Part shown: piece after piece, positions 1 to 45,054 of the stretch
How the letters are laid out: each line of letters starts with the position of its first letter
How positions within the stretch are numbered: position 1 is the first letter of the stretch
Origin: a phage
Sequence record: PZ445537.1
Strand: one strand, 5' to 3'
Length of the DNA stretch: 45,054 nt
Program-made: the position numbers and the translations under genes
The notes under the pieces: generated by a model
Database searches by the model: none
What the model was told of the DNA's origin: nothing
What the model saw: the letters and a program-made list of their open reading frames with translations, nothing else

Positions 1-21
1 AATCCAGCAGATATTCAAAAC

Positions 22-213
22 ATGATCGACCGCTACGCTGCAGCCGAGCTGTCTGTTCTGGAGGGGAAATCAATCACTTTCAACGGGCAGCAGATGACGC
101 TCGAAAACCTGTCGGAAATCAGAAAAGGCCGTCAGGAATGGGAGCGACGACTGGCTACGCTCAATAACAAACGCCGCGGGCGACCCGGCTATAGGCTGGC
201 GAGGTTTGGATGA
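22..213 (+). CDS. gpW-like head-tail joining (head completion) protein
   Basis: 63-aa ORF directly after the terminase large-subunit frame; its stop overlaps the portal start (ATGA at 210-213); basic C-terminal tail; position matches lambda W. Assigned by synteny and size. Confidence 0.55.
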   Translation: MIDRYAAAELSVLEGKSITFNGQQMTLENLSEIRKGRQEWERRLATLNNKRRGRPGYRLARFG

Positions 214-1709
214 GTTTTTTAGATGATGCGATAGGCCTGTTTTCACCAGGCTGGAAAGCCTCACGCCTGCGTGCCCGCGCAGTTATTAAGGCGTATGAGG
301 CGGTAAAGCAAACGCGTACCCACAAAGCCCAGAAGGAAAATCGTTCAGCCGATCAGCTCAGCCAGATGGGGGCGGTTTCACTGAGGCAGCAGGCGCGCTG
401 GCTGGACAACAACCACGATCTGGTGATTGGCGTTTTCGACAAGCTGGAAGAAAGGGTGGTGGGTGCGAAGGGCATCATAGTTGAACCGCATCCGATGCTG
501 ACTAACGGGAAGATAGCTAAAAAGCTGGCCACTGATATCCGCAGAAAGTGGGGCGAATGGTCCGTAAGACCCGATGTTACAACCCAGTTTACCCGCCCCA
601 TGCTGGAGCGGCTGATGCTGCGAACGTGGCTCCGGGACGGTGAGGTATTTGCTCAGCTGGTTCGCGGTACCGGAAATGGTCTTCAGCCGGTTGCTGGCGT
701 GCCGTTCTGGCTGGAAGCGCTGGAGCCGGACTTCGTGCCGATGAACAGCGATGCCGCCACCCAGCTCAATCAGGGCGTTTTTGTCGATAACTGGGGGCGC
801 CCGAAAAAATATCAGGTCTATAAAAGCCTGCCAGTATCCGGGCGTCAGTTCGATACCAAAGAGATAGATGCAGAAAACATGCTTCATCTCAAATTCACAC
901 GACGCCTGCACCAGACCCGCGGAACGTCTCTATTGTCAGGTGTTCTGATGCGTCTGAGCGCGCTGAAAGAGTACGAGGACTCGGAGCTTACCGCTGCCAG
1001 AATTGCTGCCGCACTCGGCATGTATATCAAAAAAGGCGACGGACAGAGCTTCGAGTCTGATTCCAGCAGCGATGACCGCGAGCTGATGATTCAGCCCGGT
1101 ATGCTCTATGACGAGCTGCAGGCCGGGGAAGAAATCGGGATGATTAAATCCGATCGCCCGAACCCTAACCTAGAGTCGTTTCGTAACGGACAGCTGCGTG
1201 CCGTGTCCGCCGGCAGTCGCCTCAGCTTTTCCAGCACATCCAGAAACTACAACGGAACGTACAGTGCCCAGCGGCAGGAGCTTGTCGAGTCAACCGACGG
1301 ATATCTGATTCTTCAGGACTGGTTCATCGGTTCAGTGACCCGGCCCATGTACCGGGCCTGGCTGAAGATGGCTATTGCTGCCGGAGAAATCAAGCTGCCG
1401 AGAGGCATCGATATGGACTCGCTTTATAACGCGGTTTATTCGGGGCCCGTTATGCCGTGGATTGATCCCGTTAAAGAAGCGAATGCCTGGAAAACGCAGA
1501 TCCGCGGCGGTGCTGCTACTGAATCCGACTGGATACGTGCCAGCGGTCGCAACCCGGATGATGTTAAGTCACGCCGTAAAGCGGAGGTTGACGAGAACCG
1601 TGAACAGGGCCTGGTGTTTGACACCGACCCCGCCAATGATAAAGGAGGCACCAGTGCCGAAGCCAAAGAACCGGGCGCGCCACCGTCCGAAAGCCAGCGC
1701 AAAAAGTAA
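210..1709 (+). CDS. portal protein (lambda gpB position)
   Basis: 499-aa ORF between the gpW-like gene and the protease/capsid gene, translationally coupled to the upstream gene. Assigned by synteny and size; no search run. Confidence 0.8.
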   Translation: MSFLDDAIGLFSPGWKASRLRARAVIKAYEAVKQTRTHKAQKENRSADQLSQMGAVSLRQQARWLDNNHDLVIGVFDKLEERVVGAKGIIVEPHPMLTNGKIAKKLATDIRRKWGEWSVRPDVTTQFTRPMLERLMLRTWLRDGEVFAQLVRGTGNGLQPVAGVPFWLEALEPDFVPMNSDAATQLNQGVFVDNWGRPKKYQVYKSLPVSGRQFDTKEIDAENMLHLKFTRRLHQTRGTSLLSGVLMRLSALKEYEDSELTAARIAAALGMYIKKGDGQSFESDSSSDDRELMIQPGMLYDELQAGEEIGMIKSDRPNPNLESFRNGQLRAVSAGSRLSFSSTSRNYNGTYSAQRQELVESTDGYLILQDWFIGSVTRPMYRAWLKMAIAAGEIKLPRGIDMDSLYNAVYSGPVMPWIDPVKEANAWKTQIRGGAATESDWIRASGRNPDDVKSRRKAEVDENREQGLVFDTDPANDKGGTSAEAKEPGAPPSESQRKK

Positions 1710-1722
1710 TTCGTGGTTCCGC

Positions 1723-3669
1723 ATGCAGGCCAGCAATAACAGCGAGGCCGACATTTTTATCTATGACGAAATCGGGTACTGGGGCGTAACGGCGAAACAG
1801 TTCGTCAATGATCTCCGGGCACTTGGGGACGTCACCCACATCAACCTTTATATCAACTCGCCAGGTGGTGATGTCTTCGACGGTATTGCTATTTATAACG
1901 CGCTGAAGCACCACGGCGCGGCGATTACCGTGCATATCGACGGTCTCGCGGCCTCCATGGCCTCGGTGATTGCGATGGTAGGCAATCCGGTCATCATGCC
2001 TGAAAACACGATGATGATGATCCATAAGCCCTGGGGGTTTGCTGGTGGTGACGCGAGCGATATGCGCGACTATGCGGATCTTCTCGACAAGGTTGAATCC
2101 GTTCTTATCCCTGCTTATGCGCAGAAAACCGGAAAATCCACCGAAGAAATTGCGGCAATGCTGGAGGACGAAACCTGGATGAACGGCAGCGAGTGCCTTG
2201 AACTGGGTTTTGCCGACCAGGTGACACCATCCCTTCAGGCTATGGCCTGTATTCATTCAAAACGTATTGAGGAATTTGAAAAAATGCCAAAAAGCATTCG
2301 CAACATGATCACCCCGCCGCGCAACACTACCCAGCGTGACCCGGTTATTACCCAGCCTCAGGCACCGCAGGCAAAAACAGACCCGGCACCGGATGAAAAT
2401 GTGATCCGCGCGCAGGTGTTGGCTGAGCAGAAAGCCCGTGTTAACGCTATCGGCGATCTCTTTGCCATGTTCGGCAATAAGCACATGGAACTGCAGAATC
2501 AGTGTGTGGCCGACCCTGATTGTTCCGTCGATAAGGCGAAAGATTTGCTGCTGGCAGAACTCGGTAAAACGGCCACGCCGTCCAATAAAACCACCCAGCC
2601 GCATATTCATGCGGGCAACGGTAACTTCGTCGCGGATGGTATTCGCCAGGCACTGATGGCGCGTGCCGGGTTCGAAGGTCAGGAGCGGGATAACGTTTAT
2701 AACGGTATGACGCTGCGCGAGTATGCGCGTATGGCCCTGACTGAAAAAGGTATCGGCGTGGCCAGCTACAACCCGATGCAGATGGTTGGTCTGGCGCTGA
2801 CCCACAGCACCTCTGACTTTGGCAACATTCTGCTTGATGTTGCGAACAAAGCGCTGATTCAGGGCTGGGACGAGGCGCAGGAAACCTTCGAGCAGTGGAC
2901 CAAAAAAGGCCAGCTGTCGGACTTCAAAACGGCGCATCGTGTCGGTATGGGTGGTTTCCCTTCTCTGCGACAGGTTCGCGAAGGGGCTGAGTACAAGTAC
3001 ATCACTACCAGTGACAAAGGCGAAACCATCGCGCTTGCCACGTATGGTGAAATCTTCTCAGTAACCCGCCAGGCGATCATCAACGACGATCTGAACCAGC
3101 TTACCGACGTACCGATGAAGATGGGGCGCGCGGCGAAAGCAACGATTGGCGATCTGGTTTACGCCATTCTGACCAAAAACCCGAAACTCTCAGACGGAAA
3201 GGCGCTGTTCCATGCCGATCACAAGAACCTGAGCTCGGGCGCAATTTCTGTGGCCAGCCTGGACGAATCGCGCAAGCTGATGCGTCTGCAGAAGGAGGGG
3301 GAGCGAACCCTGAATATCCGTCCGGCCTACATGCTGGTGCCCGTCGCCCTGGAAACTCTGGCAAATCAGACCATCAAGTCGGCCAGTGTTAAAGGTGCAG
3401 ACATCAATGCCGGGATCGTTAACCCTATCCAGAACTTTGCAGAAGTCATTGCCGAACCGCGCCTGGATGAAGCTGATGCGAAAGCCTGGTATCTGGCCGC
3501 CGCGAAGGGCACCGACACCATCGAGGTCGCTTATCTCAACGGCGTCGACACGCCATACATCGATCAGCAGGAAGGCTTCACCACTGATGGTATCGCCACG
3601 AAAGTGCGTATTGATGCAGGTGTGGCGCCGCTGGACTATCGCGGCATGACCAAATCCTCTGGTCAGTAA
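1723..3669 (+). CDS. prohead protease (ClpP/S14-like) fused to major capsid protein
   Basis: First ATG after the portal stop within a longer in-frame ORF from 1375. N-terminal part has ClpP-type serine protease motifs (SPGGDV, GLAASMAS, MIHKPWG); C-terminal ~330 aa is capsid-like. One continuous frame with no internal stop, followed by a strong terminator. Confidence 0.8.
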   Translation: MQASNNSEADIFIYDEIGYWGVTAKQFVNDLRALGDVTHINLYINSPGGDVFDGIAIYNALKHHGAAITVHIDGLAASMASVIAMVGNPVIMPENTMMMIHKPWGFAGGDASDMRDYADLLDKVESVLIPAYAQKTGKSTEEIAAMLEDETWMNGSECLELGFADQVTPSLQAMACIHSKRIEEFEKMPKSIRNMITPPRNTTQRDPVITQPQAPQAKTDPAPDENVIRAQVLAEQKARVNAIGDLFAMFGNKHMELQNQCVADPDCSVDKAKDLLLAELGKTATPSNKTTQPHIHAGNGNFVADGIRQALMARAGFEGQERDNVYNGMTLREYARMALTEKGIGVASYNPMQMVGLALTHSTSDFGNILLDVANKALIQGWDEAQETFEQWTKKGQLSDFKTAHRVGMGGFPSLRQVREGAEYKYITTSDKGETIALATYGEIFSVTRQAIINDDLNQLTDVPMKMGRAAKATIGDLVYAILTKNPKLSDGKALFHADHKNLSSGAISVASLDESRKLMRLQKEGERTLNIRPAYMLVPVALETLANQTIKSASVKGADINAGIVNPIQNFAEVIAEPRLDEADAKAWYLAAAKGTDTIEVAYLNGVDTPYIDQQEGFTTDGIATKVRIDAGVAPLDYRGMTKSSGQ

Positions 3670-3691
3670 AAAACAGTCCTGACAAACAGAT

Positions 3692-3710
3692 GCCCGTAAG
3701 GGCTTTTTTT
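3692..3710 (+). terminator. intrinsic terminator after capsid gene
   Basis: Hairpin GCCCGTAAGGGC (3692-3703) followed by TTTTTTT (3704-3710); a second hairpin CAGCCCCGCAAGGGGCTG at 3722-3739 lies just before the next RBS. Confidence 0.6.
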
Positions 3711-3751
3711 ATACCTGAAACCAGCCCCGCAAGGGGCTGAATGGAGAAGTT

Positions 3752-4078
3752 ATGGCTAAGAACTATGCGCAGGACGGGAAAACGATCCCTCTGGTAAACG
3801 GCGGTGCAACCGATGTTCACAGCGGCGACCCGGTTGTTGTTGGAAAACTTATCGCGGTGGCAATTACCGATATCCCGGCTGGCGATACCGGGGACGGTTT
3901 TACTGAGGGTGTTTTCCTTCTGCCAAAAGTAACCGCAGATGCGGTTACTGCCGGGGCGCAGGTGTATCTGAAGGACGGCAAAATCACGATCGAAGAAACG
4001 GACGCCGTTGCCGCGGGCATCGCCTGGGAAGATGCAGGGGCAAACACCACCGTTGTTGAAGTTAAGATCAATGCCTAA
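3752..4078 (+). CDS. DUF2190-like small head protein (putative decoration/cement protein)
   Basis: 108 aa starting MAKNYAQDGKTIPLVNGG, Gly/Ala/Thr-rich; lies immediately after the capsid gene where lambda has D/FI. Family name is from memory. Confidence 0.6.
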   Translation: MAKNYAQDGKTIPLVNGGATDVHSGDPVVVGKLIAVAITDIPAGDTGDGFTEGVFLLPKVTADAVTAGAQVYLKDGKITIEETDAVAAGIAWEDAGANTTVVEVKINA

Positions 4079-4346
4079 CCCCTTTGACCGGATGGCGGCG
4101 CGCATGGACGCGGCCACCATAAAAAAGATGGGAAAGACAGCGATCATCAATGGCAGCAGCTATGACGTTGTTCCAGCCGATCAACTCGAGGAAATGGGAC
4201 CATTGTCGGGAACAGGTACTTCGCTGGTGGTTTTCTCTGAGCTTTACCAGCCACGCCGAAACGACAGCGTCGACTACGACGGTAAGAACCTGACCGTTAC
4301 CCGCTATGACATGTTCAACGGAAAACCCCGCATCCATCTCGAATGA
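4071..4346 (+). CDS. head-tail joining protein (lambda FII position)
   Basis: 91 aa from ATG 4071 (overlaps upstream stop, ATGCCTAA); the ORF track start at 4008 is in the same frame but overlaps the previous gene. Sits between head and Z/U tail-completion genes. Confidence 0.45.
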   Translation: MPNPFDRMAARMDAATIKKMGKTAIINGSSYDVVPADQLEEMGPLSGTGTSLVVFSELYQPRRNDSVDYDGKNLTVTRYDMFNGKPRIHLE

Positions 4347-4355
4347 GGAGGCGCT

Positions 4356-4934
4356 ATGTCTGTGAAAGGACTGGAAAGGGCTATTCAGAACCTGAACAGC
4401 CTCAGCCGGTTAATCGTTCCTGAGGCAACCGCAAAAGCACTAAACCGGGTGGCCAGCAGAACGATAAGCCAGGGGAGCAAAGCTGTAGCGAAAGAAGCAA
4501 CAGTTGATGATAACCGGAAAAAGGGGCTTCCGGTTCGTCTGGTCCGCCAGCGTTCCCGTCTGCGCAAGGCCCGTCACGATCGCCCGGTCGCGTCGATAAA
4601 AATCAACCGCGGTAATCTTCCTGCGATAAAGCTTGGCACGGCGCGCGTCCGGCTCTCGCGTAAAAAAGGGGCCAGAAACGGAGCGGGCAGCGTCCTTAAA
4701 ATCGGGCCCTATACCTTTCGTAACGCTTTTATCCAACAGCTCTCGAACGGGCGCTGGCAGGTCATGCGGCGCGTAGGTCAGGCCCGTTATCCGATTGATG
4801 TGGTCAAAGTTCCTCTTGAGACACCGCTCACCGTGGCCTTCACCGCTATTTCAAAGCGCCTTATTGAAAGCGATATGCCCAAAGAACTTTCCGCAGCCCT
4901 GAAAAACCAACTGAGGATCCACCTGAAGCGATGA
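4356..4934 (+). CDS. minor tail protein Z-like (tail completion)
   Basis: 192 aa, same length as lambda gpZ, directly upstream of an unambiguous gpU homologue and coupled to it (ATGA at 4931-4934). Confidence 0.6.
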   Translation: MSVKGLERAIQNLNSLSRLIVPEATAKALNRVASRTISQGSKAVAKEATVDDNRKKGLPVRLVRQRSRLRKARHDRPVASIKINRGNLPAIKLGTARVRLSRKKGARNGAGSVLKIGPYTFRNAFIQQLSNGRWQVMRRVGQARYPIDVVKVPLETPLTVAFTAISKRLIESDMPKELSAALKNQLRIHLKR

Positions 4935-5332
4935 ACAGACACAGCGCAATTCGTGCAGCCATTCTGGCAAAACTGAAAGCCGAGATCACCGACACGGTCA
5001 CCTGGTTTGACGGGCGCCCTGTTTTTCTTGAAGAGCAGGATCTCCCTGCCGTGGCTGTATACCTTTCTGACGCGGAGTACACCGGCGATTCGCTTGACGA
5101 AGATTCGTGGCAGGCGGTTGTTCACATCGAGGTATTTCTTAAAGCCTCCAGCCCCGACAGCGCGCTTGATTCCTGGATGGAAGAGAAAGTGTATCCGGCA
5201 ATGGCCTTCATCCCGGGTCTGACCGAACTGGTCGAGACGTTCACCCCGCAGGGTTATGACTATCAGCGGGATGATGAAATGGCCACCTGGGGTTCAGTCG
5301 ATTTCACGTACTTAATCACCTATTCAATTTAA
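4931..5332 (+). CDS. U: tail terminator protein gpU
   Basis: 133 aa; clear collinear similarity to lambda gpU as recalled (FDGRP, FPAVAVYL, AEYTG, HIEVFL, GYDY-RDD, TY-ITY). Confidence 0.9.
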   Translation: MNRHSAIRAAILAKLKAEITDTVTWFDGRPVFLEEQDLPAVAVYLSDAEYTGDSLDEDSWQAVVHIEVFLKASSPDSALDSWMEEKVYPAMAFIPGLTELVETFTPQGYDYQRDDEMATWGSVDFTYLITYSI

Positions 5333-5341
5333 GAGGTACTT

Positions 5342-6085
5342 ATGCCTACTCCAAACCCGCTGGCCCCCGTGAAAGGTGCCGGTACCACCCTCTGGCTTTA
5401 CACCGGAACGGGCAACGCTTTCGCTAACCCACTCTCGGATATCGACTGGAACCGCCTGGCGAAAATTAAAGAGCTGACGCCGGGCGAAATGACCGCCGAA
5501 TCGTATGACGACACTTACCTCGACGACGAGGATGCCGACTGGAACGCGACGGCCCAGGGGGCAAAATCTGCTGGCGATACCTCGTTCACCCTCGCCTGGA
5601 AGCCGGGCGAAGAAGGGCAAAAAGACCTTGTCGCATGGTTTATTGATGGCTCAGTACGTTATTACAAAATCAAATACCCGAACGGTACCGTCGACGTTTT
5701 CCGCGGCTGGTGCAGCAGCCTGGGTAAAGCCATTCCGGCAAAAGAGGTCATTACCCGTACAGCGAAAATCACCAATACCGGCAAGCCGGAACTGGCAGAA
5801 GAAAGCGGGACCCCGAATATCCCCGTGACCGGCGTTACGCTCGATAAAGCCACGGCAAGCGTGGCCGTCGGCGCAACCACAACGCTCAATGTGGCGGTTA
5901 ACCCTGCCAGTGCCTCAGATACCTCGTTCCGCGTGGCAACCTCCGACGGGGCAAAAGCAACGGTCACCGTTAGCGGCAACGCGATCACCGTCACCGGCGT
6001 GGCGGCAGGCACCGCTGACGTTATTGTTATGACCAGCGACGGTAATTTCGTTGCGGTCTGCAAAGTCACCGTAACTGCAGCGTAA
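5342..6085 (+). CDS. V: major tail protein gpV with C-terminal Ig-like domain
   Basis: 247 aa; N-terminus [18 protein letters not shown] and the [33 protein letters not shown] blocks match lambda gpV almost residue for residue; strong RBS AAGAGG. Confidence 0.95.
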
Positions 6086-6095
6086 GGAAGGACGC

Positions 6096-6527
6096 ATGTT
6101 TCTGAAAAAAGAGAAGTTCACCTGGCAAACAGAATCCCTGACCATCTTCGAGCTGTCGGCGCTGCAGCGTATTGAGTACATCACGTTTATGGCCGCAGAG
6201 GAAAAGGCCGTCAGCGCTGACAGCGACGGCATCAGCGATCAGGAAATGACGGCCAGGCTGATAGGCTCAAATATTCGCTGCGGTGCGCGTTTGATCGCGA
6301 TGTCTTTGTGGCATAACGATCCGGCTGGCACGGATGTGGAAACGCTTTATCAGCAGGTGCTTAGCGGCTGGCCGCCAGAGGCGATCGGTAAAGCAGAAAT
6401 GGAAATAAAGCTGCTCTCCGGCATGCTCGTTCCGGTTGAGGGTGACAACGCTGCCGATCCGGATGCCTCAGCGGAGGCCGAAAGCGCTGAACCCGTTACG
6501 GCGGAAAAGCCCTTGCCAGCGAGCTGA
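6096..6527 (+). CDS. G: tail assembly chaperone gpG
   Basis: 143 aa; MFLK start, LSALQRIE and AMSLWHN blocks match lambda gpG; acidic C-terminus. Confidence 0.9.
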   Translation: MFLKKEKFTWQTESLTIFELSALQRIEYITFMAAEEKAVSADSDGISDQEMTARLIGSNIRCGARLIAMSLWHNDPAGTDVETLYQQVLSGWPPEAIGKAEMEIKLLSGMLVPVEGDNAADPDASAEAESAEPVTAEKPLPAS

Positions 6528-6850
6528 AGTTTGTCCTGAATCTGGCGCGCGAGTTCGGGCGACCCGACTGGCGCGCCATGCTGGCTGGAATGACTTCCAG
6601 TGAGCTGGGCGACTGGCACCAGTTCTATCGGGAGCATTATTTTCAGGACGCGCAGCTCGATGCGCATTTCTCAGAGCTGCTTTATTCCATCTCCACTCTT
6701 TTCTTCCGCGACCCAGAACTTACCCCCGCACATTTCAGCCTGCTTTCTCCTTCCGGTATCGTCATCAGCGATGACGAGCCGGATGATGATGCGCTGATGA
6801 CCGCAGCTGAGGGGATAACAGGAGGTATCCGATATGGCCCAGCAGATTAG
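6491..6850 (+). CDS. T: gpT frame, expressed as gpG-T fusion by -1 programmed frameshift
   Basis: The -1 frame relative to G is open from 6491 (after TGA 6488-6490) to the stop at 6848-6850, overlapping the last 12 codons of G; no good independent start or RBS. Arrangement matches the conserved lambdoid G/GT frameshift. Confidence 0.7.
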   Translation, partial: TRYGGKALASELKFVLNLAREFGRPDWRAMLAGMTSSELGDWHQFYREHYFQDAQLDAHFSELLYSISTLFFRDPELTPAHFSLLSPSGIVISDDEPDDDALMTAAEGITGGIRYGPAD

Positions 6851-9800
6851 CGATCTGGTCATCAACCTTGACGTCGACAGCGCCACGTTTAGTGAGCAGG
6901 TTGCCCGCATAAAGGGCCAGCTAACCGGGATGGCTGAGGACTCTGAAAAAGTCCAGACGCGAATGCAGCGCGCTTCCGAGCGGCAGGCGGCTGCGTTTAA
7001 AACCGTGGGCGACGCCGGCGCGGCGGCTGCCGCAGATATGAAATCCCGCCAGTCGGCCGCAACGGAAGGGCTGACCAAAGACTGGCAGAACGTTTCCAGG
7101 TCCGTTGATGAAACTCACCGCCGCGTGACCGAGCTTAATCAGCGCATGCGTGAGAATGACGGGCAGGCCGCAGCGCTTGCCCGTCGACAGGATGAACTGG
7201 CGGCATCATTTTTCCGCCAGATTGACGGCGTTCGCCAGCTCAATGGTGAGACACAGTCGCTTGCGAACGTGCAGGCGCGCTTTCGCGCAGCCAGGGCACA
7301 GGGCAACATAACCCAGCAGGATTATCTCGCCCTTATTTCCCGTACCACGGCCCGGCAAAAAGAACTGCAGATCGTGGAGGAAAAATCGGCCGCCGCGCGC
7401 ACGCGATTCCTCAGCCAGCTGAAGCAACAGGTTGCTGAGCAAAAGCTCTCCGGTACCGAGCTGCTGCGCATGAAGGCGGCGCAGGTCGGTGCCAGCGATG
7501 CGGCTGAGGTCTATATCCGCAAGCTTGAAGCTGCAAAAGTGGCCACGCACGGTCTGGGGCTGCAAAGCGCTGCTGCCCGGCAGGAGTTGGGGGTACTTAT
7601 CGGCGAGGTCATGCGCGGTAACTTCGGTGCGCTGCGCGGCTCCGGGATCACGCTGGCGAACCGGGCAGGATGGATAGACCAGCTGCTGTCGCTACGCGGC
7701 CTGGGGATCGCCGGCCTGGTTGGTGGGATTGCCGCGGCGGTATTCGGGCTGGGTAAGGCCTGGTATGACGGCAGCAAAGAGTCTGAGGAATTTAACAGGC
7801 AGCTGATCCTGACCGGGAACTACGCGGGGAAAACGTCAGGGCAGCTTCAGGCGCTGGCGCGCTCGCTGGCCGGTAATGGCATCACGCAGCATGCCGCTGC
7901 AGGCGTGCTGGCGCAGGTCGTTGGAAGCGGCGCGTTCAGCGGGAATGACGTCAGCATGGTCAGCAATGTTGCCGCCAGGCTGCAGCAGGCTACCGGGCAG
8001 GCCGTCGACGAAACCATAAATCAGTTTAAACGCCTGAAGGATGATCCGGTTAATGCGGTCGCGACGCTTAACGATTCCCTTCACTTTCTGACGGCCACCC
8101 AGTATGAACAGATTGCTTCTGCTCAGGCGCTGGGGGATTCGCAGAAAGCTGCCGAGCTGGCCATGCGGGCATATTCCGACGCGGTCATTCAGCGCGCCGG
8201 TGCGGTCGAGGATAATCTCGGAACCCTCGAAAAAGCCTGGAACTGGGTGAAGAATGCCGCCTCCGGCGCATGGGATGCGATGCTGGGCGTCGGGCGTAAT
8301 CCTGACACCGCGATGAAGCGCCAGGACTCTTTTGCTGAATGGCAGGCAGCAGAGAAAGAGTATCGCGCGCTGTCCAGCAATCTTAAAGTCGACCCGGATT
8401 ATGCCGGTAACAACGTTCTGCAGAAAGCGGATGCGGAAAGGCTCAGAAACGCGCGCCAGCAGGTGGAGCTGAAAAAGCAGGCTTACGATCTTGCCGATCA
8501 GCAATACGCCCAGGAAGGGCTGGCAGCCGCGCGGGAAAAAATGCGGACGGACCAGCAGGCTCAGGCAATCCGCAACCAGCAGCAGTTTAACCAGCTGGTG
8601 GAGTCCGGTGCGACGGCGGCAGAAAAGCGGGCTTCAGCAGAGAAAAAGCTCAGTCAGCTTATTGAGAAAAACCGCCAGGATGCGAAAGACGGTGTCGCCA
8701 CGCTGTGGACAGAAAAGGACATTGCCGCGGCCCGCGCCGGGATTGAAAAGCAGTGGAAGGATCCAAAAACGCCGAAAGGCAAAAGCTACGCAACGCCCGC
8801 CGGGGACAAAGCCGAGGAAAAGGCGCAGGCCGAACTTCTCACCCTTCAGGCCCAGCTTAAAACGCTTGAGCAGCATACCAGCGTGAACGACGTCATAAGT
8901 AAACAGCGTCAGGATCTCTGGCAGACTGAAAATCAGTTCACCGTTCTGCAGGAGGCGGCTGGGCGTCGTCAGCTTACGGCGCAGGAAAAATCCCTGCTGG
9001 CGCACAAGGAAGAAACGCTCGAGTACAAGCGGCAGCTGGCCGACCTGGGCGATAAGGTTGCCAGCCAGCAAAAGCTCAACCAGCTGGCCGATCAGGCCGT
9101 GAAGTTTGAGCAGCAGCAAAAAGCCGCCAGGGCGGGCCTGCAGGCTCAGTCTGAGGGGGTATCCACCCGGGAAGCCGGGCGACAAACTACGCTGCAGCGT
9201 CTCAGCGAAAGCTATTCGTACAACCCTCAGGCGCAGCAAAAGGTTCTGGAAGAGCAAAGGGCGACGTTCGAGGCTGAAGATGCCCTGCGCGCAAACTGGC
9301 TGGCCGGTGCGAAACAGGGCTGGGCCGAATATCAGGATTCAGCGACAAACGTTTTCAGCTCTGTTCAGCAGATTTCGCAGGCTACGTTCAGCGGGCTGGC
9401 GGGCCAGCTTACCAGCCTGACGACAACCGGGAAGGCGAGCTTCAGGGACTTCACCAGCTCGATCCTTAAAATGATTGTGTCCGTTATCAACCAGCTGCTG
9501 GTGGCTTATACCATCCAGAGCGCTATGGGCTGGGTGAGCGGCGGGGCGAAAACCTCCTCTGCAGGCCAGTCATTCGCGGTTCCGTCATTCCGGCCACAGG
9601 GCTATGACGTGGGCGGTTTTACCGGGCACGGCGGCAAATATGAGCCCGCAGGCGTGGTACATCGCGGGGAATTCGTATTCACCAAAGAATCGACCAGCCG
9701 CATCGGTGTGGCAAATCTCTATCGCCTCATGCGCGGGTATGCCTCGGGTGGTCTCGTCGGCAGCGGGAGCGCAGCCGGTGCTGGGATGGGTGGGATCAAT

Positions 9801-9971
9801 GTTTATGCCCCAGTCAGCATCAGCCAGCAGGGGGGAGACGGAAGCATAAATCAGGCGAACGCCACAGGGACGGCGAAACAGCTGCAGGCGATTGTTCAGC
9901 AGACAATCACCGAGCGACTGAAAAAAGAAATGTCCGCAGGCGGCGTGCTTTATTCGAGGAGGACACAGTGA
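6834..9971 (+). CDS. H: tail tape measure protein gpH
   Basis: 1045 aa; long collinear blocks match lambda gpH as recalled (LLTLQA-L-TLE-H, LW-E-QF-VL-EAA-RRQL-AQEKSLLAHK-ETLEYKRQLA-LGDKV, GGKYEPAG-VHRGEFVFTKE-TSRIGV-NLYRLMRGYA); RBS AGGAGG; start overlaps T stop. Confidence 0.95.
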   Translation: MAQQISDLVINLDVDSATFSEQVARIKGQLTGMAEDSEKVQTRMQRASERQAAAFKTVGDAGAAAAADMKSRQSAATEGLTKDWQNVSRSVDETHRRVTELNQRMRENDGQAAALARRQDELAASFFRQIDGVRQLNGETQSLANVQARFRAARAQGNITQQDYLALISRTTARQKELQIVEEKSAAARTRFLSQLKQQVAEQKLSGTELLRMKAAQVGASDAAEVYIRKLEAAKVATHGLGLQSAAARQELGVLIGEVMRGNFGALRGSGITLANRAGWIDQLLSLRGLGIAGLVGGIAAAVFGLGKAWYDGSKESEEFNRQLILTGNYAGKTSGQLQALARSLAGNGITQHAAAGVLAQVVGSGAFSGNDVSMVSNVAARLQQATGQAVDETINQFKRLKDDPVNAVATLNDSLHFLTATQYEQIASAQALGDSQKAAELAMRAYSDAVIQRAGAVEDNLGTLEKAWNWVKNAASGAWDAMLGVGRNPDTAMKRQDSFAEWQAAEKEYRALSSNLKVDPDYAGNNVLQKADAERLRNARQQVELKKQAYDLADQQYAQEGLAAAREKMRTDQQAQAIRNQQQFNQLVESGATAAEKRASAEKKLSQLIEKNRQDAKDGVATLWTEKDIAAARAGIEKQWKDPKTPKGKSYATPAGDKAEEKAQAELLTLQAQLKTLEQHTSVNDVISKQRQDLWQTENQFTVLQEAAGRRQLTAQEKSLLAHKEETLEYKRQLADLGDKVASQQKLNQLADQAVKFEQQQKAARAGLQAQSEGVSTREAGRQTTLQRLSESYSYNPQAQQKVLEEQRATFEAEDALRANWLAGAKQGWAEYQDSATNVFSSVQQISQATFSGLAGQLTSLTTTGKASFRDFTSSILKMIVSVINQLLVAYTIQSAMGWVSGGAKTSSAGQSFAVPSFRPQGYDVGGFTGHGGKYEPAGVVHRGEFVFTKESTSRIGVANLYRLMRGYASGGLVGSGSAAGAGMGGINVYAPVSISQQGGDGSINQANATGTAKQLQAIVQQTITERLKKEMSAGGVLYSRRTQ

Positions 9972-10306
9972 CGGATACGTTTACCTGGCGCACGAGAAAA
10001 ACAGCGCAGGGCACTGAAACTGCCCGAACGCTGCAGGCCCAGTTCGGGGATGGCTACAAACAGATAGCAGGGATGGGGATCAACGACAAACAGGAAACGT
10101 GGAACCTGGACTGGACGGGCACCAGACAGGAGGCGGCTGCGCTGCGCGCTTTTCTGATGTCTCACGTTACTAAATCGTTCTGGTGGACCACTCCATGGGG
10201 TGAAAAAAAGCTGTTCAGAATGAAGGCCGATTCGTTCAGCGTTTCTTTCCCTACCGGGAAAAAAGCCACTGTGGCCTTCACTTTTGAACAGGCGTTCGCA
10301 CCCTGA
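9968..10306 (+). CDS. M: minor tail protein gpM
   Basis: 112 aa, GTG start overlapping the H stop (GTGA); FGDGY-Q and SFWWTTPW blocks match lambda gpM. Confidence 0.85.
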   Translation: MTDTFTWRTRKTAQGTETARTLQAQFGDGYKQIAGMGINDKQETWNLDWTGTRQEAAALRAFLMSHVTKSFWWTTPWGEKKLFRMKADSFSVSFPTGKKATVAFTFEQAFAP

Positions 10307-10327
10307 TTTTCTCGACAAACACTGAAA

Positions 10328-10350
10328 GCTGCCTCCGGGCGGCTTTTTTT
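10328..10350 (+). terminator. terminator-like hairpin between M and L
   Basis: GCTGCC-TCCG-GGCGGC stem-loop (one G-U pair) 10328-10343 followed by TTTTTTT 10344-10350. Confidence 0.4.
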
Positions 10351-10361
10351 ATGGGGGGAGT

Positions 10362-11099
10362 ATGAGTTTTACGGCAGACATCCAACAGCTTGAGCCCGGC
10401 AGCGTTATTCAGCTGATTGAGATCGACGGCACTGAATACGGTATGGATCAGGTGCTGCGTTTTCATGCGCACAATATTCAGGAAGAGGGGTGGGCAGCCT
10501 TCGCTGCAGAAAATCTGCCCGCCATTATCTGGCAGGGAAACCAGTACGATCCCCATCCCTACGAACTGAAGGGGATGGAGTTGTCGAGTACAGGTTCCCA
10601 GCCAACGCCCACGCTGTCCGTCGGGAACGTCGGAAACTATGTCACCGCGCTGTGTCTTGAATATGACGATATGGTCAGGGCTAAGGTCAAAATCCATACC
10701 ACGCTTTCGAAGTATCTCGATGCCGCCAACTGGAAAAACGGTAATCCGGGTGCCAGCCCGGCCGATGAGCGCGTTCAGCTCTTTTACGTCAATGCTAAAA
10801 CCGCAGAGACGCGGGTACAGGTTGATTTCGAACTGTGTTCACCTTTCGATATTCAGAGCCTGCAGCTGCCTACACGGCAGATTACGCCTGTCTGCACCTG
10901 GTGTATGCGGGGCTGGTACCGAAGCGGGACCGGATGCGATTACAACGGCACGAAATACTTTACCAAAGACGGTATGCCGACCGATGACCCGTCGAAAGAC
11001 GTTTGTGGCGGCCGTCGGCTGGATTGTCAGGATCGTCACGGCCCGGACGCGCCGCTGCCGTTCGGTGGTTTTCCGGCCGCTAACCTGCAGGGAAAATAA
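10362..11099 (+). CDS. L: minor tail protein gpL (Cys-cluster tail tip protein)
   Basis: 245 aa; C-terminal cysteine cluster (CTWCMRGW-C-DVCGG-C) and overall layout match lambda gpL; RBS GGGGGAG. Confidence 0.9.
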   Translation: MSFTADIQQLEPGSVIQLIEIDGTEYGMDQVLRFHAHNIQEEGWAAFAAENLPAIIWQGNQYDPHPYELKGMELSSTGSQPTPTLSVGNVGNYVTALCLEYDDMVRAKVKIHTTLSKYLDAANWKNGNPGASPADERVQLFYVNAKTAETRVQVDFELCSPFDIQSLQLPTRQITPVCTWCMRGWYRSGTGCDYNGTKYFTKDGMPTDDPSKDVCGGRRLDCQDRHGPDAPLPFGGFPAANLQGK

Positions 11100-11101
11100 A
11101 G

Positions 11102-11821
11102 ATGCGTGAAAAATTGCTGGATGCTATCCGTCAGCACGTCGCTGCTGAATACCCCAAAGAAGCCTGCGGTCTGATTGTTCAGTCAGGCCAGCAGCAAATC
11201 TTTATTCCCTGCCGCAACATTGCAGATAAGCCTGAGGAGACATTCACGCTCTCCCCGGAAGATCAGCTCGCTGCCCGCGCGCGCGGTGAGATCATCATGC
11301 TCATTCATTCCCATCCGGATGTGGTTCGGCTGGTGCCCTCGGAGCTGGACCGGATCCAGTGCGACTGGTCGGGGATTGAGTGGGGGATCATGTCCTGGCC
11401 GGACGGGGATTTTTGTACGATTTCCCCGCGTGAAGACCGGGATTATGCCGGGCGGCAGTGGGTACTGGGTTACGCCGACTGCTGGTCGCTTATCCGTGAA
11501 TTTTATCTGCGCGAATACGGCATTGTTCTCGGGAACTATTCAGTACCTTACGAATGGTGGGAGAGCGGCAAGGAACGGCTCTACGACGACAACTGGGAGC
11601 GTGAGGGATTTGTTGAGATTGCCGCCGGTGCAATGCAGCCCGGGGACATCATCATGATGAGTGTGCAGGCATCGGTGACTAATCATGCCGCGGTATATGT
11701 GGGTGACAACATCATTCTCCATCATCTTTTCGGGCACCTTTCTTCGCGAACGCCTTATGGAAAATATTATCGCGACAGAACGGTCCGGGTGGTCAGGCAT
11801 AAGGACAGAATGCATGGTTAA
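11102..11821 (+). CDS. K: tail assembly protein gpK (JAB/MPN plus NlpC/P60-like)
   Basis: 239 aa; JAMM-type HSHP motif with upstream Cys/Glu, then a C-terminal Cys/His segment; position and content match lambda gpK. Confidence 0.85.
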   Translation: MREKLLDAIRQHVAAEYPKEACGLIVQSGQQQIFIPCRNIADKPEETFTLSPEDQLAARARGEIIMLIHSHPDVVRLVPSELDRIQCDWSGIEWGIMSWPDGDFCTISPREDRDYAGRQWVLGYADCWSLIREFYLREYGIVLGNYSVPYEWWESGKERLYDDNWEREGFVEIAAGAMQPGDIIMMSVQASVTNHAAVYVGDNIILHHLFGHLSSRTPYGKYYRDRTVRVVRHKDRMHG

Positions 11822-12431
11822 GACGCTTATTCTCGAAGGGAAAATGGCTAAAAAATTCGGTAAACGCGTTCAGTTTGACGTTGCCGACCTGCGCGAAATG
11901 CTCAGGGCCATGTGTTCACAGGTTCCCGGATTCAAAAAATACATGTCGGAAGCTCATATGAAGGGGATCCGTTTCGCCTTTTTTAACGGCGACAACAATA
12001 TCGGGCTAGAAGAGTTTGATATGACCCGCGGTGGAAGCGTGTATCGGATCGTGCCCGTTTATGAGGGGGCCAAAAGTTCGGGCGTCCTTCAGATAGTTGT
12101 CGGCGCTGTTGCGCTGGTCGCTGCATTCTTTACCGCTGGTGCGAGCATGGCAGCCTGGGGGGCGGCCATGAGTGCAACAGCCATCAGCGCCACGTCAATT
12201 CTGACCGGGGTTGGGGTGTCAATGATGCTGGGCGGCGTTGTCCAGATGCTCACACCCCAGCCATCCTTCGGCGCGGGTAAATCCTCCAGCACGGACAACA
12301 CGCCTAACTATGCCTTCGGGGCGCCGGTCAATACCGTCGCTATGGGGCATCCTGTCCCCCTGGCCTACGGTCTGATCGAGGCTGGGGGAGCGATAGTCAG
12401 CGCCGGTATGTACTCGAGCGATCAGCAATAG
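11814..12431 (+). CDS. I: tail assembly protein gpI
   Basis: 205 aa from ATG 11814 (overlaps the K stop); the hydrophobic Gly/Ala block AGAKSSGVLQIVVGAVALVAAFFTAGASMAAWGAA...LGGVVQML matches lambda gpI. Confidence 0.85.
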   Translation: MVKTLILEGKMAKKFGKRVQFDVADLREMLRAMCSQVPGFKKYMSEAHMKGIRFAFFNGDNNIGLEEFDMTRGGSVYRIVPVYEGAKSSGVLQIVVGAVALVAAFFTAGASMAAWGAAMSATAISATSILTGVGVSMMLGGVVQMLTPQPSFGAGKSSSTDNTPNYAFGAPVNTVAMGHPVPLAYGLIEAGGAIVSAGMYSSDQQ

Positions 12432-12510
12432 TGAAATGCAACCGAATAAGATGAACGTTACATTGCAATCTCCCTTGGTTATCATGTCCAAAACGATGTC
12501 GATCAAGGAG

Positions 12511-12993
12511 ATGAAAGTGAAAAAATACGGTTTGGTCTTATTTGGTGTGCTCTTTATTTCAGGTTGTGCCCCACAAAATCAGAATAACAATTTACAAAAG
12601 CAATACGCTGATTTAGCAAATTGTGAAGATAACATTACGATGCCAAAACAAATGCCGCATAGTAAAAAGGAGTTTGCGGACTTTTTATCTAAGGCTGCGC
12701 TTAATGCCTCGGCAGATCAGTTTGTTATTCAGAAGCGTATAGAGATTCTTCAATTAGTTGGATGGGATAATTCGGTAGCTGATGCAATAACAACATGTAG
12801 CGCCACCAGAAAGAGCAAGCTTAAAGAAATTGGGGCGAATGTGTTTGAAACCATGAAAGCCAATACTAAAGACACAGAGGAACGTCGTGCTCTTGTTGAG
12901 GCTTATAGTTCGTGGGAAGCTTATGTAACCAGTCAAACGCCACTCGCAAAACAGGACTTTGACTCAAAAGTTAGTTATTACAAAAACATGTAA
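12511..12993 (+). CDS. lipoprotein moron (function unknown)
   Basis: Signal peptide with lipobox (MKVKKYGLVLFGVLFISGC); RBS AAGGAG at 12504-12509 (GTG 12517 is an alternative start); the gene is visibly AT-rich compared with flanking tail genes; inserted between I and J where lambda has none; own terminator follows. Confidence 0.7.
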   Translation: MKVKKYGLVLFGVLFISGCAPQNQNNNLQKQYADLANCEDNITMPKQMPHSKKEFADFLSKAALNASADQFVIQKRIEILQLVGWDNSVADAITTCSATRKSKLKEIGANVFETMKANTKDTEERRALVEAYSSWEAYVTSQTPLAKQDFDSKVSYYKNM

Positions 12994-13023
12994 TAAGACG
13001 CCATCATTAATACTAACAAATAA

Positions 13024-13045
13024 CCCAGCTCAGGCTGGGTTTTTT
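13024..13045 (+). terminator. intrinsic terminator after lipoprotein moron
   Basis: Perfect hairpin CCCAGC-TCAG-GCTGGG (13024-13039) followed by TTTTTT (13040-13045), directly before the J start. Confidence 0.65.
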
Positions 13046-13057
13046 AATGGGGTAAAA

Positions 13058-16000
13058 ATGCAACTTCTCCATGGTGAAACCATCATACAGGGTGCAAAAG
13101 GGGGCGGTGGAAGCGCGCATACTCCGGTTGAGCAACCTGACGATCTGCTGTCGGTCGCAAAATTAAAAATGCTCATTGCCGTTTCTGAGGGGGAAATACA
13201 GGGCGACCTGACCGCTCAGAATATTTTTCTCAACGATACGCCGCTGGCAAACGACAGCGGGGATTACAACTTCAGCGGCGTGAAATGGGAGTTCCGGAAG
13301 GGCACACAGGACCAGACCTATATTGCCGGGATGCCCCAGGTCGATAACGAGCTGGCGGTTGGCACAACTGTCACCACCACCGCGCCATGGACACGCCAGT
13401 TTACCAATCTTTCCCTGGATGCCATCCGCATCAAGCTCAGCCTTCCGGTCCAGTATCTCTATAAAGATAACGGCGATATGGTGGGCACGGTCACCGAGTA
13501 TGCGATCGATTTATCAACGGATGGCGGCGCCTGGAAAACGGTTGTAAACGGCAAGTTTGACGGAAAGACCACGACGGAATATCAGCGTGACCACCGTATC
13601 GATCTGCCAAAATCCACGTCCGGCTGGTCTGTCAGGGTCAGGCGTATTACGGCTGATGCCAGCGGATCAAATTCGAAACTGGTTAACGCCTTCAAGGTGT
13701 TTTCGTATGCAGAAGTCATCGACAGCAAGCTTCGTTATCCTTTAACCGCGCTCCTGTATGTCGAAGTGGACAGCAGCCAGTTCAACGGCAGCGCGCCGAA
13801 AGTGACCTGTAAGATAAAAGGCAAGCTGATTAAGGTTCCGGATAATTACGATCCGACAACCCGAACCTATTCTGGCTCATGGTCCGGCGGGTTCAAAATG
13901 GCCTGGTCCAATAACCCCGCCTGGATATTTTACGATCTGGTTCTGGATGAAATTTACGGCATGGGCACGCGCGTGGATGCGTCCATGGTGGATAAGTGGG
14001 CGCTGTATTCAATCGCCCAGTACTGTGACGAAATGGTTTCCGACGGGGCCGGTGGCACCGAACCGCGTTTCACCTGCAACGTTTTCATTCAGAGCCAGGA
14101 GGACGCCTGGCAGGTACTTAACGATCTCGCCGCGGTATTCCGTGGAATAACGTTCTGGGGCAACGATCAGATTTATGTCCAGGCAGACGTCCCGCAGGAC
14201 GATGTTGACTGGGTTTATAACGTCTCAAACGTTATCGATGGGCTGTTTACTTATGCGGGCGGCTCATACAAGAATCGCTACAGCTCCTGCCTGGTGTCCT
14301 GGTCCGATCCGCAGAACCATTACAGCGATACCGTTGAGGGGGTTTACGATTCGGCGCTTGTAGAACGTTACGACGTCCGGCAGACGTCCCTGACCGCAAT
14401 CGGCTGCACCTCGCAAAGTGAAGCGCACCGACGCGGTCGCTGGGTATTGCTCTCCAATGCCAAAGACGGGACCGTATCGTTTGGCGTGGGGCTGGACGGT
14501 TATATCCCTTTGCCCGCTGAAATTATCGGTGTCGCCGATCCTTTCCGCTCTGGTAAGGAGAACGGGGGCCGCATAAGCGCGGTCAACGGCCGCCAGATTA
14601 CCCTCGATCGAGAAGTAGACTACGCGGCGAAAGACCGGCTGGTGGTTAACCTTCCCGACGGAAAAGCCCAGACGCGGACAATCAGCGCGGTGAGCGCCGA
14701 TAAAAAAACGGTGACGGTGGCTACGGCATTCAGTCAGGTTCCTGTGGCGGGCGCTGTCTGGGCGATAGACAGTGATAACCTCGCAATACAGTACTTCAGG
14801 GTCACCTCAATCGCGGCTAACGACGACAGCACAGGCGGTTTCACTATTACGGCCGTTCAGCACGATCCAAACAAATATCGTTACATCGATGACGGCGTTC
14901 GGGTCGAGTCTCCCCCGATCACCGTCACGCCGATAAGCGTCCTGTCTGCTCCGGAGAATATCGTGGTGACTGAGAGCGATCATGTGTCTCAGGGGCTGAC
15001 TGTAGCAAGCCTGGACGTGTCATGGGATAAGGTAGAGGGCGCAATTCGGTATGTTGCCCAGTGGCGTAAGGACAACGGGGACTGGATAAACGTTCCGGTT
15101 ACCAGCGCGCAGGGTTTCTCGGTTCAGGGCATTTATTCGGGCAGCTATGACGTGCGCGTACGGGCGCTGAATGCGCAGGATACGTCGTCACCATGGGGAT
15201 ACGGTGAAACAACTTATCTCTCCGGTAAAACGGGAAAACCGGGTACTCCGCTCAACTTCCTGGCGACCGAAGATGTGGTCTGGCATATCGACCTGACCTG
15301 GAAATTTCCGGATGGCTCAGGCGACACGGCCTATACAGAGATTCAGCGCGCCACAACTGCCGACTACGCCAATCCTGAACTGCTGGTCCTGGTGCCGTAC
15401 CCGGCTGCAGATTATCAGCATGGCCCCATGCCTGCCGGCGTTCGCCAGTGGTACCGCGCGCGCCTGATTGACCGTATCGGTAACGCCGGGGACTGGACCG
15501 ACTGGATCATGGGCACGTCCTCGATAGATGTCAGCGAAATAACCAATGACATTCTGGAGGATATGAAAGAGTCGGAAACGTTTAAAGACCTGATCGAGAA
15601 TGCAGTGGACAGCAATGAAAAAATTGCTGGCATGGCTAACGATATCAAACAGGCCAACGACGAACTGGAGCAGCAGGCGAAGGATATCGCCAAAAATGCC
15701 CAGGACGTCGGGAAGGTTCAGACCAGCGTTAATGAGCTTTCGAGCACGGTCGGGAATGTTTCGTCTTCACTCAGTCAGCTTGAGCAGACCGTTGCGACGG
15801 CTGATACCGCCCTGGGCCAGCGAATCGACAACATCAGCGTTTCTATGGACGGCATGACGGGCGGGGTGAAGAACTCAGCCATTGCCATTATCCAGAACGG
15901 GCTAGCGCAGGTGGCTGCGCGTAAAACCCTTTCTGCATCGGTCGCCGGCAACAGCGCGAATCTGGACCGTATTGATGAGGTGATTGTCAACGACAGGGAG

Positions 16001-16618
16001 GCAACGGCGCGCTCGCTGCTGAGCCTGCAGACGGACGTCAACGGCAACAAGGCATCCATCAACAGCCTGAACCAGACGTTCTCCGATTACCAGCAGGCTA
16101 TGGCCACGCAAGTAAACAGCATCACGGCGACGGTGAACGGGCATACCTCTGCCATCACAACTAACGCTCAGGCGATAGCTAACGTAAACGGCGACCTCAG
16201 CGCGATGTACAACATCAAGGTTGGTGTCTCCAGCAACGGGCAGTATTACGCCGCGGGAATGGGTATCGGAGTGGAGAATACGCCATCCGGCATGCAGTCG
16301 CAGGTTATCTTCCTGGCTGACCGCTTCGCCGTCACCACGGCAGCCGGAAACAGCGTGGCTCTGCCGTTCGTGATCCAGAACGGGCAGACATTCATTCGGG
16401 CCAGCTTCATTCAGGACGGCACCATTGAGAACGCCAAAATCGGCAACTATATCCAGTCGAATAACTATGTGGCTGGTTCTTCCGGCTGGAAGCTTGATAA
16501 GGGAGGGACGTTCGAAATTAACGGCGTGGCCGGGGGCGGGAGGATGCTGATATCCAGCACTCTCATTCGTATCTACGACAGCAACAACGTGCTGCGCGTC
16601 AGAATGGGGTTATGGTAA
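13058..16618 (+). CDS. J: tip attachment / host specificity protein gpJ
   Basis: 1186 aa from ATG 13058 (track ORF from 12959 would span the moron terminator). N-terminal two-thirds collinear with lambda gpJ (GGTEPRFTCN, WALYSIAQYCD, ITAVQHDP); C-terminal ~400 aa divergent and coiled-coil-rich. Confidence 0.9.
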   Translation: MQLLHGETIIQGAKGGGGSAHTPVEQPDDLLSVAKLKMLIAVSEGEIQGDLTAQNIFLNDTPLANDSGDYNFSGVKWEFRKGTQDQTYIAGMPQVDNELAVGTTVTTTAPWTRQFTNLSLDAIRIKLSLPVQYLYKDNGDMVGTVTEYAIDLSTDGGAWKTVVNGKFDGKTTTEYQRDHRIDLPKSTSGWSVRVRRITADASGSNSKLVNAFKVFSYAEVIDSKLRYPLTALLYVEVDSSQFNGSAPKVTCKIKGKLIKVPDNYDPTTRTYSGSWSGGFKMAWSNNPAWIFYDLVLDEIYGMGTRVDASMVDKWALYSIAQYCDEMVSDGAGGTEPRFTCNVFIQSQEDAWQVLNDLAAVFRGITFWGNDQIYVQADVPQDDVDWVYNVSNVIDGLFTYAGGSYKNRYSSCLVSWSDPQNHYSDTVEGVYDSALVERYDVRQTSLTAIGCTSQSEAHRRGRWVLLSNAKDGTVSFGVGLDGYIPLPAEIIGVADPFRSGKENGGRISAVNGRQITLDREVDYAAKDRLVVNLPDGKAQTRTISAVSADKKTVTVATAFSQVPVAGAVWAIDSDNLAIQYFRVTSIAANDDSTGGFTITAVQHDPNKYRYIDDGVRVESPPITVTPISVLSAPENIVVTESDHVSQGLTVASLDVSWDKVEGAIRYVAQWRKDNGDWINVPVTSAQGFSVQGIYSGSYDVRVRALNAQDTSSPWGYGETTYLSGKTGKPGTPLNFLATEDVVWHIDLTWKFPDGSGDTAYTEIQRATTADYANPELLVLVPYPAADYQHGPMPAGVRQWYRARLIDRIGNAGDWTDWIMGTSSIDVSEITNDILEDMKESETFKDLIENAVDSNEKIAGMANDIKQANDELEQQAKDIAKNAQDVGKVQTSVNELSSTVGNVSSSLSQLEQTVATADTALGQRIDNISVSMDGMTGGVKNSAIAIIQNGLAQVAARKTLSASVAGNSANLDRIDEVIVNDREATARSLLSLQTDVNGNKASINSLNQTFSDYQQAMATQVNSITATVNGHTSAITTNAQAIANVNGDLSAMYNIKVGVSSNGQYYAAGMGIGVENTPSGMQSQVIFLADRFAVTTAAGNSVALPFVIQNGQTFIRASFIQDGTIENAKIGNYIQSNNYVAGSSGWKLDKGGTFEINGVAGGGRMLISSTLIRIYDSNNVLRVRMGLW

Positions 16619-16914
16619 TGCCACAGGGTTTGCAATGTTGGGATAGTGCAGGGCGGGTTGCAGTGGATTTAAGCGATTACGCGGTCCGTTACATGGGCAG
16701 CGCAACTGTTTCGCTTGCTTCAGGAGAGTCGTCAAAAAATGTCGCCTTTTCTGGCGCAACGCAGGACGGGACGTTTGTCACCATCGTTTCAACTGGCGTG
16801 ACTGTAAACGAGTATTTTTGCCGCGCTTATAACGGCGGCTTTACTCTCTACTATCTCCCCACGGGTGGAAGTGCCGCAATCACTCTCAATGTTGAGGTTT
16901 ATAACTTTCAATGA
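16612..16914 (+). CDS. hypothetical protein, translationally coupled to J
   Basis: 100-aa ORF whose ATG overlaps the J stop (ATGGTAA); no recognisable motif. Confidence 0.45.
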   Translation: MVMPQGLQCWDSAGRVAVDLSDYAVRYMGSATVSLASGESSKNVAFSGATQDGTFVTIVSTGVTVNEYFCRAYNGGFTLYYLPTGGSAAITLNVEVYNFQ

Positions 16915-17552
16915 GCGGATTCGAAGTTTACAACAGCGACGGAAAACTGCTGGTGGATTCACAAAACAGATCGACCATGTTTTATGATCAACGCGCGCTG
17001 GGTGCCGTAACCAATAAAGGCTATTACCGTGTTGATAGCCCGTTTGGTGATGGCAGTACACTTGGCACCACTCCTCAGGCATTCTGGAATGACGGGCGCT
17101 TAAGGTGGCTGCAGCTGGGTACGAACAAATACGGTTTTCCGGGTGCTGATATGCTGGAAGATAATGCGGGTAGCATGATCCGAACTGCGCGAAATATTGG
17201 CATCCAGAGCGGCTATCTCGATGTGTTTGATAGTGCCGGAAACCTTATCTGGAGTGCGGCCTCAGCGTCTAAGATGCCGAGAGTATTCGGGTTCTTTGAT
17301 GTGCCAGCGAACTATGACCTGCAGAACAATACGTTCTCAGTAAGTCTCAGTTTCAACCCCTGGATTCTGGTAAATAACTGCCCAGGTAATCTCAGCGATG
17401 ATGGCACGGTTGTAGGGTATTCAGGTGTAGTGCTCAAATGGACTGGCTCGCAGCTGCAGGGCAGATATATATCTAAAAATCAGCGCAACTGGAGCCAGAC
17501 ATTTCAGGGTAGGGGATTACGAATCCCCATTGCTCAGTTTGTCGGTATTTGA
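16911..17552 (+). CDS. hypothetical protein, coupled to upstream ORF
   Basis: 213-aa ORF starting at an ATGA overlap (16911-16914); no recognisable motif; possible tail-tip accessory by position. Confidence 0.5.
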   Translation: MSGFEVYNSDGKLLVDSQNRSTMFYDQRALGAVTNKGYYRVDSPFGDGSTLGTTPQAFWNDGRLRWLQLGTNKYGFPGADMLEDNAGSMIRTARNIGIQSGYLDVFDSAGNLIWSAASASKMPRVFGFFDVPANYDLQNNTFSVSLSFNPWILVNNCPGNLSDDGTVVGYSGVVLKWTGSQLQGRYISKNQRNWSQTFQGRGLRIPIAQFVGI

Positions 17553-17879
17553 CTCAGGGGGAACGCGAGGATACTGCGTGGCAATCATGTTTTGTCTCAC
17601 GCCTTTCGCTGCGTTGAAGCGATAAACAACATCCAGTTTATCGGTTTTTTTATAGCAAATATTACTGAGCCGCTTATTTACATGGCGGCTAAATATTCCA
17701 TTGCTGCTGTCAGAAATAACCGTCATTTCTCGCGTGGCGCAGTCAATATTAACGTGAATATCACCGCCCAATGATAAACGGGCAGCGTCAACCGGATAAT
17801 CCATTCTGAATGCGTTGTCTGTGTGTTTACTGGAACAGCCAGCCAGCAGCAAAAATATTGCAGCAAATAATCGTTTCAT
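17517..17879 (-). CDS. lipoprotein (reverse-strand moron)
   Basis: 120 aa; signal peptide with lipobox (MKRLFAAIFLLLAGCSS); RBS AGGAA 8 nt upstream; opposite strand to the tail operon, 3' end converges on the previous gene by 36 nt. Confidence 0.6.
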   Translation of the reverse strand: MKRLFAAIFLLLAGCSSKHTDNAFRMDYPVDAARLSLGGDIHVNIDCATREMTVISDSSNGIFSRHVNKRLSNICYKKTDKLDVVYRFNAAKGVRQNMIATQYPRVPPESNTDKLSNGDS

Positions 17880-17949
17880 TTCTACATTCCTGTAAATGCG
17901 GGAATATCCATTTTATTAGAGTTTAAAAAATAGTCAGATTGATATGAGC

Positions 17950-17984
17950 GATCAATTTTACATGATTGATCGTTTCAAACGATC
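17950..17984. promoter_or_regulatory. compound palindrome in divergent intergenic region
   Basis: GATCAAT-N8-ATTGATC (17950-17971) overlapping GATCGTTT-C-AAACGATC (17968-17984), between the reverse lipoprotein start (17879) and the tail fibre start (18006); three GATC sites. Confidence 0.4.
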
Positions 17985-18005
17985 GTTATTATCGTGAGGT
18001 AGTTC

Positions 18006-19292
18006 ATGCTTTATAACACTGGCACTATCGCTATTAACGGAAATACCGCAACCGGCACTGGCACAAACTGGACGGCACCGGCCAGCCAGGTTCGCGCTGG
18101 ACAGACGATTATCGTCATGTCTAACCCGGTCCAGATGTTCCAGATTTCATCCGTGAACAGCGCCACATCGATGACGGTTACGCCAGCTGCTTCCCCGGCG
18201 CTGAGCGGCCAGAAGTACGGCATTCTGGTATCAGACAATATCTCGGTCGATGGTCTGGCGCAGGCGATGTCTCAGCTCATCAAAGAGTATGACGAGAATA
18301 TCGGTGCGTGGGAGACCTTCGCTACCACATCAGCAAATCAGAGCATTACCGTGACCATCAACGGCACCGCCGTAACCATCCCTGGCATCGGGAAACTGGC
18401 GCAGAAAGGGAGCAACGGTGCGCTTGCAATCGCTGACGGCGGGACCGGGGCAACGAAGGCAGAAGACGCTCGCACAAACCTCGGTTTAGGAAGTAGTGCG
18501 TTGAAGAATTTGCAAAGCACAACCGAGGACAAAACGTCTGGGGCTGTTTTGCAGGTTGGAGCCTTCGGATTAGGTGCGGAGGCTCCAACGATCCCTGCTA
18601 ATGATGCGAATCAGATTGTTGGCTATAACGGTTTTGTTTCCGGTGCAGGGGCTCCTGGAACGAACTGGGTAAACGTGTACGGTCCCATGCTCGTTATGAG
18701 GAGAATCAGCGCGGTTGCTCAGGTCCAGGTAAACTCTGTTGGTGGATTGGCATCACGCTACGGTCTGGTTACGGATATGACCGTTAACAATGGCGGTGCA
18801 TGGTGTGTTCACTGGCATGACAGAAACACAACGGTGGACTCAAGCGGGTTCATAAAACGGGCTTCGCCTATCGTTAAGTTGTTTTTTGATGGAAGCTACG
18901 AAACAAATGATGAATCTGAGGGGTGCACAGTACGCCGTATCGAAACAGGCCAATATCTTATAGAAGGATGTCATGGCCTGAATGCTGAGGCTATTTGGGG
19001 CGGGGTTGATGGCGGTTTTGAGATACCCTCAGACCGTAATAAACAGCCGCTGATATGGCTGGATTATGAGGTAAATGCTGACGGATCGGTGCTGGTAAAA
19101 ACCTATCACCGCACACACCCGCAAGCGCCAGCGTTCGCCAGGAACGAGCTGCAGGGCATCAACGATGGCGACCCGGTCGACATTCCCCGCGATCAGTTTG
19201 TGTCCGTGCGCGTCGAAATGCCTGGCGATTCTCTGTACAACCAGAAACTCAGAGCCGTAGAGCTGATCCTTGCTGCTGATGAAGGTGAATAA
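18006..19292 (+). CDS. side tail fibre protein (constant N-terminus plus currently expressed distal cassette A)
   Basis: 428 aa; tail-fibre motif GGTGATKAEDARTNLGLG at aa ~142-159; the constant/variable junction coincides with crossover site S1; C-terminal ~130 aa nearly identical to inverted cassette D. Confidence 0.85.
   Translation: MLYNTGTIAINGNTATGTGTNWTAPASQVRAGQTIIVMSNPVQMFQISSVNSATSMTVTPAASPALSGQKYGILVSDNISVDGLAQAMSQLIKEYDENIGAWETFATTSANQSITVTINGTAVTIPGIGKLAQKGSNGALAIADGGTGATKAEDARTNLGLGSSALKNLQSTTEDKTSGAVLQVGAFGLGAEAPTIPANDANQIVGYNGFVSGAGAPGTNWVNVYGPMLVMRRISAVAQVQVNSVGGLASRYGLVTDMTVNNGGAWCVHWHDRNTTVDSSGFIKRASPIVKLFFDGSYETNDESEGCTVRRIETGQYLIEGCHGLNAEAIWGGVDGGFEIPSDRNKQPLIWLDYEVNADGSVLVKTYHRTHPQAPAFARNELQGINDGDPVDIPRDQFVSVRVEMPGDSLYNQKLRAVELILAADEGE
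18469..18494 (+). other. invertase crossover site S1 (hix/gix-like)
   Basis: CTCGCACAAACC-TC-GGTTTAGGAAGT: 12+2+12 architecture with AAACC/GGTTT flanking the core as in gix as recalled; lies inside the fibre gene and encodes ARTNLGLGS. Confidence 0.75.
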
Positions 19293-19309
19293 AGGTCGGT
19301 TTGGGAGAC
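19284..19309 (+). other. invertase crossover site S4
   Basis: GGTGAATAAAGG-TC-GGTTTGGGAGAC; shares the right half-site with S1; spans the stop of cassette A and the start of cassette B. Confidence 0.65.
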
Positions 19310-20131
19310 AGCGCCACAGCCAACTTCGGAAGCCTCGAGATCGGAGCCAAAAAACCTTCTTCAGCAAGCTTTGTTGATTTCCATTTTCTTGGCACCAACG
19401 ACTATGACGCGCGCATCCTGTGTGGTGGTAATTCTAATGGTGCCATGGGGAAAGGGGACTTCACTTTTTACGCGGGGAAATACGTTTTTATCGGCGATAG
19501 CTTTGAGTTTCGCAACCCCATTACCTGTCAAAATAGCATCAGCGCATCTGCAAAAATAGCGACCACTGCTGATATGGAATGCAAAACTAAAATCGCTGTT
19601 TTGGCACCGGCTGACAATCAAAATGCCCATGTATGGTTCTATGGCACAGGTGGGGCATCCAGGGGGGTTATTTATTCCGGGCAAACAGGAATTATTCAGA
19701 TCCGTCCCGACAATAATGATAACGGCGGCTCCAACGGATACTCTTTTGCATTTGGGGCCGATGGTAAGTTTACCTGCGTCACGATGAACCAGACCTCAGA
19801 TGAGCGAGTAAAATTCGATAAAGAGCCCGTCAGTAACGCTCTGGAGAAGATTTGTTCCCTGACGGGTTATACGTTCGGCATTCAGCTCACAGAATCTGAG
19901 TCGGTACGTAGCGCAGGCATCATCGCACAGGAACTGGAGCAGGTTCTGCCGATCGCTGTGAGTTCTGGCGGCACCGGAACAACACCTGCAGGAGAGGAAA
20001 TTAACGATCTCAAAACCGTGGACTACAGCGCAATGAGCGCCCTCTACGTTGAGGCAATCAAGGAATTAACCAACCGGTTGAAAAGTGTTGAGAGCGAACT
20101 TACTGCAATACGTGACCGCTCAAACGCTTAG
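19301..20131 (+). CDS. silent tail fibre distal cassette B with C-terminal intramolecular chaperone (S74-like) domain
   Basis: 276 aa counted from TTG inside S4; no RBS or ATG; frame opens right at the crossover site; C-terminus has the self-cleaving chaperone signature (SDERVKFD...GIIAQELEQVLPIAV...VDYSAMSALYVEAIKEL). Confidence 0.7.
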   Translation: MGDSATANFGSLEIGAKKPSSASFVDFHFLGTNDYDARILCGGNSNGAMGKGDFTFYAGKYVFIGDSFEFRNPITCQNSISASAKIATTADMECKTKIAVLAPADNQNAHVWFYGTGGASRGVIYSGQTGIIQIRPDNNDNGGSNGYSFAFGADGKFTCVTMNQTSDERVKFDKEPVSNALEKICSLTGYTFGIQLTESESVRSAGIIAQELEQVLPIAVSSGGTGTTPAGEEINDLKTVDYSAMSALYVEAIKELTNRLKSVESELTAIRDRSNA

Positions 20132-20781
20132 TTTCTTGTCTTATCTTCTAAAGCCCCGACGCGGATTGCCAGGGCTTTTATCGCGGCCAGCGCATCGAGC
20201 AACATGGGGGTCTGGTCGAGATGCAGCAGGCCGCCAATATCTTTGACGTATTCAGGGTCGATAGTTTCAATCTGCTGAGATATCACCCCGCGCCGTGGGG
20301 TCTGCGTTTCATCATCCTTAAAAGTGAAGTGTTTGAACTCCATCCGTGAAATGTTGCCCAGCGCCTCTTCTGGATCGAGGTCGTCACCAATATTTTTCAT
20401 AATTCTGTCTGAAACTGCAGACGTCATTATCTCCTTCCATGGGCTCCATGTATCAGTGTTGTAACCCCTGAAAAAAAACCTTCCCGCATCAGTTTTGTTG
20501 GCATACGGCAAGCAGAACTGCGTCAAGGCTACATCAGGAATACGAACATAATTTTGAACATACCCATACCAGCTGGTGATAGGTCCTGAAGTTGATTTCG
20601 CCATATCTAACAGCAAACGATATGTACCAGGTTCAGTCAGGGCATTGAAATTTGTCCCGTCAGGAGCAACTGCCATATCTGTTTTAAAGGCTCTGGCATC
20701 ACCAGTTGGCAACCCGAATGCCCCCACCTGCATGACGTTCCCGGCTGCGCCGCCTGCATCCAGCGTGGCGCTACTTCCCAA
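20128..20781 (-). CDS. silent tail fibre distal cassette C (inverted) with chaperone-like C-terminus
   Basis: 217 aa on the minus strand beginning inside site S2 (GLGSSATLDAGGAAGNVMQVGAFGL); C-terminus resembles an S74-type chaperone domain (SDRIMKNI...GVISQQIE); stop codon overlaps cassette B's stop tail to tail. Confidence 0.7.
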   Translation of the reverse strand: MGSSATLDAGGAAGNVMQVGAFGLPTGDARAFKTDMAVAPDGTNFNALTEPGTYRLLLDMAKSTSGPITSWYGYVQNYVRIPDVALTQFCLPYANKTDAGRFFFRGYNTDTWSPWKEIMTSAVSDRIMKNIGDDLDPEEALGNISRMEFKHFTFKDDETQTPRRGVISQQIETIDPEYVKDIGGLLHLDQTPMLLDALAAIKALAIRVGALEDKTRN

Positions 20782-20798
20782 ACCGACCTTTATTCACC
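20773..20798 (-). other. invertase crossover site S2 (inverted relative to S1)
   Basis: Minus-strand sequence GGTGAATAAAGG-TC-GGTTTGGGAAGT; 23 of 26 nt identical to S4. Confidence 0.7.
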
Positions 20799-21527
20799 TT
20801 CATCCGTAGTCATTGCCAGTTCTGTGGCCCTGAGTTTTTGGTTGTACAAAGAATCGGCAGGCATCTCGACACGGACGGACAAAAACTGGTCATGGGGGAT
20901 ATCGACCGGATCGCCATTGTTGATACCCAGCAGTTCGTTCCTGGCGAACGCTGGCGCGTCAGGATACGTGCGGTGAAAGGTTTTCACCAGCACCGAGCCG
21001 TCAGCGTTAACCTCATAATCCAGCCAGATCAGCGGCTGCTTGTTACGGTCTGTAGGAATGTCAAAACCGCCATCGATTCCGCCCCAGGCTGCGTCAGAGT
21101 TCAACCCTTCACACCCTTCGATAAGATACTGCCCTACGTCCAGACGGATGACCTTTATGCCTTCGGATTCATCATTGGTTTGGTATGCACCATCCGAAAA
21201 TACTTTCACCACAGGCGATGCTGCTTTCAGTGTGCCATCGCTGGCCCTCGTGGTATTGCCCGTGGTGTAAGCCTCCTGATATGACCAGGACGTGCCACCG
21301 TAATACGAAAACCACGTCCGCCTTAGAATGTAGGCCTGATGAATACGGGTTGGTCGGCTGCCCCGATTGACGACTATAGACGTAATACCGGTATTTGCAG
21401 TTAACCCGAGCTGGGTCTGTCCGTCATTTTGATGGGAGGAGAAACAGGTCGGTGTAAATGCGTCCATAGCGTCCAACAGTGGGCCGTCTCCGTTGATAGT
21501 TCCAAGCCCAAATGCGCCCACTTGCAT
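20790..21527 (-). CDS. silent tail fibre distal cassette D (inverted)
   Basis: 245 aa from ATG 21527; the same frame stays open upstream to site S3 (…LGSSATKDVGTTAGNIMQVGAFGL); C-terminal ~130 aa (NDESEG…DEGE) nearly identical to cassette A, forming a long imperfect inverted repeat. Confidence 0.75.
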   Translation of the reverse strand: MQVGAFGLGTINGDGPLLDAMDAFTPTCFSSHQNDGQTQLGLTANTGITSIVVNRGSRPTRIHQAYILRRTWFSYYGGTSWSYQEAYTTGNTTRASDGTLKAASPVVKVFSDGAYQTNDESEGIKVIRLDVGQYLIEGCEGLNSDAAWGGIDGGFDIPTDRNKQPLIWLDYEVNADGSVLVKTFHRTYPDAPAFARNELLGINNGDPVDIPHDQFLSVRVEMPADSLYNQKLRATELAMTTDEGE

Positions 21528-21566
21528 GATGTTCCCGGCAGTCGTTCCGACGTCCTTTGTCGCGCT

Positions 21567-21592
21567 ACTTCCTAAACCGACGTTTTATAGAT
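21567..21592 (-). other. invertase crossover site S3 (inverted relative to S1)
   Basis: Minus-strand sequence ATCTATAAAACG-TC-GGTTTAGGAAGT; right half plus next 6 nt (GGTTTAGGAAGTAG.GCG) identical to S1; preceded by an in-frame TAA. Confidence 0.75.
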
Positions 21593-21657
21593 TGCCCTGG
21601 GGCAGCCTGGCCGATAACGTCACCTGATTTTTTCTTACAAAAAGGTGACTAAAAAAC

Positions 21658-22212
21658 ATGCAATATGGGTATGCAAGGGTATCAACTTTTGACCAAAATC
21701 TTGAATTACAGTTAGAGGCGCTAAATCGGTCAGAATGTGACCAGATATTTGAGGATAAAATATCCGGAGCGAAGTCAAAACGTCCTGGCCTGGATAAGAT
21801 GATGAAGTTATTGCGGCCAGGTGACACCGTCATCGTCTGGAAGCTAGACCGGCTCGGTCGATCACTCATACACCTCGTCGATTTACTGCGCTATTTCCGG
21901 GCTAATAATATTGAATTTGTCTCAATCACTGAGGGAATAAGGATCAGCACGTCAATCGGCAGATTCGCATACACAATGTTGAGTGCTGCGGCTGAGATGG
22001 AAAGAGAAAATATTATTGAAAGAACAAGGGCAGGTTTAGCCGTGGCAAGGGCAAAAGGGAGAATAGGTGGGAGGCGTCCAAAGTTAACACCAGAACAATG
22101 GGCGCAGGCTGGGAGATTAATATCAAACGGCGTGGATAGAAAACAGGTGGCAATAATTTATGATGTGGCTGTATGCACGCTTTATAAAAAATTTCCGGTG
22201 GGGCAGGCTTAA
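21658..22212 (+). CDS. serine recombinase, DNA invertase (Hin/Gin/Cin/Pin family)
   Basis: 184 aa; N-terminal catalytic motif YARVSTFDQ; RPGL…GDT-VVWKLDRLGRS block matches Hin as recalled; C-terminal HTH; sits just outside the invertible segment as gin/cin/pin do. Confidence 0.9.
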   Translation: MQYGYARVSTFDQNLELQLEALNRSECDQIFEDKISGAKSKRPGLDKMMKLLRPGDTVIVWKLDRLGRSLIHLVDLLRYFRANNIEFVSITEGIRISTSIGRFAYTMLSAAAEMERENIIERTRAGLAVARAKGRIGGRRPKLTPEQWAQAGRLISNGVDRKQVAIIYDVAVCTLYKKFPVGQA

Positions 22213-22254
22213 ATGATTAAAGGGCAGCTTCTGGATAGGCTGCCCGTCAAAGTA

Positions 22255-22518
22255 TTATCCATTTTGCCGGACAGTTGGGAATTCAGACGTCAGCCACATG
22301 TCGGATTCATCAAACATTTCCTCCAGCATACGGTTCAGCTTTTCCCGATCACTTTTGCTGGCATCACTATTTAAGCCGTTCGCCTGCATCGGCTTTACCT
22401 TCACTTCGGCATCAGGAAAAATCTGGTGCACCCGCTTCGTTAGTTCAGCCAGGATGATCTCTCTGGCCCCTTGGAGCCCTTCAACATTTCGCTTGTCATA
22501 AACCAGTTCAACAAACAT
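22255..22518 (-). CDS. dinI: DinI-like DNA-damage-inducible protein
   Basis: 87 aa from the ATG with RBS GAGAGGA (track ORF extends further upstream); acidic C-terminus and overall pattern fit the DinI family; promoter carries an SOS box. Confidence 0.7.
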   Translation of the reverse strand: MFVELVYDKRNVEGLQGAREIILAELTKRVHQIFPDAEVKVKPMQANGLNSDASKSDREKLNRMLEEMFDESDMWLTSEFPTVRQNG

Positions 22519-22576
22519 ACCGATCCTCTCATAAGTGAAAAATGCCTGTGCTTGATCTGATTTCATAAAAATACTA

Positions 22577-22592
22577 CTGTATATGTATACAG
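22577..22592. promoter_or_regulatory. LexA (SOS) box within divergent promoter
   Basis: CTGTATATGTATACAG (CTGT-N8-ACAG) embedded in the minus-strand promoter TTGACT-17 nt-TATTTT for the dinI-like gene; also directly upstream of the plus-strand ORF at 22618. Confidence 0.7.
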
Positions 22593-22617
22593 TCAATAAG
22601 CGAGTGAGGGTGCGTTC

Positions 22618-22857
22618 ATGCCTCGTCAACCGGATATTCGTGCTGCTTTTATTGCGGCCATACAGCAAAACCCGAAGGGCTATCTCTGCCTGCATACAGA
22701 CAGATTCATCACTGAACTGCAGGAGAGGCACTGGCATTTCAGCCAGGCGGATGCAAATTCATGGATCGAACGATACCAGCCAGACTTCGCCGATAAGACG
22801 ACAAACGGAAGTGAGAACCGATACTGGATCCTGCGTAACATGGGGAGGGTTTTCTAA
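22618..22857 (+). CDS. hypothetical protein
   Basis: 79-aa ORF with RBS GAGTGAGGG; divergent from the dinI-like gene across the SOS box. Confidence 0.45.
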   Translation: MPRQPDIRAAFIAAIQQNPKGYLCLHTDRFITELQERHWHFSQADANSWIERYQPDFADKTTNGSENRYWILRNMGRVF

Positions 22858-23177
22858 TGGGGTTTCCATCGCCAGCCATGGATTACCAGGAGCAGCGCAT
22901 GACGATAGATGTTATCTGCGGTGTAGATAACAACTGCCGGGTTATTGAAACTTCATGCGGCTGGGCCGTTATAAACGTCAGTCTTAAGCCAGAAGGAGGG
23001 GATACGTTGCTGGTTAGCATGGACGGGAGAAACCAGTTCGTGAAGCTAATGGGCCACGCCCTGATCACTCAAGATGGTGAAGCGATAGAAGGGGAAGCTT
23101 TGAATGACGTAATGGTACACGGCGTTCTTACACATACACTTAACCAAGTAAAAGACGATAAATCGCCTGTAATGTAG
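22857..23177 (+). CDS. hypothetical protein
   Basis: 106-aa ORF starting at an ATG that overlaps the upstream stop (TAATGG). Confidence 0.45.
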   Translation: MGFPSPAMDYQEQRMTIDVICGVDNNCRVIETSCGWAVINVSLKPEGGDTLLVSMDGRNQFVKLMGHALITQDGEAIEGEALNDVMVHGVLTHTLNQVKDDKSPVM

Positions 23178-23249
23178 CGTGTAAATGTCGGGGATTATTC
23201 CCCCATTTTTCCCCAATGATTCCCCGTACAAATTTCAAACATAAAAAAA

Positions 23250-23272
23250 CCAGCCATAAGTGGCTGGTTTTG
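23250..23272. terminator. bidirectional intrinsic terminator next to attP core
   Basis: A-run, hairpin CCAGCCATAAGTGGCTGG (23250-23267), then TTTTG; on the minus strand it lies just 3' of the tRNA fragment. Confidence 0.6.
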
Positions 23273-23282
23273 ATAATAATTT

Positions 23283-23328
23283 TGGTCGGCACGAGAGGAT
23301 TTGAACCTCCGACCCCCGACACCCCATG
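23283..23328 (-). other. attP core: 3' ~46 nt of a tRNA gene (tRNA-Pro-like)
   Basis: Minus strand reads CATGGGGTGTCGGGGGTCGGAGGTTCAAATCCTCTCGTGCCGACCA: anticodon-arm remnant, T-arm and acceptor 3' strand with CCA, but no 5' half. Identity to tRNA-Pro is from memory. Confidence 0.6.
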
Positions 23329-23384
23329 TCACTGCGTTAAAGCCGCTGCAACCCTTGTAAATACTGGTGCTACGGCATGTTTGA

Positions 23385-23400
23385 CTGTATATGCAAACAG
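23385..23400. promoter_or_regulatory. second SOS-box-like palindrome near attP
   Basis: CTGTATATGCAAACAG (CTGT-N8-ACAG) preceded by TTGACT and followed by ATTTTT, closely paralleling the dinI promoter; no obvious downstream ORF. Confidence 0.4.
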
Positions 23401-23464
23401 TGCATTTTTTGCAAAATCCGCACTATATACATCAATGAGTTACGGGTAGGTTTTTCCCCATACA

Positions 23465-24652
23465 TCACCCGGCTTTAAAGACAATTTCAGCATGAGGAAC
23501 TTCTACCCATTCAACATGATTCTGGGTATAAATTTTTGTCGATTTTGCATCACTATGGGCCATCCTTGCCTGCGGATCGATACCTTGTCTTTCGAAAATA
23601 TGAGCCGCCAGCGCTCTAATCTCGTGGAAAGTTGGCCTTTCTTTGATAGGTAATTCTGCCGCTACACCTATCCGGTCCCGCAGCTCTGAAAATGCTCTGC
23701 TCAAATAATCAGGGGCCACCTGTGTTGGGTGGTTAACTTCCTTGCTTATAGGATTGCTTCTCTTTTCCAGAAGCCGGTGAACAACATAAGGACTGGCCAC
23801 ATTGTCTCTGCTGTTGTCGATGATCTCTTTCAGGGCCCTGCCGATCGGAATGGCAACGTGTGAGGCCTCTTTGTGCTGCACTTTTTGCCGATGAATGTAA
23901 AGCGTTCCGAATATTCCAGCCTCTTCCTGATCTAACCATACACATCCGCAAACCCCTTCTTTAGGTTCCTTGATCGAGTACCGGATCCGGGAAACTTCCA
24001 GGCGCGCTTGCGTAGTTTGTATTGCAAGGTCCATTGCAGTCTTCAGCCAAGGTTCAGCAGCTGCATGTATGGCCAGGAACTGCTCCAAAGTAAGTCGCCG
24101 GCGGACCTTTTTATCGACACGCCGCATTTTTTTCCGTGTTGCAGGATTATCCATCATTAGCGATTCATCCACAGCATAAGAGAATAGCTTTTTCAGGAAG
24201 CTAACTTTTCGGTTCTGAACATTGGCCGACGATTCAGAATGGTAATTTCGTATGTAGGCATTTACGTGCTCAAGCTCAATGTCACACGCGGGTATGTTAT
24301 TAAAAAATTCTTTAACCCTGATGGCATCATTATTCCAATCGTCAAGTGTGCTTTTAGACGGCTGCTCATCTTTGATCGCTCTCTCCATAATGCGATCAAC
24401 ATGTTCAGAAAACGGGTGGGCTTCACCATTAAGCCCTCCCGATTCCCGAATTAATGAATCTATCGATGGTGTGTTTTCAGGGCGCATCCTCAGGTTATAT
24501 TCTCGGGCGATGGCGATAGCCATTACTCGATCCGAACCGAGAGTTTTCTTTTTCCCAGTTATAAGCGTGAACTTATACACGCCACGATCTTTATCAAAAA
24601 AAAGATAATCAGGAAGGTGGCGGTATTCTTTTTTTCGTGGCCTTGCTGCCAT
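23465..24652 (-). CDS. int: tyrosine integrase (lambda Int family)
   Basis: 395 aa from ATG 24652 (RBS GAGGG; track start 24658 is TTG); C-terminal catalytic region HEIRALAAH…RMAHSDAKSTKIYT fits the R-H-R-Y pattern; adjacent to the attP core. Confidence 0.95.
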   Translation of the reverse strand: MAARPRKKEYRHLPDYLFFDKDRGVYKFTLITGKKKTLGSDRVMAIAIAREYNLRMRPENTPSIDSLIRESGGLNGEAHPFSEHVDRIMERAIKDEQPSKSTLDDWNNDAIRVKEFFNNIPACDIELEHVNAYIRNYHSESSANVQNRKVSFLKKLFSYAVDESLMMDNPATRKKMRRVDKKVRRRLTLEQFLAIHAAAEPWLKTAMDLAIQTTQARLEVSRIRYSIKEPKEGVCGCVWLDQEEAGIFGTLYIHRQKVQHKEASHVAIPIGRALKEIIDNSRDNVASPYVVHRLLEKRSNPISKEVNHPTQVAPDYLSRAFSELRDRIGVAAELPIKERPTFHEIRALAAHIFERQGIDPQARMAHSDAKSTKIYTQNHVEWVEVPHAEIVFKAG

Positions 24653-24654
24653 GG

Positions 24655-24864
24655 TCAACCCTCAATTATTAACTGACGTACCGCCTGATTAACAATTGAG
24701 TCAACTCCCCACTTTTCGGTTTCATAGACAAAAACTGAACCATCTACAATCCTTCCCATGAGTAATCCGTTTTCGACCCAACGTTTAATTGTACGGTTGT
24801 CAGGAATGGAGTCTTTAGTAAACTCGCGCTTACTCCAGAGACTCGCTTTCATTAGCTTTGCCAT
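24655..24864 (-). CDS. xis: excisionase-like protein
   Basis: 69 aa from ATG 24864 (RBS GAAGGA); TIKRWVENG…GSVFVYETE resembles the Xis DNA-binding fold; stop abuts the int start. Confidence 0.65.
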   Translation of the reverse strand: MAKLMKASLWSKREFTKDSIPDNRTIKRWVENGLLMGRIVDGSVFVYETEKWGVDSIVNQAVRQLIIEG

Positions 24865-24908
24865 GGTTTCCTTCTCCATAAAGCCCGGCTGCACCCGGGC
24901 TGAGTGGT

Positions 24909-25481
24909 TTACTCGTTGGTGCTGGTGGCAGGGATAAGTTTCTGCCAAATTGCTGACACATATTTTGCCTGATGGCGCGCATCAGCTAGGGCATTATGCA
25001 CATCGCCAATGAAAGGCATGTCACGCTTCGGATCGAAACCAACACTGCGACCGAGGGTAACAATCGTGCGAACATCATGATCGTTCCAAAATTCCCACGG
25101 GCAAATGCGTCCGGCGCGTTCGTAAGCTCCGCGCAGAATCACATTGTCAAAGGTGGCACCGTTACCCCAGACCTTCATGTATTTTGGGTTATCTGCGTGC
25201 CGGTGAATGAAATGGCTCAGTTCCGACAAAGCATCAGTGATAGGCAGCGCATCATCAACACAAATAGCTGAGCGCGCTTCCGGGCTTTGTTTTAGCCACC
25301 AAAGAATCGTGTCTCCATCCGGTACCGCGCCTTGATCCATTGCGCTTTCAAGCGAGACGGCCGTATAGAATTCTTGGCCAAGTTCACCTGTGTGAGGGTT
25401 AAAAAAGACGGCACCAATTGAGACGATTGGCGCGTTTGGTTTTTTGCCCATTGATTCAAGGTCGATCATTAAATTGTTCAT
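24909..25481 (-). CDS. DEDDh-type 3'-5' exonuclease (DnaQ-like fold)
   Basis: 190 aa; N-terminal Exo I motif MIDLESMGK…PIVSIGAV and C-terminal H-x4-D (HNALADARH). Confidence 0.65.
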   Translation of the reverse strand: MNNLMIDLESMGKKPNAPIVSIGAVFFNPHTGELGQEFYTAVSLESAMDQGAVPDGDTILWWLKQSPEARSAICVDDALPITDALSELSHFIHRHADNPKYMKVWGNGATFDNVILRGAYERAGRICPWEFWNDHDVRTIVTLGRSVGFDPKRDMPFIGDVHNALADARHQAKYVSAIWQKLIPATSTNE

Positions 25482-25493
25482 TATAAATATCCC

Positions 25494-26246
25494 TTATATT
25501 TCAAATGCCATTTGAGGCATGAAACGATCACGATCTGCGTCGTACTGCAATGAGCTGGCACTGTTGTATGCCTCTATGCGCTCAACCAGAACCGCTGCTC
25601 GTGTTTCTTTGCTTGCAGGCGCGTAGGCTGATTTATCCCATGCCTTGTCGATGCCAATATTGCGCGCCACGTTTGTACTGTCAGCTGACGACAGCGGGAT
25701 GTGACGGAATATATCGGCGTTAAGCATGCGCAGGCCATGAAGCTTTGTTATGGGGTAACCATTATTGTCGACAACATGCCGTATAAGATCTCGCAATTTT
25801 GCCCTGCATGAGCGTGGACGTTTCGCGTCGTATTCACCCATGCTACCGATGCATACCCTGGGGAATTCATGGCATAAGCGGATGAAACGCTCGTCAGGCT
25901 CGTTGAAGTGGTAAACTGGCGCGCCGACAACCTTACCGTGCGGCCATTCAGCTATTAACGCATCATTCTCTTCACTGGTCCCGCCGATCACGTCAGGGAT
26001 AACAGCAAAAGCAAAGCGCGGGTGATTCAACCAGCGGCCCACAAACTCGTAGTAATCATTCCAGTTAACAACGCGCTTTTTTGTCCAGAAGCTGAATGCG
26101 CCGTTATCCAGCGCAAAAGACTGGGTGACTTCGCTTGCAAGAGCTAATTGACCTGGATTAGCGAAGGAAATAAAAGCGTGCCTGCCTTTCCACGCCTTCA
26201 GTGCGCATGTATCAGGGGTTATTGGCCCGCCGTGAAAATGTATCAT
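25494..26246 (-). CDS. conserved hypothetical phage protein
   Basis: 250 aa from the ATG in ATGA overlap with the upstream TraR-like gene (track ORF extends to 26303); no motif recognised. Confidence 0.55.
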   Translation of the reverse strand: MIHFHGGPITPDTCALKAWKGRHAFISFANPGQLALASEVTQSFALDNGAFSFWTKKRVVNWNDYYEFVGRWLNHPRFAFAVIPDVIGGTSEENDALIAEWPHGKVVGAPVYHFNEPDERFIRLCHEFPRVCIGSMGEYDAKRPRSCRAKLRDLIRHVVDNNGYPITKLHGLRMLNADIFRHIPLSSADSTNVARNIGIDKAWDKSAYAPASKETRAAVLVERIEAYNSASSLQYDADRDRFMPQMAFEI

Positions 26247-26470
26247 CCTCCACCCCTGCGCTGTCTCTGCATTATTTCTAAATATTCCTGGCAACTGGCG
26301 CACGTTTTGCAGCCAGGCATTGCAACCCGGCGCGCCTCAGGAATGTCCTCTCCGCATTCAGAACAGTGCTCTGCAGAGACTGCATTCTGATCAATACGGT
26401 GTTTTTGTATGGCCAACTGCAGGCGGTGCTCTAACAGCTCGTTTGCCTGATCGATGATGTCTGAACTCAT
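26243..26470 (-). CDS. TraR/DksA-family C4 zinc-finger protein
   Basis: 75 aa with CSECGEDIP…GCKTCASC (CxxC-N17-CxxC) typical of phage TraR-like proteins. Confidence 0.7.
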   Translation of the reverse strand: MSSDIIDQANELLEHRLQLAIQKHRIDQNAVSAEHCSECGEDIPEARRVAMPGCKTCASCQEYLEIMQRQRRGGG

Positions 26471-26970
26471 ACGGCACGCTCCTGGCGAAGTAACGCATCG
26501 TGCAGCGCCATAGCACCCGCTTCACGGAGTGCAGCATCTTCATAACTGATGCCGTTCGAATCCATGATGCAATCCCTATCGAGGCACTCCGAACAATCGT
26601 TGAGGGCAGATTTGATAGCGTGGGCACGCACTTCATCCAGTACAGCGACGGTAGCATTGCCTGAATGGTCTGGGTCGGTGAACTCGATAAGGACTTCATT
26701 TCCTCTCTGAAGAAGTTCTTCATCAGATGCATAGGGGAGTTCATCAGCAGTATTAAGGTGCCCATGATTATACCCAGCTGAATAAACCTGCCCGGCAGCC
26801 CATCGCACCGCCTGAACTTCCGCAGCCAGCGCAGCTACCTGCTTCTCAGCGTTTGACAGTTGAAGGAGGAGTTCTTCAACTAACGTCACACGCATCACTA
26901 CTTTCTGGCATTCGTTGCGTTTAGCTCTGGCGATTGTGCCGCGCAGAGTCGCGTATTTGTTGGTGATCAT
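26467..26970 (-). CDS. hypothetical protein
   Basis: 167-aa ORF coupled by 4-nt overlaps to both neighbours; no recognisable motif. Confidence 0.55.
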   Translation of the reverse strand: MITNKYATLRGTIARAKRNECQKVVMRVTLVEELLLQLSNAEKQVAALAAEVQAVRWAAGQVYSAGYNHGHLNTADELPYASDEELLQRGNEVLIEFTDPDHSGNATVAVLDEVRAHAIKSALNDCSECLDRDCIMDSNGISYEDAALREAGAMALHDALLRQERAV

Positions 26971-27164
26971 TGGACGGACTCCTGACGAAGATGGTTAATT
27001 TCGGCGTCAAGGCTCATTCTCTGGTCCATCGATTCCGTCAAGGCGGCAAATGTAACGTCCAGGCGAGTGGCTACCTCACGCATCAGAGAGGCTTCTGCTG
27101 GTGGCAGTTTCCCCGCCGCAGCATGGGCTGCGGCTACCAGTTCTTTTATCTTCATGCGAGGCAT
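26967..27164 (-). CDS. hypothetical protein
   Basis: 65-aa ORF in the same coupled leftward operon. Confidence 0.45.
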   Translation of the reverse strand: MPRMKIKELVAAAHAAAGKLPPAEASLMREVATRLDVTFAALTESMDQRMSLDAEINHLRQESVQ

Positions 27165-27691
27165 GTGCGTGATTCCATAAGCTCATTGAAACGGTTAATG
27201 AATAAGCCATATGCCTGGCCTGGGCGAAGAGGCACGATCTGGATAATGTCGCTGGCCGGAATACCTTCGAGGCAAGGCCAGAGTGAACCGTCTTCGATAT
27301 CCAGATCGCGGCGTTCAGTGGCTAGCATCACCAGATCGGCATATTTCACTACCGCTGACATATCAGGGGTGATGCTGAATTTGGCCCGGATCAGTTGTTC
27401 TACCTGCTCTTCAATGCGACGGTAATCTGGAAGCAATGCTTTCAGGGGGGCAGGGATGTCCTGGCAATACGCTTCTGCTGCGTCATGCATCAGGGCTTCA
27501 AAGGCGAACTCTGGCGGAACGAGCTGGCTGCACAGCACAGAGTGCTGGGCCACGCTGTAAAATTCCGGCAGATGACCAGTGAAGCGGCAGATGTGGGAAA
27601 GCGCGGTCGCGATATCCTCGATCTCCACATCGTCAGCAGTTGAATTGAGGTAATCGAATTTCTTTCCTGAAAGTGTCTGGATATAACTCAT
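27152..27691 (-). CDS. HD-domain phosphohydrolase (YfdR-like 5'-deoxynucleotidase)
   Basis: 179 aa; H…HD metal-binding motifs (AQHSVL…ALMHDAAEAY); size and content resemble CPS-53 YfdR as recalled. Confidence 0.7.
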   Translation of the reverse strand: MSYIQTLSGKKFDYLNSTADDVEIEDIATALSHICRFTGHLPEFYSVAQHSVLCSQLVPPEFAFEALMHDAAEAYCQDIPAPLKALLPDYRRIEEQVEQLIRAKFSITPDMSAVVKYADLVMLATERRDLDIEDGSLWPCLEGIPASDIIQIVPLRPGQAYGLFINRFNELMESRTCLA

Positions 27692-27826
27692 CGTCTTTTC
27701 TTCTCCATATTTGGCAGCTGCACCTGCGCCAGTTTTTGGTTGTACGAATCCCTCGCCATTGGCGATTAATAAAGGGAATTACGCTTCAATAAATCCCCGC
27801 GGCGCCGGGGATTTAATGCAGAGAAA

Positions 27827-28657
27827 TTACGCTTTAAAGTTACCGATAAAGGTTTCAACCGGCTTGTCGGTGAACTTCTCGATCAGCAGTTCACGGAACT
27901 CGTTGGCGATAGCTTCTTCCTGGGCTTCCAGTTGAACGATGCGGAGTACAAACACAGGCTCCCCGCTTTTAAGCAGGCTGTTGCGCAGGCTAAAGCGGCG
28001 TTCGCCCAGGCCTTCATATGGGACGCATTTGAACTCAAAGGCCACCGGCATGACGTCTTTACTGCTGGCTTCAACGCTCTGCATCAGGGACTTTCTGCCA
28101 CCAAAATCTTCGTCTTCATGAGCTGCTTCCGAGACTTGTTTGATATTGACGCGACGAACGGCACCAGCTGCCTGCGCGATGGACAACACTTTCCCTTCGG
28201 CATCAAATGCGGTCAGGAAGTCGGCCCAGTCCTCCAGCCATTCAGCAATTTCTTTCTGGCCCAGACGATCACCGTTCACCTGAAGCAGGGCTCGGAATGG
28301 TGCTGTCTTTTTGAGGGTGATTGAAGCGACGTTATCAGCATGGCCAGGGTTAGCCAGCGTACCGATGTTGAAGACAGACCGTGCGGTCATGTTTTCAGCA
28401 TCGATAAAGCAGCGCGCTGGTTCAGCTTCGTTGGCGTAGCCTACGGCGTAACGCACAAAATCAGGAATACTGGTTGTGGTCATGGCGCCACGGAAGCGAA
28501 AACGCTCCAGTCCGAAACGCTCGAGGCTTTCTACGTTAACACCTTGAGGAAGCAGGGCAGTCGGGCATGCCGTAACTTTTGCTGCTTCCAGGTGGTAACC
28601 GGAAAGAACCAGGTCTTTCACCTGCTGCAGGGCATTGCCGTCTAAAATCTGGGACAT
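27827..28657 (-). CDS. YfdQ-like (DUF2303-type) protein
   Basis: 276 aa; size and position upstream of the HD hydrolase match the yfdP-yfdQ-yfdR order recalled for CPS-53. Confidence 0.5.
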   Translation of the reverse strand: MSQILDGNALQQVKDLVLSGYHLEAAKVTACPTALLPQGVNVESLERFGLERFRFRGAMTTTSIPDFVRYAVGYANEAEPARCFIDAENMTARSVFNIGTLANPGHADNVASITLKKTAPFRALLQVNGDRLGQKEIAEWLEDWADFLTAFDAEGKVLSIAQAAGAVRRVNIKQVSEAAHEDEDFGGRKSLMQSVEASSKDVMPVAFEFKCVPYEGLGERRFSLRNSLLKSGEPVFVLRIVQLEAQEEAIANEFRELLIEKFTDKPVETFIGNFKA

Positions 28658-28710
28658 AAAATTTCCTTAATATGTGGTCAAAGGGATGTCAGTGATTTGT
28701 CTGCTGCGGA

Positions 28711-29082
28711 TCACTGTGCCGCTTTAAGCTTTCCGTCAACGCCGCCGTTGATCCCGAACAGCTGCCCCTGATCTTCCTGCAGGATGGTCAGCTTGCCGCC
28801 TTTGTTAACCCACATTGGTGTTTCGGTGGTGTCTTCTTCGGAGGCTTTACCGCGCGGGGTTGGAGTGACGTAGTTCAGCTTGTGCTTGATCTTGACGCGC
28901 TTCTCTTCGACGGAATTACCCATACGCTCAATATCAAAAGTGAGGACTACTTTGCCTTTGGTACCGTTGTTCAGAACGCCAAGCGCGGTAGTGTTTAAAG
29001 CTGCCGCGATCTTGTTCATGAACACGCCGGCATCCAGTTCGCCCAGGAAATCGGGCACTACGGTCATGCGGTCATTACTCAT
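28711..29082 (-). CDS. YfdP-like small protein
   Basis: 123 aa; first clear gene of the leftward early operon by position; family by recalled synteny only. Confidence 0.45.
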   Translation of the reverse strand: MSNDRMTVVPDFLGELDAGVFMNKIAAALNTTALGVLNNGTKGKVVLTFDIERMGNSVEEKRVKIKHKLNYVTPTPRGKASEEDTTETPMWVNKGGKLTILQEDQGQLFGINGGVDGKLKAAQ

Positions 29083-29711
29083 GGTTTAACCCTCTGTGAG
29101 GCGGCTGCCACCGCCAGTGGAACTTCTCCATACACAACAGAAAAGGGCACCTGCGTAGCACTGACGGCTGCAACCACCATTTCTGCGCCCGGGTGGATTG
29201 GGGAATGAGCCCGTCGCCCGGTGATGCCCTTGTCTCTTGTGTAAAAAAGGTGCCCACCGATGTGATGGGCAAAGACTACACACAGCAATGATTTTGTTGT
29301 GGCGGTGGTGCCTCCACCTGCCGGACCGGCCAGAACCGGCGACGCTACACCTCAAGAAACGTATTCATTCCAAATGTTGAAATAAAAACTTGTTGGCCTC
29401 GTCACGTGCGCAGAGCCGCATTACCACAACGGTGAGAGCACTGTTTACCTGCTTTACCGCGTCGCGTCTCACGCAGTCCGATAATCAGCAATGCTCTCGC
29501 CTGTTGTGCCCTTAAAAAGCTGGCTGTCACCCTCAAGGGGAAAGTGAGCAGCCAGAACAGGGATCACGTCTTATTGCTTTGGCCTGCTTTTAACCACATC
29601 AGGCGCGGTGGTAAGCCATTTGCGAATCATCCGGTCATTCATACGCCACCGGCGGCTACTTCGTGGGCTTCCTGCCTGTTCGCTGTTGATGAAAATGAAG
29701 ATAAAAGATAT

Positions 29712-29748
29712 TTGCGAAATGCGCAAGAAATAAAATGCGTAAAACGCA
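29712..29748. promoter_or_regulatory. OL-like operator dyads (left of cI)
   Basis: TTGCGAAATGCGCAA (29712-29726) and TGCGTAAAACGCA (29736-29748) share half-site TGCG/CGCA with the dyads between cI and cro. Confidence 0.5.
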
Positions 29749-29803
29749 ATTGAAAGGGCGTAAAAAAACCGCCGTGTAGGCGGTTATTTGTTCTTGGGGG
29801 ATG

Positions 29804-30499
29804 TTATCCGTGCCGTTTAACAGACTGCGACTGGCTGATCATTACCTTGCCGAAAACGTAAAATCTGTCTTCATTGGACTTATCCACTGACCACTCCCGA
29901 TATTTAGGGTTATCGGAAATGACAAGAATTTTATCTGGGATCATCTGTAATCTTTTGACATAAATTTTATCATCAAAACCAAATACATAAATCCCATCAC
30001 CATCAAACTCATTGATCGAAATATCAACGAATATCAAATCACCTGGTTCAATGGTATCAGCCATGCTGTCACCACGAACGTTAATCACTTTGACCGTATC
30101 TGGTGTTCTCCCACCAAATAATACGGCGGCTCTTTCGTTGTTGTACTCAATGGACCTGATGACATCGACGACATCACTACCTTGTATATGGCCCATGCCA
30201 GCACTGGCGCTGACATCGAGCAACTCGACTCTAAACACAGGGTCACCCTCTCCATAAGCTGGATTTTTACCACTGGATTTACATACAGTAGTTTCATTTG
30301 GAGACGGTGTAAAGAGTTCTGCCACGCTAACACCAAGTGCCTTAGCATATTTGCTAAGCGATTGTTCAGTAAATGACTTTTGTTTTCCAGTCTCAACCCG
30401 TGAGACGTTCGCACCGTCAATACCTACAGCTTCAGCAAGATCTGAAATTTTCATGCCCTTTTCGAGGCGTAATTCTCTAATGCGGTTTCCTATGTTCAT
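29804..30499 (-). CDS. cI: CI-like repressor (HTH plus S24 LexA-type autopeptidase)
   Basis: 231 aa; N-terminal HTH; Ala-Gly cleavage site (SASAGMGH); catalytic GDSM and downstream Lys (VKRL); divergent from cro. Confidence 0.9.
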   Translation of the reverse strand: MNIGNRIRELRLEKGMKISDLAEAVGIDGANVSRVETGKQKSFTEQSLSKYAKALGVSVAELFTPSPNETTVCKSSGKNPAYGEGDPVFRVELLDVSASAGMGHIQGSDVVDVIRSIEYNNERAAVLFGGRTPDTVKVINVRGDSMADTIEPGDLIFVDISINEFDGDGIYVFGFDDKIYVKRLQMIPDKILVISDNPKYREWSVDKSNEDRFYVFGKVMISQSQSVKRHG

Positions 30500-30517
30500 G
30501 CGTCCATTACAGGTTGT

Positions 30518-30581
30518 TTTTGCGTGATATGCAAAGCAACTTGCGCAAGTCGTAACTACACATTAATATGCGTAATACGCA
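30518..30581. promoter_or_regulatory. OR-like operator cluster between cI and cro
   Basis: Three dyads in the 97-bp intergenic region: TTTGCGTGATATGCAAA (30518-30534), ACTTGCGCAAGT (30537-30548, perfect palindrome), TGCGTAATACGCA (30569-30581). Confidence 0.6.
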
Positions 30582-30596
30582 ATTACAGGGGGCGTT

Positions 30597-30860
30597 ATGC
30601 AATCACCGTTAAGAAATTTGCGAAAATCGCAAGGGTTAACTCTCTCTCATGTGGCAAACGTGGTGGACATTGATCCAGCCAACCTAAGCCGAATTGAAAG
30701 AGGTCAACAAATCGCATCACTCGATGTAGCTGAAAGGCTCGTGAAGTTTTATTCGGGCCAAATTGATGAGCTCCAAATCTTGTACCCGCACCGTTATACG
30801 CAGGCTACAGAAACTGGGGCAGCATCGGTACCACAGGAAAAAGGGGAAAGCCGTGGGTAA
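30597..30860 (+). CDS. cro: Cro-like HTH repressor
   Basis: 87 aa with XRE-type HTH (QGLTLSHVANVVDIDPANLSRIERG); first gene rightward of the operator cluster. Confidence 0.8.
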   Translation: MQSPLRNLRKSQGLTLSHVANVVDIDPANLSRIERGQQIASLDVAERLVKFYSGQIDELQILYPHRYTQATETGAASVPQEKGESRG

Positions 30861-31401
30861 CGAACCGGAATGGAAAGTTGATAAGCAGCCAGCCTGGCTG
30901 GTGGCCGCAATCAAAAAAACGATCACCGAGCTGCCTGGCGGATATTCAGAAGCTGCTGAGTGGTTGGGTGTGACCGAGAACGCGCTGTTTAACCGGCTAC
31001 GAACCGACGGTGATCAGATCTTCCCGCTCGGTTGGGGGATGGTGCTTCAGCGTGCTGGTGGTTCAAACCACATAGCGAACGCTATTGCACGTCACTCGAA
31101 CGGTGTTTTTGTGCCATTGGCTGATGTTGAAGAGATTGAGAACGGCGATATCAACCAGCGTCTCATGGAGTCAGTTGAGTGGATCGGCAGGCATTCGCAA
31201 TACGTTCGTAAAGCCACCGCTGACGGCGTTATTGATGCTCAGGAACGCGCCCAGATCGAAGAGAACAGCTATCAGGTGATGGCTAAGTGGCAGGAACATT
31301 TGACGCTGCTTTTCCGTGTGTTTTGCGCGCCGGAAAAGAATGACGCCCGCGAGTGTGCAGCTCCGGGCGCCGTGGCAGACAAATCTTGTATGGAGAAGTA
31401 A
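30853..31401 (+). CDS. CII-like regulatory protein (CP76-type)
   Basis: 182 aa from GTG 30853 with RBS GGGGAA (the track ORF from 30763 overlaps cro); position after cro; family by recalled sequence. Confidence 0.55.
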   Translation: MGNEPEWKVDKQPAWLVAAIKKTITELPGGYSEAAEWLGVTENALFNRLRTDGDQIFPLGWGMVLQRAGGSNHIANAIARHSNGVFVPLADVEEIENGDINQRLMESVEWIGRHSQYVRKATADGVIDAQERAQIEENSYQVMAKWQEHLTLLFRVFCAPEKNDARECAAPGAVADKSCMEK

Positions 31402-31573
31402 TCCGCATGACCAGTTTAACGGCTTTTAACCGTTTACCGCAACTCAGGATGATCCCGGTACCGGGCGCTCCGTTGTTTCGGTATGAACGCAGAATAGCAA
31501 ACCGCTGGGTGCCATGTAACCACAGTCGGGCGGTCGCAATTGTGGGGGTTTACTACAGGAAGGCGAAACGCTT

Positions 31574-31753
31574 ATGCGCGAAGTTAACCGAAGGTTCAAA
31601 GACCACAGAGGGATCCCCGTTCGGGTTATCAGGTGGGAGCCAGAGACTCAACGAGTTATCTACCTGCGGGACGGTTATGACCACGAATGTTTCAGCCCGC
31701 TCGAACAATTCAAGCGCAAGTTTACAGAGTTAAAGGACGACCATGAGCACTAA
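31574..31753 (+). CDS. small conserved prophage protein (DUF4222-like)
   Basis: 59-aa ORF missing from the track (under the size cut-off); protein-like sequence MREVNRRFKDHRGIPVRVIRWEPETQRVIYLRDGYDHECFSPLEQF; stop overlaps the O-like start (ATGAGCACTAA). Confidence 0.45.
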   Translation: MREVNRRFKDHRGIPVRVIRWEPETQRVIYLRDGYDHECFSPLEQFKRKFTELKDDHEH

Positions 31754-32597
31754 ATTAACGGGTTACGTTTGGGACGCTTGTGCCGCTTCTGGCATGAAGC
31801 TGTCCAGCGTTGCCATCATGGCGCGTCTGGCTGACTTCAGCAGTGATGAAGGGGTTAGCTGGCCTTCCATTGCTACCATCGCGCGCCAGATTGGTGCTGG
31901 TGAGAGCACGGTTCGCACAGCCATATCACAGCTGGAAAAAGACGGTTGGTTAACCCGCCAGCAGCGCCGTAAAGGCAACCGAAATGCATCGAACGTTTAC
32001 CAGCTCAATGTTGCGAAATTGCAGGCTGCTGCCTTTTCTCACCTGTCAGATTCTGACGCATCAAAATCTGATGCCTCAAAAACCGACGCGTCAATATCTG
32101 AGGCATCAAAAAACGATGAGAAAGGCGGTTTTCACCCGTCAGAATCTGGGGGGGATCCGTCAGTAAATACAACTACTGATCCATCAGTTAAAAAACCTTC
32201 TTGTCCGGTTGCGCCGCAACCAGACCCTGAAGTGACGATCACCGATAACGCCATCCTGGTTCTGAATCATTTGAACCTGGTTAGCGGCTCACGATACCAA
32301 AAATCAAAAACTTCTCTGGAAAACATCCGTGCTCGTTTGCGTGAAGGTTACACCGTTGGCGACTTACAGCTGGTGATTGACCTTAAGCATGAGCACTGGA
32401 ATGGCAATGACGTGCAGTACCAGTACATGCGCCCTGAAACGCTATTTGGCCCGAAAAAGTTTGAGGGTTATCTGCAAAGCGGGATCCGTTGGGACAAGAA
32501 GGGGCGTCCACCGCGCGAAAGCTGGGGTGAAAAGAAACACGATCCGATGAAGTTCGGTCCGGTTGATACCAAGATTCCAGAGGGGTTCAGAGGATGA
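31743..32597 (+). CDS. replication initiation protein (O-like; N-terminal HTH, conserved phage C-terminal domain)
   Basis: 284 aa; N-terminal winged-HTH segment; serine/aspartate-rich linker encoded by tandem repeats; conserved C-terminal block (GYTVGDLQLVIDLKHEHWNGN). Confidence 0.7.
   Translation: MSTKLTGYVWDACAASGMKLSSVAIMARLADFSSDEGVSWPSIATIARQIGAGESTVRTAISQLEKDGWLTRQQRRKGNRNASNVYQLNVAKLQAAAFSHLSDSDASKSDASKTDASISEASKNDEKGGFHPSESGGDPSVNTTTDPSVKKPSCPVAPQPDPEVTITDNAILVLNHLNLVSGSRYQKSKTSLENIRARLREGYTVGDLQLVIDLKHEHWNGNDVQYQYMRPETLFGPKKFEGYLQSGIRWDKKGRPPRESWGEKKHDPMKFGPVDTKIPEGFRG
32052..32111 (+). repeat. four tandem 15-bp iteron-like repeats (putative origin) inside the initiator gene
   Basis: TCTGACGCATCAAAA / TCTGATGCCTCAAAA / CCGACGCGTCAATAT / TCTGAGGCATCAAAA, each with internal dyad TGA-GC-TCA; encode the SDASK-repeat linker, as lambda ori iterons do within O. 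Confidence 0.55.
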
Positions 32598-33928
32598 ATG
32601 AAAATAAATACTGCCGCGCGCTGGCTGAACTGCGTTCAAGACCAGCCCACGAGTTGAAAGAGGTCGGCGATCAATGGCGCACTCCGGATCTGTTGTTTTG
32701 GGGTATCAATGCGATGTTCGGCCCTCTGGTGTTGGACCTTTTTGCCGACGACAGCAACGCGAAGTGCCCAGCATGGTATACGGCTGAAGATAATGCCCTG
32801 ACGCAGGATTGGTCAGAGCGTCTGGCAGAACTCGGTGGTGCCGGGTTTGGCAACCCGCCTTACAGCCGCTCTCAGTACCACGACAAGCAGGCCGTCACCG
32901 GAATGACCCACATCATTAACCACGCTATGGCAATGCGAGAAAAGGGTGGTCGGTACGTTTTTCTCATTAAGTCTGCGACGAGTGAAACGTGGTGGCCGGA
33001 AGAGGCAGATCACGTCACATTCATCCGTGGCCGAATTGGTTTCGATCTTCCTACATGGTTCGTGCCGAAAGACGAAAAGCAGCAGCCCACCAGCGCATTT
33101 TTTGCTGGCGCTATCGTGGTCTTCGACAAAACATGGCGGGGTGAGCGTTTCAGTTACATCAACCGTACCGACCTGGAGGCCAAAGGCCGTGCTTCGATGT
33201 TGCTGGCCCAGTTTGCAGTGGGAAGAACGCAAACTGATGCGGCGCCGGAGCTTGATGCTGAGGTAGTGCCGGAGAAATTAGAGGCAGAACTGCCATTAAC
33301 CCAAAAAGCCATTCTGGAAACCAGTGGTGTTGAGGCTTGGGCCTGTGTTGTCGCGGCGTTCGGCGAGAAAGATGAGTACACCTTCAGCGAGTCAAAGTTT
33401 GGTCATACCTGGGCTGCCGACTCTTTGGAAGACCCTGAATTTACCAATGTTTCACCGCTGACGATCGACAGAGCGAAAAAGCTGATCAGCGAGAGCATCC
33501 TGGTGGGTGTTAATGCATGGCTGGAAACATTGCGCTTTGATAGCGATGACGTGAAACAAGACATATCAGAGCGGTTACGCACGGTTGCCGTTGAGTCTGC
33601 GAAAGAATACGGCATTAACCACAGTGAATTCATCGCGACCATGGAAAGCCTGGATAAAGCCAAATGGTCAAATATTCGGGGGATCCGCGCCCATGTCCGT
33701 GAGACGCAGGAATCAAAGGACAAGGCGTTAAACGAATCGCGCGTTTGGCCTCTTGAGGTTGGACTGGTGTTTAACCAGATTGAAGGGGCTGACGCTCTAC
33801 CTGTTTCACAGCAGAACAAGCTGAAAGCCAATATCAACCAGCTGTGGCTCGAACGTATGCCGACGAGTGAAATTATCACGACCGCTGGTGGTCTCTTCAA
33901 CAGCATGCAGGGGGCCGTCAATGCGTGA
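32594..33928 (+). CDS. DNA N6-adenine methyltransferase (phage Dam-type) with C-terminal extension
   Basis: 444 aa; catalytic motif GNPPYS (DPPY-type) in the N-terminal half; C-terminal ~230 aa of unknown function. Confidence 0.8.
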   Translation: MNENKYCRALAELRSRPAHELKEVGDQWRTPDLLFWGINAMFGPLVLDLFADDSNAKCPAWYTAEDNALTQDWSERLAELGGAGFGNPPYSRSQYHDKQAVTGMTHIINHAMAMREKGGRYVFLIKSATSETWWPEEADHVTFIRGRIGFDLPTWFVPKDEKQQPTSAFFAGAIVVFDKTWRGERFSYINRTDLEAKGRASMLLAQFAVGRTQTDAAPELDAEVVPEKLEAELPLTQKAILETSGVEAWACVVAAFGEKDEYTFSESKFGHTWAADSLEDPEFTNVSPLTIDRAKKLISESILVGVNAWLETLRFDSDDVKQDISERLRTVAVESAKEYGINHSEFIATMESLDKAKWSNIRGIRAHVRETQESKDKALNESRVWPLEVGLVFNQIEGADALPVSQQNKLKANINQLWLERMPTSEIITTAGGLFNSMQGAVNA

Positions 33929-35858
33929 AATTATCGTTGATAACTTTGCTGGTGGCGGCGGCGCGAGTACCGGCATTGAACTGGCGATCGGGCGTAGCGT
34001 GGATATCGCTATCAACCACGACGAAAACGCTATTGCTATGCATAAGACGAATCACCCTGACACGCTGCATTATTGCGAGTCGGTGTTTGACGTTGACCCA
34101 AGCGCAGCCACCAGCGGTAAACCTGTCGGCCTGGCCTGGTTTAGCCCTGACTGCCGCCACTTTTCCAAAGCGAAGGGCGCTAAGCCAGTTAAGAAAGAGA
34201 TCCGCGGGCTGGCGTGGATTGTCCTGCGCTGGGCGCTGGCAGTACGTCCCCGAGTCATGATGCTGGAGAACGTCGAAGAATTTAAGACATGGGGCCCGCT
34301 GCTCGATGAAGAATTACGCCCGGATCCTGAGCGTGCTGGTGAAACATTCGAGGCATTTGTCGGCATGCTGTCGACTGGTATCGCGGCGAATCACCCAGCA
34401 CTGGCTGAGGTTTGCGAATTTCTTGCCATTGAGCCGCACGGCCTGCAGGCGCAACAGCTGACCGCCGGGCTTGGCTATGAGGTCGATTATCGTGAGCTGC
34501 GCGCTTGTGACTACGGCGCGCCGACGATCAGAAAGCGTTTCTTCATGGTCATGCGCTGTGACGGCCGCAAGATTCATTGGCCTGAAGCGACTCATGGGGA
34601 TCCAAAATCACTGGAAGTACAAAGCGGCAAGCTGGCGCCATGGCGTACCGCGGCGGAGTGCATTGACTGGAATATCCCGGCCCGGTCCATCTTCGATCGC
34701 AAAAAGCCGCTGGCGGAAAATACGCTCAAACGTATCGCGCGCGGCATCCAGCGCTTTGTTATCGAAAGCGCATCACCTTTCATCGTGAAGTGTAACCACA
34801 CCACGACGAAAGGAGGTTATGACTGTTTCCGCGGGCAATCGTTGTTAGAGCCATTGCAGACCATCACTAAAAAGCATGGCTACGCGCTGGCGGTACCGCA
34901 TCTTACTAAATTCCGCACTGGGGCCACCGGGCAGCCAGTGACCGAGCCGGTTCCAACTGTCACCGCTGGTACGTCGGCGCGCCCTGGCGGGAATGGGCAT
35001 GCGCTTGGCGTAGTTGAGGCCGCCCTGACACCGTTCCTGGCTGGCAATGGCGGCAGTGAGTACCAGGCAAAGCCGCGCCCACTGGATAAACCCGCTCATA
35101 CAGTCCTCAAGCAGTCCCGCGCGTGCGTGGTTGCGCCGGTCATCGCCCGCCAGTTTGGTGCCAGTGTTGGGCACAGGGCTGACGAACCGAGCGCGACGAT
35201 TACTGCAGGTGGTGGCGGTAAGTCGCAGCTGGTAACTCCAACACTCATCCAGATGGGGTACGGCGAACGCCCAGGGCAAGAACCGCGTGTTCTTCAACTG
35301 AATAACCCGCTCGGCACGGTCACTGCTGGTGGTAATAAGTTTGCAACGGTGAGCGCGTTCCTGGCGAAGCACTATGGTGGGAATTACACGGGGCCGGGTG
35401 TTGGTATGGATGAGCCTGCCCACTCAGTCACTACTGTTGATCACCACGCGGTAGTTGCGTCGCACCTGGTGAAGCTGCGCGGAACCTGCCGCGACGGTCA
35501 GACCATGGACACACCTATGCCGACGATTACCGCTGGTGGCCAGCACGTTGGCGAGGTCCGGACATTCCTCGAAACCTACTGCGGTGATAGCGAGGATGAA
35601 TGGCTGGTGACGATCGAGGGGGTTAAGTACCAGATCGTCGATATCGGAATGCGCATGCTTCAACCGCATGAGCTTTATAAGGCGCAGGGCTTCCCTGACG
35701 GCTACGTTATCGATCAGGACTATCGCGGCAATCGTTACGCCAAAGACAAGCAGGTAGCGCGCTGCGGTAACGCAGTACCGCCGCCGTTCGCTCGTGCGCT
35801 GGTAGAAGCAAATCTTCCTGAATTATGTGTAAATCAAAAGGCGGGTGCAGCCGCCTGA
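33921..35858 (+). CDS. DNA cytosine-5 methyltransferase with long C-terminal domain
   Basis: 645 aa from ATG 33921 (overlaps the Dam stop); motif I FAGGGG, catalytic PC (SPDCRHFS), ENV (MLENVEEF); C-terminal half has repeated T(I/V)TAGG-like segments. Confidence 0.85.
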   Translation: MREIIVDNFAGGGGASTGIELAIGRSVDIAINHDENAIAMHKTNHPDTLHYCESVFDVDPSAATSGKPVGLAWFSPDCRHFSKAKGAKPVKKEIRGLAWIVLRWALAVRPRVMMLENVEEFKTWGPLLDEELRPDPERAGETFEAFVGMLSTGIAANHPALAEVCEFLAIEPHGLQAQQLTAGLGYEVDYRELRACDYGAPTIRKRFFMVMRCDGRKIHWPEATHGDPKSLEVQSGKLAPWRTAAECIDWNIPARSIFDRKKPLAENTLKRIARGIQRFVIESASPFIVKCNHTTTKGGYDCFRGQSLLEPLQTITKKHGYALAVPHLTKFRTGATGQPVTEPVPTVTAGTSARPGGNGHALGVVEAALTPFLAGNGGSEYQAKPRPLDKPAHTVLKQSRACVVAPVIARQFGASVGHRADEPSATITAGGGGKSQLVTPTLIQMGYGERPGQEPRVLQLNNPLGTVTAGGNKFATVSAFLAKHYGGNYTGPGVGMDEPAHSVTTVDHHAVVASHLVKLRGTCRDGQTMDTPMPTITAGGQHVGEVRTFLETYCGDSEDEWLVTIEGVKYQIVDIGMRMLQPHELYKAQGFPDGYVIDQDYRGNRYAKDKQVARCGNAVPPPFARALVEANLPELCVNQKAGAAA

Positions 35859-35872
35859 TATGGAGAAATAGC

Positions 35873-36565
35873 ATGAATCAGTTAACCGCAAAGGGTGTTG
35901 TGACAATGTCCAGCCGTGAAATTGCCAGGCTGGTGAAGAGCAAACATGGTGATGTGAAGCGCTCAGCTGAGCGCCTTGCATCTGCTGGTATTTTAACCGC
36001 GCCGTTGGCGCACACCCCCTACACACACCCGCAAAACGGGCAAACCTACGAGGAGTATTGGTTCAACAAACGTGATTCTCTGGTGATCGTCGCCAGGCTG
36101 TCGCCAGAATTTACCGCCGCTGTTGTCGATCGCTGGCAAGAGCTGGAGAACAGTCAGGCCGTAAGTGTCCCGCAAACATTGCCGGAGGCATTACGCCTCG
36201 CCGCGGATCTGGCCGAGCAGAGAGAACAACTGGCCCAGCAGTTAGCCGCTGCCGCGCCGAAAGTTGAGTTTGTCGATCGGTATTGTACTGCTAAAGGCTC
36301 AATGTCTTTCCGCCAGGTGGCAAAGCTGTTGCAGGCCAAAGAGACCGATTTCCGCTTGTTCCTCATTGAGAGCGGCATTTTGTATCGGCTCAGTGGAGTG
36401 CTGACACCGCGGCACCAGCACATTGCTGCCGGGCGGTTTGAAGTGAAAACTGGCACCACGAGCGAAACAAACTACGCCTTTAGCCAGGCACGTTTTACAC
36501 CCAAAGGCATCGAGTGGATCGGCGGCCTGTGGACGGCACACATCGCTAAGGGGCATGCCGCGTGA
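35873..36565 (+). CDS. Rha-family regulator / antirepressor with KilA-C domain
   Basis: 230 aa from ATG 35873 (RBS GGAG); N-terminal Rha-like segment (MSSREIARLV…KRSAERL); C-terminal KilAC-like segment (FRQVAKLL…FLIESGILYR). Confidence 0.7.
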   Translation: MNQLTAKGVVTMSSREIARLVKSKHGDVKRSAERLASAGILTAPLAHTPYTHPQNGQTYEEYWFNKRDSLVIVARLSPEFTAAVVDRWQELENSQAVSVPQTLPEALRLAADLAEQREQLAQQLAAAAPKVEFVDRYCTAKGSMSFRQVAKLLQAKETDFRLFLIESGILYRLSGVLTPRHQHIAAGRFEVKTGTTSETNYAFSQARFTPKGIEWIGGLWTAHIAKGHAA

Positions 36566-37623
36566 GAGGACTGTTTACAGCCGAGACTGTTCCGCGCCTT
36601 GGCCTGGTGGTGTTAAAGCCGGGCAGCGAACTGATGTTTCTGTTTCAACAGGGGCGTGTGCTGGTGGAGCCTCAGCCAAAAAGCATGGCTGGGCTTCCGT
36701 CGGGGCTCGTCCCTGATGCCAGGCAGCCGCTGGCAGAAGATAAGTCCCTCGAGGAATTCTTCACTGACGAGAGAGTAATCCGTGCAGCAGGCGGTTTGAC
36801 CGCGTTGGAATCCTGGTTAGAACGTAACGTGAAGGAATGCCAGTACCCGCACACTGATTATCACCATCATGAACTGGTAACGATGCGACATCCCCCCGGA
36901 TCAATGTTGCTCTGTTGGCATTGCGATAACCAGCTGCGCGAGCAAACCACCGCGGCGCTGGCAGAACTGGCCCGGCGTAATCTCATTAATTGGCTGATCA
37001 GCTCCATCCTGTCATCGCTTGGCTATAACAACGAGCGTGAATTATCCCTCGGTGAATTGTGCTGGTGGGCCGTTTATTCAGGCATTGCTGATGCAATCAC
37101 GGAAAGGATGGCCCAGCTTGCGCTTCGATTACCGGATGAGCCGTTTTTATCCGTATATCGAGAAAGTGACATTGTGCCGATGCCCCCGGCAAAAAGCATT
37201 TTGCAGAAGAAGGTCACCCCTGCGGTCACGGCTGCGAAATTAAAGCATGGAGCAAATCAGGAAGTAGCCTATGAACAGCCAAAGGTTCTGGCTCTGCATG
37301 CGGATCCTGAATCCCCTGAATCATTCATGTTGCGCCCAAAACACCGCAGGTGGGTGAATGAGGACTATACCCGGTGGGTTAAAACCCAGCCCTGCGAAGG
37401 TTGCCGGCGGCCAGCGGATGATCCACACCATGTCATTGGTCACGGCATGGGCGGTACCGCCACTAAAGCCCACGATTTGTTTGTGATCCCTCTGTGCAGA
37501 GAGTGTCACGACAAATTACATGCTGATGTTGCAGCGTTCGAGAGAAAACACGGTACCCAGCTGGAGCTGCTATTCCGGTTTATGAATCGAGCACTGGCGA
37601 TCGGCGTAATAACAAAAGCGTAA
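36562..37623 (+). CDS. hypothetical protein with C-terminal Cys/His (DUF968-like) motif
   Basis: 353 aa from GTG 36562 (GTGA overlap; later ATG possible); C-terminal CEGC…HHVIGHGMGG…CRECH cluster suggests a Zn-binding or HNH-like module. Confidence 0.55.
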   Translation: MRGLFTAETVPRLGLVVLKPGSELMFLFQQGRVLVEPQPKSMAGLPSGLVPDARQPLAEDKSLEEFFTDERVIRAAGGLTALESWLERNVKECQYPHTDYHHHELVTMRHPPGSMLLCWHCDNQLREQTTAALAELARRNLINWLISSILSSLGYNNERELSLGELCWWAVYSGIADAITERMAQLALRLPDEPFLSVYRESDIVPMPPAKSILQKKVTPAVTAAKLKHGANQEVAYEQPKVLALHADPESPESFMLRPKHRRWVNEDYTRWVKTQPCEGCRRPADDPHHVIGHGMGGTATKAHDLFVIPLCRECHDKLHADVAAFERKHGTQLELLFRFMNRALAIGVITKA

Positions 37624-37644
37624 TTGTATGGAGCGCTGAGCATA

Positions 37645-38337
37645 ATGAATTTACAAGAACTGGAATATACGCGGATTGAACTGCGCCGCGCGCTGGTGGA
37701 TTTATCAGGATCGACAAAAGGACAGCTGCAGGCGTTCAGTGAGCATCCACCAGCAGATAAGAATAAATACCCTCGGCACCATCCTGAAATCGTCATGGAG
37801 GGTGGGGAAGGTTGTGGATCAAAGGTGGTAAAAACTCTGGCCACTCCGCTTTATGTTCTTGAGACAAGGAGCCGTCGCCGACCTTTACCGCCTATTAAGG
37901 ATACGGAGTTCGCTTGTTCAGCATGGCGTCGATCGGTCAATGGTTTGGGGGAGCATTTGCAGGCATGGGTGCGGTACTGCTATGGGCATGACCTTGCTTT
38001 CCGGTACCAGAGGTTAATGTGCCAGCACGTATGGGAAGAGTTTCAGCGTCAGCATAGCGGCAAAAAAATCCAGGACCGTGTCACTAAAAAACTGGTAGGG
38101 CTTGTCTGGCTGGCGGCGCAAGAAGTTGCTGCCTCGCGTAATAACGATACCTATCAGGAGTATGCTGGTGCAGCTCTGGCGCGCATGGTCAGCGTTGAGC
38201 GTTCCACCTGGCTCAGAGTGTATTCAGGCCACTGGGCGGCTTTCAAAGCGTCGTTTGCTGAAATGGACAGCCAGGCACTAAGCGAAATTTTGTCACGGTA
38301 CGAAGAGTACCAAGAACTGAAAGTGGCGGAAATGTGA
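37645..38337 (+). CDS. putative late-gene antiterminator (Q-like)
   Basis: 230 aa from ATG 37645 (track start 37624 is TTG); called by position only: last early gene, followed by a short promoter-terminator unit and the late region. Confidence 0.4.
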   Translation: MNLQELEYTRIELRRALVDLSGSTKGQLQAFSEHPPADKNKYPRHHPEIVMEGGEGCGSKVVKTLATPLYVLETRSRRRPLPPIKDTEFACSAWRRSVNGLGEHLQAWVRYCYGHDLAFRYQRLMCQHVWEEFQRQHSGKKIQDRVTKKLVGLVWLAAQEVAASRNNDTYQEYAGAALARMVSVERSTWLRVYSGHWAAFKASFAEMDSQALSEILSRYEEYQELKVAEM

Positions 38338-38432
38338 GGTAACTTTCACTAACTCCCTCAAATGGGCTTGCAAAATGCAACAAAATGAGTCATATTTGAA
38401 CCTAATTTGATATGTTGCTAAAAGTATATCAG

Positions 38433-38455
38433 CCCGCCAGTGAGCGGGTTTTTTC
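38433..38455 (+). terminator. intrinsic terminator (tR'-like) ~100 nt after the Q-like gene
   Basis: Hairpin CCCGC-CAGTGA-GCGGG (38433-38448) followed by TTTTTTC. Confidence 0.6.
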
Positions 38456-38553
38456 TTGGGAGTAATCTGAAAAAACATCCCATCCTTCAGTGTTTTTAAC
38501 ATTTGTTAATGGTATTCTTTTTCAACCCTTAAACTCCTGTTTTGGCCTACATT

Positions 38554-39099
38554 ATGCTTTCTCTGGAAGAAGTAGCTCAACAAACCTATAACACCCTCCA
38601 GGCATACATGGATCATCGTGAGATAGATCTAGCAGTCGGTCCGCTTTCTTTTAATGATACTAGTTCCCTCATAAGAGCTTATGGTGAACTTAACTGGGAA
38701 TACTATGTAACCTCAGTAGGTAATGACCCGGATTGTTTCAGTTTATGTATTAAACTAATAACTTCTAAAGAGCATAAACTTGTTGATGATTACCCAGCGG
38801 GTGTGGCATTGTGCACCTACCATCACGGTAGCAGTAGGTTTGATATACATGCAGTTGAGAACTTCGTGAAGGATAGTGAAGATCATCCATTGCGTCGTAA
38901 GATGATTTTGTATACATTATACGCCGCCGTTATCTTCATGAAGCAAGTTGATGGTACTGAGGTTCGTATCATTGAACCAGTGGAAGAAAAGATTGATTAC
39001 TATCGGACCTTTGGGTTTGAAATGTCAGATAGTTGCTCTTATGTTATGACTTGTAGTCTTGATAGGCTGATGAGATACATGGCTGAAAGAGATGCTTAA
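38554..39099 (+). CDS. AT-rich cargo gene, hypothetical (possible GNAT-like fold)
   Basis: 181 aa from ATG 38554 (track start 38542 is TTG); the gene is visibly AT-rich compared with the rest of the genome; weak GNAT-like C-terminal pattern (HPLRRKMIL…IDYYRTFGFE); between Q-like gene and lysis cassette. Confidence 0.55.
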   Translation: MLSLEEVAQQTYNTLQAYMDHREIDLAVGPLSFNDTSSLIRAYGELNWEYYVTSVGNDPDCFSLCIKLITSKEHKLVDDYPAGVALCTYHHGSSRFDIHAVENFVKDSEDHPLRRKMILYTLYAAVIFMKQVDGTEVRIIEPVEEKIDYYRTFGFEMSDSCSYVMTCSLDRLMRYMAERDA

Positions 39100-39347
39100 T
39101 CATCATCCCATAAGTTAGCGGGTACATTGTAATTGTGTTATAGTGTACTCAAGTTTAAGCACTAGATACCGAAGAACTAGATGGCAGCTACCATCTATGT
39201 CAATCGCTCAAAGCTATGGCAATGAGTGGCTCAAGTATCGAGATGCTTCTTGCATGTAGTAGTAACATGAACATGTGAACTTCAGCACGCATGTTGTTAC
39301 ACGAAATGCATGTTCACTCTGGAACAATGCTTCCGAAGAGGTGATGT

Positions 39348-39509
39348 ATGGAAATGAAAAAAGAACGCTTGTTTGATACTATCCAAACTTACAGAAAAGC
39401 TGGCGAAGCTCTGGACTTTCTTATGAAGGTTGGTCCAGCTCTTGAAGAGAGTGCACAGGCACCTTCTCAAGAGCGTCAAGGTCGCCGTCGTGTTAGAGAA
39501 GCCGCATGA
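39348..39509 (+). CDS. small hypothetical protein (53 aa)
   Basis: ORF below the track cut-off; RBS GAGGTGA 5 nt upstream; charged C-terminus; followed within 30 nt by a strong terminator. Confidence 0.4.
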   Translation: MEMKKERLFDTIQTYRKAGEALDFLMKVGPALEESAQAPSQERQGRRRVREAA

Positions 39510-39537
39510 ATCTTGCCGCTTAAAAAATAGAAAAAAA

Positions 39538-39561
39538 CCCGCTTAATAGCGGGTTTTTTTT
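39538..39561. terminator. bidirectional intrinsic terminator
   Basis: AAAAAAA-CCCGC-TTAATA-GCGGG-TTTTTTTT. Confidence 0.7.
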
Positions 39562-39760
39562 CGTCGACAGAAAATTAAAGCCAGTTATCTAATCTACGCT
39601 CCTCCTATCTGGAGGAATTTTCGCTTGAGAAATGGGCGGCTGGAGGGTGTTGTAGCACCCGGCCAGCCATCAGCTCATGCTTTCAGGTCACAAGCTAACC
39701 AAGGCCCACTGCTTTAGCGCAAAAGCATAGTGAGCCTATCAGAGTTACGCTTACGGATCT

Positions 39761-40813
39761 ATGAAAAATACTGTAAATATAAACAGTGTTGAGCTTGTCA
39801 ACGCTGACTGCCTGCTATACCTCGCAACCCTCCCAGATAACACCATTGACCTTATTGTTACGGATCCGCCGTACTTCAAAGTGAAACCCAACGGCTGGGA
39901 CAATCAATGGAAAGGGGATGAGGATTATCTTCGCTGGCTTGATATGTGCCTCGCACAATTCTGGCGAGTGCTAAAACCTGCTGGCAGTCTTTATCTTTTC
40001 TCCGGTCACCGCCTGGCGGCAGACATTGAGATCATGATGCGTGAGCGGTTCAACGTCCTGAACCACATCATCTGGGCTAAACCGTCGGGCCGCTGGAATG
40101 GCTGTAATAAAGAGAGCCTGCGCTCTTACTTCCCTGCAACAGAGCGCATCCTCTTCGCTGAGCATTACCAGGGGCCGTATAAACCAAAGAGCGACGGTTA
40201 CGCGGAGAAGGGAAGCGAGCTGAAGCAGCATGTAATGACTCCCCTAATTTCTTATTTTCGGGATGCACGTGAAGCGCTTGGCATATCCTCAAAACAAATA
40301 GCCGATGCGACTGGAAAGAAGAACATGGTGTCTCACTGGTTCAGCGGTAGCCAGTGGCAATTACCGAATGAATCAGATTACCGGAAGCTTCAGTCCCTTT
40401 TCACGCAGGTAGCCATCGAAAAGCACCAGAACGGCGAACTGGCAACACCACACCACCAGCTGGTGGCTATGTGGCATTCGTTGAATCGCAAGTATTCAGA
40501 GCTGCTCGAAGAGTACAAATCACTTCGGCGGCATTTCTCTGTTTCCGTATCCGTTCCTTATACCGACGTCTGGACACATAAACCCGTTCAGTTTTATCCA
40601 GGTAAACACCCATGCGAAAAACCCGCTGACATGTTGCGGCAGATCATCAACGCCAGCAGTAAGCCTGGTGATGTGGTGGCTGATTTCTTTATGGGGTCCG
40701 GTTCGACCGTGAAAGTCGCGCTGGAACTTGGCCGCCAGGCTATTGGCGTTGAACTCGAAGAGGAAAGGTTTAATCAGACGATGGGGGAAATACGGGCGTT
40801 GGCAGGGGAATAA
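39761..40813 (+). CDS. DNA methyltransferase (N6-adenine/N4-cytosine, beta class)
   Basis: 350 aa; catalytic motif VTDPPYF near the N-terminus and AdoMet motif FFMGSGST near the C-terminus. Confidence 0.85.
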   Translation: MKNTVNINSVELVNADCLLYLATLPDNTIDLIVTDPPYFKVKPNGWDNQWKGDEDYLRWLDMCLAQFWRVLKPAGSLYLFSGHRLAADIEIMMRERFNVLNHIIWAKPSGRWNGCNKESLRSYFPATERILFAEHYQGPYKPKSDGYAEKGSELKQHVMTPLISYFRDAREALGISSKQIADATGKKNMVSHWFSGSQWQLPNESDYRKLQSLFTQVAIEKHQNGELATPHHQLVAMWHSLNRKYSELLEEYKSLRRHFSVSVSVPYTDVWTHKPVQFYPGKHPCEKPADMLRQIINASSKPGDVVADFFMGSGSTVKVALELGRQAIGVELEEERFNQTMGEIRALAGE

Positions 40814-40819
40814 ACGTGA

Positions 40820-40841
40820 GGTCGCGATAGCGGCCTTTTTT
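40820..40841 (+). terminator. intrinsic terminator after methyltransferase
   Basis: GGTCGC-GATA-GCGGCC hairpin (one G-U pair) followed by TTTTTT. Confidence 0.5.
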
Positions 40842-40881
40842 ATTACCTCAATAACACCCGCACAGAGCGAGGTGAGAGACC

Positions 40882-41184
40882 ATGAAAATGAATGATTCAG
40901 GGAACATCTTCACGCAGTTCTTTGCGTGGGTAGCAGCTCTGGCTTCTGCCATAGGATTTACCACTCAGGATCTGGTGTTCATGTTCTTTGGCGCTGCTGG
41001 TTTGCTTATCTCGCTTGCCTCCTACATCAACGGGCGTGTAGATGCACACCGCAGGCGTAAAGAGGATGAGAAGCGAACCAAAATGGTCAATGACTACCTG
41101 AAAGGCGTTGGTGACAAACCTCTTCACGAACGTCCCGCAGCTGCAAGCGTGGTCGTTGAGGCATTACAAAAGGAAAGTGACTGA
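40882..41184 (+). CDS. holin (two TMDs, dual-start MKM motif)
   Basis: 100 aa; RBS GAGGTGAGAG; starts Met-Lys-Met (ATG 40882 and 40888) as in lambda S; two hydrophobic segments and a charged C-terminus. Confidence 0.7.
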   Translation: MKMNDSGNIFTQFFAWVAALASAIGFTTQDLVFMFFGAAGLLISLASYINGRVDAHRRRKEDEKRTKMVNDYLKGVGDKPLHERPAAASVVVEALQKESD

Positions 41185-41720
41185 TGGGGACCAGAGCAAA
41201 ATTGAGTGCTGCTGTTCTGGGGCTAGTACTCGCTGGTGCGCCAGCATCCGTCATTCTCGATCAGTTTCTGAATGAGAAAGAGGGTAACAGCCTCACGGCG
41301 TACAAAGATGGCGGTGGTATCTGGACGATTTGCCGCGGCGCCACGATGGTTGATGGTAAACCGGTTGTGCAGGGCATGAAATTGACACAGGCCAAATGCA
41401 ATCAGGTGAACGCCATCGAACGAAATAAGGCTCTGGCGTGGGTAGACCGCAATATTACGGTACCGCTTACCGAACCGCAGAAAGCCGGGATCGCATCTTT
41501 CTGCCCGTACAACATTGGGCCGGGTAAATGCTTCCCGTCCACGTTCTATAAGCGCATCAATGCTGGTGACCGGAAAGGGGCCTGTGAAGCTATTCGCTGG
41601 TGGATTAAAGACGGTGGGCGTGACTGCCGTCTGACCAAAGGCCAGAAGAATGGCTGCTATGGGCAGGTCGAGCGACGGGACCAGGAAAGCGCGCTGGCGT
41701 GCTGGGGGTTAGACCAATGA
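41184..41720 (+). CDS. SAR endolysin (T4-lysozyme-type muramidase)
   Basis: 178 aa; N-terminal Gly/Ala-rich weakly hydrophobic SAR-like segment; catalytic E-x8-D-x5-T ([16 protein letters not shown]); start overlaps holin stop. Confidence 0.85.
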
Positions 41721-42253
41721 TCAGCGAGTCTGTTAAGACCTGGTGGAAAGCCGCCACGGTTTCAGCGCTTCTCATTGCCTCATTCGCCGCAGGTAGTGTG
41801 TGGACGGAACGAGCATGGGAAAAGAAATGGGCAGATCGTAATAGTGAGGAGTCTTCTCAGGCAGAGAACGCTCAAACGGCTGCCCGTATGATTGAACAAG
41901 GGCGAGTGATCGCTCGAGATGAGGCTGTTAAAAATGCACAAGAACAGGCTGCAAAAGCGGCTGCGAATGCTGCTGGCCTGTCTGCCAATGTTAGCCAGCT
42001 GCGCACAGAAGCAACAAAACTTGCCGCCCGCCTGGACGCCGCAAAGCACACCTCAGGTCTTGCCGCTGCCGTCGGAAGCAAAACAACCAGCGCTAACGCC
42101 GCAATGCTCGCCGACATGCTCGGAAGCATTGCAGAAGAAGCTAAATACTATGCTGGGCGATCTGATGAAAGTTACCGGGCAGGAATGACCTGTGAAAGAA
42201 TTTACGACTCGGTCAGAGACTCAAGCCGGTCAGCTATCCCCGGAAAGGGATAA
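41717..42253 (+). CDS. i-spanin (Rz-like)
   Basis: 178 aa from ATG 41717 (ATGA overlap with endolysin stop); N-terminal TMD followed by an Ala/Gln-rich helical region. Confidence 0.7.
41919..42188 (+). CDS. o-spanin (Rz1-like lipoprotein) embedded in the +1 frame of Rz
   Basis: 89-aa ORF wholly inside Rz; lipobox LPMLASC; proline-rich mature part ([29 protein letters not shown]); exact start uncertain. Confidence 0.6.
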
Positions 42254-42337
42254 TGCAGCATTCATCGAAAAAGCACATCAAATGCTATCGGTAATCATTA
42301 TCATTTGATGGGTCCTCCCGGCGGGGTGGCCTACCAC

Positions 42338-42353
42338 GGGGCGGCGCCGCGGG
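42338..42353. other. candidate cos (cohesive-end) site
   Basis: GGGGCGGCGCCGCGGG then AAACGGCTAGTTTTTCG, resembling the lambda left end as recalled; contains the 10-bp palindrome GCGGCGCCGC; ~110 bp upstream of the small terminase gene. Confidence 0.35.
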
Positions 42354-42452
42354 AAACGGCTAGTTTTTCGAATCCAGGGTCATCATCATCATGTGCGCAG
42401 GTCTTTGATTTAATTAGAGGCCATTTTCGCAAGATGTCGAATCGTTCAAAAA

Positions 42453-42953
42453 GTGTTCACCATCATGGACCAGGAAATTGCCACTTTAAAACTCAATATC
42501 AACCAGCTGGCAGGGATAACCGGCGTACACCGTCAGACGGTTGCCGCGAGACTGAAAAATGTTGAACCTGCTCCAGGCAGCAACAGCAAGTTAAAGCTCT
42601 ATCTTGTGACCGAAATTCTGACCGAACTGATGATCCCTACCGTTTCGGCCAACATCGATGATATGCCCCCCTCTGACAGGCTGTCCCACTGGAAAGCAGA
42701 GAATGAGAGGCTGAAGTTCGAACAGGATACGGGGCAGTTAATACCCGCAGATGAAGTGGCGCGAGAATTCTCATTGATGGCGAAAGCCGTCGTCATGGTA
42801 CTTGAAACCCTCCCGGATGTGCTCGAGCGCGACTGTGCTTTAACGCCTGCTGCGGTAGTTCGTGTGCAAAGCGTTATTGATGATCTGCGCGACCAGATGG
42901 CGGAGAGGGTGCAGGACGCTGAAAAAGAGGAGGAAGAGCCTGAGGAGGACTGA
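42453..42953 (+). CDS. terminase small subunit (Nu1-like, N-terminal HTH)
   Basis: 166 aa (ATG 42465 is an alternative start); N-terminus MDQEIATLKLNINQLAGITGVHRQTVAARL resembles the Nu1 winged-HTH; acidic C-terminus; stop overlaps the large-subunit start (TGATG). Confidence 0.7.
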   Translation: MFTIMDQEIATLKLNINQLAGITGVHRQTVAARLKNVEPAPGSNSKLKLYLVTEILTELMIPTVSANIDDMPPSDRLSHWKAENERLKFEQDTGQLIPADEVAREFSLMAKAVVMVLETLPDVLERDCALTPAAVVRVQSVIDDLRDQMAERVQDAEKEEEEPEED

Positions 42954-45054
42954 TGGCAAAGCGGGCATCCGCCAGGGACATCCGCCGCGATGTCTCCGGT
43001 ATTTTACGAGCCCCGCGTCGTATGCCGGTGGCCGATGCGGTCAGTACTTATATGCGCGTGCCAATGGGGGCGGGAAACTCAGTTCCATGGGATCCGGATC
43101 TGGCACCCTATGTGATTGAGCCGATGAACTGCCTGGCATCGCGTGAATACGATGCGGTGGTGTTTGTGGGCCCAGCGCGAACGGGTAAAACCATCGGGCT
43201 GATTGACGGCTGGATTGTTTATAACATTGTCTGCGATCCGGCAGATATGCTTGTGATTCAGGTATCTGAGGAAAAAGCTCGCGAGCATTCCAAAAAACGC
43301 CTGGACCGTACTTTTCGCTGTAGCCCTGAAGTTAAAACCCGGCTAAGCCCAAGACGTAACGATAACAACGTCTACGACCGTACATTCCGCGCCGGTAACT
43401 ATCTGAAGCTTGGCTGGCCATCCGTCAATATCATGTCGTCCTCGGACTATAAGAGTGTGGCGCTGACGGATTATGACCGCTTTCCGGAAGATATCGACGG
43501 GGAGGGGGATGCTTTTTCACTGGCATCGAAGCGTACCACGACATTCATGTCCTCCGGGATGACGCTGGTTGAAAGCTCGCCCGGGAGGGATATCAGAGAC
43601 ACAAAATGGCGGCGTTCCACGCCCCATGAAGCCCCTCCGACCACCGGAATTTTATCGCTCTATAACCGTGGTGACCGCCGTCGTCTTTACTGGCCATGCC
43701 CGCATTGCGGCGAATATTTCCAGCCGGAAATGGACAATATGACCGGGTACCGCGACAGCAGCGATCCTGTGCTTGCCAGCGAAGCGGCTTTTCTACAGTG
43801 CCCGGCCTGTAAAGGCAGGATCACACCGGACATGAAGCGTGCGCTTAACATGAAATGTGTCTGGCTCCGGGACGGGCAAACCATCGACAGGAAAGGCCAG
43901 GTTAGCGGTGATGGCCGTCGTTCCCGTATTGCCTCCTTCTGGATGGAAGGTCCGGCAGCTGCTTACCAGACCTGGGCGCAGCTTATTTATAAGTTCCTGA
44001 CCGCCGAGCAGGAATATGAATCCACGCGCAGCGAAGAAACCCTGAAGACGGTGATCAACACCGATTTCGGCAGGCCCTATTTGCCGCGGGCCAGCATGGA
44101 GCAGCGTAAAAGTGAATTGCTCGAGCAGCGTGCCGAAGAAGTCCCAAAACGTTCGGTACCCGATGGCGTGCAGTTTCTCACTGCGACCGTGGACGTGCAG
44201 GCCGGGCGCAACCGGCGCTTTGTTGTGCAGATTACGGGTTATGGAAGTATGGGTGAGCGCTGGATAGTTGACCGTTACAACATCCGGCATTCGCTGCGCT
44301 GCGACGGCAACGGGGAAAGCATTCAGGTGGATCCGGCGAGCTATCCGGAGGACTGGGATCTTTTACTCACCGACGTCTTTGATAAAACGTGGCCACTCGC
44401 AACTGACCCGTCAAAGGGCATGCGGCTGATGTCGATGGCCGTGGACTCAGGGGGTGAAGATGGCGTGACGGATAATGCCTACAAATTCTGGCGCAGATGT
44501 CGCCGTGAGGGGCTGGGTAAGCGTATCTATCTCTTCAAGGGGGACAGCGTCAGGCGCAGCAAACTTATCCAGCGAACGTTTCCCGACAACACGGGCAGAT
44601 CAACGCGCCGCGCACAGGCGACGGGTGATGTGCCTCTTTATCTTCTCCAGACCGATGCCCTTAAAGACCGGGTGAATAATGCGCTGTGGCGTGATTCACC
44701 CGGCCCTGGCTATGTGCATTTCCCCGCCTGGCTGGGCAGCTGGTTCTATGACGAACTGACGTATGAGGAACGCTCGAATGAAGGGAAATGGAGTAAGCCC
44801 GGCCGGGGCGCAAACGAAGCATTTGACCTGCTCGTTTATGCCGACGCGCTCGCCATCCTTAGTGGTTACGAAAAAATCAAATGGCCGTCAGCTCCTGAGT
44901 GGGCACGGCGGGAAACGTGGATCGAGGACACGCAGACGGAAACTGGCGAAATGCCATCCCCGCCGCCTGCGCCGAAATCTAAATCAAAACCAAAACGTGA
45001 GAAGCCCGTAACCGAGCAGGCTAATCCGTGGTCTTCGTCAGGAGGTTGGGTGTG
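42953..45054 (+). CDS. terminase large subunit (lambda gpA family), open at window end
   Basis: Frame open for 700 codons from ATG 42953 to the last base; absent from the ORF track because it has no stop in the window; Walker A VFVGPARTGKT; the final TG plus window base 1 (A) would give TGA. Confidence 0.9.
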   Translation, partial: MAKRASARDIRRDVSGILRAPRRMPVADAVSTYMRVPMGAGNSVPWDPDLAPYVIEPMNCLASREYDAVVFVGPARTGKTIGLIDGWIVYNIVCDPADMLVIQVSEEKAREHSKKRLDRTFRCSPEVKTRLSPRRNDNNVYDRTFRAGNYLKLGWPSVNIMSSSDYKSVALTDYDRFPEDIDGEGDAFSLASKRTTTFMSSGMTLVESSPGRDIRDTKWRRSTPHEAPPTTGILSLYNRGDRRRLYWPCPHCGEYFQPEMDNMTGYRDSSDPVLASEAAFLQCPACKGRITPDMKRALNMKCVWLRDGQTIDRKGQVSGDGRRSRIASFWMEGPAAAYQTWAQLIYKFLTAEQEYESTRSEETLKTVINTDFGRPYLPRASMEQRKSELLEQRAEEVPKRSVPDGVQFLTATVDVQAGRNRRFVVQITGYGSMGERWIVDRYNIRHSLRCDGNGESIQVDPASYPEDWDLLLTDVFDKTWPLATDPSKGMRLMSMAVDSGGEDGVTDNAYKFWRRCRREGLGKRIYLFKGDSVRRSKLIQRTFPDNTGRSTRRAQATGDVPLYLLQTDALKDRVNNALWRDSPGPGYVHFPAWLGSWFYDELTYEERSNEGKWSKPGRGANEAFDLLVYADALAILSGYEKIKWPSAPEWARRETWIEDTQTETGEMPSPPPAPKSKSKPKREKPVTEQANPWSSSGGWV

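Follow-up and report, generated by a model that had tools for sequence, protein, structure and literature searches.

What controls the 99 bp that separate a dinI-like gene from two small, divergently oriented open reading frames in a temperate enterobacterial phage, and what might the flanking genes do in a lysogen? The locus was analysed within the window, meaning the whole 45,054-nucleotide stretch of sequence record PZ445537.1. A preliminary description, made from the letters only, had placed an SOS box in a divergent promoter at 22519-22617, and this range coincides exactly with the space from the dinI-like gene to the first of the two frames (ORF1). Window positions 22200-23300 were 100% identical to Escherichia phage Eeyore (PP925821.1, 45,057 bp), a lambda-like siphovirus that encodes a DNA invertase and has an invertible tail-fibre segment; adding 19,444 to a PP925821.1 position gives the window position. 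The module was carried by 34 of 5,426 complete E. coli genomes, with at least 80% of its length present in 14.

Gene order and annotation of the locus

The genes and signals around the gap are listed below.

21658-22212, DNA invertase gene, upstream of the region under study
22217-22250, minus strand, hairpin with a U-rich stretch between the convergent invertase and dinI genes (-15.6 kcal/mol, z -2.18)
22255-22518, minus strand, DinI-family gene (ATG at 22518; 87 aa plus stop, coding part 22518..22258)
22528-22524, minus strand, Shine-Dalgarno sequence GAGGA of the dinI gene
22606-22610, plus strand, Shine-Dalgarno sequence GAGGG, 7 nt before the ORF1 ATG, read from the sequence
22618-22857, plus strand, ORF1, 79 aa, phrog_3893, predicted winged-helix protein, absent from the deposited annotation
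22857-23177, plus strand, ORF2, 106 aa, phrog_3469, UmuD'-like, coupled to ORF1 through TAATG
23246-23271, no strand, stem-loop of 11 bp, preceded by an A-run and followed by a U-run (terminator scan; -16.3 kcal/mol, z -3.55)
23285-23330, minus strand, tRNA-Pro 3' fragment forming the attP core, beside the integrase gene
23465-24658, minus strand, integrase gene, beyond attP

ARAGORN detected no complete tRNA in the window; in records of E. coli lysogens a tRNA-Pro is annotated at the junction where the attP fragment lies. The hairpin at 22217-22250 is the likely terminator of the minus transcript, a status assigned indirectly because it fails the T-run rule of the terminator scan; no ORF was found between it and the dinI stop (22255). 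The stem-loop at 23246-23271 is a bidirectional terminator-like hairpin, predicted to close the plus operon just ahead of the attP tRNA-Pro fragment. Both phiKO2 and N15 have an annotated terminator at the equivalent place, after gp23 and gp26 respectively.

The PP925821.1 annotation miscalls the locus at 22255-23177 (record 2811-3733). Its DinI call, of 160 aa (22255-22737), is over-extended across the control region and ORF1. ORF1 itself is absent, with a spurious 36-aa minus-strand ORF called in its place, and the start of the UmuD-like CDS is set at an internal Met (record 3455), so that the GFPSPA N-terminus is lost. The gene calls of the preliminary description are better than the deposited ones at this locus, and the present analysis corrects the public annotation.

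A near-consensus LexA box in the gap

22575-22594, no strand, predicted LexA operator (SOS box) TACTGTATATGTATACAGTC, from consensus match, shuffles and conservation

The LexA consensus is a 20-bp imperfect palindrome, TACTG(TA)5CAGTA, with CTG-N10-CAG arms. Closeness to it was gauged by mismatch counts and by shuffled sequence. The 20-mer TACTGTATATGTATACAGTC differed from the consensus TACTGTATATATATACAGTA at two positions (11 and 20) and had both CTG-N10-CAG arms intact. Across 100 dinucleotide-preserving shuffles of the window, 0.00 sites with three or fewer mismatches were expected; the looser pattern CTGT-N8-ACAG occurred three times in the window versus 0.47 expected. The palindrome first noticed here, CTGTATATGTATACAG, is present at 22577-22592 with exactly the letters claimed, and is imperfect, with 7-nt arms CTGTATA and TATACAG around a central TG. 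The Eeyore box is as near to consensus as the umuDC box, which suggests tight repression and late derepression.

Related loci in phages of six host genera

A tblastn search with ORF1 returned 47 phage records, with hosts in Escherichia, Klebsiella, Enterobacter, Erwinia, Cronobacter and Pantoea. Sixteen of the 47 were compared, and the counts below are given over 17 loci. Intact loci have ORF1 followed by the coupled UmuD'-like gene, and the pair lies between the tail-fibre genes and integrase/attP. A box with four or fewer mismatches stood 11-23 nt upstream of the ORF1 ATG in 14 of the 17 loci. Seven of these boxed loci carry dinI (Eeyore, Phi06_2987, Flotzy, LLS, HK225, mEp390 and HK140) and seven do not (LAU1, RothD, Midgardsormr38, Kp4882-3, vB_EhrS_59, phiES15 and AH07). 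The cassette of box, ORF1 and ORF2 recurs in temperate phages of six enterobacterial genera, with or without dinI. Relatives also have a purine-rich block where the ORF1 Shine-Dalgarno sequence sits, and the Kp4882-3 box is identical to that of E. coli umuDC. No experimental characterisation of the box-ORF1-ORF2 cassette was found in the literature searched.

The three boxless loci comprised two with a retron-type reverse transcriptase gene abutting ORF1 and one with a half-site only. The reverse transcriptase gene replaces the SOS promoter in Klebsiella phage ST15-VIM1phi2.1 (compared sequence L010, 1-1740) and in vB_EcoS-733R5 (L012, 1-1680); 733R5 holds a second, intact copy of box, ORF1 and ORF2 from position 2846 of the compared sequence onward.

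Gene content varied on the ORF2 side as well. HK225 and LLS keep dinI, box and ORF1 and are without ORF2, and a DNA invertase gene follows ORF1 in HK225. HK140 pairs ORF1 with a 129-aa HumD-type protein; its DNA identity with Eeyore (L002, 3605-3660) ends at 22886, within the first 10 ORF2 codons, which encode GFPSPA. The break suggests a recombination joint between two types of UmuD'-like gene.

Two predicted, interdigitated promoters

22552-22557, plus strand, -35 element TTGATC of P(+), as in relatives and E. coli umuDC
22575-22580, plus strand, -10 element TACTGT of P(+), left arm of the box, 17 nt from the -35
22568-22573, minus strand, -10 element TATTTT of P(-), from the promoter scan and conservation in dinI-bearing loci
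22591-22596, minus strand, -35 element TTGACT of P(-), from the promoter scan and the CAGTCAA flank

For the plus strand no promoter had been named before, and TTGATC-17-TACTGT is added here. Its hexamers and spacing are identical to those of the E. coli umuDC promoter (gtaTTGATC-17-TACTGTatataaaaacagta). Despite diverged spacers, 13 of the 14 boxed loci have a -35-like hexamer upstream of TACTGT. It is TTGATC in 12 of them, 17 nt away except in AH07 (18 nt); EhrS_59 has TTGATA, likewise 18 nt away. The hexamers and spacing shared with relatives and with chromosomal umuDC identify P(+) as a predicted SOS promoter of the umuDC type. LexA control of umuDC is established.

The minus-strand match TTGACT-17-TATTTT had been noticed at the outset. 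The scan recovered it (22596..22568), but as a bare match it is no better than chance: four promoter-like sites were found versus 4.3 expected in shuffles, so the P(-) hexamers alone prove nothing. TATTTT agrees with the -10 consensus at four of six positions. What speaks most for a genuine dinI promoter overlapping the box is its co-occurrence with dinI. All seven dinI-bearing loci read ...ACAGTCAAT, and the CAGTCAA flank is confined to them; where dinI is absent, ...ACAGTA or ...ACAGTG stands instead and the next bases are unrelated. At box position 20 the dinI-bearing loci, and only they, have a C, which departs from the LexA consensus and creates the minus-strand TTGACT. TATTTT is kept in all seven, with ataaaaatac in six and acaaaaatac in mEp390. 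These loci are closely related, with about three distinct intergenic sequences, so the association of CAGTCAA with dinI represents few independent events.

The box overlaps the core of both predicted promoters. The TACTGT of the left arm (22575-22580) doubles as the -10 of P(+), and the 20-mer fills the P(-) spacer and overlaps the P(-) -35 by 4 nt; the distance from the box to the dinI ATG is 56 nt. The promoters interdigitate, with the -10 of P(-) inside the P(+) spacer and the -10 of P(+) inside the P(-) spacer. A single LexA dimer should therefore block both, and polymerases should compete for the region once LexA is lost. A LexA operator common to the divergent promoters, as the preliminary description proposed, is supported by agreement of all the sequence-level evidence: a near-consensus box, its conservation, an umuDC-type promoter and annotated precedents.

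A phage paralogue of DinI

The 87-aa product of the minus-strand gene matched Pfam DinI (PF06183) with 78.6 bits (E 4e-22, cut-off 24.2) and phrog_189, "RecA filament binding protein DinI". Both the position and the family given for this gene beforehand were right. It scored 37.9 bits versus a cut-off of 111 for NCBIfam NF007893, the chromosomal DinI equivalog. By these scores it is classed as a phage paralogue (MsgA/DinI-like) and not as the chromosomal orthologue. Its C-terminal stretch is acidic (EKLNRMLEEMFDESDMW). DinI-family proteins occupy the RecA filament groove that is used by LexA, UmuD and lambda CI (PMC9926225). Through this common groove the phage DinI could damp UmuD or CI cleavage, or could stabilise filaments.

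ORF1 and ORF2

The two plus-strand frames had been described as coupled and of unknown function. Their coordinates and the TAATG overlap hold; the functional blank does not, as ORF2 is UmuD'-like and ORF1 is an orphan with a predicted winged helix.

ORF1 had no significant match in Pfam, NCBIfam or PADLOC. A 24-sequence ORF1 profile run against PDB sequences and Pfam gave sub-threshold matches only (best E 0.29; a forkhead winged helix at E 0.5). The family has 89 cluster representatives among 1.84 billion proteins. The AF2 model of ORF1 has a helix-strand-strand-helix-helix-hairpin topology (pLDDT 77.8), and the AF2 models (pLDDT 77.8 and 72.7) are of moderate confidence. Judged from its sequence, the predicted recognition helix is not basic, and ORF1 may thus be a protein-binding winged helix. 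Natural fusions of ORF1 with ORF2, as for a "split LexA-like repressor", were considered and rejected: the candidates P0255, P0280, P0252 and P0286 look like frameshift chimeras, with the internal MGF start retained or garbled junctions.

ORF2 was aligned with E. coli UmuD, P1 HumD, phiKO2 gp23 and HK140 gp28. Its N-terminus, MGFPSPAMDYQEQR, aligns to UmuD residues 25-38, which is the N-terminus left by the UmuD to UmuD' cleavage. Translation starts at the equivalent of UmuD Gly25, and the GFPSPAxDY arm motif is present. ORF2 matched phrog_3469 ("UmuD-like") from end to end (E 2e-47). The HumD equivalog NF051876 of NCBIfam was matched with 33.8 bits, below its cut-off of 120, and Pfam Peptidase_S24 gave no match in ORF2 at E up to 1. 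ORF2 did show the predicted beta fold of the S24 (LexA/UmuD C-terminal) domain. On its sequence it is assigned to a distinct short subfamily, phrog_3469.

The short family has lost an 11-residue loop together with Ser60, and Lys97 is replaced by V, A or G. Among 32 family members the invariant residues are M1, G2, F3, S5, P6, A7 and D9, besides a few core positions; no Ser/Lys pair is invariant. ORF2, without the self-cleavage residues, is predicted to be catalytically inert. Since Ser60 and Lys97 are needed only for self-cleavage, the dyad is dispensable in a protein that is made pre-truncated. In the host, umuD is nearly universal, being found in 5419 of 5426 complete E. coli genomes, so a partner polymerase is available. 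ORF2 lies far below the HumD cut-off and is without a Pfam S24 match, so that an accessory role for Pol V is not assured. Given the lost loop and the poor HumD scores, a binding or interfering role appears as plausible as a helper role.

The tail of the short UmuD'-like family is acidic and hydrophobic-tipped, DDxxP[VAT][IVM] (window 23150-23174), and the last residue is I, V or M in 93 of 99 members. HumD-type proteins end in EFDDCPV[IML], and host UmuD is without such a tail. The ORF2-family tail may resemble the C-terminal tip of SSB, DFDDDIPF.

Comparison with known systems

The Eeyore locus adds one phage to a known class, that of LexA-controlled dinI/umuD'-type cargo. In phiKO2 (AY374448) a lexA site is annotated between the divergent genes gp22 (DinI-like) and gp23 (UmuD-like), together with -10/-35 signals for the two genes that overlap. 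As in Eeyore, the divergent pair follows the tail genes and a terminator stands after the UmuD-like gene; Eeyore DinI is 58% identical to gp22. phiKO2 differs in having no ORF1, its UmuD-like gene following directly after the box and encoding a 127-aa protein of the HumD type. In phiKO2 the dinI promoter is shown at the far side of the box, and a second, partial box exists. The phiKO2 genes are credited to Casjens et al. 2004, as cited in PMC7556043. The phiKO2 dinI-like gene is LexA-regulated, and a Serratia phage has a LexA-box/dinI pair (PMC7556043).

P1 (NC_005856) has a LexA site annotated "in the regulatory region of lxr and humD", two divergent genes. HumD is synthesised lacking the N-terminal 24 residues, with MGFPSPA as its start. 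It has 129 aa and keeps Ser60 and Lys97, whereas Eeyore ORF2 has 106 aa, is without both and is about 28% identical. P1 further differs in being without ORF1 and in its divergent partner, Lxr (190 aa), which was not detected as DinI-like by tblastn with Eeyore DinI. McLenigan et al. 1999 are said to have found that HumD substitutes for UmuD'. The same statement is made in the P1 GenBank record.

The E. coli umuDC operator agrees with that of Eeyore in TTGATC, a 17-nt spacer and TACTGT inside the box, and both boxes are two mismatches from consensus. umuDC is transcribed in one direction and codes for a full-length UmuD that can be cleaved, with UmuC after it, whereas the Eeyore operon encodes ORF1 followed by a pre-truncated UmuD'-like protein, without a polymerase subunit, and its box also serves the predicted divergent dinI promoter. 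N15 gp26 has a box directly upstream, with TACTGT in the -10 position.

In Gifsy-1/-2/-3 the dinI homologues are LexA-controlled, stand behind a LexA box and are preceded by a terminator, and mitomycin C leads to accumulation of the protein (Lemire et al. 2011, PMC3121763). Salmonella prophage dinI homologues with LexA boxes are damage-induced (PMC3121763, PMC8072944). The Gifsy dinI gene heads an operon carrying an antirepressor that is required for induction, and the repressors are uncleaved; in Eeyore, by contrast, dinI stands alone and CI looks autocleavable. Deletion of Gifsy dinI left induction without measurable change (PMC3121763). One LexA box common to two divergent genes is also known from uvrA and ssb of enterobacteria (PMC8072944). 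The uvrA and ssb genes are chromosomal, function in repair and have a longer gap between them than the Eeyore genes; the likeness drawn here is one of layout. What sets Eeyore apart from its known relatives is the insertion of ORF1 between the operator and the UmuD'-type gene, and an ORF2 that is short and active-site-less.

Proposed regulation and its alternatives

29804-30499, minus strand, phage CI gene (HTH_3 plus Peptidase_S24, Ala-Gly, GDSM, VKRL)

The gap probably is a compact SOS control region in which one LexA dimer site sits on two overlapping, back-to-back sigma-70 promoters. The sequence anatomy, its conservation and the family and fold assignments of the proteins are shown directly; from them we infer LexA binding, transcription start sites at about 22587 on the plus strand and about 22561 on the minus strand, timing and protein functions. 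In an undamaged lysogen, LexA would occlude P(+) and P(-). Once RecA filaments form, LexA would cleave itself and both transcripts would appear. P(+) would drive the translationally coupled ORF1 and ORF2, with ORF2 made already "processed". P(-), whose -35 and spacer lie under the right arm of the box, would drive the DinI-family gene. With promoters and hairpin terminators of its own, and a place between attP and the genes for tail fibres and invertase, the locus has the make-up of an accessory cassette (moron) that would be expressed in the lysogen. Its products most likely act on the axis of RecA filament, UmuD and Pol V, where ORF2 would substitute for, or interfere with, host UmuD'.

Eeyore CI looks autocleavable by RecA*-stimulated self-cleavage. 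Induction would then need no antirepressor, and the cassette would be accessory cargo and not an induction switch. The cargo had been described as "induced with the prophage", which is loose, as LexA and CI are separate RecA*-sensitive repressors and the cassette may be switched on ahead of induction, or in its absence. As a rule LexA is cleaved sooner than CI of the lambda type, so the cassette is possibly expressed before induction, or in cells that never induce. Sequential binding at one common RecA groove has been described (Gao et al. 2023, PMC9926225).

A conceivable, though rather unlikely, extension is that ORF1 and ORF2 form a distinct SOS effector pair of temperate enterobacterial phages and not a Pol V helper. 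ORF2 would then bind without catalysis, either capping RecA filaments or heterodimerising with host UmuD/UmuD' (or with the C-terminal domains of LexA or CI). The divergent DinI would be a second competitor for the RecA groove under the same operator, and the phage would tune host mutagenesis, the checkpoint or the induction threshold.

The box could instead be the operator of P(+) alone, with dinI transcribed from another, LexA-independent promoter or by read-through and TTGACT-17-TATTTT being fortuitous. This would fit the equal frequency of promoter-scan matches in shuffled sequence and the many dinI-less loci that have the box and P(+), by which the operator belongs primarily to the ORF1-ORF2 operon; it would also fit the 56 nt between box and dinI ATG, compared with 19 nt for Gifsy dinI genes (PMC8072944). 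We nevertheless hold it to be improbable. Within the 99-bp gap, TTGACT-17-TATTTT was the only promoter-like site that the scan gave on the minus strand, and the position-20 C that makes TTGACT is found in every dinI-bearing locus and in no dinI-less one. In phiKO2, moreover, the divergent dinI is annotated as sharing the lexA site, and prophage dinI genes are LexA-controlled where tested (PMC3121763). Still further from the preferred reading, that of one LexA site for both promoters, is a palindrome unrelated to LexA: a chance AT-rich inverted repeat, or the site of another protein such as a phage repressor or an invertase crossover. The region is AT-rich and adjoins a DNA invertase gene. However, shuffles predict zero sites so near to consensus, the layout matches that of the umuDC operator exactly, and the CTG-N10-CAG arms are kept across six host genera while the flanks have diverged. 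An invertase crossover or a phage-repressor operator was rejected as the site is kept in phages that have no invertase and in phages with other immunity regions, and we give this reading hardly any credence.

As to the role of the cassette, it might be the induction trigger itself, a LexA-controlled antirepressor of the 186 Tum, Gifsy GfoA/GftA or N15 AntC type, in which ORF1, ORF2 or both would inactivate the phage repressor, for example through S24-domain heterodimers. We regard this as very improbable. Eeyore CI has a full HTH and Peptidase_S24 with the Ala-Gly site, Ser and Lys, and nothing is encoded between dinI and its hairpin. Phages whose immunity regions are unrelated also carry the cassette, which is without ORF2 in HK225 and LLS. 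The invariant ORF2 N-terminus is the UmuD' arm motif and no repressor feature. Neither hallmark of such modules was seen here, be it a cognate repressor devoid of an autocleavage domain or a small antirepressor gene co-transcribed with or fused to dinI.

If the proteins of the cassette modulate RecA filaments or Pol V, prophage carriage could change damage-induced mutagenesis, and the induction threshold of lysogens could shift under quinolones or other SOS-inducing drugs. The more useful by-product for comparative work is the conserved cassette itself, an SOS promoter of the umuDC type with an orphan winged-helix gene and an active-site-less UmuD'-like gene.

Other LexA-like sites in the window

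A LexA-like sequence with four mismatches, CACTGGATTTACATACAGTA, lies within the cI coding region at 30271-30290 and may be due to chance. A weaker box, GACTGTATATGCAAACAGTG, occurs at 23383-23402, in the interval from the attP tRNA-Pro fragment to the integrase stop; it has five mismatches and an intact CTGT-N8-ACAG, and is identical in Flotzy and Phi06_2987, both too close to Eeyore to be informative. A second strong LexA-like box, TACTGTAAATATAAACAGTG, with three mismatches, is found at 39769-39788, downstream of Q, where it overlaps codons 3-9 of an N6/N4 DNA methylase gene (ATG at 39761). Its CTG..CAG arms are kept in mEp460 and phiP27 despite changed neighbouring bases.

Follow-up and report, generated by a model that had tools for sequence, protein, structure and literature searches.

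A tRNA-Pro(GGG) gene fragment with trailer and terminator in the predicted attachment site of an Escherichia phage

Why does a phage genome carry the last 46 nucleotides of a tRNA gene, without the 5ʹ half, with a terminator directly behind the fragment and an integrase gene directly beside it? We addressed this question for the window, by which we mean the whole 45,054-bp stretch of phage DNA analysed here. The searched region of the window was 100% identical to Escherichia phage Eeyore (PP925821.1), whose record gives river water as the source and E. coli as the host, and a second phage record, Flotzy, matched the window at 97.7% identity. Because the same stretch stands in both the Eeyore and the Flotzy records, the site is contiguous in phage genomes.

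A first-pass annotation had placed the phage attachment site (attP) at 23250–23464. The location was borne out, but the span proved too narrow, as the arm repeats and the conserved blocks of the P arm put the functional site at about 23190–23471. With a probability of about 0.9, we read this region as the attP used by a tyrosine integrase of the lambda (arm-binding) type, whose target is E. coli proL, the gene for tRNA-Pro(GGG). The order on the minus strand is small ORF, integrase gene (int), P arm, core, trailer, hairpin and Pʹ arm (Table 1).

The GenBank record of Eeyore carries neither an attP nor a tRNA-fragment feature, and a literature search under the phage names Eeyore and Flotzy returned no relevant report and no experiment on Eeyore. 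Two minus-strand hypothetical proteins of about 30 aa are annotated there instead, CDS0009 at 3791–3883 and CDS0010 at 3926–4021 of the record (window 23235–23327 and 23370–23465). CDS0009 covers the tRNA fragment and terminator and CDS0010 covers the P arm; both are probably spurious ORFs over attP. Two further features of the neighbourhood were recorded. A minus-strand gene at 25494–26303 is a queuine tRNA-ribosyltransferase according to PP925821, with no Pfam family at E ≤ 0.01. On the other side, a Gin/Cin-type DNA invertase gene (21658–22212, plus strand) adjoins oppositely oriented tail-fibre segments (20128–21527, minus strand), which suggests an invertible host-range switch near attP.

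Table 1. Features of the predicted attachment site and the adjacent genes (window coordinates)
Feature	Coordinates	Strand	Remarks
Pʹ arm, three candidate GGGGAA arm-type sites, 11-bp spacing	23195–23226	−	repeat family D1
Predicted intrinsic terminator	23243–23271	−	11-bp stem (23246–23271) and 7-T run (23243–23249) overlapping four terminal A-T pairs
A/U-rich trailer AAAATTATTAT, then C (base 23271)	23272–23282	−	between CCA and hairpin
attP/attB identity block, 49-bp common core	23280–23328	−	base-by-base comparison of attP, attB (K-12), attL and attR (CX21)
3ʹ 46 nt of proL, tRNA-Pro(GGG)	23283–23328	−	standard positions 31–76, ends CCA; no 5ʹ half
Anticodon loop ATGGGGT, presumed crossover region (7-bp overlap)	23321–23327	−	flanked by GACA/TGTC symmetry
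LexA-box-like palindrome GACTGTATATGCAAACAGTG	23383–23402	+	CTGT-N8-ACAG in P arm, 23385–23400
IHF-like site CATCAATGAGTTA	23430–23442	+	12/13 to WATCAANNNNTTR; conserved as ATCAAnnnnTTA
P arm, single candidate arm-type site GGGGAAAAA	23451–23460	−	~125 bp from core, just 3ʹ of int stop codon
Tyrosine integrase, lambda-type arm-binding N-domain	23465–24658	−	ATG at 24652 per PP925821 and RefSeq
69-aa ORF, candidate excisionase	24655–24864	−	ends 2 nt before int ATG

The proL fragment and the junctions in lysogens

The minus strand from 23328 to 23283 reads CATGGGGTGTCGGGGGTCGGAGGTTCAAATCCTCTCGTGCCGACCA. This 46-mer was identical at 46/46 positions to linear positions 32–77 of proL in E. coli K-12 (b2189), a gene with the anticodon GGG that is flanked by lapC/yejM and yejO. 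With the anticodon at proL position 35, the fragment begins with the final base of the 5ʹ anticodon-stem strand (standard position 31) and comprises the whole anticodon loop, the 3ʹ anticodon stem, the variable loop, the T arm, the 3ʹ strand of the acceptor and CCA. The 31 nt of the proL 5ʹ half were absent from the window, ARAGORN found no tRNA in the whole window, and Rfam gave no tRNA match over the region even at E ≤ 10. The earlier claim that the 3ʹ part of a tRNA ending in CCA stands here without its 5ʹ half was thus confirmed, and the tRNA-Pro that the first-pass annotation had suggested as the host gene was matched exactly, specifically as proL.

Ungapped identity with the host extends three nucleotides (three A) beyond CCA, giving 49 bp (23328–23280). 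An exact host match of 46–49 nt cannot have arisen by chance, and strand exchange must fall within this block. The 46-mer matched all of the 5,426 complete E. coli genomes searched, as would be expected of a conserved tRNA gene, and about 290 additional copies of the fragment were found across the same genomes.

Three other signals in the region were rejected. Some relatives show an acceptor-like GGCGCGG in the P arm, and a hidden 5ʹ half or pseudo-tRNA there was dismissed by ARAGORN and the Rfam tRNA model. Rfam matches to HPnc0260, rnk_pseudo and STnc370 scored below the gathering thresholds and were driven by the T arm or the terminator hairpin. The inverted repeat I4, in which the 8-mer TGTCGGGG (23186–23193) is complementary to part of the core, was at the chance level for an 8-mer in 400 bp.

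The junctions of integrated relatives could be read directly. In E. coli CX21, a sister prophage of ~45 kb lies in proL, with copies of the 46-mer separated by 45,154 bp, which agrees with the length of the window. At its attL (L004), yejL, yejM and an annotated 77-nt tRNA-Pro are followed by the phage Pʹ arm with the hairpin, and the phage side continues with homologues of orf79 and the umuD-like gene, dinI, invertase and tail-fibre genes. At attR (L002) the order is exonuclease, small ORF, integrase, P arm, 46-mer, host terminator, yejO and narP. Compared base by base, attL changes at the core from host sequence to the phage Pʹ arm, and attR changes there from the phage P arm (1 mismatch in 150 nt) to host sequence. 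Matches to the P and Pʹ arms were likewise ~45 kb apart in ECONIH4, EC09 and mussel isolates; 12 of the 15 best Pʹ-arm matches in E. coli overlapped an annotated tRNA-Pro, and a genome of Enterobacter wuhouensis had the identical attL design with an intact tRNA-Pro(GGG). In CX21 and further genomes, an intact tDNA and a displaced fragment stand as direct repeats bounding an element with a tyrosine integrase, the pattern by which a tDNA-targeting attP is recognized.

The prediction that the 46-mer would flank related prophages as a direct repeat was therefore correct for the ~45-kb prophages of E. coli, and so was the prediction that integration regenerates an intact tRNA: in CX21 the intact tRNA-Pro lies at the junction with the phage terminator and the displaced fragment lies beside int. 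The first-pass annotation had named two contrary outcomes, a fragment with no matching host tRNA gene and junctions mapping elsewhere. Neither occurred, the match being to proL and the CX21 junctions lying in proL.

As a mechanism, we propose that Int would bring the 49-bp core together with its identical counterpart in proL and that integration would split the gene. The host would retain the promoter and the first 31 nt, and the phage would contribute the remaining 46 identical nucleotides, the A/U-rich trailer and an intrinsic terminator, such that attL would again hold a monocistronic proL transcription unit. Next to int at attR, the displaced 3ʹ fragment of the host gene would be left without a promoter, together with its native terminator. 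Knowing the attP predicts the locus of the lysogen, proL between yejM and yejO, and provides primers for lysogen detection.

The site also accounts for a recurrent annotation. At the int-side junction, NC19-type elements (L001 3103–3180; NZ_CP076654.1 1681792–1681869) and ~100 other E. coli genomes have a 78-nt ‘tRNA-Pro’ in RefSeq. In NC19-type elements this PGAP call is composed of the displaced 46-mer and P-arm sequence, and ARAGORN and the Rfam tRNA model speak against a tRNA; no complete cloverleaf was found by ARAGORN at attR-type junctions, where the Rfam tRNA model was also negative. The proL attP explains such calls at the int-side junctions of some RefSeq E. coli genomes. Misannotation of tRNA fragments of this kind has been described (PMC9897764).

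Copies of the core occur in other arrangements as well. An 84-kb contig (IMGVR_UViG_2916441648_000002; L055 and L057) has two related integrases ~42 kb apart, each followed by a proL core, an arrangement suggestive of two prophages in tandem at proL. A relic composed of a proL 3ʹ fragment, the terminator and GGGGAA repeats was found in a prophage next to ssrA in E. coli strain 1500 (L091 3503–3650), and one of the same composition in Gifsy-2 near sseI (L093 ~1600–1730; NC_010393 44211–44334). These relics in prophages elsewhere point to swapping of a module made up of int and the P arm. Since core, terminator and arm repeats can persist as a relic at other sites, the presence of the fragment alone is no proof of activity.

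Trailer and terminator of the rebuilt gene

On the minus strand, the hairpin (23271–23246) reads AAAACCAGCCA-CTTA-TGGCTGGTTTT, with a 4-nt loop and a folding energy of −15.8 kcal/mol (z = −4.9). The plus strand folds equally well (−16.3 kcal/mol) and is then followed only by TTTTGATAATAATTTT; a terminator scan called the hairpin on the minus strand only. Judged by these features, the hairpin would terminate well on the minus strand and less well on the plus strand, where it would also face an SOS-box-controlled operon of orf79 and a umuD-like gene (22618–23177) that it could plausibly stop. The first-pass annotation had called the terminator bidirectional. Its position directly 3ʹ of the fragment was as described; termination in both directions is plausible but asymmetric, such that this part of the call is borne out in part.

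The same annotation had regarded the terminator as the phage's own. The phage does carry it, but not as an independent element. The trailer hairpin of K-12 proL reads AAAACCAACC-CTTAC-GGTTGGTTTTTTTAT, and the phage and K-12 trailers agree at 42/63 aligned positions, with an alignment score of 18 versus −10.8 ± 4.7 (maximum 7) in 2000 shuffles. A hairpin of the proL-terminator family was present 10–15 nt past CCA in 13/13 phage-type Pʹ arms from relatives. Across 14 distinct versions of the hairpin, 94.7% of cells were paired, and one stem pair is G-C in 9 versions and A-U in 5, with zero mismatches. Further, in one phage/host pair (attP of L072, attR of L073), the terminator was identical in the phage and the host flank. 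By this comparison, the phage hairpin is a homologue of the proL terminator, a diverged copy whose stem has been kept by compensatory changes across the family. The site is therefore best described as a copy of the entire 3ʹ part of the proL transcription unit, which in Eeyore has diverged from the E. coli version past the first 49 bp.

Native proL is monocistronic and ends in a Rho-independent terminator with a 12-bp stem (−15.3 kcal), which RNase E removes by cutting directly after CCA in an AU-rich stretch (PMC5291269). The phage trailer at 23272–23282 may be where RNase E would cut as the 3ʹ end of the rebuilt proL transcript matures, and the trailer AAAUUAUUAUCAAAA together with a hairpin of equal strength would preserve both the RNase E cut and termination. 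It is mildly instructive that the phage copies more than the end of the tRNA, adding an A/U-rich trailer and a terminator of similar strength, which fits the unusual RNase E-dependent 3ʹ maturation of proline tRNAs.

In a scan of the genome collection, the exact 27-nt hairpin occurred at three loci only, one Enterobacter attL and two Planctomycetota MAGs (L089 3279–3305 and L090 4814–4840, the latter just after a tRNA-like 3ʹ end). The Planctomycetota copies are probably coincidence or contamination.

Integrase, arm sites and the P arm

The integrase matched Pfam PF09003 (Arm-DNA-bind_1) at 28.1 bits (cut-off 22), PF00589 at 26.8 bits, just under the gathering cut-off of 27.1, and the integrase family PHROG_1 at 2.8e-31. 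Its gene is transcribed toward attP and ends at 23465, directly beside it. The earlier placement of int/xis immediately next to the fragment stood for int, with its integrase domains; for xis, the support consists of its location and its conservation in the family.

An ORF comparable to the small one in the window stands directly upstream of int at 74 out of 80 related loci, and the motif PDNRTIKRW is invariant among them. The ORF of the window had no Pfam or PHROG family, no true sequence match in PDB and no recognisable Xis or winged-helix domain. Apparent PDB matches were WD40-repeat artefacts, in which many sub-threshold matches to a short motif are summed. An alignment with lambda Xis by hhalign covered residues 6–45 at a probability of 2.9%, and a single-sequence AF2 model had a pLDDT of 53.8 and was unreliable, with a helix-helix-hairpin-helix pattern. 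By its position next to int and its conservation in the family, we treat this ORF as a candidate excisionase.

For the arms, relatives were gathered by integrase similarity (73–100% identity). In the window, the copies of the Pʹ-arm repeat read as TTCCCC on the plus strand at 23198–23204, 23209–23214 and 23220–23225, and the exact 10-mer TTTTTCCCCA has two copies in 45 kb, both in attP. Among relatives the positions of the arm motif were kept and its sequence shifted with the integrase clade (GGTGAAAC, GGTAAA, GGGAATAAC), while the P and Pʹ motifs within any one element always matched. Such co-variation with the integrase clade is the behaviour expected of arm-type sites, as which we predict these repeats to serve. 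Int would bind the GGGGAA repeats in both arms, and IHF would bend the P arm. The exact IHF consensus WATCAANNNNTTR was not found in attP; the block ATCAAnnnnTTA was conserved in an alignment of 23 distinct P arms of the family, as were the palindrome CACTGTTTGnnTATACAGT, CCAG and GCGG-TT.

The P arm also contains a LexA-box-like palindrome, which agrees with the LexA consensus 20-mer at 15/20 positions; three patterns of the CTGT-N8-ACAG type occur in the window against 0.47 expected. The pattern was kept in 20/23 family P arms, 71–72 nt from the core, and a copy is also present at L001 3055–3082. In E. coli NC19 a promoter (10/12) has its TTTACT and TATAAT on either side of the palindrome; this promoter is directed away from the core and toward two cargo genes, which are located between attP and int. 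The equivalent frame in the window is TTGACT-16-CATTTT (8/12, with a degenerate −10) and has no cargo gene, and a promoter scan of 22600–24000 found no sigma-70-like site. The palindrome could be the LexA operator of an att-embedded promoter or an excisionase site, the latter being equally possible because it is located where lambda has Xis/Fis sites. That it is a real LexA site in attP/attR, gating an att-embedded promoter or directly affecting assembly of the excisive or integrative intasome, seems doubtful to us. If it were, recombination or moron expression would be coupled to DNA damage independently of the phage repressor, and a gated promoter would fire away from the core, toward int or cargo genes. 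A literature search turned up no earlier description of a LexA box within an attP.

Other SOS-related features were observed nearby and in relatives. A near-consensus LexA box, TACTGTATATGTATACAGTC at 22575–22594, lies between a dinI homologue (22255–22566, minus strand) and the divergent orf79/UmuD-like operon. Two other proL elements (L006 and L007) have umuDC-like and SOS-peptidase cargo. A third LexA-box-like site, TACTGTAAATATAAACAGTG at 39769–39788, overlaps the start of a 350-aa ORF, which we read from sequence as a putative DNA methyltransferase.

Crossover position, rival explanations and known systems

Within the core, we think it probable that strands are exchanged in the anticodon-loop 7-mer ATGGGGT at its left end. 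The left edge of host identity was fixed at ...G(T/A)|CATGGGG in 23/23 distinct P arms, and identity from the anticodon stem-loop through to the 3ʹ end is the class A signature of Islander, with the site falling in the class A sublocation. Alternatively, exchange at a proL attP might take place in the T loop or where T stem and acceptor meet, the remaining identity being merely carried along. About half of the tDNA islands in Islander use T-region sites (1836 J versus 2083 A; PMC4383910), and the 49-bp identity in the E. coli data has no internal marker, such that the exchange point is not placeable inside it. Against this, a T-region crossover would need no anticodon loop, with which identity nevertheless begins in every one of these P arms. 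One relative, L074, has a P arm nearly identical to that of L072 joined to a different downstream arm, and its two compensatory T-stem differences go with the downstream arm and not with the P arm; exchange would therefore have occurred 5ʹ of the T stem, a hint that comes from an element whose integrase is 75% identical and that assumes a tandem-array history. A T-region crossover is thus improbable in our view, and exchange in the anticodon loop is preferred.

The remaining rivals concern what the hairpin and the fragment are for. The hairpin folds as well on the plus strand as on the minus strand, and the orf79/umuD-like moron operon, with a LexA box in its promoter region, ends 70 nt before it; the hairpin could thus be conserved mainly as the terminator of this operon, or as a 3ʹ end signal of int, with tRNA termination incidental. 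We hold this to be unlikely, as only the minus strand has a strong T run, the hairpin is a homologue of native proL terminators and is retained in Pʹ arms with unrelated cargo (L006, L007 and L088), and a second plus-strand hairpin at 23190–23203 lies nearer to the operon end. Conservation of the hairpin could be owed in part to the plus-strand operon. Much less probable is that the fragment is the inert remnant of an earlier attP, like those in Gifsy-2 and the ssrA prophage of strain 1500, and that the phage integrates elsewhere or never: relics with core, terminator and arm repeats are known at other sites, but here a complete P arm, matching arm sites and an integrase are all adjacent, and prophages with a 99–100% P-arm match sit in proL with both junctions intact. 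Hardly credible is an origin of the fragment as host DNA from aberrant excision or mis-assembly, or as a degenerate phage tRNA gene unrelated to integration. The fragment is indeed identical to host sequence, with a trailer similar to that of the host; the arrangement is nevertheless common to two phage isolates and many IMG/VR contigs, phage-specific arms flank the fragment on both sides, and a tRNA-like 5ʹ half was absent from every relative examined. We accordingly retain the reading of the region as an attP for proL.

As such, the arrangement is of a standard kind, the lambda-type attP in the class of anticodon-centred tDNA sites; its mechanism and its site, proL, were already known, and it leaves current understanding unchanged. 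The mechanism of integration into tDNA is reportedly well known from Reiter in 1989 and Williams in 2002. The Islander paper sets out the general tDNA-integrating scheme and the class of anticodon-centred sites (PMC4383910), and proL is a listed prophage site in O121:H19 E. coli (PMC8767318).

As in lambda, int runs toward an adjacent attP of about 250–280 bp and encodes an integrase with an arm-binding N-domain, three tandem arm-type sites lie in Pʹ, an arm site and an IHF-like site (here predicted) lie in P, and a small ORF is found just upstream of int. Unlike lambda, which uses the intergenic gal-bio site, the phage has a tRNA gene as its target, and its core identity is 49 bp, compared to 15 bp in lambda. 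Its arm motif GGGGAA is unrelated to that of lambda, and an extra LexA-box-like palindrome stands where lambda has X1/X2/F sites.

Anticodon-centred integration is exemplified by P22 in thrW and pSAM2 in tRNA-Pro. Like other phages and islands of this class (PMC4383910), the phage holds in its attP the tDNA from the anticodon stem-loop to the 3ʹ end, and the gene is regenerated with the displaced 3ʹ fragment as a direct repeat. Nothing essential sets it apart from them, except that here the host copy runs on, diverged, through the RNase E trailer and the terminator. With other proL prophages and islands in E. coli and relatives it has the core in common, and in three of them (L006, L007 and L088) the hairpin and GGGGAA repeats are also present; their cargo differs, and their integrases are 73–100% identical. 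The group of NC19 and L024 is unlike the window in having cargo genes between int and attP. Finally, tRNA-dependent mycobacteriophages also integrate into a host tRNA gene (PMC10865867), but there the gene is not rebuilt and a complete phage tRNA gene compensates, whereas the present phage lacks a tRNA gene of its own and restores the one it interrupts.

Follow-up and report, generated by a model that had tools for sequence, protein, structure and literature searches.

Guerin and colleagues are said to have described, in 2009, LexA-controlled integrase promoters of integrons, and at the KplE1 (CPS-53) attL the sites for recombination proteins reportedly overlap the intS promoter. In phage lambda, the arms of the attachment site carry IHF, Xis, and Fis sites and an A-tract between the core and the arm-type sites (PMC4880445). 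Here we consider a phage attachment site in which one arm contains a sequence that resembles an SOS promoter.

The window, which is the whole 45,054-nucleotide stretch of DNA analyzed here, is a rotated copy of Escherichia phage Eeyore (PP925821, 45,057 bp; 100% identity), a lambdoid phage with the tRNA-Pro gene proL as its integration target. Phage Flotzy is a 97% relative of Eeyore, and a literature search found no publication on either phage. An earlier note on this DNA had singled out a 30-mer, TTGACTGTATATGCAAACAGTGCATTTTTT, as an SOS-box-like promoter beside attP, paralogous to the dinI promoter of the same phage and reading antisense into int. The 30-mer is present exactly at 23381-23410. 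We find it to be mostly ordinary: a look-alike in the int-proximal attP arm, conserved in a way that suggests binding of recombination proteins more than a LexA-controlled promoter.

Layout of the attachment site at proL

The GenBank annotation near the 30-mer places dinI and int on the minus strand and a UmuD-like gene on the plus strand, and adds two tiny hypothetical ORFs. The features discussed below are as follows, in window coordinates:

22575-22594, minus strand: LexA box of the dinI promoter (TTGACT-17-TATTTT, 22596..22568), the bona fide comparison
23193-23225, plus strand: three tandem 11-bp arm-type repeats of the other (left) arm, ATTATTCCCCC, ATTTTTCCCCA, and ATGATTCCCCG
23246-23271, minus strand: strong terminator hairpin left of the core, with an 11-bp stem and a T-run
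23280-23328, minus strand: attP core, 49 bp identical to E. coli K-12 proL
23370-23465, minus strand: 31-aa "hypothetical protein" of GenBank, overlying the module and judged spurious
23381-23408, plus strand: putative promoter, with a -35-like TTGACT (23381-23386), a weak -10-like CATTTT (23403-23408), and a spacer of 16
23383-23402: LexA-box look-alike GACTGTATATGCAAACAGTG, with a CTGT-N8-ACAG core (23385-23400) and exact palindrome ends
23386-23403: family-invariant asymmetric block TGT(ATA)..CAAACAGTGC, in columns outside the pattern used to retrieve variants
23401-23417: small palindrome TGCA-TTTTT-TGCA followed by GCAAAAT, with a conserved T-tract (an A-tract on the other strand)
23430-23442, plus strand: IHF-consensus-like site CATCAATGAGTTA (ATCAA-N4-TTA)
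23450-23460, plus strand: putative Int arm-type site GTTTTTCCCCA, the fourth copy of the repeat (family D1) and the right-hand module boundary
23465-24652, minus strand: int, encoding a lambda-type tyrosine integrase

The core comprises 46 nt of the proL 3' end, from the anticodon loop to CCA, and 3 nt downstream, with the tRNA sense on the minus strand. Prophages that carry the module described below are also located at proL, downstream of yejO. The terminator hairpin substitutes for the host tRNA terminator once the phage is integrated. In total the attP arms span ~270 bp, up to the int stop codon, and the 30-mer lies inside attP on the int side, ~55-80 bp from the core. The earlier note had placed it beside attP and facing the 3' end of int, and both placements hold: the site is 50-55 bp from the proL-identical core, and int, on the minus strand, ends with a stop codon at 23465-23467.

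The integrase combines an N-terminal arm-binding domain (PF09003, Arm-DNA-bind_1), which scores 28.1 bits where the cutoff is 22, with the catalytic domain of tyrosine recombinases (PF00589). The 11-mer at 23450-23460 recurs three times in the other arm, at a spacing of 11 bp. Where both arms are contiguous, a change in the arm-type motif is accompanied by a corresponding change in the repeats of the opposite arm, and three classes can be told apart. Class 1 (Eeyore, Flotzy, and L160) has TTTTTCCCC, with TT(A/T)TTCCCC on both sides; class 2 (L143, L147, and L076) has TTTCACCCC/TTTCTCCCC, and GTTTCACCCC repeats with GTTTC(T/A)CCCCA; class 3 (L176) has TTTTACC, and GTTTTACCAG/CTTTCAC/ATTTCGC with ATTTTACCTTC. 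The locus therefore has what is expected of lambda-type arms, namely a core identical to the bacterial target, an integrase with an arm-binding N-terminal domain, and arm-type sites that co-vary between the two arms. For the presumed excisionase (74 aa, 24655-24879), Pfam and PHROG gave no match, and a BLASTP comparison with lambda Xis was not significant (E = 0.38). Its sequence matches in the PDB were judged to be repeat artifacts, and its AlphaFold single-sequence model is unreliable (pLDDT 50.6).

Several further observations concern the surroundings of the core. ARAGORN called no complete tRNA at attP or attL, in the window or in seven junction loci. In the attL of E. coli APEC O78 (L007, 2906-2983), the junction on the int side bears a full tRNA-Pro according to RefSeq, where ARAGORN makes no call; this gene, which would combine a host 3' half with element-derived 5' sequence, may be a pseudo-tRNA made by the element. 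A host origin of the module was rejected, as the region upstream of the native proL in K-12 is unrelated. Left of the proL core, L148, L138, L145, and L175 have the arm of another element, with TCCGGTG or TACCGGTG repeats, indicating that unrelated integrative elements are arrayed in tandem at proL. The corresponding place in L188 holds two ATGCAAAAT repeats instead of the TTCCCC-type repeats, and every variant has the GCAAAAT motif of these repeats in its int-side module as well (window 23411-23417).

Likeness of the 30-mer to LexA boxes and to the dinI promoter

With its CTG-N10-CAG inverted repeat and A/T-rich spacer, GACTGTATATGCAAACAGTG has the form of a LexA operator. The motif CTGT-N8-ACAG occurs three times in the window (at 22577, 23385, and 39771), against 0.47 expected. 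Sites were scored by heterology index, on an approximate matrix that was built with 24 LexA boxes of E. coli known from the literature. The site at 23383-23402 has an approximate index of 6.5, inside the 0.5-9.6 range of the 24 boxes of the matrix. It ranks in the window behind the sites at 30271 (3.4), 39769 (4.0), and 22575 (4.1), and the next site scores 12.7. In 100 windows simulated with a first-order Markov model, no CTG-N10-CAG site had an index as low as 6.5. To judge from its sequence, the Eeyore block could probably be bound by LexA, and the earlier note was right to call the 30-mer SOS-box-like.

Two of the other high-ranking sites lie within genes. The best LexA-box-like site of the window, CACTGGATTTACATACAGTA (30271-30290), is inside the coding sequence of a CI-like S24 repressor gene (29804-30499, minus strand). 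The site at 39769-39788, TACTGTAAATATAAACAGTG, coincides with approximately codons 3-10 of a late-region gene for a DNA methyltransferase (39761-40813), located between a Q-like antiterminator and the holin.

The dinI promoter reads TTGACTGTATACATATACAGTAGTATTTTT on the minus strand. The 30-mer is identical to it at 22 of 30 positions (our own count), and the local alignment score is 30, compared with 15.0 +/- 2.5 for shuffled sequences, so the likeness described in the earlier note is well founded. The DinI assignment is based on PF06183. In GenBank, the DinI CDS (22255-22737, minus strand; 160 aa) extends across the dinI promoter with its LexA box; a product of 88 aa with its start at 22521, as annotated in phage Flotzy, agrees with the DinI domain. 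Divergent from dinI is a two-gene unit (22618-23177, plus strand) that encodes a 79-aa protein (phrog_3893) and a 106-aa "UmuD-like" protein, and that possibly shares the dinI LexA box. The 106-aa protein starts at a GFPSPA motif and has no Pfam S24 peptidase match. Located beside the attachment site, it resembles, in sequence, a catalytically dead UmuD' fragment.

The idea of an SOS-box-like promoter survives in part. A strong -35-form hexamer is overlapped by a good LexA box, but the -10 is poor, as is the alternative ATTTTT at a spacer of 17. A consensus promoter scan called no promoter at 23381 on either strand; the same scan reports the dinI TTGACT-17-TATTTT. The earlier note saw no credible plus-strand ORF downstream, and we concur: a 33-aa frame starts upstream of the putative promoter, and a 53-aa frame antisense to int is unconserved, being broken or shifted in L136, L135, L166, and L188. 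The annotated 31-aa ORF on the minus strand was also rejected. In relatives, cargo separates the module from int, so the ORF is not coupled to int, and by our own reading its frame in the L003 type stops after six codons.

Distribution and conservation of the module

A 141-bp query (23330-23470) has matches in 115 of 5,426 complete E. coli genomes, all of them chromosomal, and every match inspected is at the yejO/proL junction. For ~100 of the 115 genomes the match is limited to 23378-23462, at 79-84% identity. These E. coli loci have the order proL core, module, variable genes, and an integrase 73-79% identical to Eeyore Int. The conserved unit is a module of ~85 bp (23378-23462) that has the proL core on one side and the int stop codon on the other, and its conservation ends at 23460-23462, directly before that stop. 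Throughout, it lies ~50 bp from the core and stays with the core, while 0-3 kb of cargo precedes int. The segment is thus contiguous with the core whatever the neighboring genes, as expected of a lambda-type arm.

Variants were retrieved with the pattern CAAAANNNNNNCTATNNACATCAAT (23412-23436), which excludes 23380-23411 and hence the LexA box. A scan of viral contigs yielded ~35 true loci. A scan of genome contigs with a 17-base pattern was unspecific and returned mostly chance matches; the true matches among those listed are from Enterobacter wuhouensis and Raoultella ornithinolytica. Pooled with the E. coli loci, the sample comprises 46 copies and 34 distinct sequences, and the variant counts given below are not independent events because the 34 variants are related and partly mosaic. 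One metagenomic viral contig (L170, 1-130) has an intact module from GCATTTTTTGC on and unrelated sequence leftward, with the LexA-like box and the core gone; it could be a chimeric assembly or a recombinant.

Within the LexA-like box, conservation is uneven. T23386, G23387, and T23388 are present in 34/34 variants, positions C23394 to C23403 (CAAACAGTGC) in 32-34/34, and the T-tract at 23405-23409 in 28-33/34. The invariant bases include some that are irrelevant to LexA, namely the CAA of the spacer and the TGC after CAG. By comparison, the LexA-critical C23385 is C in 20 variants, A in 12, and G in 2, and position 23384 is A in 20 of the 34. The -35 positions 23382-23385 are variable, and position 23404, which would be position 2 of the candidate -10, is A in 20/34 and T in 13/34. 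C and A at 23385 toggle between otherwise near-identical pairs (L184 and L145; L142 and L141), which suggests weak or no selection on that base. CTGT alleles have no further optimization of the spacer for LexA; that of the L003 type is the GC-rich GTGCGC (index 10.7). Across the 34 variants we did not find the pattern of a LexA operator, in which half-sites are kept and the spacer drifts. Nor does the box overlap a called promoter, and no conserved ORF, RNA family, or RNA structure follows it. Judged by these columns, it is the asymmetric block 23386-23403 that is conserved, not the LexA palindrome, and neither LexA binding nor transcription would be what keeps the block conserved in the family. 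As the conserved function of the site, a LexA-controlled promoter is at odds with the variable C of CTGT, the variable -35, and the invariant CAA and TGC.

Downstream of the block, positions 23404 and 23410 form a pair that is A..T or T..A depending on lineage, so that the palindrome TGCA-TTTTT-TGCA (23401-23413) alternates with TGCT-TTTTT-AGCA and the symmetry is kept. This hints that the palindrome could be the site of a dimeric DNA-binding protein within the arm. Conservation of the adjacent CAAAA (23412-23416) is uninformative because it was fixed by the retrieval pattern. IHF has the consensus WATCAANNNNTTR, with the core ATCAA-N4-TTR. In the IHF-like site of the module, whose ATCAA-N4-TTA spans 23431-23442, TTA at 23440-23442 lies outside the retrieval pattern and is present in 33-34/34 variants; the consensus is short, and ATCAA was fixed by the pattern.

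Eeyore and Flotzy have no cargo in the gap that separates the arm (the equivalent of 23462) from the int stop codon. Many relatives carry 0.3-3 kb of variable genes there (cargo relatives L003, L005, L007, L008, L009, L010, L141, L169, L184, L185, L167, and L147). The genes encode HTH and ImmA/IrrE proteins, an AbiL-like AAA ATPase pair, HEC-08, a TPR-like pair, RelA/SpoT-domain (toxSAS/CapRel-like) proteins, PDC-S33, and several unknowns. Going by these predicted products, the gap is a variable cargo hotspot with candidate defense genes. Cargo is mostly on the plus strand, with three architectures on the minus strand, and the CTGT state is not associated with the presence of cargo (6/6 against 3/7 architectures; Fisher p = 0.41). 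A dedicated cargo promoter was rejected because cargo occurs in both orientations and CTGT shows no association with it.

Readings of the block and comparison with known systems

We consider it probable that the 30-mer is an accessory-factor part of the int-proximal attP arm, in a lambda-type heterobivalent integrase module at proL. From the core outward, this arm would consist of ~50 bp of variable DNA, the block TGTATA..CAAACAGTGC, the T-tract and GCAAAAT, the IHF-like site, and one Int arm-type site before the int stop, an order that follows the logic of the lambda arms (PMC4880445). By analogy with the lambda P arm, the block would most likely be a binding and bending site of a recombination accessory protein, with excisionase and/or a host bending protein as candidate binders, and bending of the arm would let Int bridge the arm-type and core sites. 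The Eeyore block resembles an SOS promoter because it reads ACTGT-N8-ACAG behind TTGAC; in this allele, a transcript from the block would merely run antisense into int. The quality of the box is a counterpoint to the arm reading, as is the number of variants that keep CTGT (20/34, nearly always with A before it). So too is the likeness to the phage's own dinI promoter, which is well above chance.

The other readings turn on transcription, on an RNA, or on descent from dinI. A LexA-repressed plus-strand promoter would give SOS-induced transcripts antisense to the int 3' end in Eeyore and transcription of the cargo in relatives. TTGACT is followed at the right spacing by CATTTT or TG-n-ATTTTT; in one subfamily (L003, L006, L007, and L188), CTGT is accompanied by CATAAT or TATAAT, a good and correctly spaced -10; and the cargo genes that follow the module are on the plus strand in 9-10 of 13 architectures. 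This reading is nevertheless unlikely: besides failing the consensus scan, the site has TGGACT or TCGACT as its -35 in close, near-identical relatives of Eeyore with plus-strand cargo (L133 and L160), and no variant except, approximately, L151 has a good -35 together with a good -10. The three architectures on the opposite strand and the lack of correlation between CTGT and cargo also count against it, and SOS-induced antisense to int would oppose excision. No plus-strand terminator was found within int, and Rfam detected no family at the gathering threshold in the whole window, with only sub-threshold chance matches at 23100-23800. The sequence thus offers no promoter call, terminator, conserved structure, or conserved sequence that would mark a cis-antisense or small RNA, although one may yet be made here. 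Lineage-specific SOS control is a possibility, because the box is good, CTGT is the majority state, and the L003, L006, L007, and L188 subfamily has a good -10. On the minus strand, an int mRNA 3'-UTR hairpin (sib-like or a stabilizer), or a promoter TTGCAA-17-TATACA reading across the core, could draw on a 42-bp imperfect palindrome (23391-23432), and on an RNA fold of -26.9 kcal/mol with z = -2.2, the one exception among otherwise unremarkable single-sequence folds. The co-varying central pair 23404/23410 could also be cited in its favor, but a small palindrome in the DNA would account for it just as well as a stem in the RNA. When 28 variants are folded together, the consensus reaches only -3.2 kcal/mol, the long stem is lost, and changes at 23428 or 23389-23391 are uncompensated. 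Moreover, the module is not downstream of int in cargo-bearing relatives, and the -10 TATACA lacks the essential final T, so that we see very little prospect of such an element. We hold equally little hope for true paralogy, the remnant of a duplicated dinI regulatory module proposed in the earlier note. The identity of the two sites and their separation by 800 bp would be in keeping with it. However, the alignment is confined to TTGACTGTATA..ACAGT..TTTTT..AAATC and ends at the borders of the shared motifs, with unrelated flanks. Furthermore, the segment is a co-linear part of the ~85-bp module at proL junctions in several genera and element types, prophages and islands alike (the Eeyore-type left edge is TTTGACTGTATA), and versions without TTGAC or CTGT still have TGTATA..ACAGTGC..TTTTT.

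A further alternative gives LexA a role in recombination itself. In CTGT alleles, LexA on attL (and attP) would hinder intasome assembly until it is cleaved, tying recombination to the SOS response. In its favor, the box is of high quality and far from chance, and it lies between the core and the distal arm-type site, where the accessory bending proteins of lambda bind. Most variants have CTGT, usually with the preceding A that the LexA consensus also has, and the phage has other SOS-linked elements, such as the dinI promoter box. Against this, ATGT in 12/34 variants and GTGT in 2/34, with the rest of the block intact, mean that LexA is not a required component. The toggling of C23385 in near-identical sequences and the spacer without LexA-specific optimization also speak against it, the S24-peptidase CI repressor of the phage already senses RecA*, and full-text literature searches found no precedent or report of a LexA site inside an att arm. 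On balance we regard SOS-gated recombination as unlikely, and a working role for LexA at the attachment site of ACTGT-N8-ACAG alleles, blocking or reshaping intasomes on attL and attP, as rather improbable. Under such a scheme, excision or re-integration would be gated by LexA cleavage, independently of int and xis transcription, and the C/A toggling would naturally switch att sites between an SOS-gated and an ungated state. If true, it would be a direct, transcription-independent link between SOS and prophage excision, of which the full-text search found no example. Binding of LexA may have no consequence, may modulate the assembly of intasomes, or may govern a weak antisense promoter, and to each of these outcomes we give a low probability.

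The arm reading makes the locus a cautionary case, in which a near-perfect look-alike of an SOS promoter lies within a recombination site constrained for other reasons; motif-based prediction of SOS regulons would call this site. The analysis also provides a first sequence-level map of an uncharacterized proL-specific attP that is common to many E. coli, Enterobacter, and Raoultella prophages. The map shows the core, the arm-type sites (three in one arm and one in the other), an IHF-like site, and a conserved block with a putative accessory role.

Compared with SOS operators of E. coli and of lambdoid morons such as dinI, the 30-mer likewise has CTGT-N8-ACAG with an A/T-rich spacer and TTGACT over the left half-site followed by a T-run, and its score is within the range of known boxes. 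It differs in having no downstream gene and a poor -10, and in that the critical C is unconserved in orthologous sites while non-LexA positions are invariant. In integrons, as in Eeyore, a LexA-type box is physically tied to a site-specific recombination module and would link recombination to the SOS response, but the integron box reportedly overlaps the intI promoter and controls integrase synthesis, whereas the Eeyore box is 3' of int, inside the recombination substrate. At KplE1, as in Eeyore, regulatory and recombination functions reportedly share arm DNA beside the integrase gene. There the promoter is said to drive intS and to be controlled by IntS and TorI; in contrast, Eeyore int points toward the arm, and the only candidate regulator is the host LexA.

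A segment of lambda containing X1-X2 and the Fis site aligns weakly with 23378-23418 (score 27 against 18.5 +/- 2.7, with 2 of 300 shuffles reaching 27). Homology with the lambda Xis/Fis region was rejected, and the alignment is taken as analogy only, because it is not collinear with respect to the core. Set against lambda attP as a whole (P1-H1-P2-X1/X1.5/X2-F-H2-core-H'-P'1-3), Eeyore differs in its target, the tRNA gene proL rather than attB-lambda, and in that the arm farther from int is the one with three tandem Int sites. By our own reading, it differs also in a block that mimics a LexA box in many alleles, which the lambda arm does not. Eeyore shares with lambda a heterobivalent Int with an arm-binding N-terminal domain, repeated arm-type sites flanking the core, and an IHF-like site and A/T-tract segment between the core and the distal arm site.

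Follow-up and report, generated by a model that had tools for sequence, protein, structure and literature searches.

The immunity type treated in this study is present in Salmonella phage ST64B, phiNP, mEp460, and some Stx2 phages, including phi1720a-02. The ST64B prophage is inducible by mitomycin C, which also induces the lysis genes of this phage. In phiNP, the cI-cro intergenic region (98 bp) drives a UV-responsive lux reporter, and DNA replication of the phage goes up after UV (bioRxiv 10.1101/2025.01.01.630987). The same study used AlphaFold3 to predict the Cro protein of phi1720a-02 on the OR1-equivalent site of phiNP and on the OR3-equivalent site of phi1720a-02 (bioRxiv 10.1101/2025.01.01.630987); that work models one 20-bp site per phage and does not extend to the complete set of operators, the two OL sites, the dyad within cro, or the promoters.

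The window analyzed here, a stretch of 45,054 nucleotides, corresponds to Escherichia phage Eeyore (100% identity), a temperate phage of E. coli, and a literature search for Eeyore/Flotzy returned no publication. The three genes at the center of the analysis are as follows.

29804-30499, minus strand: cI repressor, 231 amino acids, with HTH_3 at the N terminus and Peptidase_S24 at the C terminus
30597-30860, plus strand: cro, 87 amino acids, with an HTH_3 domain
30853-31401, plus strand: CII-like regulator of the YmfL/CP76 family, with a GTG start and an 8-nt overlap with the end of cro

The cI and cro genes are divergent, with a 97-bp control region between them. The CII-like gene matches Pfam PF06892 (E = 1.7e-8) and PHROG 101, the CII-like activator (E = 1.5e-58). 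The annotation of the public record does not include cro, which is now supplied.

The region that controls lysis and lysogeny in Eeyore follows, with ordinary variations, the design of the phage lambda switch. As in lambda, the repressor gene and the divergent cro flank a short control region, a CII-type gene follows cro, several putative operator dyads lie over the predicted back-to-back PR and PRM promoters, and a second cluster accompanies PL on the left of cI, which places operator clusters on both sides of the repressor gene; the CI protein likewise carries an S24 self-cleavage domain, and the cI mRNA is probably leaderless from PRM. The predicted starts of PR and PRM are 77 bp apart, and the corresponding distance in lambda is approximately 82 bp. 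Unlike lambda, which has 17-bp operators and three OL sites, Eeyore has a 15-bp dyad of the form TTGCG-N5-CGCAA, two OL sites, and an extra conserved site inside cro. The OL and OR clusters of Eeyore are only approximately 0.8 kb apart, and its DNA-binding domains belong to the HTH_3 (434/P22-like) type, which also distinguishes it from lambda. With the ST64B/phiNP/1720a-02-type immunity group, Eeyore shares a homologous cI/cro pair and TTGCG-N5-CGCAA-type dyads at matching positions. The cI/cro region is 82% identical at the DNA level to that of phiNP and approximately 73% identical to that of phi1720a-02, both with the same dyad layout, and the cI, cro, and CII-like genes are approximately 71% identical at the DNA level to those of the ST64B immunity region (sb38/sb39), with matching operator positions. 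ST64B differs from Eeyore in that the right half of OR2 is not recognizable and an antirepressor-like gene, sb41, is located downstream. The e14 (YmfK/YmfT) immunity type was considered as a model and rejected, as YmfK matches only 39 amino acids of the S24 domain (41% identity), the e14 operators are of the GGTACA type, and the e14 repressor is different; what e14 and Eeyore have in common is limited to the YmfL-like CII gene and a portion of the PL leader.

A search for TTGCG-N5-CGCAA (15 bp), in which at most one mismatch was allowed, found six dyads within 921 bp and none in the remainder of the 45,054 bases. Strand is not assigned for these symmetric sites.

29712-29726, no strand: OL1, TTGCGAAATGCGCAA, 0 mismatches
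29735-29749, no strand: OL2, ATGCGTAAAACGCAA, 1 mismatch, 23 bp from OL1
30520-30534, no strand: OR3, TTGCGTGATATGCAA, 1 mismatch, overlapping the PRM -35 and spacer
30541-30555, no strand: OR2, TTGCGCAAGTCGTAA, 1 mismatch, a weak or partial dyad whose left half is the PR -35
30568-30582, no strand: OR1, ATGCGTAATACGCAA, 1 mismatch, overlapping the PR -10 and +1
30618-30632, no strand: sixth operator-like dyad, TTGCGAAAATCGCAA, 0 mismatches, at cro codons 8-12

The earlier note had described five dyads between 29700 and 30600, and all five are found where it placed them with at most one mismatch, i.e., OR3, OR2, and OR1 inside the 97-bp gap between the divergent cI and cro genes and OL1 and OL2 to the left of cI, beyond the cI terminator. 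The count itself has to be amended: the total is six, the sixth dyad lying just outside the range of the note, and conservation of the middle OR dyad is restricted to one half. Approximately 0.03 dyads are expected in the 921-bp interval (Poisson P of approximately 1e-12, for a pattern that was picked after the sites were seen), and dinucleotide shuffles give an expectation of 3.5 dyads scattered over the whole window. Conservation was assessed in approximately 60 nonidentical relatives (59 to 62 unique sequences, depending on the site), the cI genes of which are 68 to 100% identical. The half-sites are essentially invariant in this set, whereas the spacers drift and the distances between sites are kept. 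The enrichment, the conservation, and the overlap with promoters support the assignment of these dyads as six putative operators. It is extremely improbable that they are chance palindromes or intrinsic terminators; three of them were flagged by a terminator scan as weak hairpins followed by T-rich sequence, but the clustering, the overlap with promoter hexamers, and the retention of positions and half-sites across the relatives, with variable loops and stems that do not covary, argue against this, and the hairpin/terminator reading was rejected on the conservation pattern.

A consensus scan with a cutoff of at least 9/12 found no sigma-70 promoter in OR or OL; for this reason, hexamers conserved among the relatives were used to place the promoters manually. 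PR, PRM, and PL agree with the sigma-70 consensus at only approximately 7/12 positions.

29698-29726, minus strand: predicted PL promoter, -35 TTGCGC (29726-29721), 17-nt spacer, -10 TATCTT (29703-29698), start predicted at approximately 29691
29767-29785, minus strand: intrinsic terminator for cI transcription, an AACCGCC-tacac-GGCGGTT hairpin with U7 after it (z = -3.4)
30506-30534, minus strand: predicted PRM promoter, -35 TTGCAT inside OR3 (30534-30529), -10 TGTAAT (30511-30506)
30541-30569, plus strand: predicted PR promoter, -35 TTGCGC (30541-30546), 17-nt spacer, -10 TAATAT (30564-30569)

The hexamers TGTAAT, TAAnAT, and TATCTT are each located 17 nt from an operator-borne -35, and we infer that an operator half-site doubles as the -35 in PR, PRM, and PL. 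On the left side, the PL -35 coincides, on the minus strand, with the left half of OL1, and the entire -35 is kept in 62 unique relatives together with A2 and T6 of the -10. Of 60 unique relatives with a scorable OL1, 57 have a perfect dyad there, with a variable spacer, and OL2 has 0 to 2 mismatches at a distance of 22 to 24 bp from OL1. Occupation of OL1 (centered at approximately -28 of PL) and OL2 (approximately -51) would shut the leftward early promoter. The stems of the cI terminator covary among the relatives (CCGCC/GGCGG, GACCTC/GAGGTC, and GGCCGC/GCGACC), and the relatives also keep the run on the cI side.

On the right side, OR3 has exactly one mismatch in all 59 unique relatives, always TGCAA in the right half, and OR1 also has one mismatch in 59/59, always the leading A, which is part of the PR -10. 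The PR hexamers TAAnAT and TTGCGC are conserved, and the PR start is predicted near 30576, inside OR1. The PRM hexamer TGTAAT does not vary among 59 unique relatives and lies 7 nt upstream of the cI ATG; the 6 nt between the two are variable and contain no Shine-Dalgarno sequence. Transcription from PRM is predicted to begin at the first base of cI (A of the ATG, 30499), and the cI mRNA is probably leaderless. In the proposed arrangement, OR1 would cover the -10 and +1 of PR, OR2 would cover the PR -35, and OR3 would cover the -35 and spacer of PRM.

The weakest member of the putative operator set is OR2, which is conserved in its left half only. Its left half and the flanking sequence AAGCAACTTGCGCAA are invariant among the relatives, whereas the right half has one mismatch in 33/59 and at least three in 11/59, the latter including ST64B and the mEp460/1720a-02 group. 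The distance from OR2 to OR1 is 27 bp center to center, which differs from the spacing in lambda and is off-phase for lambda-style pairwise cooperativity. It is a distinct possibility, although not the favored one, that OR2 is no true operator and that TTGCGCAA is kept as the PR -35, perhaps also as an element that the back-to-back promoters PR and PRM share. The working right-hand operators would then be OR3, OR1, and the site inside cro, which are 48 bp (OR3-OR1) and 50 bp (OR1-cro site) apart, and the conservation of both spacings points in the same direction as the degenerate right half. On the other hand, OR2 is a one-mismatch dyad here and in 33 of the 59 relatives, equal in this respect to OR1 or OR3, it is located two turns (21 bp) from OR3, and its conservation reaches well past the -35 hexamer to span the flanking sequence.

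The sixth dyad, centered 50 bp downstream of the OR1 center, has 0 or 1 mismatch in 57 of the 59 unique relatives. Synonymous positions within its half-sites are fixed, with Leu8 of cro encoded by TTG in 57/57 and Ser11 by TCG in 56/56 relatives, while other invariant Leu and Ser codons nearby in cro use three to six different codons each. Arg9 is always CGN, and its third base, which falls in the dyad spacer, is free. This pattern, in which synonymous positions are frozen in the half-sites and variable in the spacer, supports the view that selection acts on the DNA within cro. We consider it improbable that the dyad reflects an mRNA hairpin or a constraint on the encoded protein rather than protein-DNA binding. 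The 15-mer can indeed adopt a small hairpin structure (-6 kcal/mol, z = -3.3), and the double change GTGCG...CGCAC in the mEp460 group keeps the outer pair; however, approximately half of the relatives lose that pair through a change at position 15 alone (A to C or T), and covariation in support of an RNA structure is absent because the inner four pairs never vary. The motif is, moreover, identical to that of the five intergenic operators, and a codon choice that is frozen exactly at the half-sites and free at the spacer argues against both an RNA and a coding constraint. A leftward promoter within cro was also considered and rejected, since no -10 is present at the correct spacing from the sixth site.

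As a DNA-binding site located approximately 49 bp downstream of the PR start, the sixth dyad would most likely add to the repression of PR. It may act via cooperative binding with OR1, from which it is approximately five helical turns away, or, alternatively, it may serve as a roadblock. Extra repressor sites that fall within a coding region downstream of the lytic promoter are known from TP901-1 (OD) and phi105, in which the distal site is hundreds of bp away and looping involves higher oligomers. The site inside the cro of Eeyore differs from these in being only 50 bp from OR1.

The CI protein has an HTH_3 domain (Pfam E = 9e-12) and a Peptidase_S24 domain (PF00717; 75.7 bits against a cutoff of 23.3, E = 3e-21, model positions 6-116 of 116). 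The earlier note's description of an intact LexA-type autocleavage module is borne out: Ala100-Gly101 (in VSASAGMG), Gly143-Asp-Ser145-Met, and Val181-Lys182-Arg-Leu are all present, and they would provide the serine nucleophile, the lysine general base, and an Ala-Gly cleavage site in the linker. The GDSM and VKRL motifs align with GDSM and VKKL of UmuD, Ser145 and Lys182 are 37 amino acids apart, and Ala100-Gly101 is located 45 amino acids upstream of Ser145. Among solved structures, searches with CI, both as a single sequence and as a profile, retrieved UmuD, the 434 repressor, and SinR, whereas LexA and lambda CI were absent from the matches; the placement of the Ala-Gly site consequently follows motif and position only. 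The Ala-Gly pair, Ser145, and Lys182 are invariant among 54 unique CI sequences, which implies selection for self-cleavage. The solved structures closest to the N-terminal domain are those of the 434 repressor, dh434, and SinR, at low identity (E of approximately 1e-6 to 1e-3). Cro is 47% identical to this domain over 34 amino acids (E = 5e-10), and the two proteins have the recognition-helix motif xANxSRxE in common; dimers of CI and of Cro would read one 15-bp dyad via near-identical recognition helices. The 434 and P22 pairs appear similar in having related CI and Cro recognition helices, one shared operator set, and AT-rich centers, whereas the half-site sequence of Eeyore differs from theirs.

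Together, the gene order, the conserved dyads, the invariant S24 residues, and the Ala-Gly site support an immunity region of the lambda type, the repressor of which would cleave itself. The proposal in the earlier note that this is an immunity region is upheld by the gene order, by the dyad conservation in approximately 60 nonidentical relatives, and by the invariant S24 residues, and the locus as a whole is, with good probability, best explained as the immunity region of a temperate lambdoid phage that belongs to the ST64B/phiNP type.

From the sequence and the behavior of the relatives, we infer that induction of Eeyore is RecA dependent. Upon DNA damage, RecA* would stimulate self-cleavage of CI at Ala100-Gly101 by means of Ser145 and Lys182, after which PR and PL would fire; Cro would then bind, probably to OR3 first, and shut off PRM. 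The window contains three exact LexA boxes (CTGT-N8-ACAG) against 0.47 expected, and the same search of the window found none in the immunity region. It is unlikely that a LexA-controlled phage factor (for example, an antirepressor or a RecA modulator), and not CI self-cleavage, is the main route of induction, as it would be in a Gifsy-like system. The excess of LexA boxes favors such a factor, as does the location of one of them (22577-22592) between a DinI-like gene and an operon for a PHROG 3893 protein and a UmuD-like protein (106 amino acids, without the GDSM serine motif); in addition, Rha or antirepressor genes adjoin the CII-like gene in several relatives. Eeyore, however, has no Rha or Ant gene beside its CII-like gene, and the invariance of the cleavage residues in the 54 homologues and the immunity region free of LexA boxes also argue for CI self-cleavage as the main route. 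Additional SOS input may still come from the LexA boxes elsewhere in the genome.

Eeyore, unlike lambda, has no N gene, and its PL leader of approximately 600 nt contains two terminator hairpins. The put-type antitermination proposed for the related phage LLS was considered for this leader, and HK022 put RNA was rejected, as the PL leader has no sequence similarity to 9.5 kb of HK022. An RprA-like sRNA/terminator module was observed in the leader at 29242-29340, where RprA (Rfam RF00034) scores 41.2 bits, below the gathering score of 70; the match is good in the 3' part only, with a 23-nt identity and the terminator. Rfam at gathering thresholds gave no match over the whole window, and a literature search found no phage RprA-like RNAs.

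A more elaborate arrangement can be put forward tentatively, although we regard it as doubtful: right-hand control may involve four sites in place of the tripartite operator of lambda, namely OR3, OR1, and the cro site at spacings of 48 and 50 bp and a weak OR2, with CI repressing PR via a short-range looped or wrapped complex that extends into cro, while the two-site OL would control an N-less PL leader that gives rise to an RprA-like sRNA.

The predicted operator and promoter map is complete for an immunity type that is widespread and biochemically uncharacterized, and the dyad embedded in cro would offer a clean example of a regulatory site that limits codon choice. If the RprA-like element is indeed the first terminated product of the PL leader, it would tie prophage induction to host regulation of the RpoS/Rcs type. 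The Cro of phi1720a-02 cross-represses phiNP. Because the family shares one half-site, cross-immunity and cross-regulation of coresident prophages, including Shiga-toxin phages, would be predictable from sequence.

Escherichia phage Eeyore (PP925821.1, 45,057 bp, a river-water isolate) matches the 2.5 kb around the immunity region at 100% identity. The same segment shares 96.6% identity with Flotzy, 82% with Citrobacter phage phiNP, and approximately 70 to 74% with Salmonella phage ST64B, mEp460, phi1720a-02, and several Stx2a phages. ORF and domain searches gave the following gene map, to which the cI terminator is added.

29767-29785, minus strand: cI terminator, a hairpin followed by U7; the stems covary among relatives
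29804-30499, minus strand: cI, 231 aa; HTH_3 (E = 9e-12) and Peptidase_S24 (E = 3e-21)
30597-30860, plus strand: cro, 87 aa; HTH_3 (E = 7e-10); good Shine-Dalgarno sequence AGGGGG
30853 (GTG start)-31401, plus strand: CII-like YmfL/CP76 gene; PF06892 (E = 1.7e-8) and PHROG 101 (E = 1.5e-58)

In the public Eeyore record cI is annotated and cro is absent (30500-30860 of the window corresponds to about 11056-11416 of PP925821.1); two small minus-strand hypothetical ORFs cover the control region and the start of cro, and the CII-like ORF is given a TTG start that lengthens its N-terminus.

The earlier note described an immunity region with five operator dyads, two to the left of cI (here OL1 and OL2) and three in the gap between cI and cro (here OR3, OR2, and OR1). 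This reading is supported, and all five dyads were found at their places, each matching TTGCG-N5-CGCAA with at most one mismatch. The total of five does not stand, however, because a sixth, perfect dyad lies just beyond the range considered there, inside the cro coding sequence.

29712-29726: OL1, TTGCGAAATGCGCAA, 0 mismatches
29735-29749: OL2, ATGCGTAAAACGCAA, 1 mismatch
30520-30534: OR3, TTGCGTGATATGCAA, 1 mismatch
30541-30555: OR2, TTGCGCAAGTCGTAA, 1 mismatch
30568-30582: OR1, ATGCGTAATACGCAA, 1 mismatch
30618-30632: cro site, TTGCGAAAATCGCAA, 0 mismatches; cro codons 8-12

Nowhere else in the 45 kb does a site come within one mismatch of TTGCG-N5-CGCAA. The number expected from base composition in the 921 bp that hold the six is 0.03 (Poisson P of approximately 1e-12), a value that overstates the case, as the sites were themselves the source of the pattern; conservation provides the independent test. 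Homologues of cI with their flanks were collected from IMG/VR (80 loci, cI 68 to 100% identical), annotated phages were added, and duplicates were removed, which left 59 OR and 62 OL regions, all different. Across these regions the half-sites are near-invariant, while the 5-bp spacers and the DNA between operators drift. OL1 is perfect in 57 of the 60 scorable relatives, and OL2, at a distance of 22 to 24 bp from OL1, has 0 to 2 mismatches. Exactly one mismatch is present every time in OR3, whose right half is TGCAA, and in OR1, where it is the leading A; the cro site has 0 or 1 mismatch in 57/59. The exception is OR2: there is no variation in its left half or the upstream sequence (AAGCAACTTGCGCAA), but the right half is weakly conserved (1 mismatch in 33/59, 3 or more in 11/59), and the poor matches include ST64B and the mEp460/1720a-02 group. 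The status of OR2 as an operator is doubtful.

The cro site can be judged from the codons that it overlaps. Leu8 of Cro is encoded by TTG in 57/57, whereas six different codons are found for Leu5 and five for Leu16, residues just as invariant; Ser11 is TCG in 56/56, whereas Ser3 has three codons and Ser17 four. Arg9 is always CGN and never AGR, its free third base being located in the operator spacer, while AGA, CGA, and AGG are all used for Arg6. Codon choice is frozen at the half-site positions and free at the spacer positions, a clear codon-level signature that points to selection on the sixth site at the DNA level. A hairpin in the cro mRNA is a weaker explanation of the conservation, since the stem is small (-6 kcal/mol), its outer pair is broken by a one-sided change in half of the relatives, and the motif is identical to that of the five intergenic operators.

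Three conserved promoter-like arrangements, each with an operator half-site as the -35 element and a 17-nt spacer, were inferred. Operator centers are given relative to the predicted starts.

Putative PR, plus strand: -35 TTGCGC 30541-30546; -10 TAATAT 30564-30569; start near 30576, within OR1; OR2 at -28, OR3 at -49, and additionally OR1 at -1 and the cro site at +49
Putative PRM, minus strand: -35 TTGCAT 30534-30529, within OR3; -10 TGTAAT 30511-30506; OR3 at -28, OR2 at -49, no additional sites
Putative PL, minus strand: -35 TTGCGC 29726-29721, within OL1; -10 TATCTT 29703-29698; OL1 at -28, OL2 at -51, no additional sites

Every predicted start thus has one operator centered at approximately -28 and another at approximately -49 to -51. 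The center-to-center distances are 21 bp (OR3-OR2), 27 bp (OR2-OR1), 50 bp (OR1-cro site), and 23 bp (OL1-OL2). The key -10 positions are kept across relatives; each promoter has only about 7/12 consensus matches, and none of the three was listed by an automatic scan with a threshold of at least 9/12. The TGTAAT of PRM never varies and its last base lies 7 nt from the cI ATG; the six intervening bases are variable and lack a Shine-Dalgarno sequence, so that the PRM transcript of cI is probably leaderless, as is that of lambda cI.

The 600-nt PL leader (29083-29700, minus strand) contains no convincing ORF. The first approximately 70 nt of the predicted transcript (29619-29691, minus strand) are 84 to 96% conserved in phages of unrelated immunity, namely e14, Pectobacterium ZF40, Yersinia YeP3, Providencia phages, and Salmonella F1055, and have no similarity to HK022; they may act as a signal for antitermination or processing in a phage without N. 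At 29517-29553 (minus strand), CUUUUU follows a strong 15-bp hairpin (-28 kcal/mol, z = -3.6), probably the first terminator. Further downstream, 29242-29340 (minus strand) resembles RprA (RF00034, 41.2 bits, E = 0.006, below the gathering score of 70). The two share an exact 23-nt stretch (AUUGCUGUGUGUAGUCUUUGCCC) that belongs to the conserved 3' region of RprA, and behind this stretch the element has a terminator hairpin and U-run. At least 120 IMG/VR viral contigs carry the 23-mer, hairpin, and T-run together, and the genes around them differ widely. Of the deposited phage genomes, only Eeyore, Flotzy, and LLS were found to have copies of high identity, and some Erwinia phages have a partial match (85% identity over approximately 48 nt). 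We found no paper describing this element, which may be a phage-borne mimic of the host sRNA. Just downstream of its terminator, a 62-nt block (29186-29247) is approximately 87% conserved in Stx2, SfV, SfII, and mEp460-type phages.

Cro is a paralogue of the N-terminal domain of CI, with 47% of residues identical over 34 aa (E = 5e-10). Because both carry the same recognition-helix motif, almost invariant in relatives (D-G-A-N-V-S-R-V-E in CI, D-P-A-N-L-S-R-I-E in Cro), the two proteins fit a model in which they would read one operator set. The autocleavage module attributed to CI in the earlier note (AG site, GDSM, and VKRL) is intact, with its residues invariant among 54 distinct CI sequences. 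In an alignment with UmuD, GDS145M falls on GDSM, the motif of the Ser60 nucleophile, and VK182RL on VKKL, the motif of the Lys97 base; the distance of 37 residues from Ser145 to Lys182 is also that of UmuD and LexA. A100-G101 is located within VSASAGMG, 45 residues upstream of Ser145; since sequence searches of solved structures with CI reached neither LexA nor lambda CI, it is assigned as the cleavage site by motif and position only. Self-cleavage of CI is predicted to be stimulated by RecA*. Relatives lend this prediction support: in phiNP, the 98-bp control region drives a UV-responsive lux reporter and DNA replication rises after UV (bioRxiv 10.1101/2025.01.01.630987), and the lysis genes of ST64B are induced by mitomycin C.

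A LexA-controlled accessory input to induction is a minor rival: a search for CTGT-N8-ACAG found no LexA box in the immunity region, but the window contains three exact matches against 0.47 expected, one of them beside DinI-like and UmuD-like genes, and such an input is possible for this reason alongside the predicted RecA*-stimulated cleavage of CI.

22577-22592: TACTGTATATGTATACAGTC, between a DinI-like gene (minus strand) and a small operon for two proteins, one of 79 aa (PHROG 3893) and one of 106 aa that is UmuD-like but lacks the GDSM serine
23385-23400: between int and a tRNA-like fragment
39771-39786: codons 4-9 of an N6/N4 DNA methylase

The tRNA-like fragment (23285-23345, GGTCGGCACGAGAGGATTTGAACCTCCGACCCC), beside int (23465-24658, minus strand), resembles the 3' half of a tRNA-type gene; ARAGORN found no complete gene there, and the fragment is probably the attP core. 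Within the replication-protein gene (31743-32597), four tandem 15-bp iteron-like repeats with flanking inverted repeats (32045-32118) are probably the origin of replication. According to the public annotation, the early operons (approximately 25500-26250 and 32594-33928) encode queuine tRNA-ribosyltransferase-like, DksA-like, PAPS-reductase-like (444 aa), and DNA methyltransferase proteins, an annotation that suggests a DNA-modification module.

The immunity region is of the ordinary lambdoid type and belongs to an under-studied specificity class whose operator sequence is, to our knowledge, biochemically uncharacterized. The published work closest to it is a preprint of 2025 on phiNP and phi1720a-02 (bioRxiv 10.1101/2025.01.01.630987), in which AlphaFold3 placed phi1720a-02 Cro on two sites: a 20-bp one that lies 12 bp before phiNP cro, and one 20 to 39 bp upstream of the cI of phi1720a-02 itself. 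Checked on the sequences, these sites coincide with OR1 and OR3, respectively. The same Cro represses the phiNP lytic reporter (bioRxiv 10.1101/2025.01.01.630987), a natural consequence of the half-site shared across the family. Prophage e14 has a YmfL-like gene in common but was rejected as the same immunity type, having a different repressor and GGTACA-type operators. The switch is of the lambda type but is built from 434/P22-type HTH_3 proteins, and it differs from that of lambda in having two OL sites, a weak OR2 with OR2 and OR1 27 bp apart, a conserved operator within cro, an OL-OR distance of approximately 0.8 kb, and no N gene. To the description of this class, the present analysis adds a sixth putative operator in cro with a codon-level signature, a doubtful OR2, and an inferred promoter map.

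Follow-up and report, generated by a model that had tools for sequence, protein, structure and literature searches.

An overlapping pair of orphan methyltransferase genes in a temperate phage

The window analyzed here, a stretch of 45,054 nucleotides, is the genome of Escherichia phage Eeyore (100% identity), a temperate phage of E. coli, and raises the question of what two overlapping DNA methyltransferase genes, both with long sequences beyond their catalytic motifs, contribute to the phage. The reading that we favor, with middling confidence, is that they encode an active orphan pair in which a multispecific C5-cytosine enzyme (ORF B) is served by a partner module at the end of the upstream adenine enzyme (ORF A), and that the pair acts in anti-restriction.

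The two genes lie in the early rightward operon, near Rha/Ant, DUF968 and Q, as the last members of a chain of three overlapping genes on the + strand. The stop of a replication/primosomal gene (31743–32597; HTH_36 and Phg_2220_C) overlaps the start of ORF A (32594–33928; 444 aa) by 4 nt (ATGA), and the stop of ORF A in turn overlaps the start of ORF B (33921–35858; 645 aa) by 8 nt (ATGCGTGA, 33921–33928). A Shine-Dalgarno-like AGGGGG run lies 7 nt upstream of this second overlap. The tandem overlapping reading frames of the initial annotation are confirmed, and both are intact. The ATG at 33921 is the real start of ORF B because the GenBank record and all homologues begin at MREIIVDNFAGGGG; a GTG at 33867 in the list of open reading frames was rejected on the same grounds. 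On the + strand from 30400 to 38430, neither promoter-like nor terminator-like sites were found.

The annotation of the 45-kb genome contains no restriction endonuclease, and PADLOC returned only generic methyltransferase models with no endonuclease partner, in agreement with the orphan status proposed earlier. A type II restriction-modification system was rejected because no cognate endonuclease gene adjoins the methyltransferases. The third orphan methyltransferase reported for the late region is also present (39761–40813, + strand; PF01555 N6_N4_Mtase), just ahead of the gene for the holin. Phage Eeyore also carries a DpdA-like gene, which the earlier count of three methyltransferases, correct in itself, had left out and which is a possible fourth DNA-modification function.

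A Dam core followed by two separable modules

ORF A is a phage N6-adenine methyltransferase. Its Dam core (32648–33190, + strand; aa 19–199) matches PF05869 (148.5 bits, cut-off 28.1; E = 1.9e-43) and TIGR01712 (203.5 bits, cut-off 97.05) far above both curated cut-offs, and this family was the sole match in a Foldseek comparison with viral models. The core has the SAM-binding motif LDLFAD (aa 47–52) and shares the catalytic NPPY of the family (aa 87–90), which is part of the GNPPYS (aa 86–91) recognized in the initial annotation. Both motifs are invariant in 46 homologues. Tested members of PF05869/TIGR01712 have GATC specificity. GenBank names the product of ORF A ‘phosphoadenosine phosphosulfate reductase’, a mislabel that was rejected, since the Pfam match is to Dam alone; the match to phrog_33262 is confined to the Dam half (positions 283–490) of a fusion profile with 495 positions.

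Typical PF05869 members in the Foldseek list are about 135–260 aa long, whereas ORF A adds to its core a mobile helical module and a terminal one tied to the gene downstream. The long C-terminal addition reported for ORF A is therefore real (about 245 residues), and it consists of two separable modules. The domain search proposed for it returned a gp48-like middle part and a terminal part matching phrog_16025. The middle module (33281–33709, + strand; aa ~230–372, ~145 aa) is all-helical. In Pantoea phage AH07, the ParB-HTH protein gp48 has a C-terminal domain that matches it at 38% identity (E = 3e-31). The middle module is missing from Dam variants of 291–298 aa, and these short variants retain the terminal module and the 8-nt overlap. 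Thus, the middle module is an optional, mobile helical domain. The terminal module (33734–33925, + strand; aa 381–444, ~60 aa) has three predicted helices and the motif VWP.EV…Q.KLK..IN.LWLE…II; the Pfam search assigned it to no family.

The terminal module travels with the C5 gene

The last part of ORF A, ~60 aa long, is associated with the C5 gene that follows it rather than with the Dam core. The linkage is strict: the module immediately precedes the C5 gene in all 80 viral loci (80/80), with overlaps of 4–26 nt. It occurs either as a standalone ORF of ~85 aa or fused to one of four amino-methyltransferase families (PF05869, PF05063 [MT-A70], PF01555 and a Methyltransf_11-like enzyme). A profile search for the module recovered 988 proteins, the best 120 of which are all standalone and named ‘hypothetical proteins’. 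For example, prophages of Klebsiella and Salmonella whose flanking genes otherwise differ share a 4-nt overlap between a standalone module gene and the C5 gene. In a metagenome-assembled genome encoding a distant five-unit homologue of ORF B, an upstream module was not detectable.

Linkage of this kind may signal protein contact, and co-transfer or translational coupling could also produce it. The co-variation between the module and the C5 core (r = 0.61) fits either protein contact or simple linkage and does not separate them. This bears on an unlikely alternative, in which the locus holds two independent, ordinary orphan methyltransferases. The extension of ORF A would then be a Dam accessory domain, for DNA binding for example, and the module would follow the C5 gene because the two form one recombination unit with the C5 ribosome-binding site at the 3′ end of the module. 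The position of the Shine-Dalgarno-like sequence within the coding sequence of the module is consistent with such an arrangement, and so is co-variation through linkage. However, the protein sequence of the module is conserved down to 27–50% identity with an invariant W..EV…IN core, and its independent 85-aa form occurs in hundreds of clusters, which goes far beyond the needs of a ribosome-binding site. Furthermore, the fusion partners of the module come from four unrelated methyltransferase families. In the reading that we prefer, the ~60 residues at the end of ORF A would be a small partner or adaptor dedicated to the C5 enzyme and not a Dam domain, and the fusion probably serves to dock one enzyme to the other, or else the C5 enzyme may need the module to work.

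A C5 methyltransferase with an internal array of repeat units

ORF B matches PF00145 in three stretches (73.1 bits, cut-off 22; E = 3.6e-20) and scores 52.7 bits against TIGR00675 ‘dcm’, below its cut-off of 100.65; the earlier term ‘Dcm-type’ therefore holds for C5 chemistry only. The N-terminal catalytic part (33921–34556, + strand) carries motifs I–VIII, including motif I (FAGGGG, aa 9–14) and motif VI (ENV, aa 116–118), both as first described, motif IV (FSPDCRHFS, with SPDCRHFS at aa 75–82) and motif VIII (TIRKR, aa 202–206). The PC dipeptide listed with them is found nowhere in the protein, where the motif IV loop reads SPDC and the catalytic cysteine is preceded by aspartate. SPDC is common to 54 of 76 full-length family representatives and is therefore the signature of a subfamily rather than decay. 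The C-terminal catalytic part (35643–35804, + strand) carries motif IX (RMLQPHELYKAQGFPDGY, aa 578–595) and motif X (GNAVPPP, aa 616–622), which align to motifs IX–X of DNMT1. All catalytic motifs are invariant across 45 homologues, so the inactivating motif damage considered in the initial annotation is absent from both genes.

Motifs IX and X occupy the C-terminal end of ORF B (aa 578–622), and the protein has no C-terminal extension. Its extra residues are internal, in a variable region between motifs VIII and IX (aa ~213–575), so that the label of ‘extra C-terminal domains’ gives way to two modules in ORF A and a recognition-region array in ORF B. The array (34818–35597, + strand; aa 300–559) is a tandem of seven units of 32–46 aa with the consensus P..T[IV]TAGG…: R1 (34818–34916), R2 (34917–35054), R3 (35055–35156), R4 (35157–35273), R5 (35274–35384), R6 (35385–35483) and R7 (35484–35597). 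Every unit outscored 100 of 100 shuffles in a leave-one-out test, and pairwise E-values between units are as low as 9e-6.

Whole units are lost and gained in register among close homologues of ORF B (198 distinct proteins, 66–99% identical), which have five to nine of them. The seven-unit order 1234567 is represented by 72 proteins, followed by 12345667 (41), 123467 (26), 123456a7 (14), 124567 (14) and 134567 (8). Units 1, 6 and 7 are always retained, the order is collinear, and intact natural variants are found without unit 2, 3, 4 or 5. Identity is 69–90% within a unit type versus 24–46% between types. The wider family forms at least 2,591 clusters when grouped at 50% identity; most of the 150 clusters listed have SPDC, and their unit counts run from 4 to 12.

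If the locus were an ordinary pair, ORF B would have one large, internally repeated recognition domain for a single motif. Generic methyltransferase families are all that Pfam, NCBIfam and PADLOC return, and the unit profile has no significant match to solved or characterized recognition domains: it matched no solved structure, hhalign gave no alignment to M.HhaI, and the unit HMM scored Bacillus phage enzymes without significance. The AlphaFold model of ORF B is of low quality (mean pLDDT 43.7, about 22 across the array) and lends no structural support to the units as recognition domains. Furthermore, a variable-length array would also be expected of one solenoid-like DNA-binding domain. Against a single domain, units 2, 3, 4 or 5 are cleanly missing from many intact proteins that are otherwise 80–90% identical, a loss that a rigid domain would tolerate poorly.

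We regard as improbable a second alternative, that the array is a clamp-like domain that wraps DNA and gives ORF B relaxed or nearly non-specific cytosine methylation with a very short motif, much as prophage adenine enzymes without specificity act. Adding or losing units would then adjust affinity or processivity and not how many targets are recognized. The continuous range of unit numbers in the family would suit a clamp, as would the strongly conserved core common to the units and their glycine-rich loops, which are typical of backbone contacts. Semi-specific and non-specific orphan methyltransferases are also known from mobile elements, as PMC12707154 describes and as M.EcoGII (PMC5778455) exemplifies. 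However, each unit type holds its own loop sequence across homologues, which fits type-specific functions better than interchangeable spacers, and neither the fixed units 1, 6 and 7 nor the collinear order is what a clamp would lead one to expect.

Comparison with known phage methyltransferases

Tandem recognition domains are established as the source of multiple specificities in Bacillus phage enzymes, according to the discussion of PMC8936443 (with its references 58 and 59) and reference 31 of PMC12707154. This set of multispecific C5 enzymes includes M.SPRI, M.Phi3TI, M.Rho11sI, M.H2I and also M.phiBssHII. Like them, ORF B is a phage-borne orphan C5 enzyme with one core and tandem short modules between motifs VIII and IX. 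Each module in both is built on a P-T-(L/I/V)-T core, after which come a glycine-rich loop and a hydrophobic strand; the SPR, rho11s and H2 enzymes show the core as G(L/V)SPT(L/I)TT..GEG…V in successive recognition domains. Ahead of motif IX these three enzymes have a constant element, DEPAFTVNTIDRHGVA, which ORF B shares as DEPA..V.T.D.H. When ORF B is compared with M.Rho11sI by BLASTP, the best segment pairs R6 with DEPAFTVNTIDRHGVA (46% identity, E = 0.002), and pairwise similarity to the Bacillus enzymes is almost nil outside this one 24-aa segment. A link between the units and the Bacillus domains is thus suggested by motif resemblance and one short BLAST segment. The anti-restriction role of the Bacillus enzymes is likewise one that ORF B may share.

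The differences are also clear. ORF B has SPDC at motif IV and TxRxR at motif VIII, whereas the Bacillus enzymes have GSPCQ and QxRxR. Its seven units (up to 12 in the family) compare with two to three cores plus the constant element counted by eye in SPR, rho11s and H2, and they are recognizably repeated sequences, unlike the Bacillus modules. The dedicated 60-aa module encoded upstream may be a further contrast, drawn from the ORF B side of the comparison. In addition, the hosts of the ORF B family are Enterobacteriaceae and beyond rather than Bacillus. A multispecific ORF B would thus extend the known Bacillus phage type as a variant.

The coliphage P1 enzyme Dmt also couples adenine and cytosine methyltransferases in one early expression unit, and its record gives GATC methylation and possible C5 activity. 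However, Dmt is a single polypeptide of 754 aa with an N-terminal C5 part (canonical GTPCQ) and a C-terminal classic DPPY Dam, and it has neither repeat units nor the terminal module. Its similarity to ORF A is not significant, and with ORF B it shares a single marginal segment (E = 0.001). Small partners of C5 enzymes may have a precedent in M.AquI and M.EcoHK31I, two-polypeptide methyltransferases that require a second, small product from an overlapping gene. That second polypeptide provides the missing catalytic motifs, whereas ORF B holds all ten motifs and the terminal module has no methyltransferase motif.

Proposed function in anti-restriction

We infer that both enzymes are catalytically active, that ORF B is multispecific and that the two interact physically. 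ORF B would be a single catalytic core shared by seven recognition-type units, with units 1, 6 and 7 constant and units 2–5 acting as individually dispensable cassettes. By analogy with the Bacillus phage enzymes, each variable unit most likely guides the shared core to a DNA target of its own, and the resulting enzyme would methylate several unrelated motifs. ORF B is probably a C5 enzyme of this multispecific kind, with a partner module dedicated to it. Co-produced from the early operon, ORF A and ORF B would methylate replicating phage DNA and allow the progeny to evade host restriction, so that anti-restriction self-methylation is the natural reading of the pair. Methylation data for any member were not found in the searchable literature. 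Extensive m5C would carry a cost, as it would open the phage to McrBC-type restriction.

A regulatory role (epigenetic, on phage or host genes, packaging or replication) or silent cargo is very improbable. The genes do directly follow and couple to a replication gene, and some prophage methyltransferases are inactive in lysogens, as PMC8936443 reports for M.BatI and PMC4659465, by prediction, for the prophage-encoded M.EcoMV. However, lysogen silence is expected of early lytic genes and leaves a role in lytic growth unaffected. In addition, both the motifs and the cassette show strong conservation across thousands of prophages, and three methyltransferases and a DpdA-like gene in one phage fit DNA protection.

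A bolder version of the multispecific pair, which we offer tentatively and think unlikely as a whole, is a combinatorial ‘methylation hub’. Its seven cassettes (up to twelve in the family) would be naturally shuffled, dropped and acquired to track host restriction enzymes, and the 60-aa adaptor would dock the C5 enzyme to an upstream adenine methyltransferase of whatever family. The heteromeric enzyme would then write many m5C motifs and m6A in one pass.

Implications

Were the array a single domain, the locus would be an ordinary prophage methyltransferase pair. If the units are independent recognition modules, the family would be a large natural series of C5 methyltransferases, with thousands of clusters, the majority of them carried by prophages of Enterobacteriaceae of clinical importance. 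Specificities could then be read from unit content, with the natural deletion variants as controls, and the multispecific-methyltransferase idea would reach past a handful of Bacillus phages. The units would offer portable cassettes for engineered 5mC writers; as a hub, the family would amount to a natural collection of transferable C5 recognition modules that is much larger than the Bacillus phage paradigm. The common 85-aa ‘hypothetical protein’ and the tails on four phage adenine methyltransferase families would also gain a function. Finally, such a family could help explain how temperate phages pass the restriction barriers that separate Klebsiella, Enterobacter, Salmonella and E. coli.

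Organization of the methyltransferase genes

The sequenced DNA is a circular permutation of the genome of Escherichia phage Eeyore (PP925821.1), a temperate coliphage from river water, and its methyltransferase region is 100% identical to that record. Of 5,426 complete E. coli genomes, 12 contain near-identical prophage copies, in which PGAP annotates the two genes of interest as 'phage N-6-adenine-methyltransferase' and 'DNA cytosine methyltransferase'. These genes (ORF A, 444 aa, window 32594–33928, and ORF B, 645 aa, 33921–35858; both + strand) lie in a rightward early operon with the order cro-like gene, replication gene, ORF A, ORF B, Rha/Ant, DUF968 and Q. They share 8 nt, as first annotated; the common octamer is ATGCGTGA and is preceded by AGGGGG. 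The stop of the replication gene also overlaps the ORF A start (ATGA), and the three genes are therefore chained. A simple scan of + strand positions 30400–38430 found no promoter-like or terminator-like sites, and a strong terminator-like hairpin lies 3' of Q. The annotated start of Ant/Rha (35825) overlaps the end of ORF B by 34 nt, yet its true start is uncertain because the product of an alternative candidate ATG at 35873 keeps the full Rha and KilAC domains.

The initial annotation described the pair as orphans accompanied by a third methyltransferase. Indeed, neither whole-genome annotation nor PADLOC revealed a cognate restriction gene, and the third enzyme (39761–40813) has the PF01555 domain. 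A weak HTH_3 match (aa 167–197, E 0.001) falls within the methyltransferase domain of the latter, and its gene occupies the same position in three Enterobacter prophages (L002–L004). Elsewhere in the genome, the annotation table places a DNA invertase gene next to oppositely oriented tail-fibre genes (PP925821.1 684–2768, approximately window 20128–22212), an arrangement that suggests an invertible host-range switch.

ORF A is a Dam-type enzyme with a two-part extension

ORF A scores well over both the Pfam and NCBIfam cut-offs for phage Dam, consistent with its initial assignment, and contains the NPPY motif followed, as also noted then, by extra C-terminal sequence (~245 residues). GATC is the motif of tested members of this phage Dam family. 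Hia5-type non-specific adenine methyltransferases are not relevant to ORF A because those enzymes belong to the classic Dam lineage, not PF05869. GenBank labels the protein a 'phosphoadenosine phosphosulfate reductase' (PP925821.1 CDS0032), a name that we rejected for want of any PAPS-reductase domain in Pfam. The label is an annotation artefact: the PHROG behind it (phrog_33262) derives from fusions of PAPS reductase to Dam, and the match covers the Dam half only (positions 283–490 of 495).

Homologue alignment splits the extension into a middle module (aa ~230–372, window 33281–33709), missing from common variants of 291–298 aa, and a terminal module (aa ~381–444), kept in long and short forms alike. 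Prophages with the short form have the same gene chain and the same 8-nt overlap. In the ORF A model, the middle module is predicted to be a helical bundle and the terminal module to have three helices (pLDDT about 80–90), and a search for structural relatives returned none that was informative. The middle module shares 38% identity (E 3e-31) with the C-terminal domain of the Pantoea phage AH07 protein gp48 (L094 2625–3947), which is of the ParB-HTH type. It is thus a domain that moves among DNA-associated proteins of the early region.

The AH07 gp48 gene overlaps a DpdA-like gene. Eeyore also has a DpdA-like gene (window 25494–26246, - strand; ORF up to 26303), which matches phrog_887 'queuine tRNA-ribosyltransferase' (E 3e-93), is 66% identical to AH07 gp49 and has homologues in 103 phage records (e.g., SfI, BTP1 and SPN3UB). 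This gene could provide a fourth DNA-modification function, namely the insertion of 7-deazaguanine using host preQ0. Both AH07 and Eeyore carry the middle module and DpdA, but we dropped the idea that the two are tied because nothing pointed to an obligate pairing: phage Flotzy has the middle module and is absent from the best 40 of the 103 DpdA matches, where an Eeyore-like copy would rank.

ORF B carries an internal array of recognition-type units

The C5-methyltransferase motifs first reported for ORF B stand in part. FAGGGG and ENV are present, together with TIRKR, motif IX and GNAVPPP, but the Pro-Cys dipeptide is missing and the catalytic loop reads S-P-D-C (hereafter SPDC). Nor does ORF B have the C-terminal extension once ascribed to it, because motifs IX–X lie at the very end of the protein and align to motifs IX–X of DNMT1; the surplus sequence is internal. 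Residues 300–559 form seven tandem units (R1–R7) of 32–46 aa each with the consensus G-q-…-(D/E)-P-x-x-T-(I/V)-T-A-G-G-…-V-…-L. When each unit was left out in turn and scored against a profile of the remaining six, it outscored all 100 of its own shuffles, and pairwise E-values between units reached 9e-6.

Listed homologues of ORF B range from 605 to 695 aa, and in the alignment they differ in length by whole units lost or gained, clean and in register. Natural variants (P0027, P0037, L066, P0002 and P0045) include proteins of 609 aa that lack unit 3, of 605 aa that lack unit 5 and of 616 aa that lack unit 2, as well as others of 680 and 690 aa with an additional unit. Typing the units of 198 distinct proteins (66–99% identical) yielded seven main and four rare types, in architectures that include 1234567 (72 proteins), 12345667 (41), 123467 (26), 123456a7 (14), 124567 (14) and 134567 (8). 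Across this set, units 1, 6 and 7 are never missing, each of units 2–5 is dispensable and the order is collinear. Identity is 69–90% within a type versus 24–46% between types, and the units are therefore old paralogues, each retained for itself. Two optional inserts lie outside the array: one of ~24 aa after motif VI (after ENV, ~aa 128; P0073, P0060 and P0014) and one of 17 aa ('TLAVDGYDE.RAQQ.L') after unit 7 (P0067, P0030, P0045 and others).

The array invites comparison with the C5 enzymes of the Bacillus phages SPR, rho11s and H2, for which it is established that tandem recognition domains confer multiple specificities (PMC8936443 and its references; Trautner et al. 1996, cited in PMC12707154). 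The original genes, which we retrieved for comparison, encode variable regions with successive 'G(L/V)SPT(L/I)TT.(K/M)GEG…I.V' cores, followed directly before motif IX by a constant 'DEPAFTVNTIDRHGVA(I/V)G' element. The Eeyore units share this pattern (P-x-x-T-(I/V)-T, a glycine-rich loop and a hydrophobic strand). Furthermore, when ORF B was compared with M.Rho11sI by BLASTP, the best segment paired unit R6 (DEPAHSVTTVDHHAVV) with the constant element (46% identity, E 0.002) and outranked every catalytic-motif segment.

The unit HMM did not score significantly on the Bacillus enzymes, so the resemblance is at the motif level only. The unit profile also had no match among PDB sequences and did not align with hhalign to M.HhaI, and for these reasons we discarded a correspondence to the HhaI 'TLSAYGGG' loop. 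An AlphaFold2 model of ORF B built with 45 close homologues was unusable (mean pLDDT 43.7, ~22 in the array). Given a likeness limited to motifs, no significant HMM, PDB or M.HhaI match and an unusable model, we infer multispecificity as the preferred reading of the array rather than report it as a result. Palindrome counts in the window were low for CTAG, mildly low for GGCC and for no others, and were dropped as a clue since they say nothing on specificity.

The architecture extends well beyond close relatives of Eeyore. Searching 1.84 billion representative proteins with the unit profile recovered 2,591 clusters with E ≤ 1e-3, of which 203 reach E ≤ 1e-30, with 4–12 units among the 150 matches listed. 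The full-length representatives listed keep the order motif I, SPDC, ENV, array and motif X, and 54 of these 76 have SPDC. The identity of the representatives to ORF B is only 27–55%. This architecture is therefore widespread in nature. A genome-collection scan with a 12-unit representative matched two loci only, from a metagenome-assembled genome, and the searchable literature held nothing specific on an SPDC family with repeat arrays, on the motif itself or on prophage enzymes with several 5mC motifs. Several long members (P0296, P0339, P0346, P0310 and P0379) have intein-like insertions (CFPAGT…VHNC) exactly at the SPDC cysteine, a position that marks this residue as a conserved functional site. 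In another protein, P0174 (405 aa), ORF A (to ~aa 318) is joined in frame to the C-terminal ~85 aa of ORF B. The underlying deletion removed the terminal module, catalytic core and array, so that P0174 is probably a defunct remnant. A two-piece match (43%) in E. coli ECONIH5 (NZ_CP026202.1 4076140–4077550; H25) looks like the same deletion.

The terminal module travels with the C5 enzyme

In 80 viral loci fetched via ORF B, the terminal module is part of the ORF whose end meets the start of the C5 gene, and the remainder of that ORF varies; by tblastn, the module immediately precedes the C5 gene in all 80. It is a standalone protein of ~85 aa in about half of these loci and is otherwise fused to PF05869, MT-A70 (PF05063), PF01555 or a Methyltransf_11-like 'DPPH' enzyme. 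The terminal module therefore goes with the C5 enzyme, and fusion to Dam is one carrying mode among several. A profile of the module matched 988 proteins, of which the best 120 are all standalone 'hypothetical proteins' (71–99 aa, no Pfam family) from Klebsiella, Enterobacter, Citrobacter, Salmonella and E. coli. Where prophages of Klebsiella and Salmonella have unrelated flanking genes, a 4-nt overlap still joins the standalone gene to a C5 gene of 622–656 aa. We infer that the module is a partner or adaptor of the C5 enzyme. Linkage alone is no proof of contact between the two, since their co-variation (r = 0.61) is compatible with linkage or interaction alike, and no module was detectable with one distant homologue of five units from a metagenome-assembled genome.

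A model for DNA modification by Eeyore

An orphan methyltransferase pair is ordinary for a lambdoid prophage. What is out of the ordinary is the internal anatomy: ORF B falls in a separate SPDC subfamily whose recognition-type units form a variable array, and a dedicated upstream module is common to four adenine-methyltransferase families. We consider the chances evenly balanced that these features represent a multispecific C5 enzyme plus adaptor module. The genes, their motifs, the modularity and the linkage are observed, and the activity, multispecificity, interaction and biological role are proposed. During lytic growth, the early operon would supply the replication protein, ORF A and ORF B by coupled expression. 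ORF A would then methylate adenine, while ORF B, combining a single catalytic core with several recognition cassettes, would methylate cytosines in several motifs, and the terminal module could tether or activate the C5 enzyme. Together with the late PF01555 enzyme and the DpdA-like gene, ORF A and ORF B may thus equip the phage with a broad DNA-masking kit.

Follow-up and report, generated by a model that had tools for sequence, protein, structure and literature searches.

The short tandem repeats inside the replication initiator gene of Escherichia phage Eeyore raise the question of whether they are the iterons of a replication origin, as in ori-lambda within gene O, or simply the coding sequence of a repetitive linker. 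That an origin can lie within an initiator gene is a textbook principle. We examined the repeats computationally, taking as the window the whole 45,054-nucleotide stretch of record PZ445537.1, and conclude that they are probably such iterons, a reading to which we give a probability of roughly 0.75. The same reading had been put forward in the original prediction, and all of the computational tests able to contradict it favoured it.

The initiator gene was delimited at 31743-32597 on the plus strand from the open reading frame list and from Pfam and PHROG matches. It encodes 284 amino acids and is 100% identical to PP925821.1 12299-13153. Its GenBank product name in Eeyore is 'primosomal protein', its relatives are named 'conserved phage C-terminal domain-containing protein' in RefSeq, and its PHROG matches carry the descriptions 'replication initiation O-like', 'primosomal protein' and 'replication initiation protein'. 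The database search returned 2451 relatives. Two Pfam domains are present above their gathering thresholds and in the right order for an HTH_36 + Phg_2220_C phage initiator: HTH_36 at residues 23-70 (1.5e-9; 37.9 bits against a cut-off of 25) and Phg_2220_C at residues 173-245 (7.7e-23; 80.8 bits against a cut-off of 27). The winged-helix N-terminal part is encoded by 31743-32033 (plus strand, from Pfam), and we presume that it is the iteron-binding domain. Residues S55, T56, R58, R75, R76, G78, N79, R80 and N81 in its recognition helix and wing are invariant or nearly so among the relatives. The Phg_2220_C part is encoded by 32259-32477 (plus strand, from Pfam, PHROG and AlphaFold2) and is the presumed recruiter of the host replisome. 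The PHROG family 'DnaD-like helicase loader' (phrog_1701) matches residues 152-251 with E = 3.5e-6, and a PHROG match of the same description covers the N-terminal part (7.3e-7); Pfam DnaD_N reached 24.6 bits, under its cut-off of 27.

A search for related solved structures found none beyond winged-helix regulators. The AlphaFold2 model, built on a shallow alignment of 18 sequences, has a mean pLDDT of 49, and its interpretable parts are only the C-terminal domain, predicted to be helical over roughly residues 160-220 (pLDDT 65-85), and the linker of residues 103-161, predicted to be disordered (pLDDT 27-36, no secondary structure). Because the model is otherwise poor, the fold of the N-terminal domain is taken from the Pfam matches only.

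Four canonical 15-bp units, TCTGACGCATCAAAA, TCTGATGCCTCAAAA, ACCGACGCGTCAATA and TCTGAGGCATCAAAA in this order, lie at 32052-32111 and follow the consensus TCTGA-ynCn-TCA(A/G)A(A/T), derived with Tandem Repeats Finder and a position matrix. Tandem Repeats Finder confirmed the four head-to-tail units at the coordinates at which they had been proposed (period 15, 4.0 copies, 73% matches, score 71); read with a period of 30, the same segment scores 89, the top tandem-repeat score of the 45-kb window. The units are in frame with the gene and encode the peptides SDASK-SDASK-TDASI-SEASK, residues 104-123, which fall between HTH_36 and Phg_2220_C, so that the array lies within the linker between the two domains, in line with the original prediction. 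The internal TGA-N4-TCA dyad ascribed to every unit is found in three of the four; unit 3 has CGA instead. The 'GC' proposed as the centre of the dyad did not hold up. In a position matrix built on 390 units, which were taken from 75 distinct arrays, unit positions 6-9 are the least conserved part family-wide, with 0.4-0.8 bits as compared with 1.1-2.0 bits at the other positions.

The array is accompanied by two further units. A degenerate leading unit, TCTCACCTGTCAGAT, was found by motif search and as a member of repeat families D1 and D3 at 32037-32051 (start 32036 or 32037), and its codons are constant among the relatives (TCT 41/41, TCA 50/50, GAT 39/39). It joins with the following unit in a perfect palindrome, TCAGATTCTGA, at 32046-32056. 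An isolated sixth unit, TTTCACCCGTCAGAA, with an additional half-site TCTGG, lies at 32130-32149; it was detected in the repeat search as a D1/D3 copy (32129-32148) and by motif match, contains the core TCAGAATCTGG at 32139-32149, and is nearly invariant across 76 aligned relatives. Five contiguous units and one isolated unit are thus spread over 32037-32149. Along the array TCTGA half-sites alternate with TCA[A/G]A half-sites, and therefore a dyad TCA[A/G]A-W-TCTGA across the unit junctions is as good as the one inside the unit, or better; the isolated unit fits both registers, TCTGA-N4-TCAAA and TCAAA-W-TCTGA. The core TCARAWTCTGR has four matches at three sites (32046, 32061 and 32139) in the 45-kb window, all of them within 32046-32149, where 0.14 matches are expected by chance and none of 100 shuffles reached four.

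Normalised codon entropy at conserved residues was computed for 79 distinct relatives. Over codons 98-161 (32034-32225) its mean is 0.24 (median 0.12), while the upstream part reaches 0.79 and the downstream part 0.73 (Mann-Whitney p = 4.6e-20 against the N-terminal domain and 6e-9 against the C-terminal domain). Both flanking domains show saturation at synonymous sites, whereas those of this segment are nearly frozen: serine TCA is retained in 79/79 relatives, valine GTA in 78/78, aspartate GAT in 79/79 and phenylalanine TTT in 77/77. Recent shared ancestry is not the explanation, because two parts of the segment are themselves saturated: unit positions 6-9 and the codon of Gly136, in mid-element (GGC 34, GGG 29, GGT 9, GGA 4). 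Within the 390 units, Ser1 is encoded by TCT (261) or TCC (20) and never by TCA or TCG, while Ser4 is encoded by TCA (335) or TCG (36) and never by TCT or TCC. Lys5 is AAA in 242 units and AAG in none, Glu5 GAA in 63 and GAG in none. Very different amino acids occur at residue 1 (S, F, A, P, T, I, Y, V), but the third base of its codon is T in 357 of the 390 units and C in the remaining 33. Parts of the linker outside the repeats, such as GAT CCG TCA GTA, are as frozen as the units. A stretch of about 190 bp is thus conserved as DNA and not as protein, as is expected of a cis-acting element, and we propose 32034-32225 as the origin. The extent originally predicted, 69 bp with four units, is too small: the array is longer, and the element takes in the degenerate and isolated units and more besides. 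For a positive control, the lambda O family offered no set that combines saturated synonymous sites with lambda-type iterons; the best 80 viral loci share 99-100% identity with lambda O, and lambda O relatives in the phage collection are bimodal, being either ≥90% or ≤67% identical, the lower group having changed specificity.

Downstream of the units the element contains three more features, so that its order is degenerate unit, four canonical units, isolated unit, GATC repeats, A+T-rich tract and palindrome. Two GATC-headed direct repeats, 24 bp apart, were recognized from the sequence and the alignment at 32154-32191 (GATCCGTCAGTAAA at 32154 and GATCCATCAGTTAA at 32178). The GAT of the first is present in 79/79 relatives and that of the second in 70/79, and the 24-bp unit is duplicated in relative P0095 and present in three copies in Proteus locus L075. 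The composition profile places a tract of 70% A+T at 32160-32199; its GC fraction of 0.30 is the minimum of the gene and of the region 31700-32650, and its A-run TAAAAAA is conserved in relatives. This tract is a candidate unwinding region. The element ends in a 23-bp palindrome, GTCCGGTTGCG-c-CGCAACCAGAC, at 32203-32225 (inverted repeat I5), with 11-nt arms that are 91% complementary. It sits at the junction of the N-terminal and C-terminal modules, in the overlap of two mosaic homology blocks (gene nucleotides 1-483 and 447-855). Among 53 relatives, 84% of cells pair, as compared with 19-38% when the partner is slid; both sides are changed in 5 of 10 pairs, and the covariation score was reached by none of 500 shuffles. 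The palindrome is therefore kept through compensatory changes.

Variation of iteron copy number among related phages had been suggested as a check, and whole-unit changes were indeed seen in close relatives. The 80 relatives have between 2 and 9 units. Among proteins sharing at least 96% identity, lengths of 274, 279 and 284 aa reflect exact unit differences, the relative ECONIH4 has 30 bp extra, and in L075 the isolated unit has been amplified to three copies of 33 bp. The N-terminal domain and the repeats behave as one module that is joined in relatives to two different types of C-terminal domain, one of which is homologous to the C-terminal domain of lambda O; a relative with the same C-terminal domain and another N-terminal domain has different linker repeats. 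Iterons and N-terminal domain are thus inherited together and are exchangeable against C-terminal domains. Tandem periodicity of the linker is significant in 27 of 60 full-length representatives of the N-domain family, as compared with 0/50 for the C-terminal part and 1/60 for the N-terminal domain, and the tandem peptides are unrelated in sequence between lineages.

The closest known parallel is ori-lambda, including its counterparts in 434, 21 and the Stx phages 933W and P27. There too the origin is found midway along the initiator gene, within the linker-coding part, and consists of direct repeats with an internal dyad, an A+T-rich tract 3' of them and a palindrome, in the same order and with the same polarity relative to the gene (PMC3349717, PMC7466680). 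In Eeyore the five contiguous direct repeats and the isolated one, with their inverted half-sites, lie between the N- and C-terminal domains and the A+T-rich tract is directly 3' of them, although at 70% over 40 bp it is weaker than the 38-bp high-AT tract of lambda (PMC3349717). Iteron number varies in that group as well, from four in lambda to six in Stx phages, which adds 13 residues to the protein (PMC7466680). The likeness extends to the relatives of the initiator that have a lambda-O-type C-terminal domain, and to Providencia prophage relatives in which the palindrome is almost identical to lambda 39155-39180. There are also differences. Lambda iterons are 18 bp long with 2-6 bp spacers, repeating every 20-24 bp, and those of plasmids have a period of about 22 bp, whereas those of Eeyore are 15 bp and strictly head-to-tail; Eeyore has the two extra GATC-headed 24-bp repeats and a Phg_2220_C C-terminal domain, and its genome has no P-type or other helicase loader gene.

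The initiator itself falls outside the lambda O family (PF04492) by Pfam, BLASTP and hhalign alike. Its N-terminal domain matches HTH_36 and not Phage_rep_O, for which there was no match at E ≤ 0.01, while lambda O matches PF04492 only; comparison with lambda O gave a BLASTP E of 0.58 and an hhalign probability of 0.3, the latter a weak test with a shallow profile (Neff 1.2). The analogy to lambda therefore rests on architecture and on the chimeric relatives. A published HHpred analysis describes lambda O as a combination of HTH_36 and Phg_2220_C (PMC5509034), which would make the Eeyore initiator a remote O homologue in both domains; that similarity was not reproduced in our analysis. The same type of N-terminal domain, derived from phage initiators, occurs in DopC, a domesticated protein resembling lambda O in Cellvibrionales and Oceanospirillales, which has lost the iterons and Phg_2220_C and always has a P-like gene adjacent (PMC5509034). 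The Eeyore initiator, in contrast, has kept the iterons and Phg_2220_C and has no P.

Other origins inside initiator genes are those of the lambdoid phages P22 (gene 18), phi80 and 82 and of SPP1 (oriL in gene 38). In these the binding sites are in the coding sequence of the initiator itself and specificity is inherited with the N-terminal domain. Such phages encode a helicase or a loader beside the initiator, P22 gp12 and SPP1 G40P being helicases, and Eeyore differs from them, as from the lambdoid pattern in general, in having neither next to its initiator. Plasmid iteron origins (pSC101, R6K, RK2, P1, pPS10) are direct arrays of Rep sites adjoining an A+T-rich region, as the Eeyore array is, and the copy number and sequence of their iterons set specificity. 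Their iterons, however, measure 17-22 bp, are phased at roughly two helical turns, are located outside the rep gene and typically have DnaA boxes beside them, while the Eeyore array has a 15-bp spacing, is translated, and has no DnaA box nearby: the only two matches to the DnaA-box consensus in the window, at 24994 and 29238, are far from the element. The array does not fit a plasmid-type iteron origin.

The absence of a helicase or loader gene after the initiator, noted in the original prediction, was borne out. After the initiator come genes for two methyltransferases, one of the Dam family and one of the C5 type, and for an antirepressor; neither the annotation nor searches of the whole genome revealed a helicase, loader, primase or polymerase, and no helicase or loader gene follows rep in eight related phages. 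Two small open reading frames upstream of the initiator (31407-31733 and, with DUF4222, 31574-31753) are candidates for accessory factors. One phage with the same rep type and without a loader, phiNP, replicates on induction (bioRxiv 10.1101/2025.01.01.630987). Since the phage encodes neither a helicase nor a loader, we propose the C-terminal domain as the recruiter of the host helicase.

Three rival explanations were weighed. The repeats might be a slippage-prone, low-complexity, disordered linker (SDxSK) under protein-level selection, if any, with the likeness of the DNA reflecting recent duplication. This would agree with the predicted disorder of the linker (pLDDT 27-36) and with a copy number that shifts freely by whole pentapeptides, all units being in frame. 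It does not explain why synonymous positions are frozen between saturated flanks, why the codon sets of the two serines in a unit do not overlap and AAG and GAG are absent, why the third codon base is conserved at residue 1 when the residue is not, or why the non-repeated parts of the linker are equally frozen; and distant relatives retain tandem repetition with unrelated peptides. We regard a mere linker as very unlikely. Scarcely credible, in our estimate, is a constraint from an overlapping gene in another frame, a structured RNA or an embedded promoter. Two alternative frames are indeed open through the array (31984-32166, plus strand, 60 aa; 32005-32172, minus strand, 55 aa), but in a survey of relatives that is firm for the plus strand only, the corresponding stretches are of limited and inconsistent length (median 171 nt, minimum 21 nt) and do not cover the 192-bp constrained block. 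Repeated inverted half-sites are the signature of protein-binding DNA, and the element contains no Rfam match at E ≤ 1, no promoter-like site and no DnaA box.

Harder to separate from an origin is a cis-acting site that is bound by the initiator or another protein for some purpose other than firing, the origin being elsewhere; autoregulation or titration of the initiator, incompatibility with or exclusion of related phages, and a boundary for module exchange are possible purposes. DNA-level constraint alone does not tell which function was selected, the palindrome lies exactly in the overlap of the mosaic blocks and is common to initiators with other N-terminal domains, and cloned lambda iterons inhibit replication in trans (PMC3349717). 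Yet no other repeat cluster, iteron-bearing A+T-rich region or DnaA box that would fit as an origin was seen, a pure boundary would not need five to six repeated half-site pairs of varying number, and the parts are placed, ordered and oriented as in the experimentally defined ori-lambda (PMC3349717, PMC7466680). We consider a non-origin site unlikely. Against the iteron and origin reading itself count the 15-bp spacing with no spacer between units, which is unusual, the modest A+T-rich tract (70% over 40 bp), and the lack of a helicase loader, which leaves helicase recruitment unexplained. For phages of this group our literature search found no experiment on whether the initiator binds or the origin is active; an origin is not among the topics of the SfIV and SfI genome papers, and for Phg_2220_C origins nothing was found apart from the DopC paper.

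With the repeats read as iterons, we infer initiator binding, unwinding, helicase recruitment and origin activity as follows. Prophage induction or infection would set off rightward early transcription (cro, a cII-like gene, small open reading frames and rep), and the initiator would be made. Its winged-helix N-terminal domain would bind the alternating half-sites TCTGA and TCA(A/G)A of the five contiguous units and the sixth, and the bound initiators would assemble into a multimeric nucleoprotein complex that destabilizes the adjoining 40-bp A+T-rich tract. The DnaD-like Phg_2220_C domain could then recruit the host replicative helicase. The palindrome at the right edge would mark the boundary of the origin module; it may have a structural role or be a joint for recombination. 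Since the array is itself translated, each unit that slippage inserts or deletes changes the disordered linker by one pentapeptide and leaves the protein unharmed.

A bolder extension, which we offer tentatively and think doubtful as a whole, is a self-sufficient one-protein origin. The initiator would recognize its own translated iterons and deliver host DnaB through the Phg_2220_C/DnaD-like domain with no phage loader, and the array would act as a fast evolutionary dial, since each slippage event would alter at once how many binding sites there are and how long a disordered tether links the DNA-binding domain to the recruiting one. In addition, with the two GATC sites in the origin and the gene for a Dam-family methylase immediately downstream, firing could be controlled by methylation.

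The analysis places a probable origin at base-pair resolution for a widespread group of temperate Enterobacterales phages that includes the SfII/SfIV/SfV-type serotype-converting phages of Shigella, phiNP of Citrobacter rodentium, Klebsiella prophages and a prophage of E. coli Nissle 1917, and in whose records only an 'O-like', 'primosomal' or 'GntR family' protein is annotated. The element is a clean example of dual coding, in which selection on DNA overrides codon choice over 190 bp. How the host helicase is loaded without a P-like or DnaC-like partner is an experimental question worth asking. Tandem repeats in a linker whose synonymous sites are frozen form a footprint by which origins could be annotated in HTH_36-type initiators, of which there are thousands.

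Tandem Repeats Finder recovers 4.0 copies of a 15-bp unit at 32052-32111 (score 71) and scores the same stretch even higher as period 30 (89, the top tandem-repeat score in the window). Other short tandem repeats lie at 23194-23225 (11 bp x 2.9, ATTATTCCCCA) and at 3850-3890 and 5957-5998 (each 21 bp x 2). The units at 32052-32111 are in frame, encode the peptide SDASK-SDASK-TDASI-SEASK and, as the original prediction held, fall in the initiator between Pfam HTH_36 (aa 23-70) and Phg_2220_C (aa 173-245). A repeat search adds a degenerate unit from 32036/32037 and an isolated copy at 32129-32148. The core TCARAWTCTGR occurs in the whole genome only at 32046, 32061 and 32139, with 0.14 matches expected. 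The TGA-N4-TCA dyad ascribed earlier to every unit is present in three of the four, and its GC centre, which had been stressed, is the least conserved part of the unit. The half-sites TCTGA and TCA(A/G)A take turns along the array, their centres 9 bp and 6 bp apart, so that two dyad registers are possible. From the sequence a dyad can be drawn either within the unit (TCTGA-N4-TCAAA, the register first proposed, extended) or across the unit junction (TCAAA-W-TCTGA, a perfect palindrome at 32046-32056).

We gathered the homologous gene from 8 phages, including SfII, phiNP, YeP1 and four other Klebsiella or Escherichia phages, and from 78 genome loci in Enterobacterales prophages whose N-domains are 64-100% identical; a ninth phage, Salmonella phage 118970_sal3, has the C-terminal module alone in common. 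The array is present in all collected relatives with the window's N-domain, in 2 to 9 units (mode 5, which is also the window's number by this count). Combined in a matrix, 390 units taken from 75 distinct arrays have the consensus T-C-T-G-A-y-n-C-n-T-C-A-(A/G)-A-(A/T), with 1.1-2.0 bits at 11 positions and 0.4-0.8 bits at the four central ones. If the repeats served only as a protein linker, selection would act on the peptide, and this is contradicted by the codons. The first Ser of the unit is TCT in 261 cases and TCC in 20, never TCA, TCG or AGY, and the second is TCA in 335 and TCG in 36, never TCT, TCC or AGY. Lys is encoded by AAA (242) and never by AAG, Glu by GAA (63) and never by GAG. 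Residue 1 can be S, F, A, P, T, I, Y or V, while its codon ends in T in 357 of 390 units and in C in the remaining 33. Such a pattern is beyond the reach of protein-level selection or codon bias.

In a codon-threaded alignment of 79 distinct sequences, synonymous sites of the N-domain are saturated (1.5-2.4 bits at four-/six-fold sites; mean normalised entropy 0.79). Entropy collapses to a mean of 0.24 (median 0.12) over codons 98-161 (32034-32225) and is back up to 0.73 in the C-domain (Mann-Whitney p = 4.6e-20 and 6e-9 for the element versus the N-domain and versus the C-domain). Because Gly136 (GGC 34, GGG 29, GGT 9, GGA 4) and unit positions 6-9 stay free inside this block, it is constrained and not merely young. 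An overlapping gene, an RNA element or a promoter could lie behind the constraint; each was looked for and none was supported. By the alignment the cis-element is about 190 bp long. The array first reported is real, but the span given for it covers only a third of this element.

In gene orientation the element opens with the degenerate unit (32037-32051) and the four canonical units (32052-32111), followed by an isolated unit with a half-site (32130-32149). Next come two direct repeats, each headed by GATC and spaced at 24 bp (32154-32191), a 40-bp stretch with 70% A+T that is the G+C minimum of the gene (32160-32199), and a 23-bp palindrome (32203-32225). Pairing in the palindrome is kept although the encoded peptide changes: across 53 relatives 84% of cells are paired, against 19-38% in slid controls, and two-sided changes occur in 5 of 10 pairs (e.g. 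GGTTGC/GCAACC, GGTTTC/GAAACC, CTGC/GCAG). The first GATC (32154-32157) is invariant in 79 of 79 relatives and the second (32178-32181) is kept in about 70 of them; GATC is not otherwise clustered at the element (212 sites in the window, 176 expected). The gene next to the initiator on its downstream side encodes a Dam-family protein here; in the related phages examined such a gene comes next or next but one. Methylation could conceivably control the origin.

The lambda origin (39034-39160, mid gene O; gene positions were also taken from the feature table) has four 18-bp iterons and then a 38-bp high-AT tract (PMC3349717), and in Stx phages the iterons number six and O is 13 residues longer (PMC7466680). 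The parallel with ori-lambda drawn in the original prediction is borne out: the element lies in the linker of the initiator gene, and its parts have the same order and polarity as lambda's. No direct similarity was found between the window's protein and lambda O. In SfII and Providencia prophages, the window-type N-domain and repeats are joined to a C-domain homologous to that of lambda O (E = 7e-26 and 2e-29), 39% identical in Providencia/Proteus prophage initiators. In the related phages examined, the initiator is not followed by a P gene. The Providencia palindrome TTCGTCGCAGAATTCTGACGAATCC almost equals lambda TTCGTCAGAGAATTCTGGCGAATCC, which comes after lambda's AT tract. In Providencia/Proteus initiators that have the N-module of the window, the palindrome reads TTCGTCGCAGAATTCTG(A/G)CGAATCC (L053:2965-2996; also loci L055, L057, L059, L062, L070, L073, L074 and L086), nearly identical to lambda (L089:856-885) just right of the AT-rich tract.

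Homology among the phages falls into two blocks, gene nt 1-483 (N-domain and element) and 447-855 (palindrome and C-domain). The element therefore travels together with the N-domain, as expected of a specificity module. In 118970_sal3 the C-domain is the same as the window's, and the N-domain and linker repeats are different. This locus (L009:2795-2915) shares the Phg_2220_C module and palindrome; its N-terminal domain is unrelated to the window's, without a Pfam match, and its linker repeats are CCAGATTGCGG x2 and AATGTGGAAACnCCGCAA x2, with the peptide NVETPQ encoded twice. Copy number, proposed earlier as a check, varies among relatives from 2 to 9 units, and near-identical phages differ by whole units: the same 483-nt query spans 483, 498, 513 or 528 bp in Klebsiella/Escherichia phages whose arrays are 0, 1, 2 or 3 units longer than the window's. 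Among proteins that share 96% identity or more with that of the window, lengths of 274, 279 and 284 aa occur, the difference being exact pentapeptide units, and in one 292-aa variant the 8-residue, 24-bp GATC unit is duplicated. The initiator has matches in 37 of 5426 complete E. coli genomes, 32 of them covering at least 80% of the query; one chromosomal copy, in ECONIH4 (95.7% identical), has 30 extra bp. In E. coli Nissle 1917 and its engineered derivatives, a prophage has this initiator type at 78% nucleotide identity. The repeated role can pass from one part of the element to another. The relatives that diverge most show this: in the Proteus loci L075:2501-3385, L078 and L080 (N-domain identity 64-66%), the 15-bp array is down to about two units of (T/C)CAGATTCTGACCGT; all three have three copies of a 24-bp GATCCACAAGTAAATTCAAAACAT unit, and L075 has three copies of a 33-bp unit containing CCAGAATCTGG.

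Searched with the N-domain, a set of 1.84 billion cluster representatives yielded 3767 relatives (E <= 1e-3). Among 60 full-length representatives from the best 150, significant tandem periodicity was detected at residues 89-188 in 27, at residues 1-88 in 1 of 60, and at residues 189-288 in 0 of 50. The period varies from 4 to 15 residues, and different lineages have unrelated peptides (e.g. QGPxSGxS, GGDQVITRGVITRSP, HHDGDPRSP), which agrees with the prediction of lineage-specific iterons. The conserved trait is repetition in the linker, not a given peptide.

The initiator gene of the window matches that of Escherichia phage Eeyore (PP925821.1) with 100% identity. It starts at 31743 in the window and at 12299 in the record, which means that the two are circularly permuted relative to each other (45,054 vs 45,057 bp). 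Eeyore is a temperate phage of the lambdoid type. The early right operon comprises a cI-like repressor (minus strand), cro-like and cII-like genes, two small ORFs, the initiator (31743-32597), a Dam-family methyltransferase, a C5 methyltransferase, an antirepressor, a DUF968 protein and Q, in that order. The small ORFs directly upstream of the initiator overlap in different frames: 31407-31733 (+, 108 aa; phrog_1170, 3.7e-17) is the ORF called in Eeyore, and SfII and KpF5 have a similarly sized hypothetical ORF at the same position; 31574-31753 (+, 59 aa; Pfam DUF4222, 2.7e-18) is the one that RefSeq calls in E. coli prophages. Both may be genuine, or one of the two calls may be spurious. The Dam-family protein (32594-33928, +; 444 aa) matches Pfam Dam only in aa 19-199, and its C-terminal 245-aa extension has no Pfam match. 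Its GenBank product name, 'phosphoadenosine phosphosulfate reductase', appears to be copied from the best PHROG label, phrog_33262, whose match falls on the methyltransferase domain. The C5-cytosine methyltransferase (33867-35858, +; 663 aa) is about twice the usual length, with its Pfam DNA_methylase match broken into three stretches; its listed GTG start gives a 62-bp overlap with the end of the Dam gene, and the start in the Eeyore annotation (33921) an 8-bp one.

That no helicase or helicase-loader gene follows the initiator, as first noted, is confirmed by the next genes, two methyltransferases and an antirepressor. Across the whole genome, neither the annotation nor the searches show a helicase, loader, primase or polymerase, and in eight related phages none lies after rep. 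Phage phiNP shares this gene order, and it replicates when induced (bioRxiv 10.1101/2025.01.01.630987). The initiator C-domain has weak PHROG matches to 'DnaD-like helicase loader', from which we infer a role in recruiting host DnaB, probably together with DnaC; the two small conserved ORFs just upstream may be helpers.

The cis-element might have a role other than origin firing, such as titration, exclusion or a recombination joint. This is less parsimonious, because the architecture is lambda-like and the genome holds no other origin candidate. The codon data, the lambda-like architecture and the module inheritance support and extend the original reading of the repeats as the iterons of an origin. 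The element is thus most probably an in-gene iteron origin of the lambdoid kind, which is already well known; here the N-domain belongs to another family, the iterons are 15 bp long and head-to-tail, and the initiator has no loader gene as a partner.
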